NCBI RefSeq assembly: GCF_004010195.1
Contig: NC_057734.1
Span: forward strand, 15,369,242-15,424,581
Source of the DNA: Chiloscyllium plagiosum
Taxonomy: Eukaryota
Direction of reading: 5' to 3'
Length of the DNA stretch: 55,340 nucleotides
The notes beneath the pieces were generated by a model. That model was not told where the DNA came from and searched no databases. It worked only from the letters and a program-made list of their open reading frames with translations. Positions within the stretch are counted from its first letter, which is position 1. Each line of letters begins with the position of its first letter. Below, one piece after another: positions 1 through 55,340 of the stretch. The position numbers and the translations under genes are program-made.

Positions 1-325
1 GTATAAGTCTTGCTAAAATTTGCTTTCCCAAAATGCAGCACCTCGCATTTATCTGAATTAAACTCCATCTGCCACTTCTCAGCCCATTGGCCCATCTGGT
101 CCAGATCCTGTTGTAGTCTGAGGTAACCCTCTTCGCTGTCCACTACACCTCCAATTTTGGTGTCATCTGCAAACTTACTAACTGTACCTCTTATGCTTGC
201 ATCCAAATCATTTACATAAATAACAAAAAGTAGAGGGCCCAGCACCGATCCTTGTGGCACTCCACTGGTCACAGGCCTCCAGTCTGAAAAGCAACCCTCT
301 ACCACCACCCTCTGTCTTCTACCAT
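1..325 (-). mobile_element. CR1 LINE RT fragment
   Basis: Reverse strand encodes the CR1 RT segment GVPQGSVLGP...SKFADDTKIGG...WAEKWQMEFN...CEVLHFG. Confidence 0.85.
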
Positions 326-329
326 TCAT

Positions 330-750
330 GTAGAACTCTGAGCTCAAAGACTGCATGAATTCATGTAAGACTCCATTATCTCACTTTTTAGATTAGAATC
401 AATCTAAACATCATGGCATAGACCGAGAACACAGGGGGCCAACACCTTCAACATATTGTCTAGCTATCACCCATTGTTAACAGCTAACCAGAGAATACAA
501 CTTTTTAAAAAAAAGATTTTGTGATTTACACATAAAGAAATGAAACTATCACGGTATTCTAACAGATGAAAGGCTTAACAGACAATCAATTTTTCAATGT
601 ATAACTTCAGTTACATCACACTGTTAAATTTTTGCTATAAATTCTGTGGGTTAGGATTGAGCCCTCCATTACCACCTGATGAAGGAGCGACGCTCCAAAA
701 GCTAGTGTGCTTCCAATTAAACCTGTTGGACTATAACCTGGTATTGTGTG
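330..750 (+). mobile_element. Penelope-like element terminal fragment with degenerate minimal hammerhead motif (671-716)
   Basis: CTGATGA-A-GGAGC-GAC-GCTCC-(A)AAA-GC...GCTTC; the G of GAAA is mutated to A. Confidence 0.55.
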
Positions 751-765
751 ATTTTTAACCATATA

Positions 766-2500
766 CATTCAGGACACCACCTCCTTCATGATATACATTT
801 CCCTCCCCACCCCCATCTGCGTTCCACAGAGAGCAATCCATCCACAACTCCCTTGTTGGGTCCATACCCCCCCGCCCCAAGCCACCAAACCACCCTCCAC
901 ATCAGGCACCTTCCCATGCAAGAGGTGGAAAACCTGTGCCCAGACTTCCCTCTCACCTCCAACCAAGGCCCCAAAAGAACTTCTCATATCTGGCAAACAT
1001 TTTCCTACACATCCAAACACCTTATCTGCTATATCCATTGCTCTTGATGTGGTCTCCTCTACACTGAGAAGACAGGATGCCAACTCGCGGAACATTTCAG
1101 GGAACATTTCTGAGACACGCACCGCACAACCCCCTCAATCCTTGGCTGACCACTTCAATTCTCCCTTCCATTCAGCCAAGGACATGCAAGTCCTGGGCCT
1201 TCTCCACCACCAAATCCAAGCCTGGAGGAAGTCCGCCCCATCTTCTGCCTTGGGACACTTCAACCACACAGCATCAACATTGACTTCACTAGTTTCCTAA
1301 TCTCTCCTTCCTCTACCTCATCCCAGATCCAACCTTCCAACTTGGCACCATCCTCTTGAACTATCCTTCCTGTCCATCTGACCTATCCGCTCCACCCTCC
1401 CATCCAACCTGTCACTATCAGAAGGTGGATATGTGAGGGGAGGGGAATATGTATCTGTTGGTGCTTTCCTGCTGGAGGTAGTGGAAATGGTGGCTAATGA
1501 TCCTATGGATGTGGATGCTGGTGGGGATGGTAGGTGAGGACAAGGAGGATCCTATCGCTGCTTTGGGAGGGAGAAGGAGTGAGGGCTGAAATGTAGGAAA
1601 TGGGTCGAACCTGGTTGAGGGCCCTGTCAATTATGGTACTGGGTAATCCTTGGTTGAGGAAGAAGGTCGATATTTTGTAGGCGCCTGTGTCAAAGGTGGT
1701 ATCATCAGAACAGATGCGATGAAGTTCGCGGAACTTGGAGAATGGAATAGGATGCAGAGTGTGACAGTGTACAGACAAGGTAACTATGGGTGTTGGTTGG
1801 TTTGCAATGGATATGGGTGGCCAATCTATCCCAGAAATGGAAACAGAGATGTCGAAAGAAAGGAAAGATTGAGTCAGGTGGACCAGATGAAGGGGAGAGT
1901 GGGGTGGAAATTGGAAGTGAAATTGATAAACTTTTCCAATTCCGGACAAGAAGGGGAAGCAGCACTGATGATATTATCGATATGAGAGAAAGAGTTCTGG
2001 GTGAGGGCCAGCATAGGATTGGAACAAGAAATGTTCCACACACCCCACAAAGAGACAGGCATTACTGGGGCACGTGGGTAAACATGGTCATTCCTCTGTC
2101 CTGAGGAAAGTGAGAGGAGTTAAGAAAACTTGCTCAGGGTGAGGACGAGCTTACCCAGGCGGAGGGTGGTAGTGGTGGAGATGGTTTGATTCTTTTTTCC
2201 AGGAAGAAGCAGAGAGCCCTGAGACCATCTTGAACAGGCATTACTGGGGCACATGTGGGTAAACATGGTCATTCCTCTGTCCTGAGGAAAGTGAGAGGAG
2301 TTAAGAAAACTTGCTCATGGTGAGATTGAGTTTACCCAGGCGGAGGATGGTAGTGGTGGAGATGGTTTGATTCTTTTTTCCAGGAAGAAGCAGAGAGCCC
2401 TGAGACCATCTTGATCTGGGATGGATGTGTAAAGGGATTGCATATCCATGGTCAAGAGAAGGTGGATGGAGTCCGTAACTGGAAACTCCTGTAAAGTTTT
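766..2500. mobile_element. Rearranged, decayed Penelope-like retroelement: GIY-YIG part on + (766-1420), RT part on - (1421-2500)
   Basis: Minus strand: TMDMQSLYTSIPDQDG, HIDNII (YIDD-like), KPTNTHSYL. Plus strand: GTFPCK..KTC, LICYIHCS, LADHFNS. Internal ~180-bp tandem duplication 2055-2233/2234-2414. Confidence 0.8.
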
Positions 2501-2954
2501 AGAGGAATCGCGTACGTAAATGGGAAGAGACTGGACAAGGGGAGGGAAAAAAAATCGAGTTAAGGTTAGTAAGAGAAAGCAACATGACAATGAAAAGTTA
2601 GTGCTGATTAGCTGTAAACGGATTGTGATTAGGAGAGGAGTTGCCATGGACAAAAACCATTATAGGAAGGACTGCTAGTTAACTGCCAAGCTTTCCTTCA
2701 ATTTTAAACAAGCCGGTCAGAGTCTAAACTGTCAAGAAAGTAACAAGAGAACAGCTGTCACCTATTACGTTGAGTTGAAACAGGCACAGTGTATGGACAT
2801 GTTGACAGGCATCATCTGAAAGGTACTTGTGATCTGGAACTATTATGAAAAGAGTCTAAGAATAATATCCATTAGATTATCTGCAGGTCCAGAAACAAAT
2901 CTCAATTTGAATGAGTAAATGAACTGATTAACAAACTCATTATTGTCAAAGACC

Positions 2955-2960
2955 TTTATT
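2955..2960 (-). promoter_or_regulatory. Candidate polyadenylation signal (AATAAA) of OASL
   Basis: TTTATT on + strand about 830 nt downstream of the OASL stop, at the end of an AT-rich unique stretch. Confidence 0.45.
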
Positions 2961-3786
2961 TAGCAATATTACATATTCAGTCTATTGTGATTTTGCACAG
3001 TAGATTCAATAGTAACCTCCAAAAAACAGAGTGATTATTTTTTGAAAAAGGATTTAGATAGTTCTTCAAATTTCCAGATTCAAAATGATGGTCTGAATGG
3101 CTTTGCTTCAATTGTATAAATTCTATGATACAATTGACTATTGTAATACATAATACGTACTCAGCAAATAACATTCCTACCTTACTTTAATATGTAAACA
3201 AATGTAAAACATTCCAAACAGTAAGTAAATACATAATCTATAAAGGTACAAAATCATTCTAATAAACTACTGTAATTAAAAAGAACTTATTAATTCACTG
3301 CTGCAGTTGGCAACAGAATTTGTGCAATAAAAATATGCAAATGTGTGTTATTTCATTAATTTTGAGAGAAAGGCCACTTGTTGCCAGCTCCAATGTGCAA
3401 TGCAGAACAGACAGGAGGAGCAAATTATTTCCAAACTAGAGGCTGACCCCAAAAAACCTCAGGCAGTGATTGGTCACATTAACTAATCTGGAGGAGCAGT
3501 GGAAGAAATCACATTCAAATAAGAAAATTTTCCAGTCAAAGTATCATTCCCTGCAGTTGAATATATGTTTCAAAATGCACAGGGTCATCCCACTTTAAAC
3601 ATTACTTGAAGTTTCATCTCATTCTCAACATAAATTTCAGTTAAAGTTTGGTATTTTCAGATACATATAAATCAGTGAAAAGGATTAATATGTAGTATTT
3701 ATATTTACAACATGTTCCAAATAAATCCAGTTGATAAGATATATCATGAAAATGTGTTTTAAATGTTTTAATATTGCAGTTGACTT

Positions 3787-4260
3787 TCAAGATGCCTTGC
3801 CCCCACGGAGACGCAAGTTGATGTCAATGGTACAATGTTGATCAATGCCGTAGTATTCCAGCGTGTGGCTATCTTCTAGTGTTCGTGACTGAAAGGTCAG
3901 GTAATATTGGCTTGGAGAAATGCGCTCCAGATTTTGGATCTTATTTTTCAGGCTCAAAACCTTGTCAGTCGGGGACACATTAATTTCTAGGTTACATCCA
4001 TTTGGATGCCTTACAAATATCTCCATTGAGTTTGACACAAGTAGGTGGAGCTTTGCATCAAAGAATATTCCAGAATCCAATAAGGTTTTGCCACCATTCA
4101 GAATAGTTTTATTGAACATCAGGCGTTGTTGGTGAACTGGAATGTTCCAGTTTTGCTGGATTTGATTCTTGATCATTAAAATGTTGCTGTCAATGTTGGC
4201 CATCAGGGGTAATGAGGAGCCATTCAGGCTAATCACAGTGATCTCAAACTGTGCCATTGG
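3787..4260 (-). CDS. OASL: OASL terminal exon 6: two tandem ubiquitin-like domains ending LRLRGG-KAS (156-aa ORF from ATG at 4257)
   Basis: Acceptor t11-aactgttttag|CCA ATG GCA at 4261/4260 is in phase 0 with exon 5. UBL motifs IPVHQQRLMF, MEIFV, LEDSHTLEYYGI, LRLRGG. No stops or frameshifts. Confidence 0.93.
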   Translation of the reverse strand, partial: PMAQFEITVISLNGSSLPLMANIDSNILMIKNQIQQNWNIPVHQQRLMFNKTILNGGKTLLDSGIFFDAKLHLLVSNSMEIFVRHPNGCNLEINVSPTDKVLSLKNKIQNLERISPSQYYLTFQSRTLEDSHTLEYYGIDQHCTIDINLRLRGGKAS

Positions 4261-5146
4261 CTAAAACAGTTAAAAAAAAAAATTGTTTTTGCGGCTGGAA
4301 AGACAGTTGGCTGTGTTCGTTTGTTAAATACAAATACAACAATAAGTATATTTTTCAATTTTACTCCCCATCCCTCCTGATTCTTATTGTGATAATAAAT
4401 ATAACATTTTTGTCAAGCATTTTATGGTCAGTAAAGACAGAATTTTGTTCACCCCCATTTCACTAAGTCTGATCTAGTATTTACTTGATATCCCACACTC
4501 AAAATATATGGTTAGTCAGAATCTCAACAGATTCTTTGCACTTTCTCAAGTCTGCTCTATTTTTAACAAATCGGAATCTATCATTTATTCCCTCCTCTAT
4601 CCAATGCCTCACCAGCTTCCCTTCAAATGTATCTATACTATTTGCTTCAACCACCCCCATTGCAGGGAGTTCCACCTTCCCATCTAGTTAAGCTCTTCCC
4701 CAAATGAGGTAACATTGTCTTTGAATCCACTCAGTTAAAACCTGTCATTATTTTAATGATTGCTACTGCAAAATCCCCTCAGCCCTCTTTTTTCTCTTAC
4801 CAATTCTTTCCTGAAATGTGTACAAACATATTTTTATCACTATCCTTCTCAATATTTTCTTCACCTACTCCAGTGTCCTTTAGATCCTTTTTATAATATC
4901 ATGACCAGGTTGCATTCAGATTTCAAGGTCAACAATAAGTTGCCCACTTTTTGACTCCATGGCTCCAGGAATAAATCCTTGTGCTTGGTTTGTTTCCTGG
5001 CTGCTATCAATAATCTGTGGAGCCATCTCTGGTGATTGATGTAATTGCAATCCACGCTACCTGTGTTCCACTACCCCACCTAGTGTTCACTTTTAAAATG
5101 ATAAGTGACATCCCTATTATCCCTGTCAAAATGTACAGTTTTATGT

Positions 5147-5430
5147 TTAGATTACATTACTTACAGTGTGGAAACAGGCCCTTTGCCCCAACAAATCCAC
5201 ACCGTCCCGCAACCCACCCACTTACCCCTTCACTTAACACTACGGGCAATTTAGCATGGCCAATTCACCTAACCTGCACATTTTTGGACTGTGGGAGGAA
5301 ACCGGAGCACCTGGAGGAAACCCATGCAGACACGGGAAGAATGTGCAAACTCCACACAGAGAGTCACCTGAGACAGGAATTGAACCAAGGTCTCTGACGC
5401 TGTGAGGCAGCAGTGCTAACCACTGTGCCA
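5147..5430 (-). mobile_element. HE1-like tRNA-derived V-SINE
   Basis: A/B boxes (TGGCACAGTGG...GGTTCAATTCC on -), V-domain gtgtggagtttgcacattct..., tail tttccacactgtaagtaat. Confidence 0.85.
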
Positions 5431-5814
5431 TTTATCAATATGGCTTTTTGATTGTCAATGACTTGTTTCTTTGCCAAATCTGTGAAAGTCCTGCTGTGAT
5501 TTGCTACCATGCCCCTCAAAATTGACTTTGCACTGCAATCAGGTGTCATCCATAAATTGGTCATGTACAGTACTAACAGCAAAAGATCCATCACTGATTC
5601 TTGTGAAGCACGATTTCCCACCTTCTGACTCTGTAGAACACCCAGGGTATGCTTTCTGGCTTGAAGTCAAGAGAAGGAACTGTGTCATTTAACAATTCAA
5701 TCTCCAGAATTTCTACACGAAACAGTGTCCCGTGTCAATCATCTCCTAAAACTATTTACCTGGACCTTCCATGCTTGGACTCCAGAGACACATGTCAATG
5801 TACAGTTTTATGTT

Positions 5815-6094
5815 TAGATTACATTACTTACAGTGTGGAAACAGGCCCTTTGCCCCAACAAGTCCACACCGTCCCGCAACCCACCCATTTACCCCTTCAC
5901 TTAACACTACGGGCAATTTAGCATGACCAATTCACCTAACCTGCACATTTTTGGACTGTGGGAGGAAACCGGAGCACCTGGAGGAAACCCATGCAGACAC
6001 GGGAAGAATGTGCAAACTCCACACAGAGTCACCTGAGACAGGAATTGAACCAAGATCTCTGACGCTGTGAGGCAGCAGTGCTAACCACTGTGCC
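5815..6094 (-). mobile_element. HE1-like V-SINE (duplicate of 5147-5430)
   Basis: Part of the tandem duplication unit. Confidence 0.85.
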
Positions 6095-6424
6095 ATTTAT
6101 CAATATGGCTTTTTGATTGTCAATGACTTGTTTCTTTGCCAAATCTGTGAAAGTCCTGCTGTGATTTGCTACCATGCCCCTCAAAATTGACTTTGCACTG
6201 CAATCAGGTGTCATCCATAAATTGGTCATGTACAGTACTAACAGCAAAAGGTCCATCACTGATTCTTTTGAAGCACGACTTCCCACCTTCTGACTCTGTA
6301 GAACACCCAGGGTATGCTTTCTGGCTTGAAGTCAAGAGAAGGAACTGTGTCATTTAACAATTCAATCTCCAGAATTTCTACACCAAACAGTGTCCCATGT
6401 CAATCATCTCCTAAAACTATTTAC

Positions 6425-6557
6425 CTGGACCTTCCATGCTTGGACTCCAGAGACACATCGAGACCTGAGCCATTTCTTGGCCTCCTTGTCCATCACGTAC
6501 CATCCATCAGATGAAGCCACATTATTAGTTGGATCGGCCGGGTCAAGGATTATTGGT
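6425..6557 (-). CDS. OASL: OASL exon 5 (RPIILDPADPTNNVASSDGWYVMDKEAKKWLRSRCVSGVQAWKVQ)
   Basis: Acceptor ttttattttgcag|, donor CAG|gtaaat; OAS signature RPxILDPADPT; 133 nt, phase 2 to 0. Confidence 0.95.
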
Positions 6558-7361
6558 CTGCAAAATAAAACCACATCCAATAATTGTTATAAACCATAGA
6601 CCTGAGTTTCTGAGCAAAGTAACACTGAGTTTAATGGTGATTATTGTTATTAGTGTGGAAAGAATTCAGCAATCTGTGATGAAGTAGTGATGCCCCATGA
6701 GTTATGGATACCAGAATTTGCGATCCTTGGCCAAAGCTTCGTTGTTAAGCTCTGCAGGTATTTCAAGGACTTTTTACTTTTGCATCTTATTGAGGAATTA
6801 AACTCACAGCAGGAACTCAGGCATTTGCTTGTCTCAAAGCAAGTTTCATGTGGTAAGCAAGAGACTGATACAGAAATTCATCAAGCAGTTCACTTCAAAA
6901 AACATTATCTTCCTTCTGCCTTCCTTCATTTCTGAGGAAACTAGCACATTTCTTCTCACTCTGTATAATGCTTCGAAATCTCATGCCAGATTGCTTTAAA
7001 TCCAGCCATTGATGAATTCAAAGCATTCGGAGTCCAGATCCTTTACTTCACCTTTATCAGTGACTTTATTTGGGCCGTAATGTGCTTTCAATCCCAATCA
7101 CTGGATCCAGACAAGATTCAGTACAGACAACAGAGAAAGGTCTTTCTAGATGGATGGTATAATCTTTCTAATCTGACTGTGTTGGTAATTATATTGGTTA
7201 ACACTTTTATAACATTTGAATATGTTAAGTATCCCACGTTGTTCATGGGGTGGAGTAGACACTGACCATTACTATAATGTGAGGGTTTGAACAATGGTCT
7301 CCAGGACACTAATCAAAATGGGATTAAAAAAAGTGACGATGTTTATGGAGAGCTCTATAAT

Positions 7362-7638
7362 GATTAGATTCCCTACAGCGTGGAAACAGGCCATTCAGCC
7401 CATCCAAACTGGCCCTCCAAAGAGTAACCCACCCAGACCCACTTCCCTCTGACTAATGCAATTTAGCATGGCCAATTCACCTGGCCTGCAGGAGGAAACC
7501 AGAGCACCCGGAGGAAAACCACACAGACGTGGGGAGAACGTGCAAACTCCACACAGATAGTCACCCGAGGCTGGAATTGAACCTGGGACCCTGATGCTGT
7601 GAGTTAGCAGTGCTAACCCCTGAGCCACTATGCTGCCC
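7362..7638 (-). mobile_element. HE1-like V-SINE
   Basis: Same head, V-domain and tail motifs, internally deleted. Confidence 0.8.
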
Positions 7639-7764
7639 TGAATATGGTACCAATCTGATGTAAAGTTCTGAAGAAGGATCACAAAACATTACCTCTGTTT
7701 TCTATCCAGAGATGCATGTCCCTTACTTGACACCCAAAGACAGGTATTAGTGGTCAATTAGATC

Positions 7765-8180
7765 GCTAAATGTCCCGAAATCAGCTTCCTTACGTGAGAG
7801 TGCTCTTAAAGAATTGGAACAGTTCTAACTGGTTTCACTTAAAAGATATTTTAAGCTTTTACCTGTTGCCACAGAGTTTCTTACGTAGAAAATTTACAAT
7901 GTCTTGATTGTTGACATTGTAACGGTCAGTCCAGTAAATATGCAGATTTTGATAGTTGCAGATCAGCTCAAGGATTGTCCAAAAACCTTCAGCAGTGACA
8001 AATCTCTCGGTCCCGTTGCCTTGCTCCCAGGCGTAGTCAGCAGCTCCACCGCATACTTAGCAGGCAAACTCTGTGGCAACAGGTAAAAGCTTAAAATATC
8101 TTTTAACTGAAACCAGTTAGAACTGTTCCAATTCTTTAAGAGCACTCTTAAGTAAGGAAGCTGATTTCGGGACATTTAGC
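7765..8180. repeat. 115-bp inverted repeat (arms 7765-7879 and 8066-8180) flanking OASL exon 4
   Basis: gctaaatgtcccgaaatcagc...cctgttgccacagagttt versus aaactctgtggcaacagg...gctgatttcgggacatttagc; 3 mismatches by eye. Confidence 0.95.
7863..8070 (-). pseudogene. OASL: OASL exon 4 remnant (SLPAKYAVELL/frameshift/YAWEQGNGTERFVTAEGFWTILELICNYQNLHIYWTDRYNVNNQDIVNFLRKKLCGN)
   Basis: OAS motif LPPxYALELLTxYAWE is split over two frames (CTG CTG AC^TAC GCC TGG; about 4 nt missing at 8036/8035). Donor AG|gtaaaag at 7863/7862. The 5' end is replaced by an inverted repeat arm. Confidence 0.9.
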
Positions 8181-8460
8181 TCCAAAGAGTATCCCACCCA
8201 AGCCCATTCATCTACTCTATTCTACATTTACACGTAACTAATTAACACATCCCTGAACACTATGGGCAATTTAGCATGGCCAATTCACCTAACCTGCACA
8301 TCTTTAGACTGTGGAAGGAAACCAGAGCGCCCGGAGGAAACATGTAGACACAGGGAGAATGTGCAGACTCCGCACAGACAGTCGCCTGAGGCTGGAATCA
8401 AAACCGGGTGCCTGGTGCTGTGAGGCAGCAGTGCCAACCACTGAACCACTGTGCTGCCCA
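8181..8460 (-). mobile_element. HE1-like V-SINE, tail truncated at the inverted-repeat breakpoint
   Basis: Head and V-domain present; terminal tail (tggaaacaggccc on +) missing exactly at 8180/8181. Confidence 0.8.
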
Positions 8461-9003
8461 AATATGTGCAGATTAAAGGACTGGCCTCCACCCCTGATCT
8501 GTAATCAATTTGAATACAGCTCCTCCATACAATATGGCATCAGGGAATTTTTTTCATGACTACACTAGAGAATCAAGATCTGATTCTGAGATGTATTTAA
8601 CCTAAGCTGAAGGTGTACAGGATCTCCCCTTTCTCTAAAGTCATTCCAGCAACTTCGATTGAAGCCAGTTTCTTGAAGGAGGAGGTTAAATTGTTCAACT
8701 GTTAAAAATATGGGTACTTCTTTTATATGGCTTCAGACAGCAACCAGATCTTTTATTGCACATTTAGCAGAGGCTGGAGGAGCTCTGAGAGAAACCGCTC
8801 ATAGGAGCACTCCTTCAAAGATTCTGCCAATCCCCTTCTATGCAAACAAGCATTCTAGGCAAGTGTTCACAGGTTTTTAATAAGGATGAAGCCCGAATTC
8901 ATCAGTCATATTTGTCAATGATATAACTATAGAAACACCATCTTTTTATATGTGGCGCTACAATCTCCCTACATTCTTCAAGCCATGTTCCCCAGTCACT
9001 CAC

Positions 9004-9179
9004 CTCTTTGTACCAATATTTTAGCAGGCGAATCAAGTCTTTAAGTTTTGCATTACGTTGCTTCACAAAATTCCTCTGAAGCTCAGTAAAACATGCAGAA
9101 AATTCCCCACATGGATCACCATTTTCGCTTACGAATTTTATTAGCCTGAGATGGGCTGTATTTCCATTTGGTGATCCTT
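9004..9179 (-). CDS. OASL: OASL exon 3 ([59 protein letters not shown])
   Basis: Acceptor tttcctacag|, donor GAG|gtgagt; carries the OAS signature GEFSxCFTELQR...KLKxLIRLxKxWY; 176 nt, phase 1 to 0. Confidence 0.95.
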
Positions 9180-9514
9180 CTGTAGGAAATTAAACATTTG
9201 ATGAGCAACAGAAACTGTGGCATTTGTGGTCAGATATAAGCTAGAGATTGANNNNNNNNNNNNNNNNNNNNNNNNNNNNNNNNNNNNNNNNNNNNNNNNN
9301 NNNNNAAAAAAAATGCAATTTAAGGATGATTGCCACTACTGAGATGTTTGGGCCTAGATAAATATATAAAAGCTAATTGCTCCATCGCCTTAACTAGAAA
9401 CAGGACATGTTATGAAACAATGTGAATAATAGTCAATCTCCTTGACTAGCAGAGGTTTGTGAAAGAACTAAAATTATACTGGAGCTTAAAAATTACACTA
9501 ACATAAATTCTTAC

Positions 9515-9815
9515 CCAGTGCATCAAAGGCTGGCAAAATATCAAATTCCACACTCTTTGAGTATTTCTTCTTCGGTTTTAGAGCAAAGCTCAATGATTTT
9601 GGTAGGACGTTGCTGTTCGATACAAGAGTTATGTTGATGTCACTAATCTTATTGGCAAAGCTTGGTGCACACTCTGTCAATACTTGTTGAATTCCTTCAA
9701 GAATTTCCTGCCTCTTGTTTCTCAGCTCCTCAAAACTCTGGAAACAGTTGAGGAAGACAACAAGATCTGCATCTGAACCATTCCTTAAAGCCGTTCCTTT
9801 GCCTGAAGACCCTCC
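9515..9815 (-). CDS. OASL: OASL exon 2: P-loop GGSSGKGT, SDADLVVFL and EFDILPAFDAL (three catalytic Asp present)
   Basis: Acceptor ttctcgtctgcag|GGA at 9816/9815, donor CTG G|gtaag at 9515/9514; 301 nt, open frame (within ORF 9498..9854). Confidence 0.95.
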
Positions 9816-10039
9816 CTGCAGACGAGAAAGGATAGAAAAAATATTTGTGAACATTTCAATGATCAGTGAATTTGGCCATTCAAAAATTTTGAATACATTT
9901 GTCTAAGCACTGCTGGCTATCTATACCATTGTGTTAGGGACAGCATTCACATCGGTATACTTTTTGCTGCTATTTCCATGGTGTGTTTCTCCTCTTGTCC
10001 TCTTTTTGTGAAGGTGCCATCACAGCACTACAAGGTTGC

Positions 10040-11690
10040 AAGATGGAGGAAAACATTGTCACTGTAGGAGCTGCTCTTTCTTTGAGGTATTTTCAGTGTT
10101 GGAGCTGATTTCCTTGAATTCTATGATCAGTAATTACAAGCTGTTGCATTGTTTTGTAACTTTGGGGAAAAAATGATCAAAATAACAGCACTTTAAAAAG
10201 GAGGAAGGGAGCCAAAGGCAGTGACCACATGGGAAGTGAGTCAAATGGAGCAGTAAGCCTGCACAGCTGTCTGACCCAGTCGTAACCTACACAACTAACT
10301 GCCTCTGCTGCTTGGTTTTAAGTATCCCTGCACATTGGAGTTCATCTAAAAAAAATGAACAGACAGTGAAATTCACAACCGACCTTGGAGAAACCTGCAT
10401 GGAAGAGCTTACAGCAAGGGAGCAGCAAAGTAGCTAGTTTTTAACTGTAACCTTACTGGTTTTGTAAATCTACAATAGTGAGTAGAGTGGGTTCTTTTTT
10501 TTTGATTGTGTGTTTGTATTGAGATCTGTCTCTTGATTAAACTTTTGAAAAAGAAAAGCATAGGTGCTAAGTTCGCCTGGGGCATCGTGTTTAAAGCAGT
10601 AAGACTGGGCTATTTTCTAGGTGTGTCGATTATTAAAGGTGCAAAGATGGCCGTCTGTAGAGTGATATGCTCTTCGTGTCGGATGTGGGCAATTAGGGAG
10701 AGCATCCATGTTACTGATGATTATGTCTGCAGGAAGTGTATGCGGTTCACCAGAAGGAGTGGTTGGAGTGGCAGTTAGAGACATTGCAGAATTTACAGGA
10801 TTTAGAGGACGGGATGGGTAGCAGTTGCAGGAAGGGAGATAAACCAACGATACAATCAGGTAGATGGGTTATATCCAGACAGGGTAGGAGAGGGAGACAG
10901 GTAATGCAGGAATCTTGTGTGGCTATCCTCATCTCAAACAAGTATGCTGCTTTGGAAAATGTAGGGGATGGGGGCGATGGACTCTCAGGCGAATGTACCG
11001 CTGAAAGCCAGGGAGGGGGACACACACCCAGGGAGACAGTGAGGAAAGAGATCAATCTGAGACTGGTACAGTTGGGAAAGGGGGCAAGTCAAACAGTCAG
11101 GACAGGTAGGAACAAAGCAGAGGATGAGGTAGGACTGATAAATGTAACTACGTTTATTTCAATCCAAGAGGCCGAAGAGGGAAGACAGATGAACTCGGGG
11201 CATGTTTGGGAACATGGGATTGGAATATCTTCGTAATTACAGAGTCTTGGCTCAGGGATGGACACGACTGGCACCTTAATGTTCCAGAGTATAGATGCTA
11301 TAGGAAGGACAGAAAGAGGAACATGAGAGGAGGGGAAATGGTGATTTTGCTTAGGGATAATATTATGCTGCACTTAGGGAGAATATTCCTGAGAATAAGT
11401 CCAGGGAAGTTATTTGGGTGGAATTGAAAAATAAAAAACGGATGATCACCTTATTAGGATTAGACTATAGACACCTCAAGAGTCAGTGGAAAATTGAGAA
11501 ACAAATTTGTAAGGAGCTCTCCATTTTCTGTAAGAATAATCGGGTGGTTATGGGAGGGGATATTAACTTTTCAAACATAGACTGAGACTGCTATAGAGTT
11601 AAGGGCTTGGATGGTGAGGAATGTGTTAAGAAATGGATGAGTTAGGCTCATGGGTTCATTTCCATGCTATACAATTTTATGAATCTCTGT
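10040..11690 (+). mobile_element. Internally deleted CR1 LINE (5' UTR, ORF1 zinc finger, start of APE endonuclease, 3' tail) in OASL intron 1
   Basis: VICSSCRMWA...YVCRKC and ITESWLRDGHDWHLNVPEYRCYRKDR; homologous to 16445-20340. Confidence 0.8.
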
Positions 11691-12499
11691 AATTTTAACG
11701 CCTTAGTCTGTAGTTGACAGAGTGGTGTTGTTGCCCTGAGCAATATTTTGGACAGTTATTGGCAAGGTTGATGTCAAATCAGAAGCAGTCAAACAAACCT
11801 CTGTTTATGCACAAAAATAAAATGACAAAACGAAAACTAGACACTAGACCATAGCACGGTGACCTTTTTTCAATGTCAGCAAACTTGAAAAAGGTTAAAG
11901 TCACTAAGTACCACTTTGCTGTGATTTGTTTTCTCATCCTTCTGATGAACGAGAATTAATATGACAGACACACTTGGTTAAACTTTCGGTCCAAAGATCA
12001 GGGTCAGAGGCAGTTTCAAAATGGCCAGTGTGCGATTTTCCAAGCAATGTTGCCATGAGGCAGATAGTCAGTTAGGCTCCTTGAGGGATTGTTAACAGGG
12101 GTATTATGGGATGGCTGAGACTTGCCTGGCAGTTTCCAGTTTCTTGATGTGACTGAGAAAAGTTCAATTACCTGGAATTGGGAGCCCAACAACTGACAGC
12201 GGGCCCATTGCTCTATGCAGGACTATGGGTCCTCTCCCTCTCTACATCCTACCTCTACTCTCCCCTCACAACCAATCTCCCCATCACCCCTTCCCCACCA
12301 ACACCACCCGCCAACCAACCTGTCCCACCCAGCACACTAACATCCTCATTGTGAAGTCCTGTTTGAATTAAAAAGTCTAGAAATCAAATTGTTCAGAATT
12401 TGTTGGGAGGCCACTATCATACTGATTTGCTGTTTTAGTTACTTCCCTGTTCCTACAGCTGGATGCTTCTCTCAAGCTGAAAATTGTGTGATTAGGCCG

Positions 12500-12770
12500 C
12501 TCTGGTTTCCAGCATCTGCAGTCATTGTTTTTACCTCGTGGATTTTAACCCTACTGCGAATCCTCTTGCAAGGATGCCTGCCTTGAAGAAGTTTTCCTCC
12601 TCTCTCTACAAGAATCTCAGGGAGTCTCACCCTCCTCTAGCTTATCTCTCCACGCTTCAGGCTCTCTGCCTTTATTCCTGATGAAGGGCCTTTGCCCTAA
12701 ACGTCGATTTTGCCTGACCTCGGATGCTGCCTGAACTGCTGTGCTCTTCCAGCACCACTGATCCAGACTT
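12500..12770 (+). mobile_element. Penelope-derived fragment with degenerate hammerhead motif (12678-12712)
   Basis: CTGATGA-A-GGGC-CTTT-GCCC-(T)AAACGTCG followed by ggatgctgcctga, the same family as 46664-46790. Confidence 0.6.
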
Positions 12771-13580
12771 CAGCTTTAACAGTCTGTTAGCTGCTCTTAA
12801 CAGGAACTATCTCCATGTCAATTTTGGGAGATCCTTGGTCAAAACCCAAAAAACTAACTGCTATTCTCTGCCTACAAAGACAAAATTGTGCCCACCATGT
12901 TCTTTCTTCATTTTAACTGACTGTAGATTGAGTGCATGATGGCAGAATTGGTGAAATGCAGCAAAAGGAGGGGTGTGCCACTCTTTCCCCAGATTGTTGG
13001 GTATATTGTATATTGTACTGCCAACATCTGCTTTGAAAGTCACTTTAAGAATTCAATCTATTTTTGATTTCAGAAGCAGATTTACAACACCTTACAATAA
13101 TTTACTTTTGACTGAAGAACAACTGAAAATAATGATTAAAGAGAAACAGACCTGAAGTGAGTCTTCCCTTCAGCAGATATACATTGAAGCTGCAGAGTCT
13201 TTAAAACAAGCTGATGCTTTAGGCTGAGAAAAACACTTTTAGTCTGATTTTCCAGGTGATTTGTGTCAGTGCCTGGCACACCTACCCCATTTAAATGCAC
13301 AGAATTCACAGGAAATATTGACAATCCCATCTCATCCCATTCATTTAAATTGAAATCATGGGGACTCCATCATTTCCCTTGGAACTCTATCCCACATCAG
13401 GTTCCAGTCCTTTGGAAAGAAGGTAGGATAACATAGACAAGTTGAAAGTTAATATTGAAAATCTCACAACCATAATAAAAATCAGCTTCATTCTGAAACA
13501 TTTATAAAGCTCAGAGTATTGTAAGTAGTCATTTACTGTAAACACTAGTCTCATACAGTGTTAAACACAAAGTAACTTAC

Positions 13581-13665
13581 TTTGACGGCTCTGATAACTT
13601 TGATCCCAGGTTATTTAATAAAACATCGGTTCTTTAAAAATTCACAGATTCTGTGTATTGCATTT
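13581..13665 (-). pseudogene. OASL: OASL exon 1, 3' part (NAIHRICEFLKNRCFIK*PGIKVIRAVK) with premature stop
   Basis: Resembles the OAS1 exon 1 motif (AIDxICxFLKExCF...VxKVVK). Ends AAA|GTAAGT (donor at 13580), phase 0 into GGSSGKGT of exon 2. In-frame TAA at 13613-13611. Truncated upstream by Ns. Confidence 0.85.
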
Positions 13666-15772
13666 NNNNNNNNNNNNNNNNNNNNNNNNNNNNNNNNNNN
13701 NNNNNNNNNNNNNNNNNNNNNNNNNNNNNNNNNNNNNNNNNNNNNNNNNNNNNNNNNNNNNNNNNNNNNNNNNNNNNNNNNNNNNNNNNNNNNNNNNNNN
13801 NNNNNNNNNNNNNNNNNNNNNNNNNNNNNNNNNNNNNNNNNNNNNNNNNNNNNNNNNNNNNNNNNNNNNNNNNNNNNNNNNNNNNNNNNNNNNNNNNNNN
13901 NNNNNNNNNNNNNNNNNNNNNNNNNNNNNNNNNNNNNNNNNNNNNNNNNNNNNNNNNNNNNNNNNNNNNNNNNNNNNNNNNNNNNNNNNNNNNNNNNNNN
14001 NNNNNNNNNNNNNNNNNNNNNNNNNNNNNNNNNNNNNNNNNNNNNNNNNNNNNNNNNNNNNNNNNNNNNNNNNNNNNNNNNNNNNNNNNNNNNNNNNNNN
14101 NNNNNNNNNNNNNNNNNNNNNNNNNNNNNNNNNNNNNNNNNNNNNNNNNNNNNNNNNNNNNNNNNAAAATCATGGCACTGAGGCCTTTGTGCAAGTCACC
14201 TGCTTACATTCTCAGACAAGAAAAGGTCCTGGTACAATACACTTTTTCAAAAAACTGTAAGGTAATTAACAAAAATGCATTTGATTCTGATCATTGAATT
14301 ACAATACTTTGATTCGAATCAAGACTGCACCCATGGGTGAATACTCCATTCTGTTAACTTAGAAGGTTTTTCAAAAGACTTAGATTCATGTCAACCTGGA
14401 CCCTGAGTGGTGCACAATTCAAAACTGGCTTTTCACTTGATACCAATTCATCTTCTCTTTCACAGATGTCATAGGATAGCTGATGTGCCAATTCCAAAAA
14501 TGTTACACTGTGCAGGATGTGCCATGCCAAACACTTATTAAAAAATTGCATAATCATCAGAATGATTATCTTTCTGGTTCGCTTTAAAATTACAAGATAA
14601 TTTACAATTAATTTATTTTGTATTAATCATTGGCTCAACATTGGAATGCTTTAATCTGAGTGCTTACAGTTTTACAATAACAGGATTTCAAGGCCTACAT
14701 ATTACATCTCCCATAATTGCCAGTATGATTGGGAAGTAATAAAGATCTAAACATGTGTTTATATCTATCTGAATTTTCTGTGTCGTTCTCTCCATTCCAT
14801 TTTGGATCTACCTTTAAACCGAGTTTATGATGACGTACACAAGCCAAGTGTTGATGAAAGGATCAGCTATTAATGAGACATCTATAAACAATTTCCAAGA
14901 GTGAGTACAGCCAAGATCACCAATCTATTGTCTAATTATAATCATATTAATTATATAATACTAGTCGATCTCATTTAGCCTTTTACATATTTTAAGAGAA
15001 TCTGGACAGGATTTTTAGTTTTGATGTGATTGGGAATTGAGATGATTCAATCTGCTCTCACACAAACAATTAGGCCAATTAAGCCCTTATTCAAAGTCAG
15101 TCAACTCTAACTCCACTGGTCAGAGATGTCAATGATGGTGATGGCAGTGACTTTATAGGTATTACAACCAAATCAAGGACGTGCATTTTTTATGGGGAGG
15201 AATCCTGCTATTCTGTAGTGGCAGAGACCTGGAATGGTGAAATAGGATGAGATTGATACAGAGCAGAGCACATGAGAAGGGCAAGGTAAAGGCTGAGAAT
15301 GGAACATAGGGAAAGGGAAGATGAGTAACATACAGGAAAATATCAATTTAATCTATCAATATTAAAGAACAAACCATATCAGCAAATTTGATTAAATGTA
15401 AAAATGTTAATTAAATAAATAAACTAAAGTAAGGAAGTGATTACATGCAGATAGTTGGTCACAGCTACAGCATATGGGAGCTTGTAGATAAATGTTTCAA
15501 TTAGTCAGTGAGTATCTGCATCTCATGTGTTCTGAAGCCAGCATGATGTTATCTCTGGACAAGTCAGATTCCTGACTTTTAGCCTTTGTCCTTGCAGAAC
15601 AGATAGAGAGTTCAATATCTTTAAATTATGGCTTGTGGACATATTGATTTAGTAAATATTTTTGAATCCATTATAACAAATATTTAGAGACCCAGGCGAG
15701 TAGTCTGAAAGCATGGGTTTGAATCCCACCATGACTAGTACTGAAATTTGAATTTGATGACGGGATCTAAAT

Positions 15773-16440
15773 TTAAAGGCAATCATGTTTGACTAATTTG
15801 CTAAAGTTCTTTGAAGCTGTAACAAGTGGGTAATGGGTATCCTTTAGATGTAATATATCTGGACTTTCAAAAGATGGTTGATAGGGTGCTGCAGAAAAGG
15901 TTAAATCACAGGGTTGGATCATAAAAGATTGGGGTAATTTATCAACTTGGACAGACGACTGGCTGATGGATAGAAGACAGAGAGCCGGGATAGATGTTTT
16001 TTTTTTTCTGGATGACAAGATAGAACTAGTAGGGTGCCACAGGATTTGATCTTTGAACCCCAGCTATTTACAATCTACATTCTTGACTTGGAAAGAGGGA
16101 TAGAAGGCTATATAGCCAAATTTGCCGATGGCACAAAAATTGGTGGGACAATAAATTGCAATGAGGAAATAAGAACCTTACAAATGGATGTAGATAGGTT
16201 AGGAGAGTGGAAGGTGGGGTTTAATGTGGATAAGTGCGAGATCATGGATTTGGGTCCCAAAAATAAGAAGGTGACCTATTATCTTAATGGTAGAGACTTC
16301 GGAGTGCTCCAATGCAGAGGAGTTTAGGTGTACTTGTTCCTGAGTCACAGAAAATTAGCATTCAGGTACAGCAGATAATAAAGAAAGTGAATGGAATGTT
16401 GGCTTTTATAGCTGAAGGAATAGAATATGAAGTTATGGAA
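15773..16440 (+). mobile_element. Old CR1 RT fragment, 5' half (continues at 29628-30205)
   Basis: AKFADGTKIGG...FIAEGIEYEVME breaks at ~16440 and resumes VLLQLYKGLVR at ~29630. Confidence 0.75.
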
Positions 16441-17603
16441 AAGGAAAATGATGGAGGATGGGGAAAAATTGTGCCTGTAAGAGCTGCTCATTTTTTGAGG
16501 TATTTTAGGTCTTGGAGATACTTTCCTCGAATTCCAGGACCAGCAATTGCTGTTTTATATACTGTGGATTTGTTTTGGAACTTTGGGGGACAAAAGATCA
16601 AAACAACGGCACTTTAAGAAGGAGGAAGACAGACAAAGGCATTGACCACATGGTCAGAGAAAGAAACCTATTCTGCTGTCTGCACAGTTACTGCCTTTGA
16701 TATTTGAGTTCATATATCTCTGGACATCAGAGTGCGGCTAGGAAAAGTTAACAAACAGCGAAATTCACAGCTGACCTTGGATGAACCTGTGCAGGAGTGC
16801 TCTCAGCACAGGAACTGATAAGTGCATAGTTTTTAAGTATAGCCTTTCTGTAAATGTACAATAGTGAGTAGAGTGGGTTCTTTCATGATTATATGTTTTA
16901 TTGTATCATGATTAAGTTTTAAAAATATAAGCCATAAGCATTAAGTTAGCTTGGAGCAGTTTATTTTTAGAGCAATAAGACGGGGCTATTTTCTGGGTCT
17001 GTAGTTTGTGAAAGAGCAAAGATGGCCATTAGTAGAATGATGTACTTTTCCTGTCAGGTGTGGAAGTTTGGGGAGAGTTTCCATGTTATTGATTATTATG
17101 TCTCCAGGAAGTGTCTTTGATTGCAAATCCTACCATATCGCATGGATCAGTTGGAGCAGCAGTTAGAGGCAATAAGGAATTTACAGGAGCTAGGGGATGT
17201 GTTGGATGACAGTTATAGGAAGGGAGAAAAGCAGTAGATACAGTCAGGTAGATGGGTTAACTGCAGGAAAGGTAGGAGGGGTAGGCGGGGTAGTGCAGGA
17301 GTCTCCTGTGGCTATCCTCATCTCAAAGAAGTATACTGTTTTGGAAAATGTAGGGGGTGATGGACTCTTGGGGGAATGTAGCATGAACAGTCAAGTTTCT
17401 GGTACCAAGAATAGCTCCAATGTAATGAGGGGTACATCAAGTTCCAAGTGATTGATTGTGATAGGGGACTCTCTAGTCCGAGGCACAGTCCGTGGCTAGC
17501 AGCAAAAAGTCAGAATGGTGTTTTGCCTCCCTGGTGCCAGGATCAAGGATGTCTCAGAGAGGGTGCAGAATGTTCTCAAGGGGGAGAGGGGCCAGCAGGA
17601 GGT

Positions 17604-18745
17604 AGAACATAGAACATAGAAAAGTACAGCACAGAACAGGCCCTTTGGCCACGATGTTGTGCTGAGGGTTAATCCTAATGTAAAATAAAATAACTTAACC
17701 TAAGCACCCCTCAACTCACTGGCTGTCCATGTGCTTGTCCAGAAGTCGCTTAAATGTCCCTAATGACTCTGCTTCCACCACCACTGCTAGCAACGTATTC
17801 CATGCATTCACAACTCTCTGCGTAAAGAACCTTCCTCTGATGTCCCCTCCTAATATCTTCAAACTATGACCCCTCATACCAGTCAATCCTGCCATGAGGA
17901 AATGTCTCTGGCTATTGACTCTATCCATTCCTCTCATTATCTTGTATACCTTGATCAGGTCGCCTCTCTTCACCCTTCTCTCCAGAGAGAAAAGTCTAAG
18001 CTTATTCAACCTCTGTTCATAAGGCAAGCCCTCCAGTCCAGGCAGCATCCTGGTAAACCTTCTTTGCACTCTCTCCAAAGCCTCTGTATCTTTCCTATAA
18101 TAGGGCGACCAGAACGGGACACAATATTCCAAATGTGGTCTCACCAGGGACTTGTAGAGCTGTAGCAAAACCTCGCGACTGTTAAATTCGATCCCCCTGT
18201 TAATGAAAGCCAAAACACCATATGCTTTCTTAACAACCCTATCCACTTAGGTGGCAACTTTGAGGGATCTATTACTTGCACACCCAGGTCCCTCTGTTCC
18301 TCCACACTGCCAAGAATCCTGTCTTTAATCCTATATTCAGCATTCGAGTTCGACCTTCCAAAATACATCACTTCGCATTTATCCAGGTTGAACTCCACCT
18401 GCCATTTCTCAGCCCAGCTCTGCATCCTGTCTATGTCGCGCTGCAGCCTGCAGTAGCCCTCAATACTATCGATGGCACCTCCAACCTTTGTGTCATCTGC
18501 AAATTTACTAACCCACCCCTCAACCTCCTCATCCAAGTCATTTATAAAAACTACAAGGAGCAGAGGCCCAAGAACAGAGCCTTGCAGGACCCCAGTCAAC
18601 ACTGACCTCCAGGGAGAATACTTTCCATCTACAACCACTCTTTGCCTTCTGTCAGCCAACCAATTCTGAATCCAGATAGCCAAATCTCCCTGTATCCCAT
18701 ACTTCCTGACTTTATGAATGAGCCTACCATGGGAAACCTTATCAA
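17604..18745 (-). mobile_element. 5'-truncated CR1 LINE nested in CR1 ORF1
   Basis: ORFs 18141..18683 and 17716..18246 (FADDTK, RPHLEYC); (ttctatg)n tail at 17604-17620. Confidence 0.9.
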
Positions 18746-19527
18746 ATTGTTGTACACATTGGAACTAATGACAAAGGAAGGGAAAGGGATGGGATTCTAA
18801 AGGGAGAATATAGAGACTTAGGCAGGAGTTTAAAAAGGAGATCCTCAATTAATGTCTGGATTACTCCTGGTGCTACACGTTAGTGAGGGTAAGTATGGGA
18901 GGATAGAGCAGATGAATGTGTGGCTGAGGAGCTGATGCAGGGGAGAAGGGTTCACATTTCTGGATTATTAGAATCTCTTTTGGGTCGAAGTGATTTGTAC
19001 AAGAAGGACAGATTGCACCTGAATTGGAAGGGGCTCATATACTAGCAGGAAGATTTGCTGGAGCTGCTTGGGAGGATTTAAACTAGTAGGGGGTGTTTGG
19101 AGGGTGGGCAACCAAGGGAAATAGTGAGGAAAGAGATTAATCTGAGACTGGTACAGTTGGGAAAAGGAGCGAATCAAACAGTCAGGGCAGGCAGTAACAA
19201 AGCAGAGAACAAGATAGGACTGATAAATTAAACTGCATTTATTTCAATGCATGAAGCCTTAATAGCGTAGGCAGATGAGCACAGGAAATGGTTAGGTACA
19301 TTACACTTGGACACTATAGCAAGTACAGAAATGTGGCTCAGGGATAGACCAGACTGGCAGCTAAATGTTCCAGGATCCAAATACGATAGGAAGGATAGAA
19401 AGGGGGGAAGAGAAGAGGGGGAGGGGGGAGTAGTGTTTTTGATAAGGGATAACATTACAGCTGTACTTCGGGAGGATATCCCTGGGAATACATCCAGGAG
19501 GTTATTTCGGTGAAACTGAGAAATAGG

Positions 19528-20189
19528 AAAGTTGCCACCCAGGTGGATAGTGCTGTTAAGAAGGCATACGGTATGTTAGGTTTCATTGGTAGAGGGGTTG
19601 AGTTCCGGAACCACAATATCATGCTGCAACTATACAAAATGCTGGTGGTGGCCACACTTGGAATATTGTGTACAGTTCTGGTCCCCCCATTACAGGAAGG
19701 ATGTGGAAGCATTGGAAAAGGTGCAGAGGAGATTTAACAGGATGTTGCCTGGTCTGGAGGAAAGGCCTTATTAAGAAAGGCGGTGAGACTTGTGTGTGTT
19801 CTCACTGGAAAGAAGAGGGCTAAGGGGGGATTTGGTAGAGACATACAAGATGATCAGAGGATTAGATAGGGTAGACAGTGAAATACTTTTTCCTAAGATG
19901 ATAACGTCAGCTTGTACAAGAGGGCAGAAGTACAAATTGAGGGGTGATAGATTTAAGACAGATGTCAGAGGCAGGTTCTTTACACAGAGAGTGGTAAGGG
20001 CGTGGAATGTCCTACCTGCTAATGTAGTCAACTCAGCCACATTAGGGAGATTTAAACAATCCTTAGATAAACACATGGATGATTTTGGGATAGTGTAGGG
20101 GGACGAGCTGAGATTAGTTCATAGGCCGGCGCAACATCAAGGGCTGAAGGGCCTGTTCTGCACTGTATTGTTCTATGTTCTATGTTCTA
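19528..20189 (+). mobile_element. 5'-truncated CR1 LINE nested in CR1 endonuclease
   Basis: [25 protein letters not shown]; tail ttctatgttctatgttcta. Confidence 0.9.
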
Positions 20190-20349
20190 ACTTATTGGGA
20201 TTGTATTATATACCCGTCAATAGTCAGTAGGAAATCGAGAAACAAATTTGTGAGGAGATCTCCATTATTTGTAAGAATAATAGGCGTGGTTATGGTTCGG
20301 GATTTTAACTTTCCAAACATAGACTAGGATTGCCATTGCGTTAAGGGTT

Positions 20350-20660
20350 TAGATTAGATTACTTACAGTGTGGAAACAGGCCCTTCAGCCCAACAAGTCC
20401 ACACCGACCCGCCGAAGCGCAACCCACCCATGCCCCTACATTTACCCCTTACCTAACACTAGGGGCAATTTAGCATGGCCAATTCACCTGACCTGCACAT
20501 CTTTGGACTGTGGGAGGAAACCGGAGCACCCGGAGGAAACCCACACAGACACGGGGAGAATGTGCAAACTCCACACAGTCAGTCGCCTGAGTCGGGAATT
20601 GAACCCGGGTCTCTTGCGCTGTGAGGCAGCAGTGCTAACCACTGTGCCACCGTGCCGCCC
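20350..20660 (-). mobile_element. HE1-like V-SINE nested in CR1
   Basis: Complete head (gggcggcacggtggcacagtgg on -), V-domain and (taatc)n tail. Confidence 0.88.
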
Positions 20661-22330
20661 ACATGGAGAGGAATTTGTTCAGTGTGTACAAGAATTTTGT
20701 GTGTACAGAGGAATTTTGTTTAGATGGAGAGGAATTTGTTCAGTGTGTACAAAAAAAATGTATTGACTCAGTATGTGGATGTACCTACTAGAGAAGGTGT
20801 AAAACTTGACCTACTCTTGGGAAATAAGGCAGGCCAGGTGACTGAGGTGTCAATGGGGGAGCATTTTGGGGCCAGCGGCCATAATTCTATTAGTTTTAAA
20901 ATACTGATGGAAAAGGATAGACCAGATCTAAAAGTTGAAGTTCCAAATTGGCGAAAGGCCAATTTTGATAGCATTAGGCAAGAACTTTCAAACGTTGGTT
21001 GGGGCAGATGTTCACAAGAAAGGTATGGCCAGAAAATGGGAAGCCTTCAAAAATGAGATAACGAGAGTCCAGAGAAACTATATTCCTGTTAGAGTAGAAG
21101 ACAAAGCTGGTAGGTTTAGGGAATGCTGGATGACTAGAGAAATTGAGGTTTTGGTTAAGAAAAAGAAGGAAGCATATGTAAGGCCTAGAGGATAGATCAA
21201 GTGAATCCTTAGAAGAGTATAAAGGCAGTAGGAATATACTTAAGAGGGAAATCAGGAGGGCAAAAAAGGATATGAGATAGCTTTGGCAGAAAGGGTTAAG
21301 GAGAATCCAAAGTGATTTTATAAATATATTAAGGACATAAGGGTAACTAGGGAGAGAAAAGGGCCCCTTAAAGATCAGCAAGGCAGCCTATGTGTGGAAC
21401 CACAGAAAATGGACGAAATACTAAACAAGAATTTTGCATCAGTGTTTACTTTGTAGAAGGACATGGAAGATATAGAATGTGGGGAAATAGATAGTGACAT
21501 CTTGGACAATGTCCATATTGCAGAGGATGAGGTGCATAAAAATGGGTAAATCGCCAGGACCTGATCAGGTGTATCCTAAACCTCTGTGGGAAGCTAGAGA
21601 AGTGATTGTTTGGCCCCTTTGCTGAGATATTTGTACCATTGATTGTCACAGATGAGGGGCCAGAAGACTGGAGGTTTGCTAATGTGGTGCTGCTGTTTAA
21701 GAAAGGTGGTAAGGCCAAGACAGGGAACTATAGACCAGTGAGCCTGATGTCGGTGGTTGGCAAGTTGTTGGAAGGAGTCCTGAGGGATAGGATTTACATG
21801 TATATGGAAAGGCAAGGACTGATTAGGGACAGCCAACATGGCTTTGTGTGTGGGAAATCATGTCTCATGAATTTGATCGAGTTTTTTGAAGAAGTAATGA
21901 AGAGGATTGATGAAGGCAGAGCAAGTGACGTGATCTACATGGACTTTAGTAAGGTGTTCGATAGGGTTCCCCATGGGAGACTGGTTAGCAAGGTTAGATC
22001 TCATGAAATACAGGGAGAACTAGCTAGGTGGATGCAGAACTGGCTTGAATGTAGAAGACAGAGAGTGGTGGTGGAGAGTTACTTTTCAGACTGGAGATCT
22101 GTGATCAGTGGAAAGCCACAAGGTACGGTGCTGGGTCCACTGCTTTTCGTCATTTATATAAATGATCTGGATGAGAACATAGAGGGTATAGTTAGTAAGT
22201 TTGCAGATGACACAAAATTGGAGGTGTACTGGACAGCAAAGAAGGTTACCTCAGAGTACAACGGAATCTTGATCAGATGGGCCAATGGGCTGAGGAGTGG
22301 CAGATGGAGTTTAATTTAGATAAATGTGAT

Positions 22331-22939
22331 TGTCACAAAGCTGGTTTCTTTTCTCTAAAAGCTATTCCTTTTCTCAAGGATACTACGTCCTTGCTTTTTT
22401 TTCAGAGAGGTAATAAACTGCTTTCAGTGCCACTTAATCTGGTTTGGTACAGACATGAAAAGGATTTTGAGAGGCCTTTTGTTTATATGTAAACAGATGA
22501 GACTTCAAGCCAAAGTGATCATGCTTTAGAAGTGACCTGTATAATGAAAGGGGAGTGGTCAGCTCTCTTGCTGAGCAGTTTAGTTCAGTTTTAAACTGGT
22601 GAGGAGTTCAACAGTGAGTTATGTGGAAACTCTCTCTCTTTCTGTTCTTCAACTTCAACCAGTAAGCATGTGCTCCATTTATACTGGCGTTTAAAGGGAG
22701 TTTGCTTATTGGAACAGCATACATAAGTCTCGTTTGGATAGACTGAGTTCTGTAGGGGTTTTTTATTCTGTTCTTTGTGTTTCATTGTGTAATTTTGTGA
22801 ATACATTTTTGTCTGTTTTAAAATCTAGTAGATAACCTAGCTACCTTACTCCGGGTAATTTTCACTGTAAACTTACCGAGGCAAATAGCAAGGTTATGGT
22901 CTGGGCTGCATGTTGAATGGTCTGGCTTAGTCCACAACA
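22331..22939 (+). repeat. 5' LTR
   Basis: TGTCACAAAG...TCCACAACA, direct repeat of 28220-28844. Confidence 0.9.
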
Positions 22940-22942
22940 GAC

Positions 22943-22961
22943 TGGGGGCTCTTTGTGGGAT
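22943..22961 (+). promoter_or_regulatory. Primer-binding site, tRNA-Pro-like
   Basis: TGGGGGCTCTTTGTGGGAT resembles the tRNA-Pro PBS TGGGGGCTCGTCCGGGAT, 3 nt after the 5' LTR. Confidence 0.7.
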
Positions 22962-25900
22962 TTTGAACAGCGAGTGCTAGGTGCTAGTGTCTTTATTTCA
23001 GGTGTTGGTTTGGTTGGGTAGGCAAAGCTTGAGATAGGAATGGCTCTTTCAGTTGCCAAAGGTTTTCTGGATGTGGATGTGGTGACTTTGGACATTTTGC
23101 AAAAAGTGACTAAGACAAAGCTGCAGGAATTAGCAGAGAAACTAGAATTGCAACTGCCTGCTTCTGTGAGGAAAGGAGAGATAATTACAGCAGTAGCTCA
23201 GCATTGAAACTTGCTGGAGAAACCATCAGAATCTATAGAGATGGCAAGAATTCGATTGCAAATGAAGCAGCTTGAGTTAGAGGTGAGAGATAAGGAAAGG
23301 GAAGCAGAAATTAAACAGTTTGAGTTATGATTAAAAGTAGAAGAATGGGGAAAAGAAGAGCTGCAGAACAGAGAGAAAAAGAGAGAGCAGAGAAAGAAAA
23401 AGGAAGAGCTTTTGAACTTCAAAGACTGACACTTAAAAAGGAAAGTCAGTTTAAAAGGCTGAAGGTGAGTCTAGTGAGGAAGAGAATGAGAATGAGCAAG
23501 CCCCTGGTAGTCAGAAGCCTGTGAGAAACTCTTTAAGTATGTTCAAGCATTGCCTAAATTTGATGAGAAGGATGTGGAAGCCTTTTTCATTTCATTTGAA
23601 AAGGTAGCTAAACAAATGCAGCGGCCAGAGGCAATGTGGGTTTTGTTGATCCAGACAAAACTTGTAGGCAGGGCTAGTGAAGTATTCACATCACTATCCG
23701 AGGAGGTATCTGGGGTGTATGAGGAGGTGAAAAAAGCCATTTTAAGTGCATATGAGCTTGTACCAGAAGCCTCTAAACAATGTTTCAGAAATCTAAGGAG
23801 GGACCCTGGTCAAATCTATATTGAGTTTGAAAGGATCAAACAGAGTAATTTCAATAGATGGGTAAGAGCTTTAAAAATCGAGCAAACCTATGATGCCCTT
23901 AGGGAGGTAATTATTTTGGAGAAATTCAAACATTCGCTGCCTGAAGTAGTGCAAACTCATGTGGAAGAGCAGAGAGTTAAAACAGCAAGGTTAGCAGCTG
24001 AAGAGGCTGATGATTATGAGCTGGTCCATAAAACACAGTTTGGCTTCCAGAATCCATTTCACTCCATGAGGGATAGAAGCTGGGGCAAAGAGAAATCCAC
24101 ACATGGAAAGGGAAAAGTAGATCTCAGTGAAGGTTATAAGGTTAACTTACCTCAGGGTAAAAAAGAAGCCCTTGAGGGGGACAAAGAAGTTAAAAAACTC
24201 CGGCATTTTCATTGTAATAAAGTGGACCACACAAAATCACAGCATTGGTGGGCTAGGAGAAAGCCAGATGTAGAAAAACCAGACAAGCCTGGGAGTTTTG
24301 TTGGACTAGTATCAAAAAGCACAAGGGAAGTTAGACAACTGCCTCAGAGTGTACAAGATGATCAGAGGTTGCTTAAGGAGGAAGTGCCAGATCTGCTTAA
24401 AAAATACACATGCAAGGGTAAAGGTTATTCACACAGGCCATGAACAGTAGGTAAAGAGGTTACAATATTAAGGGACATAGGATCCTCTCAGTCTGTAATG
24501 CTGCAGGATGAGGAGATATGTACTCCTAAGAGACTACTGTCAGAAAAGGTACTGGCAACAGGAATTCATGGTGAGACAAAAGAAATACTCAGTTATGTAA
24601 AGTGAGACTAGAGAGTACAAAGAAGAGTGGAGAATTTGTGGTAGGAGTACTGACAAACTCTCAGCTCCAGGAATACAATTTGTCCTTGCCAATGATATAG
24701 CTAATTCACTGGTGTGCATGCTGCCTACTCTAGTTGAAATGCCAATGGAGACGCAGGCAGCTGAAGAATGTTTATCCAGGAATTTTCCCAGATTGTGTGA
24801 TCACAAATCACAGAGACACAAGCTGAAGCAGAAGGGATCAAAAGATACAAATAAGGAAGCTGACATAGCTTTATCAGAAACTTTCTTTATTCAGATAAGT
24901 GGAAAAGAGAAGGAGCAAATAGGTAAACATGCCAGTATCTTTAGCTGTGCTAAGTTGATTGAATTACAGCAGAAAGATGAGAACTTAAAACAGTTAGATC
25001 GAAAGGCATTTACAGAGAAAGAAAGTGAATGCATCCCTGTGTGTTATTACTTAACAAATGATGTCTTAATGAGGAAATAAAGGCCATCATACATTCAAGC
25101 AGATGAGAAATGGGTAGAGATTTGTCAAATTGTTTTCCAGTAGGGTATAGAAAGAAGGCGCTATGAGTGGCGCATGAACTACCACTTGGAGGTCATTTAG
25201 GGGTGAGGAAAACACAAGCTAAAATACAAAGACCTTTTTACTGGCCTGGACTACACAAGGATGTAGTTGAATTTTGCCAGACGTGTCATACATGTCAGCT
25301 AATCGGAAAACCACAGGCAGTAATAAAAGCTGCACCTTTATTACCTATTCCAGCATTTGAAGAACCTTTCACAAGAGTCTTGATTGATTGTGTAGGTCTC
25401 CTACCTTAAATAAAAAGTGAGACTAAGTATTTATTAACAATAATGGATGCATTGACAAGATTTCCAGAGGCAATCCATCATGCAACATCACAGCTAAAAG
25501 GGTTGTAGAAGAATTGCACAAATCTTTTACTAGATACGGATTGCCCAATAGAGATCCAGTCAGATCAACGGTCAAACTTCACATCCAAATTATTCAAGGA
25601 GGTTATAGATAACTTAGAAATAAAGCAATTCAAATCAACTGTGTACCATCCGGAATCACAGGGAGCACTAGAGAGATGGCATCAAACACTAAAGACCATG
25701 TTGAGGGCTTATGGTCAGGATTATCCAAACGATTGGGGTAAGGGAGTTCAGTTTGTACGTTTTGTGATCAGAGATGCACCGAATGAATGGACCAAATTCA
25801 GTCCATTTGAATTAATTTTTGGGCATGAAGTAAGGGGATCGTTAAAATTGATTAAGGTGAAATTAATAAGTCAGAATTCAGACTGTCAAATTTTGGACTG

Positions 25901-27785
25901 TCAAATTTTAGAGAATGATTAAATAGAGCTGGAGTGTTGGCTAGGCAGCGTTTAAAAGTATTGCAACATACAATGAAACAGAAAGTGGATAAGAAATCAC
26001 AAATTCACAAATTCACAATTTTGGGGATAAGGTATTGGTGTTACTTCCAGTAACAGGTGAGCCTTTAAAAGCAAGGCTTAGTGGACCGTGTCAAATTGAG
26101 AAGAAATTGAATGAGGTGAACTACTTGATAAGGACTCCGACAGAAAGAAATCTCACAGAGTGTGCCATGTGAATATGCTCAAAAGGTATTTTGATAGGGA
26201 AGGAAAGCAAGAGGAAAAGGTATTAATGATTACAGCACAGAGGGAAGAACCAAGTTCAGAGGATTCTGAATTGGACATTCCTCAAATCAAATTGGACAAC
26301 GAGGAAGTTGTCAAAAATTGGGATAGATTATTGAGTTACCTTCCACAAGAAAATCAAAATGACCTGAAAGAGTTATTACTATCACATGGGGAGGTATGTG
26401 GAAATAAACTGGGAAGTACTAACCTAATTGTGCATGATGTAGATATAGGAGATGCTGTTCCAATTAAGCAACATCCTTATAGGCATAAGCCTCTAAAGTT
26501 GGCACAGGTTCAGAAGGAGAGCGCATGCTCCAAGATGGCATAATCGAAGTAAGTTACAGTGATTGGTGCTCACCCGTAGTCATGGTGCCAAAACTAGATG
26601 GTACCTAACGGTTATGTGTGGACTATTGCAAAATCAACACCATTACAAAGACTGATGCATATCCAATTCCATGGTTGGAGGACTGTGTCGAAAAAGTGGG
26701 ACAAGCAACTTACCTTTCTAAGTTGGACTTGCTCAGAGGCTACTGGCATGTCTCTCTGTCAGAGAGAGCAAAGGCAGTTTCAGCTTTCCTAACGCCAAAT
26801 GGACTATATCAGTTCAAAGTCATGCCACTTGGTATGAAAAACACTCCAGCCACATTTCAGAGACTGACTAATGAGGTAATTGCTGAATTACCCAACTGTA
26901 TGGTGTATATTGATGACCTGGTGATTTTTAGTCACTCATGGAAGGAATATTTACAGCATTTATCGGACTTGGTTCGATTGACTTCGGAAGGCAGACTTGA
27001 TGGTAAACCTAGCTAAAAGTGAATTTGCCAAAGCCCAAGTCACCTTCCTAGGCCATGTTATTGAACATGGACAAATGTCCCCATGGGATGTGAAAACGAA
27101 AGTAATTGGGGAATTTCTCACACCATCGACAAAAACAGGCAGTACTATGGTTCTTGGGATTGAATGGATTTTACTGAACGTTTGTGCCAAACTTTAGCAG
27201 TGTGGCTGCTCCACTCACCGAATTGTTAAAGAAGGGCAAGAAGTTTCAGTGGACAGCGGACTATCAAAAGGCATGTGACAGCCTATAAATGGTGTTAACC
27301 ACTGCCCCGGTATTAGCCACACTGGATTACATGAAGTCTTTCAAGGTGGCTATCGATGCCTGTGATGTGGGTGTTGGTGTGATGCTCCTGCAGGAGGATG
27401 ATGAGGCGATAGAAAGATCCATCAGGTATTTTTCCAGGAAGTGGAACGTTCATCAAAAGAAATATTCAATGGTGGAGAAAGAGACTTTAAGCTTGGTATT
27501 GGCATGACAACATTTCAGTGTTTATATTACCAGAAAACCTGAAACAATCATATACACTGATCATAACCCATTGCCATTTGTAGAAAAATTTAAGGACAAA
27601 AATGCTAGACTGTTTATTTGGAACTTGTTGTTCCAGCCATTCAATTTGACAATGTGGCAGGTCGCAAAAACATGATTGCCGATGTGTTATCAAGACTTGA
27701 ATGAGATACGGAGACATTCGTTGGTTGGTGTGCCACGGACTGAATTTGCATGTGGTTGTCATTGTTTGCATGTTTATAGTTAGTG

Positions 27786-28104
27786 GAGAAAGTGAAGGCG
27801 GGAGATGCTGGAGATCAGAGCTGGAAATGTGTTGCTGGAAAAGCGCAGCAGGTCAGGCAGCATCCAGGNNNNNTGAGACATGGTGGGGGGAGGGGAAATG
27901 AGGAAACTGGTGAAATCCGAGTTCATCCCTTGTGGTTGGAGGGTTCCTAGCCGGAAGATGAGGCGTTCTTCCTCCAACCGTCGTTTTGTTGTGGTCTGAC
28001 GATGGAGGAGTCCAAAGACCTGCATATCCTTGGTGGAGTGGGAGGGGGAATTGAAATGTTGAGCTACAGGGTGGTTGGGTTGGTTGGTCCGGGTGTCCCA
28101 GAGG
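27786..28104 (-). mobile_element. Penelope-like 3' fragment inserted in the Gypsy element
   Basis: RRLEEERLIFRLGTLQPQGMN (GIY-YIG C-terminus); 15-bp TSD tgtttatagttagtg at 27771-27785 and 28105-28119. Confidence 0.85.
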
Positions 28105-28219
28105 TGTTTATAGTTAGTGTAGTGTATATGTGTGTTTAGACTACTAACCGGGCTTTTGAGGGGTTAAAAATGAAACCATCTTTTGGTATTGATGGATCAT
28201 TATTTTTAAGGGGGGAATG

Positions 28220-28844
28220 TGTCACAAAGCTGGTTTCCTTTTTCTAAAAGCTGTTCCTTTTCTCAAGGATACTATGTCCTTGGTTTTTTCAGAGGGGTAA
28301 TAAACTGCTCTTGGTGCCATTTAGTCTGGTTTGGTACAGAGATTAAAGGGATCTTGAGAGGCCTTTGTTTCTATGTAAACAGATGAGACTTCAGGCCAAA
28401 GTGGTCATGTTTTAGAAGTGACCTGTATAATGAAAGGGGAGCGGTCAGCTGTCTAGTTCAGTCTTGAACTGGTGAGGAGTTCAACAGTGAGCTGTGTGGA
28501 AACTCTCTCTCTCTTTCTGTCCTTCAACTTCAACCTGTAAGCATGTGTTCCATTTATACTGGTTTTTAAAGGGAGTTTGCTTATTGGGACTGTTGTGTAT
28601 GTTTGGAACAGCATACTTAACTCTAGTTTGAATCGACTGAGTTCTGTAAGAATTCTTTATTCTGTTCTTTGTGTTTCACTGTGTAATTTTGTGAATAAAT
28701 TTTTGTCTGCTTTAAAATGTAACAGTCAACCTAGCTACTTATTCCAGGTAATTTTCACTGTAAAGCTACCGAAACAAATAGCAAAGTTATGGTGTGGGCT
28801 GCCTGCTTAAGAATGCTTTGAGTGGTCTGGCCTAGTCCATAGTA
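28220..28844 (+). repeat. 3' LTR
   Basis: TGTCACAAAG...TCCATAGTA, preceded by polypurine tract aaggggggaa. Confidence 0.9.
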
Positions 28845-29627
28845 TGAGGTACTGCATTTTGGAAAGGCAAATCAGGGCAATAGTTATAAACTTAATGGTA
28901 ATGTCCTGGGGAGTGTTGCTGAACAAAGAGACTCTGGAGTGCAAGTGAATAGGTCCCTGAAAGTGGAATCGCAGGTAGATAGGTTAGTGAAGAAGTCGTT
29001 TTCTTATGCTTTCATTCATTGGATAGAGCATTGAGTATAGGAATTGGGAGATCATGTTGCAGCTGTACAGACATTAGTTAGGCCACTTTGAAATATTGTA
29101 TGCAATTCTGGTCTCCCTCCCATTGGAAAGATGTTGTAAAACTTGAAAGAGTTCAGAAAAGATTTACAAGTATGTTGCCAGGGTTAGAGGGGTTGAGCAA
29201 GAGGGAGAGGCTGAATATGCTGGAGCTGTTTTCCCTGGAGTCATGGAGCCTGATGGGTAACCTTTATAGAGGTTTATAAAATCATGAGGGGCATGGATAG
29301 GATAAAAGAACAAGGTCTTTTCCCGTGGGTGGAGGAGTCCAGAGTGAGACATTTAGGGTGAGAGGGGGAAAATTTAAAAGGGACCTAAGGAGCAACATTT
29401 TCACGCAGAGGGAGGTGCATGCAATAAATGAGCTGACAGAGGAAGTGGTGGATGCTGGTACAATTGCAATATTTAAAAGGCATCTGGATAGGTATATGAA
29501 TAGGAAGGATTTAAGGGTATGTGGGCCAAGTACTGGCAAATGCGATTAGATTAGGTTAGAATATCAGGTCGGCATGAATGAGTTCAATCGAAGGATCTAT
29601 TTCCGTGCTGTACATCTCTGTGACCAT

Positions 29628-30205
29628 AAGTATTGTTACAGCTGTACAAGGGATTGGTGAGACTATATCTGGATATTGAACACAGTTTTGATTCTCTTAT
29701 TTAAGGAAAGATGTAGTGGCATTGGAGGCAGTTCAGAAGAGGTTCAGTGGATTAATCCCAGAGATGAAGAGTTCGTCATGTGAAGAGGGATTGAACTTAG
29801 TCTCTCTGGAATTTTGAAGAATGAGGGGAGATCAAATTGAGCTATTCATGATGATAAGTGTGTGGTTAAAATAGATGTGGAGCAGATGCTTCCTCTTGTG
29901 AGGCATTCTAGGACAAGAGGTCATAGTTTAGGATAAAGGAAAGCAAATTTAAAATGGAGTTGAGACAAACCAGTCCTCCCAAAGGGTTGTAAATCCATGG
30001 AATTTGCTACTCCAAAGTGCACTGGATGCTGGGACAGTGAGTAAATTTAAGGAGGAGTTGGACAGATTTCTAATTGGTGATTTCTAATTGGTATATGGAG
30101 AGAAGGCAGGAAAATGGGGGTGATGAGTATATCAGCCAAGATTGATTGGTGGAACAGATTTGATGGGCCAAATAGCCTGATTCTGCTCCTACATTTTATG
30201 AACTT
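29628..30205 (+). mobile_element. Old CR1 RT fragment, 3' half
   Basis: VLLQLYKGLVR, ALEAVQKRF, tail gatgggccaaatagcctgattctgctcct. Confidence 0.75.
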
Positions 30206-30736
30206 ACATGGGTAATATGGAAGGCAAATTGTGTTCGCTAAATCTGTATAAGTTTTCTGAGGCTCTAACAGGGTGGATAGGAGGATCTAGTGGATTAAGT
30301 GTAACTGGATTTGTCAAAACAAATCAATAAGGGTGCCACAAAAACACAAAGTGAGGCTGCACTGTTTTGAGAGTAATATATTAGGATTGAATGACAATTG
30401 TTTTGTGGTAAATACAGGGCAACAGGAACAAATGGGTAAGTTTGTGATTGGCTGGATGTACCTAGCACAGTGTCGTATGCATGAGAGCTTGGTGGCCAAG
30501 AAGTGTCTGTAACCTGCCGTTTTCTGAGCATGATCATCCTGTTCAGCAGATTGTTCTCCAACATGTTTCTCTTCTTTGTCTTCTCATGGTCCATTCAGCT
30601 TTAGCAATGCTATCGCTAAAGTGCCACTGATTTTCAGGGCCAGTAACTATGTGGAAAAACAGGGAAGAGATTGTGCCAGCTCTCTTGCTTAATTGCAGAA
30701 TGTCACCAAGACGGAAATAGAGCAGCACCTTTTATG

Positions 30737-33209
30737 TCACAGTTATAATGGCTCTAATTCAGGCAGATCAGTCAATGACGTACGTCTCAGCCAAAGAGTC
30801 CATCTTAACTTTTAAAATGAGAGCCTGATTCTCCTGCCCTTTACAGTGAGGCCCAGGTTTGTAATTCAGCTTTGTAACCACCTCACTAACACTTCAGAAT
30901 AGAAGCTGCTTGTAATGATATCGGGAAACTGTCACATCAACTAAAAATCTATGAAGCAGCAGGTCATTTCACTCCTTGAAGTCACTCCACAGTTCACTAC
31001 ATCCATGGCTGATGGTCCAGCTCAATGCCACCTTCCTAAAATCTCTGTATCCCAAAGAAACCAACTCCTGACATTCAACCCGAAGACTTACACTCAGGGA
31101 AGTTTATATTCCTCAGGATACAAGCCATTGTGTGGCCAAATCAAATTTTGAAACCCTCTCCTCTCTCTTGACAAAAGTGTATAACAAAGGTCCAAGTTGC
31201 AATGTGGAGATGCTGTTGTGGCACCAGCCTCTGTACTGTCACCTCTTCCTTGTTTATTTATCGTTGGGTTACCATAGGAAAGATGAAATAAAGAAAGTGC
31301 TTTTCCACACAGGGTCTGACTCAGAACAGCTGAGTGGCCCGAGAAAAGTTCACAGAAAATGTTTGCTAACTTCCATCTCAAACAGTTTAATATTCACAAG
31401 GTATGTGGCACCATGTTTAAATGAATGCAATTCCAAAGGCTTCATTAGATATCTAAAGGTAGTGCAATTCCATCTAGTTCTGTTCCTGTGAAAATGAAGA
31501 TTGTTTTAGAGAGGAAATCTGGGGTCGAGATGAAATAATTAGCAGCAAACATTGTTCAAATTGAGTATGTACAGTAACCCCAGCATCAAATCACCCTGAG
31601 TCACTGCTCAGTGAAGGTACTGGACAGAGTGGCGAAAGGAAATGGAAAGCGAAACCGAACTGAGCTCTGTTTGCTGCTGGAGTTCAGTTCATTTCTCAAA
31701 TACCGAGGGAATCTTTGAGGAAACGAAACTTCAGGCCGGACCGTATTTTTATTTATCTCAGTGAGTGAGCAGGCAATCAGAGGCGAGCAGAGATGTGACG
31801 TTCAGAAACCGGCTCTGAGAATAAACAGGAGGGCACCTGCAACACAGACTCTGAGAGAGAGAGAGACCCAGAGGGGGCGCAGCCGGGAACCGGGCACTTA
31901 CAGTGGACACAGAGAGAGGGAGTTCTGTTCACGTCTTCCATCCAGATCGGACACCGGCGTGAACAAACCAGGGAAGACAAACTGCTGGGAAAGGAGCCTC
32001 GGAAACGAGTCTGCTGTTTAACTTTCCTGGAGCGGAGCCTCCAGCGAGGATTGTGAGTTCATTTCGTCTTTTTGTTTCGGGAATTGCAGAATTCGGTTTC
32101 TGGTGTGTGAAATGGGTTGCATAGACAGAGCTCTGGAGCAAGTCAGCAGCTCTGGCAGTCTGTGTTATGTGCCTTTGACCTGTCTGAAATAATGAACGAA
32201 GGAAGATATTAAAAGCCATTGGTTGTGTTTAACTAGAACAGCGAGACTCGGCTGGGAGTTCTGAATGGGTCATACTGAAACTTCACCCTGACAATTTCAC
32301 GGAAAGGAATATCATTTCGAAGCGGTGACGATGAACAGAGCAGAAGGGCAAGTTTAAACAACGAATGCATTGTCAGGGAGATGTGTGATGAATGATTTCT
32401 GCATCTCGGTTTTGGGCAGTCTTACAAATCCAATTTCAGGCTGAGTGCAGTATCTCAAACAAAGTGCAGTTCTTCTGGACCAACTCCATCCCCTGAAGAA
32501 AACGGTGTTTATTGTTCCTGCTACTGTTGGTTTCTTCAATCTGTTGAGCTCTCCAGACTATTTAACCCATCCCCTCTCTATTTACATGTTCTAAAATTCC
32601 GTGATTTATCTGAAGTTTCTGGTGAAACATGAGCCTTTGGTGTCACTGCGTTGATGTGATATAGTGGTAGTGTCTGTTCCTCTCAGTCAGAAACATCAGG
32701 TTCCAGTGCCACTAGCTTCATGGCTGTGTCAGCGCACATTTGAACAGGTTAACATGAAGCATTTACAGCATACATTGCTACTATCCACCCATCGGATATT
32801 ACTTTCAGAATATCAGTTGTACACTTATTTCTAACTCTGCTTCTGTCTCAAAACTGGAACACAGATATAATATGTAAATAGTGCAGATTTGAGGAGTCTG
32901 GGAATGGAGAGGGGAATGGCTTTGCGGGGGAGTGGAATATCTGTTTTGTCAGTGATGCTGAAATCCTAGTCCACAAACAGATAGAATCACTCCATAGGTA
33001 CTGGCTGGAGTTCGGTGTTCTGCAGTATCTGATTTTTGTGTGCAGTATTTCTCCAATTGGAAATCAATCATTAAGAAGAGGTTTGATTGAATTGGGTGTA
33101 CAGTAGGTACAGATTAGTTCCCTCAACTCTGTCAATGCCTGGAAAAGCCATTGCATGCTCAAAATGGTCTGAGACACAAAACACAGCATCCCCATCACTA
33201 ACATCCTGT
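30737..33209 (+). other. ISG15-like copy A: promoter, non-coding exon 1 (donor gtgagt at 32053) and intron; coding exon presumably in gap 33210-33709
   Basis: 31300-32160 is almost identical to 33710-34570. The sequence ends ...cccatcactaacatcctgt, which in copy B lies 14 nt before the end of the intron. The intron differs from copy B (no SINE, different indels). Confidence 0.75.
31597..31730 (+). promoter_or_regulatory. Interferon-responsive promoter of copy A: AP-1 site (TGAGTCA 31597-31603), tandem ISRE/IRF-E array (31634-31661), ISRE (31719-31730)
   Basis: GAAAGGAAATGGAAAGCGAAACCGAACT and GGAAACGAAACT match GAAAN(N)GAAA ISRE/IRF consensus. Confidence 0.8.
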
Positions 33210-34004
33210 NNNNNNNNNNNNNNNNNNNNNNNNNNNNNNNNNNNNNNNNNNNNNNNNNNNNNNNNNNNNNNNNNNNNNNNNNNNNNNNNNNNNNNNNNNN
33301 NNNNNNNNNNNNNNNNNNNNNNNNNNNNNNNNNNNNNNNNNNNNNNNNNNNNNNNNNNNNNNNNNNNNNNNNNNNNNNNNNNNNNNNNNNNNNNNNNNNN
33401 NNNNNNNNNNNNNNNNNNNNNNNNNNNNNNNNNNNNNNNNNNNNNNNNNNNNNNNNNNNNNNNNNNNNNNNNNNNNNNNNNNNNNNNNNNNNNNNNNNNN
33501 NNNNNNNNNNNNNNNNNNNNNNNNNNNNNNNNNNNNNNNNNNNNNNNNNNNNNNNNNNNNNNNNNNNNNNNNNNNNNNNNNNNNNNNNNNNNNNNNNNNN
33601 NNNNNNNNNNNNNNNNNNNNNNNNNNNNNNNNNNNNNNNNNNNNNNNNNNNNNNNNNNNNNNNNNNNNNNNNNNNNNNNNNNNNNNNNNNNNNNNNNNNN
33701 NNNNNNNNNTTTCCACACAGGGTCTGACTCAGAACAGCTGAGTGGCCCGAGAAAAGTTCACAGAAAATGTTTGCTAACTTCCATCTCAAACAGTTTAATA
33801 TTCACAAGGTATGTGGCACCATGTTTAAATGAATGCAATTCCAAAGGCTTCATTAGATATATAAAGGTAGTGCAATTCCATCTAGTTCTGTTCCTGTGAA
33901 AATGAAGATTGTTTTAGAGAGGAAATCTGGGGTCGAGATGAAATAATTAGCAGCAAACATTGTTCAAATTGAGTATGTACAGTAACCCCAGCATCAAATC
34001 ACCC

Positions 34005-34138
34005 TGAGTCACTGCTCAGTGAAGGTACTGGACAGAGTGGCGAAAGGAAATGGAAAGCGAAACCGAACTGAGCTCTGTTTGCTGCTGGAGTTCAGTTCAT
34101 TTCTCAAATACCGAGGGAATCTTTGAGGAAACGAAACT
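34005..34138 (+). promoter_or_regulatory. Interferon-responsive promoter of copy B: AP-1 (34005-34011), ISRE array (34042-34069), ISRE (34127-34138)
   Basis: Same motifs as copy A, offset 2408 nt. Confidence 0.82.
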
Positions 34139-34249
34139 TCAGGCCGGACCGTATTTTTATTTATCTCAGTGAGTGAGCAGGCAATCAGAGGCGAGCAGAG
34201 ATGTGACGTTCAGAAACCGGCTCTGAGAATAAACAGGAGGGCACCTGCA

Positions 34250-34460
34250 ACACAGACTCTGAGAGAGAGAGAGACCCAGAGGGGGCGCAGCTGGGAACCG
34301 GGCACTTACAGTGGACACAGAGAGAGGGAGTTCTGTTCACGTCTTCCATCCAGATCGGACACCGGCGTGAACAAAACAGGGAAGACAAACTGCTGGGAAA
34401 GGAGCCTCGGAAACGAGTCTGCTGTTTAACTTTCCTGGAGCGGAGCCTCCAGCGAGGATT
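34250..34460 (+). other. Putative non-coding exon 1 of ISG15-like copy B (start approximate)
   Basis: Consensus donor GATT|GTGAGT at 34460/34461 downstream of the ISREs, in a CpG-richer segment; intron runs to acceptor at 36054. TSS cannot be fixed from sequence. Confidence 0.55.
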
Positions 34461-35402
34461 GTGAGTTCATTTCGTCTTTTTGTTTCGGGAATTGCAGAAT
34501 TCGGTTTCTGGTGTGTGAAATGGGTTGCATAGACAGAGCTCTGGAGCAAGTCAGCAGCTCTGGCAGTCTGTGTGTGTGCACAGAACCCGGGGGGACGGTC
34601 CCAGTCTGGGCTGACTCCTCAGCAATGCTCCTGCCAGAACGGCCGCGTTTCTCCAGCGTTTGCTGGGAGTCTGATTCCCAACATCCGCAACTTTTTGTCT
34701 TTATTCGAGTGTGAAATGGGCCGTTTTGAATCTAATAAGCTCCACTTTGATCAATTATCATTGCAAGAGATGTTTAACATCATTTAAAATCTCAGAGTAG
34801 TTTGGAGACAAGATTTAGCATTTAGGTGTCATCCGAGTTTCAGCCCGGATTGAATGGCGGAGTAGACTCGATGGGCTGAATGGCCTAATGTTTACTCCGA
34901 TGTCTTATTTGTTGTTATCATGTGGCCTTGAACAAATACTAAATGAAGGAAGATGACAAAAGCCATTGGTTGTGTTTAACTGGAACAGCGAGACTCGGCT
35001 GGGAGTTCTGAATGGGTCACCCTGTTTATTGTTCCTGTTACAGAGACCCCTGTCGTTGGTTTCTTCAATCCGTTGAGCTTTCCGGACTATTTAACCCATC
35101 CCCTCTCACTTTACATGTTCTAAAATTCCGTGATTTATCTGAAGTTTCTGGTGAAACATGAGCCTTTGGTGTCACTGCGTTGATGTGCTATAGTGGTAGT
35201 GTCTGTTCCTCTCAGTCAGAAAGATCAGGTTCCAGTGCCACTAGCTTCATGGCTGTGTCAGCGCACATTTGAACAGGTTAACATGAAGCATTTACAGCAT
35301 ACATTGCTACTATCCACCCATCGGATATTACTTTCAGAATATCAGTTGTACACTTATTTCTAACTCTGCTTCTGTCTCAAAACTGGAACACAGATATAAT
35401 AT

Positions 35403-35690
35403 TCACTGCGGCCTCGCAGCGCCAGAGACCCGGGTTCAATTCCCGCCTCAGGAAACTGTCTGTGTGGAGTTTGCACATTCTCCCCGTGTCTGCGTGGGTT
35501 TCCTCCGGGTGCTCCGGTTTCCCACCACAATCCAAAAATGTGCAGGTTAGGTGAATTGGCCATGTTAAATTGCCCGTAGTGTTAGCTAAAGGGTTAAATG
35601 TAGGAGAATGGTTCTGGGTGGGTTACGCTTCGGCGGGTCGGTATGGACTTGTTGGGCCAAAGGGCCTGTTTCCACACTGTAAGTAATCTA
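35403..35690 (+). mobile_element. HE1-like V-SINE in the intron of ISG15-like copy B (absent from copy A)
   Basis: B box GGTTCAATTCC, V-domain, tail tttccacactgtaagtaatcta. Confidence 0.88.
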
Positions 35691-36066
35691 AGAAGTCTCC
35701 TCTAAATGGTGCAGATTTGAGGAGTCTGGGAGTGGAGAGGGGAATGGCTTTGCGGGGGAGTGGGATATCTGTTTTGTCAGTGATGCTGAAATCCTAGTCC
35801 ACAAACAGCATAGAATCACTGCATAGGTACTGGTTGGAGTTCGGTGTGTTCTGCAGCATCTGATTTTTGTGTGCAGTGTTTCTCCAATTGGAAATCAATC
35901 ATTAAGAAGAAGTTTGATTGAATTGGGTGTACAGTAGGTACAGATTAGTTCCCTCAACTCTGTCAATGTCTGGAAAAGCCATTGCATGCTCAAAATGGTC
36001 TGAGAACCAAAACACAGCATCCCCATCACTAACATCCTGTTCATTTCTCAACAGTAATTTGACAAC

Positions 36067-36540
36067 ATGATACTGCAGGTGAAGTTTATGACCGGTGACA
36101 TTGTCCCACTTGAGATCAATCCTTCCATTCAAGTATCAGCTCTCAAGACGTTGATATATGAGAAGACCAAGATACCTGTTTACCAACAGCGTCTGGTGAT
36201 ACAAAATGGGAACACTCAAGAGCTGAAGGACAACAAGAGACTGTCTGACTACTGTGTCCCTCCCAGTAACACTGTCATGCTGATCGTCAAGAATGAGGAG
36301 CGCATGCAGATATTCCTGCAGAATGACAAGGGAAAACTTTCTACATACGATGTTCGTCCCTCTCAGTCTGTTGAGGAGTTTAAAGCACAAGTCCAGCGAC
36401 AGGAACGTGTCCCAATCAATCAGCAGCGCCTGATGTACGATGGGAAACAGCTGGAGGATGGTCGGTTACTCGCTGACTACAATATTCAGCCAGAGAGCAC
36501 CATCTTCCTCTTGCTGCGTTTGCGGGGTGGCACATTGTGA
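36067..36540 (+). CDS. ISG15: ISG15-like di-ubiquitin-like protein, 157 aa, C-terminus LRLRGG-TL (copy B, complete gene)
   Basis: Two UBL domains with the LRLRGG conjugation motif plus a 2-aa extension. Single coding exon behind acceptor tcatttctcaacag| (36054/36055). ISRE-rich promoter and non-coding first exon upstream, the layout known for fish ISG15. Confidence 0.88.
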
Positions 36541-36647
36541 CAGCACTAATACACAATCAGTGGGAGATGTTCCTCAAAACTGTTATCAAAATTTACTGCT
36601 GTATTCCCCCACTTGTACAATTCCTATGCGGTTAGGGATCACAGTTA

Positions 36648-36775
36648 AGATTAGATTAGATTCATTCTAGTGTGGAAACAGGCCCTACGGCCCAACAAGT
36701 CCTCACCGACCCTCCGAAGAGTAACCCACCCAGACCCATTTCTCTATGAATGTTGCACCTAACACTATGGGCAAG
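36648..36775 (-). mobile_element. SINE 3' fragment in the 3' UTR of copy B (absent from copy C)
   Basis: agattagattagatt...gtggaaacaggccc...aacactatgggcaa. Confidence 0.8.
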
Positions 36776-36947
36776 TAAATGGCCTTTGGCTATCACTCTT
36801 AGTTTTATCATAGATAGAAGGGGCTAGCCATGCCCATATTCCTGATGTGTACATACAGGCCTTAGCCAGCACTTGCAAACAGCAAGAGATACGTCAGGAG
36901 AGGGAGGGGAAAAAGAATGTGAAATGGGAACTGACTTTTTTTTATTG

Positions 36948-36953
36948 AATAAA
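36948..36953 (+). promoter_or_regulatory. Poly(A) signal AATAAA of ISG15-like copy B
   Basis: Conserved at the equivalent position of copy C (49221-49226). Confidence 0.6.
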
Positions 36954-38959
36954 TGTTATCAAGGGCTACTGAACCTTTTTCCTTTGGACCTGGATTCAGA
37001 TAAAACTCAACTTCCCTCAGTCTGCAGTTTGTGGGGAACCTGGTTGAAATAACTGGGGTCAGTAACTCACAACATATACATTCTTGCAGCATGAAATTGA
37101 TTGTTTTCTGCTTCTAATTGGCAGCACCAGTGAGCTATGCCTCAGGATGGTTGATATACGAATGGAGAAACTTACCTGTAATAACTGTATAGAATGGATG
37201 GGGGAAATGATGATCAAAGTATCCTTTAGTTAAGAATGATTTAAAATATTCAATACATATTTTCTGACATCTTACTTTACTTGAGAAGCCATGTATGTAT
37301 TATAAATGCTTTTTTTGGAAGACTCATCTTTTCCATAACAGGATATTTATTGCCTGGACTGTGCATTTTGTCAAGGCATATGATGTGAGTTGAAAATCAA
37401 GCTGTTTCTTTGGATTCAAGTTTAAATGTTAAATATTGCTTCTGCTCCTTCATGATCTGTAAGTGAGAATTATCTGGGAATCCACATTTGGTACATCAGA
37501 TCTCCAAATACAAAACTATTTCCAGATGATTTGTCAAACCAAGTATTTTTAAATGAACAACAGGAATGTGCACTGAGCTCATGAGGTACCAGAATGAGAT
37601 ACATCTCACTGCAAAGTGCATCTCCAGACTTTTCTTTTGCAATGTTCTGTTTGTAAAAGGATGTATTCCAGGTTATCCCTCTTTCAGGATTGATGTGTAT
37701 GAAAAGAGAATTCTTCAGATATGTACAAATTCTAGCTGATTGTACCTGATTGAATACAGTACTTTCATGTAATTTGTATGTTAATAGTGATTGTAATGTT
37801 TATACCTTTCACTGACAATAAAATTTGTCTTTTTGTTTAGACAACATGAAATGTTGTAATATAATTCTGTCGGTTAACATGAGATGTGTCAATCGCTTCT
37901 CCAATGATAATAATCCAGAACTGAATTATAACATAATTACAAGGAACAGTTTGGGATTTTACATTAAAGCACTTTTAAACATGTTGTTTAACTTTCTTGT
38001 TCCAAATGAAGATAAACAACAATTAAAACATCTTTCCAACAGAATCTGCAGTAGTGAAACAGTTTGAGGCTGTTGTACCAAGTGAAATGTCCATAATGGT
38101 AAAGAGCTGGATGGCAGCTTGTCTGGAATTCTCACAGTCAACCCCTTGTTACAATATTACCCCATGTATAAATTACTCTAGGGGACTAACCACATACAGC
38201 CCTCATCTACAGTCCTGGCATCTAATACCTCCCAGCTGCTCAGAACTGTCATAGCACCTTTCTGACCCTTGCAGGATTTCAGTGCAGCATTTTGGGATGC
38301 ACTGGACTACCACTGAAATACTGCAAGGACACTTTGCATTTGGAGATAGGCACCCAGCACACGAACTGGACCAGGTTGAATCTCAGGATGTCAGCCTTCT
38401 CTCTTCGCCCTCTCTCACTTTGAGTCTGCCTTGATGCTCATAGGAGTCCTACACAAACTGGCCTCTTGTGTTTTTACTTTTGCCCCTGCACCACAGCTAC
38501 AAGATTCATGATACTCTAACCCTGCATCAGTAGAGAAGGTCACAGATATTCTTCCTACACAGCTGCGCATCCCTTCAGATGGCTGAGACTGCACTGAGCT
38601 GATTGGCAAACCAAGCTGAGACAGGCAGGGTCTCTGTGATGACCTCCATGACCAGCCCTGGCGTGGGTTAGAAAATAATCCTTCTTTGCATCAGCCCAAC
38701 AGTGAGGACCTCCTGCTCCCTGTGCACAAAGCAAGGTATGAATTTCCCCCCCCACTGCAATGTCTGGACAAAACACCAGTCACCACACAGGGCAGATACA
38801 CACTTACGGTGTTTGCATGGGTACACAGTAATCTTTTAAAGGTGGCACTGGTGCCAGACAAGATGGTCTATTCTGGAATATCCCAGTAGTGGTGAGTTCT
38901 TTCAGGTACAGCAAGTGGTTGCACCAAGCTAGCTAGCAGGACAGTGTCACCATTGTGTT

Positions 38960-41815
38960 GGGTGGGCAGTTAATGAGGTGAGTTTGAGACATTATGGTGA
39001 GAAATCCCAAATGAGGACGAAAATAACTCAGAAGATAGAAAAGGCATGTATGGAGAGCACTGTTATAATAAGCATGGAGGACTTCAATATGCAGGTGGAC
39101 TGAGAAAATTAGATTGGGAGTGAAATGCAAGAAAAGGACTTTGTGGAATGTCTACGAGATGGCTTTTTGGAGCAGTTTGTGTTGGAGCCTATGAGGGAAC
39201 AGGCCATACTGGATTTAGTGTTGTGGAATAAGGGAGACTTTAAGCAGGCTTAAGGTGAATTTACTCTGCAATTTGAGAGGAAGAAGATAGAATCAGAGGT
39301 AATGGTATTACAGCTGAATAAAGGCAACTACAGAGACATGAGGGAGGCACTGGATAGAGTTGACTGGGAGAAGAGCCTAGCAGGAAAGACAGTGGAACAA
39401 TAATAGCAGGGCTAACTGGGAGTAATTCAGGAGACACAGCAGAGATTCATTCTGAGGAGAAAGATACGTGGTACAGGGAGGATGAGGCAACCACGGCTGA
39501 CTAGGGAAATCAGGGATAGCATAAAATCAAATGAGAAAACATAAAACGTGTTGAAGAGCAGTGGGAAACCAAAGCATTGGGAAGCTTACAAAGACCAACA
39601 GAGGGCAACAAAAAAAGAAATAAGGAGTAAGAAGATTAAATATGAGAATAACCTAGCCAGGAATATCAAGGAAGACTGTAAGAGTTTCTTTAGATATAAA
39701 GGGCAAAAATGAGGCAAAAGTGGACATTTGGCTACAGGAAAATGATGCTGGAGTGACAGTAGTGTGGGAACAAGAAAATGGCTGAGGAACTGAATAATTA
39801 CTTGGTGTCAGTCTTCACAGTGGAAAACACGGGTAATATCCCAAAAAGTTAAGAGAGTGAGGGGGCAGAGCTGAGTATGGTGGCCATCTTCAAGGAGAAG
39901 GTGCAAGAAAAGCTGAATTGCCTGAAGGTGGATTAATGACCTGGACCAGATAGATTATACCCCAGAGTTGGAAGGTAGATAGAGTCATAGTCATAGAGTC
40001 ATAGAGATGTACAGCATGGAAACAGACCCTTCGGAGGTGTTAATGATGATCTTTTAGGAATCACTAGAGCCAGGAAGGGTCACAGAGAACTGGAAAATTG
40101 CCAATGTGACACCCTTGTTTAAAAAGGGAGTAAGGCAAAAAATGGAAAATTACAGATCAATTAGCCTAAACCTGGTTGTGGGTAAGATCCTGGAATATAT
40201 TGTGAAGGATGAGATTTCTGAATATTTGGAAGTGTATGATAAAATAGGACAAAGTCAGCATGGTTTCACCCAGGGAAGGTCATGCCTGACAAATCTGCTG
40301 CAATTGTTTGAGGAAGTAATGGCACGGTGGCTCAGTGGTTAGCACTGCTGCCTCACAGCGCCAGGGGCACAGGTTCAATTCCCGCTTTGGGCAACTGTCT
40401 GTGTGGAGTTTGCACATTCTCCCCATCTCTGGGCGCTCTGGTTTCCTCCCACAGTCTAAAGATGTGCAGGTTAGGTGAATTGGCCATGCTAAATTGTCCA
40501 TAGTGTTAGGTGTAGGGGAATGGGTCTGGGTGGGTTGCTGTTCGGAGGGTCGGTGTGGACTTGTTGGGCTGAAGGGCCTGTTTCCACACTGTAGGAAATC
40601 TAATCTAACAAGCAAGTTGGACCAAGGAGAACCAATGGATGTCACCTACCTGGACTTCAACAAGGCCTTTGACAAGGTGCCACACACGAGGCTGCTGAGT
40701 AAGGTAAGGGCTCATGGTGTTACAGGGAAGGTCTTGGCATGGATAGAAGCTTGGCTGTCTGGCAGAAAACGGAGTGTGGGGATAAATGAATCCTTCTCAG
40801 AATGGCAGCCAGTGACAAGTGGTGTTCCGCAAGACTCAATGTTGGGATCACAACTTTTCACTTTATACATTAACAATCTAGATGAAGGAACTGAGGGCAG
40901 TCTGGTTAAGTTTTCAGATGGTACAAAGACAGGTAGAGGGACAATTAGCTTTGAGGAGGCAGGGAGGCTGCTGTAGGATTTGGATAGGTTAGGAGAGTGG
41001 GCAAAGAAGTGGCAGATGGAATACAATGTGGGAAAGTGTGAGATCATGCACTTTGGTAGGAAGAATAGAGGCATGGACTATTTTCTAAATGGGGAGAAAA
41101 TTCAAAAGTCTGAAGCGCAAAGAGACTTGAGAGTTCTAGTCCAGGATTCTCTCAAGATAAACTTGCAGGTTGGGTTTGTATTTAGGAAGGCAAATACAGT
41201 GATTGCATTCATTTTGAGAGGACTTGAATATAAAAGCAGGGTTGTACTTCTGAGGTTCTATGAGGCTCTGCTCAGACCACATTTGGAGTATCGTACCCAG
41301 CTTTGGGCCCCATATCTCAGGAAGGGTGTACTGGCCTTGGAGCGTGTTCAGAGCAAGTTCATGAGAATGGTCCCAGGAATGAAAAGCTTTCACATATGAG
41401 CAACATTTGAGGACTATGGGTCTTTACTCAGTGCAGTTTAGAAGGATGAGAGGGGATCTTATTGAGGCATACAGAATACTGAATGGTCTGGACAGAGTAG
41501 ATGTTGGGAAGATGTTTCATTGGTAGGAGAGACTAGGACCGAGTGCATAGTCTTAGAGTAAAGGGAAGACCTTATAGATCAGAGATAAGGAGAAACATCT
41601 TCAGCCAGTGAGTGGCGAATCTATGGAATTCATTGTCACATAAGGCTGTGGAAGCAAGATCTTTGACTATATTTCAGATGGAGATGGATAGGTTTTTGAG
41701 TATCAAGGGGATCAAGGATTATGGGAAGAAAGTGGGAGAATGGGGTTGAGAAACATGTCAGCATTGATTGAATGGTGGAGCAGACGCGATAGGCTGAATG
41801 CCCTAATTTCTGCTC
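38960..41815 (+). mobile_element. Decayed CR1 ORF2 (APE-RT) with nested SINE
   Basis: TPLFKKG..NYRSISL..QHGF; LDFNKAFDKVPH; VPQDSMLG; RPHLEY. Confidence 0.88.
40320..40607 (+). mobile_element. HE1-like V-SINE
   Basis: ggcacggtggctcagtggttagc...ggttcaattccc, V-domain, tail. Confidence 0.88.
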
Positions 41816-41816
41816 A

Positions 41817-42133
41817 TAGAATCCCTACATTGTGGAAACAGGCCATTAGACCCAACAAGTCCACACTTACCTTTCAAAGAGTATCCCACTTAGACCTATT
41901 CCCCTACCATATTACTCTACATTTCTCATGACTAATGCACCTAACCTACACATCCCTGAAAACTATGGGAAATTTAACATGGTCAATTCACCTAACTGCA
42001 CATCTTTGGAGTCTGGGAGGAAACCCATGCAGACTTGGTGAGAATGTGCAAACTTCACAGCAACAAGGCTGGAATCGAACCCGGGGTCCCTGGCGTGAGA
42101 CAGCAGTGCTAACCAGTGAGCCACCATGCCACC
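41817..42133 (-). mobile_element. HE1-like V-SINE (diverged)
   Basis: tgtggaaacaggcc...cagtgctaaccagtgagccacc. Confidence 0.75.
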
Positions 42134-42179
42134 CTGTCTTATTGGCTTACCACGTCATCTTATGGTCTTATGGTGTTAT

Positions 42180-43910
42180 AGGAGGCAGAGAGTGGGAATA
42201 AAGGCATCTTTTTCAGGATGGCAGTTGGTGACTAGAGGAGGTCTGCAGGGATCAGTGTTGGGAAATCGACTATTCATGTCAAACATTAATGATCTGGATG
42301 AATGAACTGACAGCATTGTTCTAAGTCTGCAGGTCACACAAAGATATTGGGAGCATCAGGTAGTATTGAGGAATTGTGGAGGCTAGCAGAAGTATTGGAC
42401 AGGCTTGGAGAATGGGCAAAGAAGAGGCAGATGGAGTACAATGTGAGAATGTGAGTTGTTATGCACCTTGATAGGAAGAATAAAGGCATAGACTAAATGG
42501 GGAAAAGCTTCAGAAATGTGGGAGAGCTAGTTCATGAATCTTAAGGCAGATTTAGTTGGAGGTTAAGAAGGCAAAAGCAATGTAGTCATGCATTTCAAGA
42601 GAGCTGGAATACAAGAGCAGAGGTGTACTGCTGAGACCATATCAGACCCTGGTCAGATCGCATTTGGAATATTGTGAGCAATTTTGGGGCCAGTATATAA
42701 GGAAAGATGTGTTGGCATTGGGGGGAGTATAGAGGAGATTTACAAGAGTTATTCTCATGGAGAAAATGTAGAGAGACACAGAGAGTTCTTCAAGAAGTAG
42801 GCCTTTTATTTGCAAACAAAAAACCGTGACACTGAGAAAGCAGATTCTCGAATGTCCCTGAACCTCTGCGCCCATGGTTTTTAATTTTTTTTATCATGTT
42901 TCTGTTAGCTTATCAGCATGTATTAAACAAAGTACCTCACTCTAGCTACACAATAAACCAGTGATGTTAATTCCCATTATCTATTTAGTTGTCCCACTAT
43001 AGTTTTTTCCTCCATTCTATTTCATGTTATTCTAATGTCACAGTTAGATATTCAGTGTCAGCTTTTGCAAAAATGGCCTTTCATTCTAGACCCTACTTAA
43101 TATTTTCCTAATGTCATGATTAGATACTTATTGTCAATAGTCTCAAGCAGGTTGACTCTACTAACAATTAATTAGATATTAAACATCATGTCCCAAATAT
43201 TTATGGTCCCAACCTTGTCATAATAATACTCAACAGGTGAGGCTAACTTTACTAGGTGTATTATCTCATCTTGCCACAGTGACCTTTCAGCCTCAATGTT
43301 ACTCTGCTAATTGGTATAAGAGCATTCCACTATTCTTATCCCATCCTGCACTCCACAGACCCCTTGCAACACGTCACCAATGATGTTCATGCTTAACCCT
43401 TCCCATGCTTTCATGCTCTTTATTTTACATATTATCCAGTGGATAAATGGCTTATCATGAAATAAGCATTTGTCGACTCTGGGTGTGCATGAGTTGGATT
43501 TAAGAGGGATGTAGATGATGTGATTGAAACTTACAGAATACTGACGGGCCTAGATAGAGTGGATGTTGAAAGGATGTTTCTACAATAGGAGAGACAAGGA
43601 TATTGAGGTGCAGCCTCAGAATGAAGGGACAACCCTTTAGAACTAAGATGACGAGGAAATTCTTCAGCTAGAGGATGATTAATCTGAGGAACCCATTGCA
43701 ACAAAAAGCTGCGGGGTTCATGTCATTGAATGTATTTAAGGCAGAGAGAGAGATGGATTTTGATTGGTAAAGGTATCACAGGTTATGAGGTGAAGGCTGG
43801 TGATTGGGGTTGAGAAAAATATCAGCTGTGATTGAATGACGGAGCAGACTTGATAGGCTGACTGGCCTAATTCCTCTCCTCTATCGTATGGCCTTATGAT
43901 GTATGGGTCT
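42180..43910 (+). mobile_element. Decayed CR1 RT 3' part, interrupted by an unidentified ~0.7-kb insert (~42765-43490)
   Basis: HLEYCEQFW-like segment at 42660; resumes with CR1 3' end at ~43495. Confidence 0.7.
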
Positions 43911-45242
43911 TGCAGAGAGAAGCTTACCATGAAATGTGACAAATTGACACAGCCAATATATGTCAACGTGCAGCCCAATATTTATGTGCAGCCAATTTAT
44001 TGCAAGACCTCCATATAGATATAGAATCTGTACATTCACATACCTGCATTAGAACTAAATGTAGTCTCTGGGCTTGAGGGATTACCAAGAATAAACATAT
44101 TTCTCTGCTGTACCTCGTCGGAATTTCAAAATTTGGACTTTGCTTTCATGTGGGAGAGAAACTCAAAACAATTAAGCATAAGTATAAAGGATTCTCAGGT
44201 ACCATTAGCACACTTTCTTTACTGTTTCCATGGTGACACTCTTCTGAGGGACAGATCATGTTATGTGTAGATGTGTCTCTGAAGTGATTTGTAACTGCCC
44301 ATCACACTTCACAACCCAATAAGGAAGACCTCAGCTGTGCTGTGAGCGCTCCAAGGATCTGCAGTCCATCATGACGAACCCTTGCTGCCCACAAAGTTAG
44401 TGAATGATCATTATTTAATTTATATTTTCTAATCAATCTTTCAGAGATATCATTACTGATCTCTGGAGCAGATGGAATTTGCATCAAAGAGTGGGGAGGA
44501 CTAGGCAGGAGAACGGTCTGGCCGCTGGGGAGGGGTGCAGGGGAGGGGAAGGACCATTTGGGAGGGGGTTATGTGGAATATCGAGTGGAGACAATGGAAA
44601 GGATGGGATGAGGATGGAAATGGAACAACGGTCAGGGATTGGGGCACAAGGGGAGCATGAGAGAACCCCCCCCTCATGACCTGTCCCCCACCCCCATGTT
44701 CCGATCCACCCTACCCTCGATCCTGCCCACCTGATTCCCCACACTGACCTATCTTCTATCTCTGCCTGAGCTTTCCACACTCCACAAATACCTAACCAAT
44801 CCTGGAGGTCTTTTCTGCCGCCACACCCTGATTCAATATTGTGCCTGATCTGTGCAATAATCCTTTGTTGAGCAATTAAGAAATTTTACAAAAGATAACT
44901 CAACTGGTTCTGTTAATCAAAACTATGAAAATGTTTAAAAATAATTGCCTTTTGTTTAAATGTTGCGTTCACATAGACTGTTTAAAACACTATTTTGAAA
45001 ATCAGAAAGTTCAAAGGGACATTTTGCTTTTTCAAACACCTGTCTGCATAAACCTATGTGGGACATGGAAATTACTGAGTTAGAGGCCTGTGACAATTCA
45101 GAGTACCAGTGATGGAGCTGGCAGTATAGTGATTGTAACAAGGTCGGCCAGATAGACCTGACAGAGAACATGAGTTCTCTGATTGGGGTTGTTAACCTGC
45201 TCCAATCAGGGAGCCCTGGCTGATAGATATAAACAGGCAGGT

Positions 45243-45420
45243 GGAAATTGAATAAAGATTGGTGCACTTTGTGTCTTTCACTGTGTCTCACACCTGCACA
45301 CACACACCATGGGTGCTGGGGATAAAATAAGCACTACCGCACTTAGGCGGTAGTGTGGGGGTTAAAATAAAAAGAAAAAAAAAGAAAAAAAAAGAAAAAA
45401 AGAAAAAAAGAGGAAAAAAA
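45243..45420 (+). mobile_element. Short poly(A)-tailed retroposed insert with terminal stem-loop
   Basis: Imperfect TSD aaacaggcaggt/aaacgggcaggt; hairpin CACTACCGC-acttag-GCGGTAGTG at 45332-45355; A-rich tail 45364-45421. Confidence 0.6.
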
Positions 45421-46564
45421 ACGGGCAGGTCAGAAGTTCTGTTCACTTTCACAGGTGGCTCTGAGGAAGCCGGAAGCCGTACTAATGTCAAGTACTAGAT
45501 TATTTCTTATAGACATTTCCTTCAGGATCTGGGATGGCAGTTGCTGATGATCTGTGTACTCGAGTCTGCAAAAGAAGCCCACTAGACCTAAATTGAGTAA
45601 GAGAACTCCAGGAGAATGCTCACTCTGGAAAATCCATCCACATCTGGTTCAGACCAGTTAAATTGGTCAGCACCGTCCAAGTCAGAACCAATCAAAATAA
45701 ATGCTGGCTAAATTGTCACCTGGTTCTAATTGATGTTGATACTACTGCGGCTGTATCAGTGATTGCAGAACCAGTCTTTAACAAAATTTGTTCTGCATTC
45801 CAAACCTTAAATTTGTGTAAGACTTCAACCAGATGATAACCTATACTGAGGAATCTTTACATATTAAGGGGACAACTTTAGTCTGGTCTCACATGAGTAG
45901 CAGCTGGTCCAGTTGCCACTGATTGTGGTAAAGATTCAGGCTCAAGCTTAATGGGATGAAATTGGTTAAGAAAGTTTGCCGAGATTTTAGATTAGAAAGT
46001 GGCTGCCTGAGTGAAGTCTCAAATAAATACCTGGAGGTTTTCCCGGAAGGTCGAGGAACTATTAAAGGAGCCAAGGCCAACTTGCATGTTGACCAGGAAG
46101 CAATTCCATGATTCAGCAGGGCCCTCCCAGTACCATTTGCGTTACATGCAAAATTAGAGGCAGCAATGAAGTGACTAGAAAGTGATGGAATCATCAAACC
46201 AGTAATTTCCAGAATGGTCAGCTCAGAACATACTGATAGTGAAGCTTAACAGGCCAGTTCCCTTCTGTGGGGATTTTAAACAAACTGCCAACTGAATAAA
46301 TACCCAATCCCATACATAGAGGACCTCTCTGCAAAGCTGGAAGTGGGATGAAGTTGGATATGGCCATGCATACCTGCAATTGCGGCTAGATGAGGAGTCC
46401 CAGAAATATGCTCCAATTAATACATGTAAGAGTTTGTACCAATATTCAAGGTCGCCATTTGAGGTATCATCAATCTGTGCCATTTTTCCACGGATGATGA
46501 AAAACATTTTGCAAAACTACTCCAGGTCATCATTTATTTAGATGACAGGCTAATAACAGGGAAG

Positions 46565-46790
46565 CGCTTAAAATGTGTTGCTGGAAAAGCGCAGCAGGTC
46601 AGGCAGCATCCAGGGAACAGGAGAATTGACGTTTCGGGCATAAGCCCTTCTTCGGATTCATTCCTGAAGAAGGGCTTATGCCCGAAACGTCGATTCTCCT
46701 GTTCCCTGGATGCTGCCTGACCTGCTGCGCTTTTTCAGCAACACATTTTCAGCTCTGATCTCCAGCATCTGCAGACCTCACTTTCTTCTC
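46565..46790. mobile_element. Palindromic Penelope-derived insert (84-bp inverted arms 46570-46653 and 46666-46749)
   Basis: 15-bp TSD ctaataacagggaag at 46550-46564 and 46791-46805. Confidence 0.85.
46660..46702 (+). ncRNA. Minimal hammerhead ribozyme motif (Penelope type), core intact
   Basis: CUGAAGA-A-GGGC-UUAU-GCCC-GAAAC-GUCGAUUC: CUGANGA and GAAA boxes with a 4-bp stem II. Confidence 0.6.
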
Positions 46791-48316
46791 CTAATAACAG
46801 GGAAGACCAATAAAGAGAATTTCAAGAACTTGGACATAGTCCTCAGACATTTCTCAAAGACAGGCACCCAGGTATTGAACATTTATGGTATTAAATGGCA
46901 ACAGATTCATTGCACCCCTGGCCTAATTCCTAAAGTTATGGAATTGGAAGCTACAGGGATAGTGGGTGCACTGGTGGACTCTTCAAGAATTTCCTAGAAT
47001 CTCTGCTGAAAATTACCAAACACTTCCAGTGGCACAGTTATAATGGAATGTCTCTCTAATTCAGGCAGATCAGTCAATGAGGTACATCTCAGCAAAAGTG
47101 TCCATCTTAACTTTTAAAACGAGAGCCCAATTCTCCTGCCCTTTACAGTGAGGCCCAGGTTTGTAATTCAGCTTTGTAACCACCCTCACAAACACTTCAG
47201 AATAGAAACTGCTTGTAATGATATCGGGAAACTGTCACATCAACTAAAAATCTATGAAGCAGCAGCTCATTTCACTCCTTGAAGTCACTCCACAGTTCAC
47301 TACGTCCAGCTCAAAGACACCTTCCTCCACTCTCTGTATCCCACAGAAACCAACTCCTGACACTCAAACCAAAAACTCTCTCTTGAAAAAAGAATAAAAG
47401 TGTATAACAAAGGTCCCAGCCGCAATGTGGAGATGCTGTTGTAGCACCAGACTCTGTACTGTCACCTCTTCCCTGTTTATTTATCGTTGGGTTACCATAG
47501 GAAAGATGAAATAAAGAAAGTGCTTTTCCACACAGGGTCTGACTCAGAACAGCTGAGTGGCCCGAGAAAAGTTCACAGAAAATGTTTGCTAACTTCCATC
47601 TCAAACAGTTTAATATTCACAAGGTATGTGGCACCATGTTTAAATGAATGCAATTCCAAAGGCTTCATTAGATATATAAAGGTAGTGCAATTCCATCTAG
47701 TTCTGTTCCTGTGAAAATGAAGATTGTTTTAGAGAGGAAATCTGGGGTCGAGATGAAATAATTAGCAGCAAACATTGTTCAAATTGAGTATGTACAGTAA
47801 CCCCAGCATCAAATCACCCTGAGTCACTGCTCAGTGTAAAGGGTTAAATGTAGGAGAATGGTTCTGGGTGGGTTACGCTTCGGCGGGTCGGTATGGACTT
47901 GTTGGGCCAAAGGGCCTGTTTCCACACTGTAAGTAATCTAAGAAGTCTCCTCTAAATGGTGCAGATTTGAGGAGTCTGGGAGTGGAGAGGGGAATGGCTT
48001 TGCGGGGGAGTGGGATATCTGTTTTGTCAGTGATGCTGAAATCCTAGTCCACAAACAGCATAGAATCACTCCATAGGTACTGGCTGGAGTTTGGTGTGTT
48101 CTGCAGCATCTGATTTTTGTGTGCAGTGTTTCTCCAATTGGAAATCAATCATTAAGAAGAAGTTTGATTGAATTGGGTGTACAGTAGGTACAGATTAGTT
48201 CCCTCAACTCTGTCAATGTCTGGAAAAGCCATTGCATGCTCAAAATGGTCTGAGAACCAAAACACAGCATCCCCATCACTAACATCCTGTTCATTTCTCA
48301 ACAGCAATTTGACAAC

Positions 48317-48790
48317 ATGATACTGCAGGTGAAGTTTATGACCGGTGACATTGTCCCACTTGAGATCAATCCTTCCATTCAAGTATCAGCTCTCAAGACG
48401 TTGATATATGAGAAGACCAAGATACCTGTTTACCAACAGCGTCTGGTGATACAAAATGGGAACACTCAAGAGCTGAAGGACAACAAGAGACTGTCTGACT
48501 ACTGTGTCCCTCCCAGTAACACTGTCATGCTGATCGTCAAGAATGAGGAGCGCATGCAGATATTCCTGCAGAATGACAAGGGAAAACTTTCTACATACGA
48601 TGTTCGTCCCTCTCAGTCTGTTGAGGAGTTTAAAGCACAAGTCCAGCGACAGGAACGTGTCCCAATCAATCAGCAGCGCCTGATGTACGATGGGAAACAG
48701 CTGGAGGATGGTCGGTTACTCGCTGACTACAATATTCAGCCAGAGAGCACCATCTTCCTCTTGCTGCGTTTGCGGGGTGGCACATTGTGA
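48317..48790 (+). CDS. ISG15: ISG15-like protein, copy C (CDS identical to copy B; promoter and exon 1 deleted)
   Basis: Same 157-aa translation; acceptor at 48304/48305. Upstream junction 47836/47837 joins promoter-distal sequence directly to the intronic SINE. Confidence 0.85.
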
Positions 48791-48864
48791 CAGCACTAAT
48801 ACACAATCAGTGGGAGATGTTCCTCAAAACTGTTATCAAAATTTACTGCTGTATTCCCCCACTT

Positions 48865-49176
48865 GTACAATTCCTATGCGGTTAGGGATCACAGTTAGTA
48901 AGTGGCCTTTTGGCTGTCACTCTGCTCTGTATTATATGTACTGATGCCCATATTCCTGATATGTACATACAGGCCATAGCCAGCATTTGGAACAGCAAGA
49001 GTTACGTCAGGAGTGGGAGGGTACAATTCCTATGCGGTTAGGGATCACAGTTAGTAAGTGGCCTTTTGGCTGTCACTCTGCTCTGTATTATATGTACTGA
49101 TGCCCATATTCCTGATATGTACATACAGGCCATAGCCAGCATTTGGAACAGCAAGAGTTACGTCAGGAGTGGGAGG
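48865..49176. repeat. 156-bp tandem duplication in the 3' UTR of copy C (48865-49020, 49021-49176)
   Basis: gtacaattcctatgcgg...gtcaggagtgggagg present twice, identical by eye. Confidence 0.93.
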
Positions 49177-49220
49177 GGAAAAAAGAATGTGAAATGGGAA
49201 CTGGCAAGTATTTTTTATTG

Positions 49221-49226
49221 AATAAA
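49221..49226 (+). promoter_or_regulatory. Poly(A) signal AATAAA of ISG15-like copy C
   Basis: Homologous to 36948-36953. Confidence 0.6.
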
Positions 49227-49749
49227 TGTTATCAACGGCTACTGAACCTTTTTCCTTTGGACCTGGATTCATATAAGGTCCAACTTCCCTCAGTCTGCAG
49301 TTTGCAGGGAACTTAGCTGAAATAACTAGGGTCAGTAAGTCACAACATTCACGTTCTCACAGCATTGAAATTATGTTTTTTTGCTTCTAATTGGCAGCAT
49401 CAGTGAGCTGTGCCTCAGGATGGTTGCTACATGAATGAAGAGTGGGATAACTTTTTGTTATGCATTGAAACGTACCTAAAATAACCGTGTGGAATGGATG
49501 GTCAAGATGGTTATCAAATTTACTTATGTTTATTCACAATGGTGTTAAATATTTTACAAATATTTGTCTTTGCCTGATTAAACCTGATTGTATAACATAC
49601 TTAGATGTAAATAATATTGTTAAGTTAATAGCATTTGTATTGTCTATGCCTTTAAAAAATAAAATTTGTCTTGTTGTTTGGACAAAATGAAATCTTGTGA
49701 TGTTATGCTGTTGGTTAAAGACGTTTGCCATACTTGCCTTCCGTGGGTG

Positions 49750-50230
49750 TAGAAAGGCTTTACAAGGATGATTCCAGAACTGGAGGTTTAAGCTATAGGG
49801 TGAGGCTGAATATGCTGGGGCTTTTCTAAAACCTGCAGAAACAGAGGCTGAGGGGTGGCCTGAACAAGATTTATAAAATCATGAAGGGCATTGATACGTT
49901 GAATAGCTGAGGTCTTTTTCCTAGAGTGGGGGAGGCCAAAACTAGAGGACATAGAATTAAGGTGAGAAGAAAAACGTTTGAAAAGAACCTGAGGAGTACC
50001 TTTTTCACACAGAGAGTGGTGTATGTATGGAAAATACTACTAGAAGAAGTAGTGGAGGAGGGTACAATTACAACATTTAAAAGACACCTGGATGGTGTAT
50101 GAACAGGAAACATTTAGAGCAATATAGGCCAAATGTTTGGCAAATGGTACTCAGTCAGATTGAGATTTCTGTTCAATGCTGAGGATTTGGACCGAAGGGT
50201 CTGTTTCTGTGCTGTATAACTCTATGACTA
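49750..50230 (+). mobile_element. CR1 3' fragment
   Basis: tttttcacacagagagtggt and tail gaccgaagggtctgtttctgtgctgtataactctatgact. Confidence 0.8.
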
Positions 50231-50916
50231 GAATAAGGCATCTATAACTTGGGAAGATATCCTCCCTGTTTATCTTTCCTTATCCCACCACAGGAGACAC
50301 CAGCGAACACATAGCACTGATGGGTTTCATGCAGAGGATGAATAGTTCCCTTGGATAGCATTGTATAGGGGCCTGGACAACATGTCAAAGTAGACAGCCT
50401 TCAATCAATGGTTTCGAGCACAGTAAACCAAGGGTGACATTTCTTAGCAGTCCATGGGCTTGGATACGATCATTCAGCCATTCAGGGTAGTCAGATTTAG
50501 AATCTTCTCCTGGACTCTATATTCCCCTTTGTGTGCTGATCTCCCCTTTAATGAGAGAAAGGCAGTGATTGAGTGAGTTGCTTGTGTCAGTGAGGGGAAA
50601 GTGGCGATTTCTCCCTTCTTCCTGTACTCCTGGGCATCCCTACAGTTGACTGGGATCATACTGAGCTGGGTGACAAACTTCAACTAAAAGCAGGAATTTC
50701 ACTGTGATAGTATAATACAGTGAGAATTTGTAGCTGGATCCAATGATTTTCTAACAGGCGATGCCACTAAGCCAAAGTTGACATTATAGTTCAGAGGCTT
50801 ATTCCCATCTGACGCCAACTGTAGCACCCTACCTGGGATTCCATATGAGAGAAGCTAGCTAGATTACAGCATCGACCCTCCTCTCCACATGGCTGTGTAA
50901 CATTACGTGTGGAGTG

Positions 50917-53900
50917 GAGGATTCAAGATGGCGGTGACCCAGTAGATCTGAGTCTGCTGAGCTCTGCCCAGGATCTGGGCAAAGTGGGGTAGCTACCCTT
51001 CCCTCATTTCTTAAACTACTAAAAATAGCTTTTTCCCAGCAGCTACAGTTATTCTGCATCAAATTTTAGCAGCTTGATACATTTTAAAATGACCAAAGGT
51101 AAAGGACCATGGAGTTCGCAACAGGCAGGGAACCCCTCCCCCCGCGTAGCAACAGATGCGTCCATAGCCGCCCTGGGGGACTTACCTGGAGAGGTGAGCC
51201 TGACCTCAAAGTTTGTTTAGCTCCAAGAGAAGAGACTCAGTCGACTTGGGAGTTGATCTTGATCATGCTTCTGCAGCATGACCGAGAGATCGAGAAACTT
51301 GAGCAGCATGTTGGAGGGGCAGAGCAATGAGCCATGGTCTCTGAGACCGCTGCTGAATCTTCCATGGGTCAGGTCCGGGCTCTGGAATGTTGAGTCGGGC
51401 CTTAGAAGAGCATATCGACAACCTTGAAAATCGTGGTCATCAGAAAAATATTCGGTTGCTGGGCCTTGCCGAACGAGAGGAGGAAGGCCAGCTTATTGAC
51501 ATTTTTGGAGCAATCGCTCCCACAACTGCTGAAGCTGGAGCCGGGTGCACGTTGAACAGGCTCACTGGGTTGCTGTGTGCAGGCCCGGGTCGGACCAGCA
51601 CCCCCGCCAGGGCTTAGTTCCACTCCAGCATTACAGGGAAAAACAAATGTTGCTGGAGGCCTCCAGAGTTTTGGGGAAGGATCCCCAAGCCATGATATAC
51701 AAGGGATCAAAAATAATGCTGTTCCAGGACTTTTCTCCACTTGTGGTATGCAAGAGGAAGGCGTTTGACGAGGTAAAGAAGCATCTGAGGGATTTAAATA
51801 TTCAGTATTCCATGTGATACCCAGCAACGCTGTGCTTCAGTCATGAAGGGTCTGTGCATAACTTCAGATCACCGGAAACAGTAAAAGAATTTTTGGATGC
51901 TCTCAAATACACTGATGGGCTTGAACTATATGGACAATGACATTATTTTAGCCCCTTTTTTTCTCCTCCTCCCTCCCCCTTTCTCTTTTCCATCCTTCTT
52001 TGTGGGGAGGTTTTTTCTTTTAACTTATCTATAACTGGTTGTTGGGGGATGTTTCTGAGTTTTTAAAAAATATTTGCTGAGATTGTAATTTTACATATTT
52101 TATTTTATGTTGCTGTTTTGTTAAGGGTGTTTAGGGTAATAGTATGGAGGGGGTGGGTTGGTTGCCCACTTCTAATTCTTGTATTATAAGATATTGACAT
52201 ATGTTTACTTTACTTTGTAATGTCTGGGCTGAGGGCATGGCTCGAGTTGGGAGGTGCTATGGTGAGATTACTGGAAGGTAGGAGTGCCCCCAGTGGTCTC
52301 CTTTTAATTATATCTTATTTTATTTTAGGAGTAGTTCTTAGTTATTTTGATTTAGTTGTTTCAAATGTTGTATTTTTAAATTTATGCGAATTGTTTATGG
52401 TCTCTACTCAATGCTTTTTGGGTGGGGTTCTTCCTCCTTGGTGGGGGGGAGGGCTGAGAGTTTCTTGAACAACCATGGCTAATCATTTGTTTAAATGGTG
52501 CACCTGGAATGTCAAGGGGAGGCACTTGCCAATTAAAAGGAAAATACATTATCAAGTCTTAAAAAAGAGAGAGTTGATGTAGCCCTTTTACAGGAGACAT
52601 ATCTACTTGATAAAGAGCATTCAAAGCTGCAACAGGGAGGATTTGGTCAGGTGTTCTTTTTATCTTTTAGTTCAAAAAGTAGGGGAGTGGCCATTTTTAT
52701 CCGGAAGAATCTTCCCTTCCAAATGCTAAGCCAGATAAAGATGAGTCTGGATGGTAGAGGAGTACAGGATTTTGAATGTATATTGCCCCCCAGCACATCC
52801 TTTTAAATTTGCAACAGATGCGCTCTCCAAGTTGATGGCTCTCGGGGTACGTCACATAATTATAGGAGGAGATTTTAATTGTATTATCAATCCCGAGGTG
52901 GACAGGATACCTAGGAGCTGTGTAGGTATATCTCTGAGATCTAGGCAGTTGGCTGATCTGAATATGGAGTTGGGGCTTGGAGATGTGTGGAGGTGTCTTC
53001 ACCCTGAGGGTAGAGATTTTACTTTTTATCCTAACCCACACAAGTGTCATATTAGAATTGATATTTTTTTTGTCCCCTTGACCTTTCTGAATTTGATATT
53101 GTCTTGTAAAATAGGGAATATAACTATTTCCAACCACACAGCAGTGTATATGGAGGTCAAGACTAGTGATGACAAGATGGGTTCCCGACATTGGCGACCC
53201 TTTCCTATTGAAGGATAGTAAGTTCATAGAATATTTCTCGCAGGAATTTAAAACATTCTGGGGTATCAATTCAGGTATGGCCAGCAACCCACCAGTGATG
53301 TGGGAGACTGCTAAGGCATATGCGCGTGGCTTGGTTATCTCATATTCTGTGACTCAGAATACACAAAAGGTAGAACAACAATGTCTACTTGAGGCTTGCC
53401 TGAAGGCAGCTGAGACAGCGTATGTTGATAGGCCGCCGATTACTAAATTACAGCGGATTACAGCCCTCAGTGCTACTTTGAATACCGCACTTACTCAAAC
53501 AGCAAAGACGGAGATACTGTTTGCGAAGCAGAGATTATTTGAGCACAGCAATAAGCTGGGCAGGTATCTAGCATACCTTGCCAGAAAGAAAAAGGCTCCC
53601 CAATCCATTATGTCTATTAGAGAGGGTGCTGGTAACTTGACATGTGATCCTAAAAAGATCAATGCAGCCTTTAGAAAGTTCTACTTCGAGCTGTATAAGT
53701 CGGAGGACTGTGAGGATAGAGCGAGGAAGGTGGAGTCTTTTTTTAAAAACCTCTCGGGCTTAACCTCGGAGCAAGTGTCACTTTTGAATGTCCCCCTGAC
53801 AACCCAGGAAGTCCAGGAGGTGGTGAGGCAGCTCCAGAGCGGTAAAGCGCCCAGACCAGACGGATTCCAGGCTGAGTTCTATAAAAAATTCATAGATGAA

Positions 53901-54990
53901 TTGGTCGGACCACTTATAGATATTGCTGTGGTTCTGTTCGCCGAGCTGGAAGTTTTTGTTGCAAACGTTTCGTCCCCTGTCTAGGTGACATCCCCAGTGC
54001 TTGGGAGCCTCTTTTGAAGCGCTTCTGTGGTGTTTCCTCCGGCATTTATAGTGGCCTGTCCCTGCCGCTTCCGGTTGACAACAAATCTTCTCCCAAACTT
54101 TGAACAATTATAGATATATATAACTATTCATATACTCAGGGTTGCCTCCCGCCCTCCTTGAGAGAAGCAAATATCTCTCTCATTCTTAAAAATGTAAAAG
54201 CCCCAGATGACTGTACTTCGTACAGACCTATGTCCTTGTTGAATGTGGACATTTAAAATCCTCTCAAAAATGTTGGCATTAAGACTGGAGAGAGTTTTAC
54301 CATTTATTATACAAGAGGATCTAACGGGGTTTATTAAGGATCGCAGATCTACTAATAACATTAAAAGCGTGTTAAACATGTTACCATCCTGCCAGCAGGG
54401 AGCGATACAGGGATTAGTCATCTCCCTAGATGCAGAGAAGGCATTCGATCGAGTAAGAATGGTCATATCTTTTTTATACTATGGAACAGTTTGGCATCGG
54501 AGAGGTCTTTACCAAGTGTGTTGCAGTATTACATAATGACCCTAAAGCAGCGGTGATTACCAACGGCATAAGATTGGATAGCTTTAGTATTGGCAGAAGT
54601 TGTCGTCAAGGATGCCCTCTCTCACCACTCCTATTTACACTAGTGATTGAGCTTCTGGCGGAAGCTATCCAAACTGACCCCAATAACAGCCCCGAAGGTA
54701 GGATTGGGTAAGCATAAAATCACTCTTTATGCGGAAGATGTCCTTCTTTTCGTAAATGACCCATCGATATCTGTGACCCGCTTAATTCAAGTGGTTAACT
54801 TATTTGGTATGTTCTCAGGTTACAAAATTAATTTTATGAAATCAGAGGCCATACCACTAGGAAGTCTTACTAGCATATCCAATTTTCTGGATGGATCCCG
54901 TTTCACCTTTCGGTGGTCACTGGGAGGTTTTCTCTTTCGGTATTTTTATTACCCCGGTATTTGGTCAGCTATAAAAAGCTAATTATACAC
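50917..54990 (+). mobile_element. Decayed L1-clade LINE (5' UTR, ORF1, inter-ORF spacer, ORF2 APE-RT), 3' truncated
   Basis: 5' caagatggcgg; ORF1 IDNLENRGHQKNIRLLGL and KIMLFQDFS; ORF2 from ~52476 with TWNVKG, LQET, GGDFN, KAPRPDGF, DAEKAFDRV, RQGCPLSPLLF, LYAEDVLL. Confidence 0.9.
53924..54107 (-). mobile_element. Penelope-derived short insert in L1 with degenerate hammerhead motif
   Basis: 10-bp TSD ttatagatat (53914-53923, 54108-54117); minus strand CTGGGGA-T-GTC...GAC-GAAACGTTT. Confidence 0.65.
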
Positions 54991-54991
54991 A

Positions 54992-55340
54992 AGCAATCTC
55001 CCTGAGGTAACAGTGGCTGAAGGACCTGAACTGAAGGGAATGTATATTTGCCAGGATTTGGTGTTGGAGAGACTGTTAGGTCTGAAGGTTGATAAGTCTC
55101 TGGGGCCTGATGGTCTGCATCCCAGGGTACTGAAGGAGGTGGCTCGGAAATCGTGGATGCGTTGGTGATTATTTTCCAGAGTTCAATAGATTCGGGGTCG
55201 GTTCCTGAGGATTGGAGGGTGGCTAATGTTATACCACTTTTTAAGAAAGGTGGGCGAGAGAAAGCAGGAAATTATAGACCAGTTAGTCTGACCTCAGTGG
55301 TGGGAAAGATGCTGGAGTCTATTATAAAGAATGAAATTAC
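54992..55340 (+). mobile_element. CR1 RT fragment running off the window end
   Basis: LKVDKSLGPDGLHPRVLKE...VPEDWRVANVIPLFKKG..NYRPVSLTSVVGK. Confidence 0.88.

Follow-up and report, generated by a model that had tools for sequence, protein, structure and literature searches.

A disabled OAS gene with tandem ubiquitin-like domains in the shark Chiloscyllium plagiosum, and the likely ancestral LRLRGG tail of its intact relatives

The OAS gene on the minus strand of a 55,340-nt stretch of the Chiloscyllium plagiosum genome (NC_057734.1; hereafter the window) is a disabled copy, whose intact sister copies would make 2-5A, be clipped after a C-terminal LRLRGG motif and be conjugated. We give this explanation as a whole, including a tail that dates from the ancestor of jawed vertebrates and disappeared in therians, a probability of about 0.6.

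The window gene has a six-exon architecture in which an OAS enzyme is fused to a tandem ubiquitin-like tail (OAS-diUBL), with all exons on the minus strand. The exon 1 remnant (13581..13664), recovered by tblastn of P0002 and P0412 at 93-96% identity, retains a GT donor and carries an in-frame TAA stop at 13613-13611; its 5' part falls within an N gap (13666-14165). Exon 2 (9515..9815; PF01909) encodes the P-loop GGSSGKGT together with SDADLV and FDILP, and exon 3 (9004..9179) the start of the OAS1_C domain (PF10421, E 3.5e-16). The exon 4 remnant (7863..8066) lacks its original acceptor along with some 13 codons of the N-terminal side, and 4 nt missing near 8033 shift its frame. Where the C93721 copy has about 4 kb of intron 3 and the 5' end of exon 4, the window has a 115-bp inverted copy (8066..8180; self-BLAST, 97%) of positions 7765-7879. 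Exon 5 (6425..6557; ILDPADP to KVQ) ends in a phase-0 donor, and its joint with exon 4 was observed in run X14, where a contig has 7863 spliced to 6557 and exon 4 intact. Intron 5 contains a 664-bp tandem duplication (5130..6458; 5130-5793 and 5797-6458, 98% identity) that includes 11 codons from the 3' end of exon 5 and is single-copy in C93721. Exon 6 (3787..4260), one phase-0 exon with its AG acceptor at 4260, is an open frame of 157 aa for the tandem ubiquitin-like domains, in which the LRLRGG codons (3799..3816) are followed by KAS and TGA.

With three lesions, the window copy lacks the intact reading frame of OASL and OASa.U and cannot encode the enzyme announced in the title of the preliminary description, although the motifs named there are real: alignment and Pfam confirmed the P-loop, the three catalytic aspartates and the di-UBL ending in LRLRGG-KAS. 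The claim of an active or conjugatable enzyme therefore applies to intact relatives of this copy. Function through a cryptic AG acceptor at 8070 was considered and rejected, given a stop at 7965 and the stop in exon 1.

An intact paralogue, b, lies about 12 kb away, at roughly 15350283-15365567 of C25, and encodes 500 aa in six GT-AG exons (1,503 nt), with an intact frame, no internal stops and the C-terminus LRLRGGKTS. P0412, encoded by an ENA contig of 2,455 nt, is a protein of 474 aa in which all exons are joined through LRLRGGKAS. Its junction KVQ|PMAQ corresponds to exon 5 joined to 4260, a splice whose consistent absence had been put forward as evidence against the proposal. In the enzyme tree P0002 and P0412, close relatives of the window gene, grouped with Callorhinchus P0011 (SH-aLRT 100), and in the tail tree the window tail grouped with the Callorhinchus OAS-UBL (100/99).

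The exon 2 motifs align without gaps to pig OAS1 (1px5/4rwn, E 6e-16) and to human OAS1 and OAS2, with a far weaker match to human OASL (E 2.4e-5). Besides the P-loop, three aspartates coincide with D74, D76 and D147 of pig OAS1 (numbering from PMC6307210), within a unit of NTase (PF01909) and OAS1_C (PF10421) domains. An active chondrichthyan OAS-UBL is already known, since Callorhinchus milii OASa drives RNase L in yeast (PMC10400998), and by analogy with this protein the intact shark sister copies likely make 2-5A upon dsRNA sensing. RNase L was not found in the assembly by a low-sensitivity search that sets a lower bound; PF06479 gave three matches on two contigs, and the one tested was IRE1.

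Exon 6 contains two Pfam ubiquitin stretches (E 1.2e-28), and its ubiquitin-fold domains carry LRLRGG near the C-terminus, as in a modifier. Of 26 chondrichthyan OAS-diUBL units, 22 carry the exact motif, which is the most conserved hexapeptide in the 157 columns (0.96 vs a mean of 0.73). Right after GG, conservation among these units falls to 0.42, 0.58 and 0.31, and the extensions vary from 0 to 21 residues. The 26 units are not independent, because they are related and include within-species duplicates, and QYYLTF is nearly as conserved (0.955), so that conservation alone is no proof of conjugation. A GG tail was also present in both Protopterus units, in Ambystoma (LRLKGG, MRLRGG), and in Rhinatrema, Gopherus and Alligator; RGG occurs in 16/16 birds, 12 of them with exact LRLRGG, and all four mammals checked, which were therians, lack a GG tail. 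Given this distribution across lungfish, amphibians, tortoise, alligator and birds, and a tail tree that agrees with a single loss in therians, the GG tail probably goes back to the jawed-vertebrate ancestor and was probably lost in therians, rather than invented by birds. This supports the earlier suggestion that the motif is no avian compensation, and the orthologues, whose lack of LRLRGG would have spoken against it, keep the motif. Latimeria and Candoia were set aside as independent evidence for the OASL tail, as their tails group with free di-UBLs. We found no report of the tail's ancestry in the literature searched; OASL tails of reptiles or fish may appear in the supplements to PMC10400998 and PMC6307210.

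Two free ISG15-like di-UBL genes sit on the plus strand, 26 and 38 kb from OAS exon 2. Copy 1 (36067..36540) encodes 157 aa ending in LRLRGG-TL, and copy 2 (48317..48790) has identical coding DNA (0/474 differences). The ISG15 of the preliminary description would be these two free di-UBLs, which are ISG15-like and end in LRLRGG; as orthologues of mammalian ISG15 they are candidates. Their PDB scores are equal for the chicken OASL tail (94.1 bits) and ISG15 (91.8), and in a tree without mammalian ISG15 they group with the Candoia tail, which itself prefers ISG15 (94.6 vs 61.3). Agrin is not a neighbor of these genes in the local neighborhood examined. Human OASL lies in the OASL-P2RX7/4 block. 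Synteny with that block was considered and rejected, since the first exon of the adjacent P2X gene best matches P2X2; our claim goes no further than P2X and Deltex genes being on the same chromosome.

In mammalian ISG15, residues W123, T125, P130 and N151 keep the protein off UBA1 (PMC10693564, PMC10409785). The shark free di-UBL does not have this UBA7 patch (R 13/13, Q 13/13, no N) and is ubiquitin-like at these E1-selecting positions. The OAS tail, at ubiquitin positions 42, 44, 49 and 70, has Y in 26/26, T in 24/26, P in 15/26 and N in 24/26 chondrichthyan units.

Judging from its sequence, the LRLRGG tail would likely let the intact shark enzyme attach covalently to other proteins. In the proposed mechanism, the intact OAS-diUBL copies would sense dsRNA and make 2-5A, as Callorhinchus OASa suggests, and a host protease would remove the 3-21 residues that follow GG. 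The precursors of ubiquitin and ISG15 are likewise clipped after GG. An E1/E2 pair would then activate the GG and, if chicken OASL is a guide, mostly couple the enzyme to itself, which would bring the sensor into clusters. Because the tail has a polar, ISG15-type patch, this E1 is likely to be other than canonical UBA1. Low-sensitivity searches of the C. plagiosum genome for E1 genes, which set a lower bound, gave UBA1-like matches on C76533 and at two places on C18 as well as UBA6 on C2, and found no UBA7-type E1. The candidate would be the diverged UBA1-like gene on C18, whose UBA1-type adenylation surface, NLALPFYAFSEP, fits a polar patch poorly. As no UBA7-type E1 was found, the UBA7/UBE2L6 pair earlier suggested may be the wrong choice of enzymes, and "ISGylatable" is the wrong word, because the part of modifier would fall to the enzyme.

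The tail may instead be kept only for non-covalent use or protease recognition, without meaningful conjugation, whether by binding USP18, RIG-I or an E1, by supporting folding, or by acting as a decoy for deconjugating proteases. We regard this as a somewhat doubtful but serious alternative. According to PMC8764230, avian UBLs are required for enzyme and RIG-I activity, human OASL acts through non-covalent ubiquitin mimicry, and chicken OASL yields conjugates of 90 and 120 kDa that are mostly self-conjugates under overexpression, with other partners about 100-fold rarer; its section on chicken OASL conjugates reports no GG-mutant control. GG remnants on lysines of chicken OASL could derive from ubiquitin, and a matching UBA7-type E1 was not seen in our lower-bound searches. 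However, conservation that ends exactly at GG before extensions of variable length is the pattern of a processed modifier, and the motif was lost in mammalian OASL, the known non-covalent user.

Two further alternatives concern the gene itself and the origin of its tail. That the lesions are assembly errors, at a locus that is really an intact gene, appears improbable to us, although the assembly is fragmented, with N gaps, the 664-bp tandem duplicate and unplaced sister contigs. Our read comparison covered 7645-8245 only. Over this range the 4-nt deletion in exon 4 appeared in 0 of 4 runs; it and four substitutions are absent from contigs of X1, X6 and X14, and in X6 a window-like 3' half of exon 4 runs on into the intact form. 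None of the runs in which the stretch occurs is recorded as RNA; the raw RNA run X21 contributed five reads, from about 2% of the run. On the other hand, the three lesions are separate from one another, and DNA run X1 contains the inversion junction and its 115-nt arm with zero differences at a depth of about 11, the junction as a 59-nt contig with anchors of only 30 and 29 letters per side (below our 31-letter rule) in a run that may come from the source sample. A stop is also present in the C93721 copy, as expected of birth-and-death clusters. The window copy may be a null allele whose counterparts in other animals are intact. Quite improbable, in our view, is repeated re-capture of the GG tail from the adjoining ISG15-like gene, whether through exon capture or through gene conversion, in place of continuous inheritance. 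The free di-UBL genes do adjoin the OAS cluster in C. plagiosum, in 7/7 comparable sharks the two gene types lie on contigs of equal length, and free di-UBL and OAS tail are each a single exon behind an in-frame AG. Furthermore, the OAS tails of Latimeria and Candoia cluster with free di-UBLs (100/98), and independent UBL gain in squamates is already suspected (PMC10400998). Yet one side of the tree (89/86, unstarred) unites the tails of shark, lungfish, axolotl, alligator, bird and mammal, which share only about 34% identity with the shark free di-UBL; a single clade of all OASL tails including Latimeria was not rejected by the AU test (p 0.066), and the gene models of Latimeria and Candoia may be fusions introduced by annotation.

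A tail of the kind proposed here can be compared with several known systems. The OASa.U group has the same NTase-OAS1_C-UBL architecture, held to be ancestral for jawed vertebrates (PMC10400998); ISG15, LRLRGG, glycine and words beginning with conjugat- do not occur in the main text of that study, and the window copy differs in being broken. Avian OASL (PDB 7SBI) likewise has the active-site aspartates, a di-UBL and LRLRGG with a short pro-extension (PMC8764230), and the window tail matches 7SBI at E 6e-20. Birds, however, are without ISG15, whereas two free ISG15-like genes are present in C. plagiosum; position 42 is R or Q in the bird tails sampled and Y in shark tails, and position 70 is L in the former and N in the latter; and conjugation has been demonstrated in chicken OASL only. 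Mammalian OASL1 and OASL2 share the architecture and the tail clade, but none of the four sampled has GG; human OASL is catalytically inactive (PMC8764230). ISG15, the best full-length PDB match of the window tail (E 7e-21), has in common with the shark OASL tail the di-UBL fold, LRLRGG, a pro-form and the aromatic/T/P/N patch. Unlike ISG15, the shark tail is fused to a 345-aa enzyme. In type II CBASS (Cap2/Cap3), a nucleotide second-messenger synthase is likewise a covalent modifier, a parallel that would hold functionally if the shark enzyme conjugates; the bacterial CD-NTases are conjugated through a bare, single C-terminal Gly/Ala with no ubiquitin fold, by an operon-encoded E1-E2 (PMC10097602), and the window gene is eukaryotic, multi-exon and UBL-tailed. 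The likeness is an analogy, with no homology of the conjugation system.

More tentatively, covalent "OASLylation" could possibly be as old as ISGylation, with a free di-UBL (ISG15) and an OAS fused to a sister di-UBL exon adjoining at one locus in the first jawed vertebrates; the sensor-modifier would then have persisted from sharks to birds, with a therian loss. As the polar patch, which steers a modifier away from UBA1, is in sharks on the OASL tail and not on the free di-UBL, shark OASL may depend on a second E1 of the UBA1 family as its own activating enzyme. As to the window copy, losses like this one are ordinary in a birth-and-death immune cluster. The published view contrasted bird OASL, with GG and no ISG15, with mammalian OASL, and floated it as a stand-in for ISG15. 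Public sequences place the tail in lungfish, amphibians and reptiles as well as in sharks, and in C. plagiosum ISG15-like genes lie next to it. The problem is thereby reversed: what led mammals to give up a putatively conjugatable dsRNA sensor, and which E1 acts on it? The intact shark paralogue offers a direct test.

The region singled out in the preliminary description spans exons 2 to 6 of a minus-strand OAS gene, and the catalytic and tail motifs claimed for it are real. Exon 2 (9515-9815, minus strand) encodes GGSSGKGT, SDADLV and FDILP, which align to the equivalent pig OAS1 motifs, exons 3 to 5 match the OAS1_C domain, and exon 6 (3787-4260, minus strand) is a single phase-0 exon encoding two ubiquitin-like domains (UBLs) and ending in LRLRGG-KAS and a stop codon. 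A 181-bp tandem duplicate (96%) at 2055-2414 lies within a degenerate retrotransposon-like stretch, a putative element.

Outside that region, an exon 1 remnant at 13581-13664 (minus strand) adjoins an N gap and carries a TAA at 13613. Compared with another OAS gene of the same genome, on contig C93721, the window copy lacks about 4 kb of intron 3 together with the 5' end of exon 4, and a 115-bp inverted copy of 7765-7879 stands in their place. Four bases are also absent near 8033 in exon 4, so that a cryptic acceptor route likewise reaches a stop, at 7965. Reads from four of the 24 listed runs were compared with window positions 7645-8245 only. In DNA run X1, a 59-nt contig spans the inversion junction, and the 115-nt inverted arm also occurs, each with zero differences at a depth of about 11. 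The junction contig has sides of 30 and 29 letters, short of the 31 letters that the tool requires, and the source sample of the assembly may be X1 itself. The 4-nt deletion was seen in none of the four runs over this interval, where contigs drop rare variants. These observations mark the window copy as either a pseudogene or a null allele, although there is some chance that the assembly is locally wrong. The family to which this defunct gene belongs is a known one.

Intact relatives are present in the same genome. The OAS cluster on contig C25 comprises the window copy and paralogues b and c. The six exons of paralogue b are bounded by GT-AG sites and encode 500 aa with zero internal stops, ending in LRLRGG-KTS. 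In the C93721 copy, exon 2 contains a stop. A second OAS exon 1 copy, degenerate through a frameshift and a stop, lies within the first intron of paralogue b (L013, about G000:C25:15363190-15363360), and a remote OAS1_C match located on a different chromosome (G000:C2:53496548-53503895) is perhaps an OASb-type gene. According to the preliminary description, its proposal would fall if RNA-seq showed that exon 5 is never spliced to 4260. Protein record P0412 (474 aa), whose tail is 95% identical to that of the window copy, carries all exon joints, including KVQ to PMAQ, through LRLRGGKAS; we infer an assembled transcript from the 2,455-nt length of its ENA contig compared with the genomic span. 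In run X14, taken as RNA by guess, a 279-nt contig joins 7863 to exon 5 with exon 4 intact (depth 106, 12 letters different from the window). In relatives of the window copy, then, the gene type appears to be spliced through these joints, contrary to that condition.

The tail was then compared across 26 di-UBL units, related and partly duplicate, that come from 22 records of chondrichthyans (sharks, rays and chimaera), excluding P0014, P0034, P0043, P0044 and P0269, which have no second UBL. Exact LRLRGG ends 22 of the 26 units and GG ends 24; LRLRGG is their most conserved six-residue window (0.96; mean 0.73), followed by QYYLTF (0.955), and the three columns past GG score 0.42, 0.58 and 0.31. 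Beyond this set, the survey drew on the best 120 of 814 and best 150 of 26,073 matches, a thin sampling with zero monotremes. GG tails were found in both Protopterus units, in Latimeria, Gopherus and Alligator OAS records, on a single UBL in Rhinatrema, in Ambystoma (LRLKGG and MRLRGG; MRLREG in a second record) and in Candoia (PRLRGG). Each of the 16 bird records has a terminal RGG, which in 12 is part of an exact LRLRGG; in four shorebird OASL records (P0108, P0112, P0113, P0117) the motif reads LPLRGG or LLLRGG, a change of the Arg that corresponds to ubiquitin R72. No GG tail was found in the four therians sampled (Canis, Dipodomys, Molossus and Dromiciops) or in a Rhineura (lizard) record with one UBL.

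A tree was built from 40 di-UBLs, excluding tortoise, Mobula and a single row of polyubiquitin. It places the tails of sharks, lungfish, axolotl, alligator, birds and mammals on one side (89/86, unstarred), and the four mammals make up a single starred clade. The free di-UBLs, those not fused to OAS, are joined by the OAS tails of Latimeria and Candoia (100/98), which hints at capture from a neighbouring gene or at annotation fusion; the AU test did not reject a grouping of Latimeria with the remaining OASL tails (p 0.066). Because the outgroups too end in GG, the simplest reading is a single loss in therians. On this comparative evidence the proposed ancestral origin of the tail stands up well, and it seems unreported in the literature searched, which included few subscription papers and yielded no account of the tail outside birds. 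The NTase-OAS1_C-UBL architecture has been described as ancestral, and C. milii OASa works with RNase L in yeast (PMC10400998); the main text of that paper mentions neither LRLRGG, ISG15 nor conjugation. A lower-bound search found no RNase L in the shark genome.

The window also contains two free di-UBL genes, at 36067-36540 and 48317-48790, whose coding DNA is identical; they run on the strand opposite to the OAS gene and end in LRLRGG-TL and a stop. They are likely ISG15, judging by sequence. Both sit in a 1-kb duplicate (99.6% identical), which arose very recently or else represents a haplotype that the assembly left uncollapsed, and the genome has at least two genes of this kind, both in the window. 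OAS-diUBL and free di-UBL genes lie on contigs of matching length in all seven comparable other sharks (Hemiscyllium, Mustelus, two Scyliorhinus, Cetorhinus, Heptranchias and Carcharodon); C. punctatum, not comparable, has three free di-UBL records. A search of the same literature likewise yielded no report of this linkage. Agrin, the neighbour of human ISG15, was found on C34, not C25. A P2X receptor gene (G000:C25:15454040-15496405), whose first exon best matches P2X2, begins about 36 kb past the second ISG15-like gene.

Paralogue c completes the cluster (G000:C25 about 15314000-15330300; L019, L020, L010); it joins OAS to a single UBL and has a CaaX-like end, CSLM. Similar ends occur in other sharks (CILL, CILM, CILI), Latimeria (CYIM), caecilians (CSIL, CTIL, CTLL) and Rhineura (CVCL) (records P0001, P0005, P0010, P0013, P0014, P0246-P0248, P0269, P0287, P0368 and P0391). 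OAS prenylation like that of human OAS1 p46 may date to early jawed vertebrates, for which no paper matched by title or abstract in the literature searched.

ISG15 residues W123/T125/P130/F149/N151 correspond to ubiquitin R42/I44/Q49/H68/V70, and swapping them is described as letting UBA1 charge ISG15 (PMC10693564, PMC10409785). At this patch shark OASL tails have Y (26/26), T (24/26), P (15/26; the window copy has T) and N (24/26), whereas free di-UBLs have R (13/13), M or V (12/13), Q (13/13) and N in 0/13. By these counts the patch is reversed between the two, which was unexpected. Family searches, which give a lower bound, found UBA6 on C2 and a UBA1-like gene on C76533 but no UBA7-type E1. 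Diverged UBA1-like exons occur at two places on C18 (11566900-11619800 and 43637231-43655041), 32 Mb apart on opposite strands; the two sets represent complementary portions of the SCCH domain and possibly belong to one mis-scaffolded gene. The C18 adenylation exon scores 92 bits against UBA1 and 49 against UBA7, and so is of UBA1 type. Such a gene would be a candidate shark counterpart of UBA7 with a UBA1-type binding surface. Chicken OASL forms conjugates (PMC8764230; its section 18 reports no GG mutant), in a paper that contrasts birds with mammals for the motif and considers a role resembling that of ISG15. The suggested parallel with CD-NTase conjugation in type II CBASS stands as an analogy and nothing beyond it. 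By analogy with chicken, conjugation of shark OASL would be plausible.
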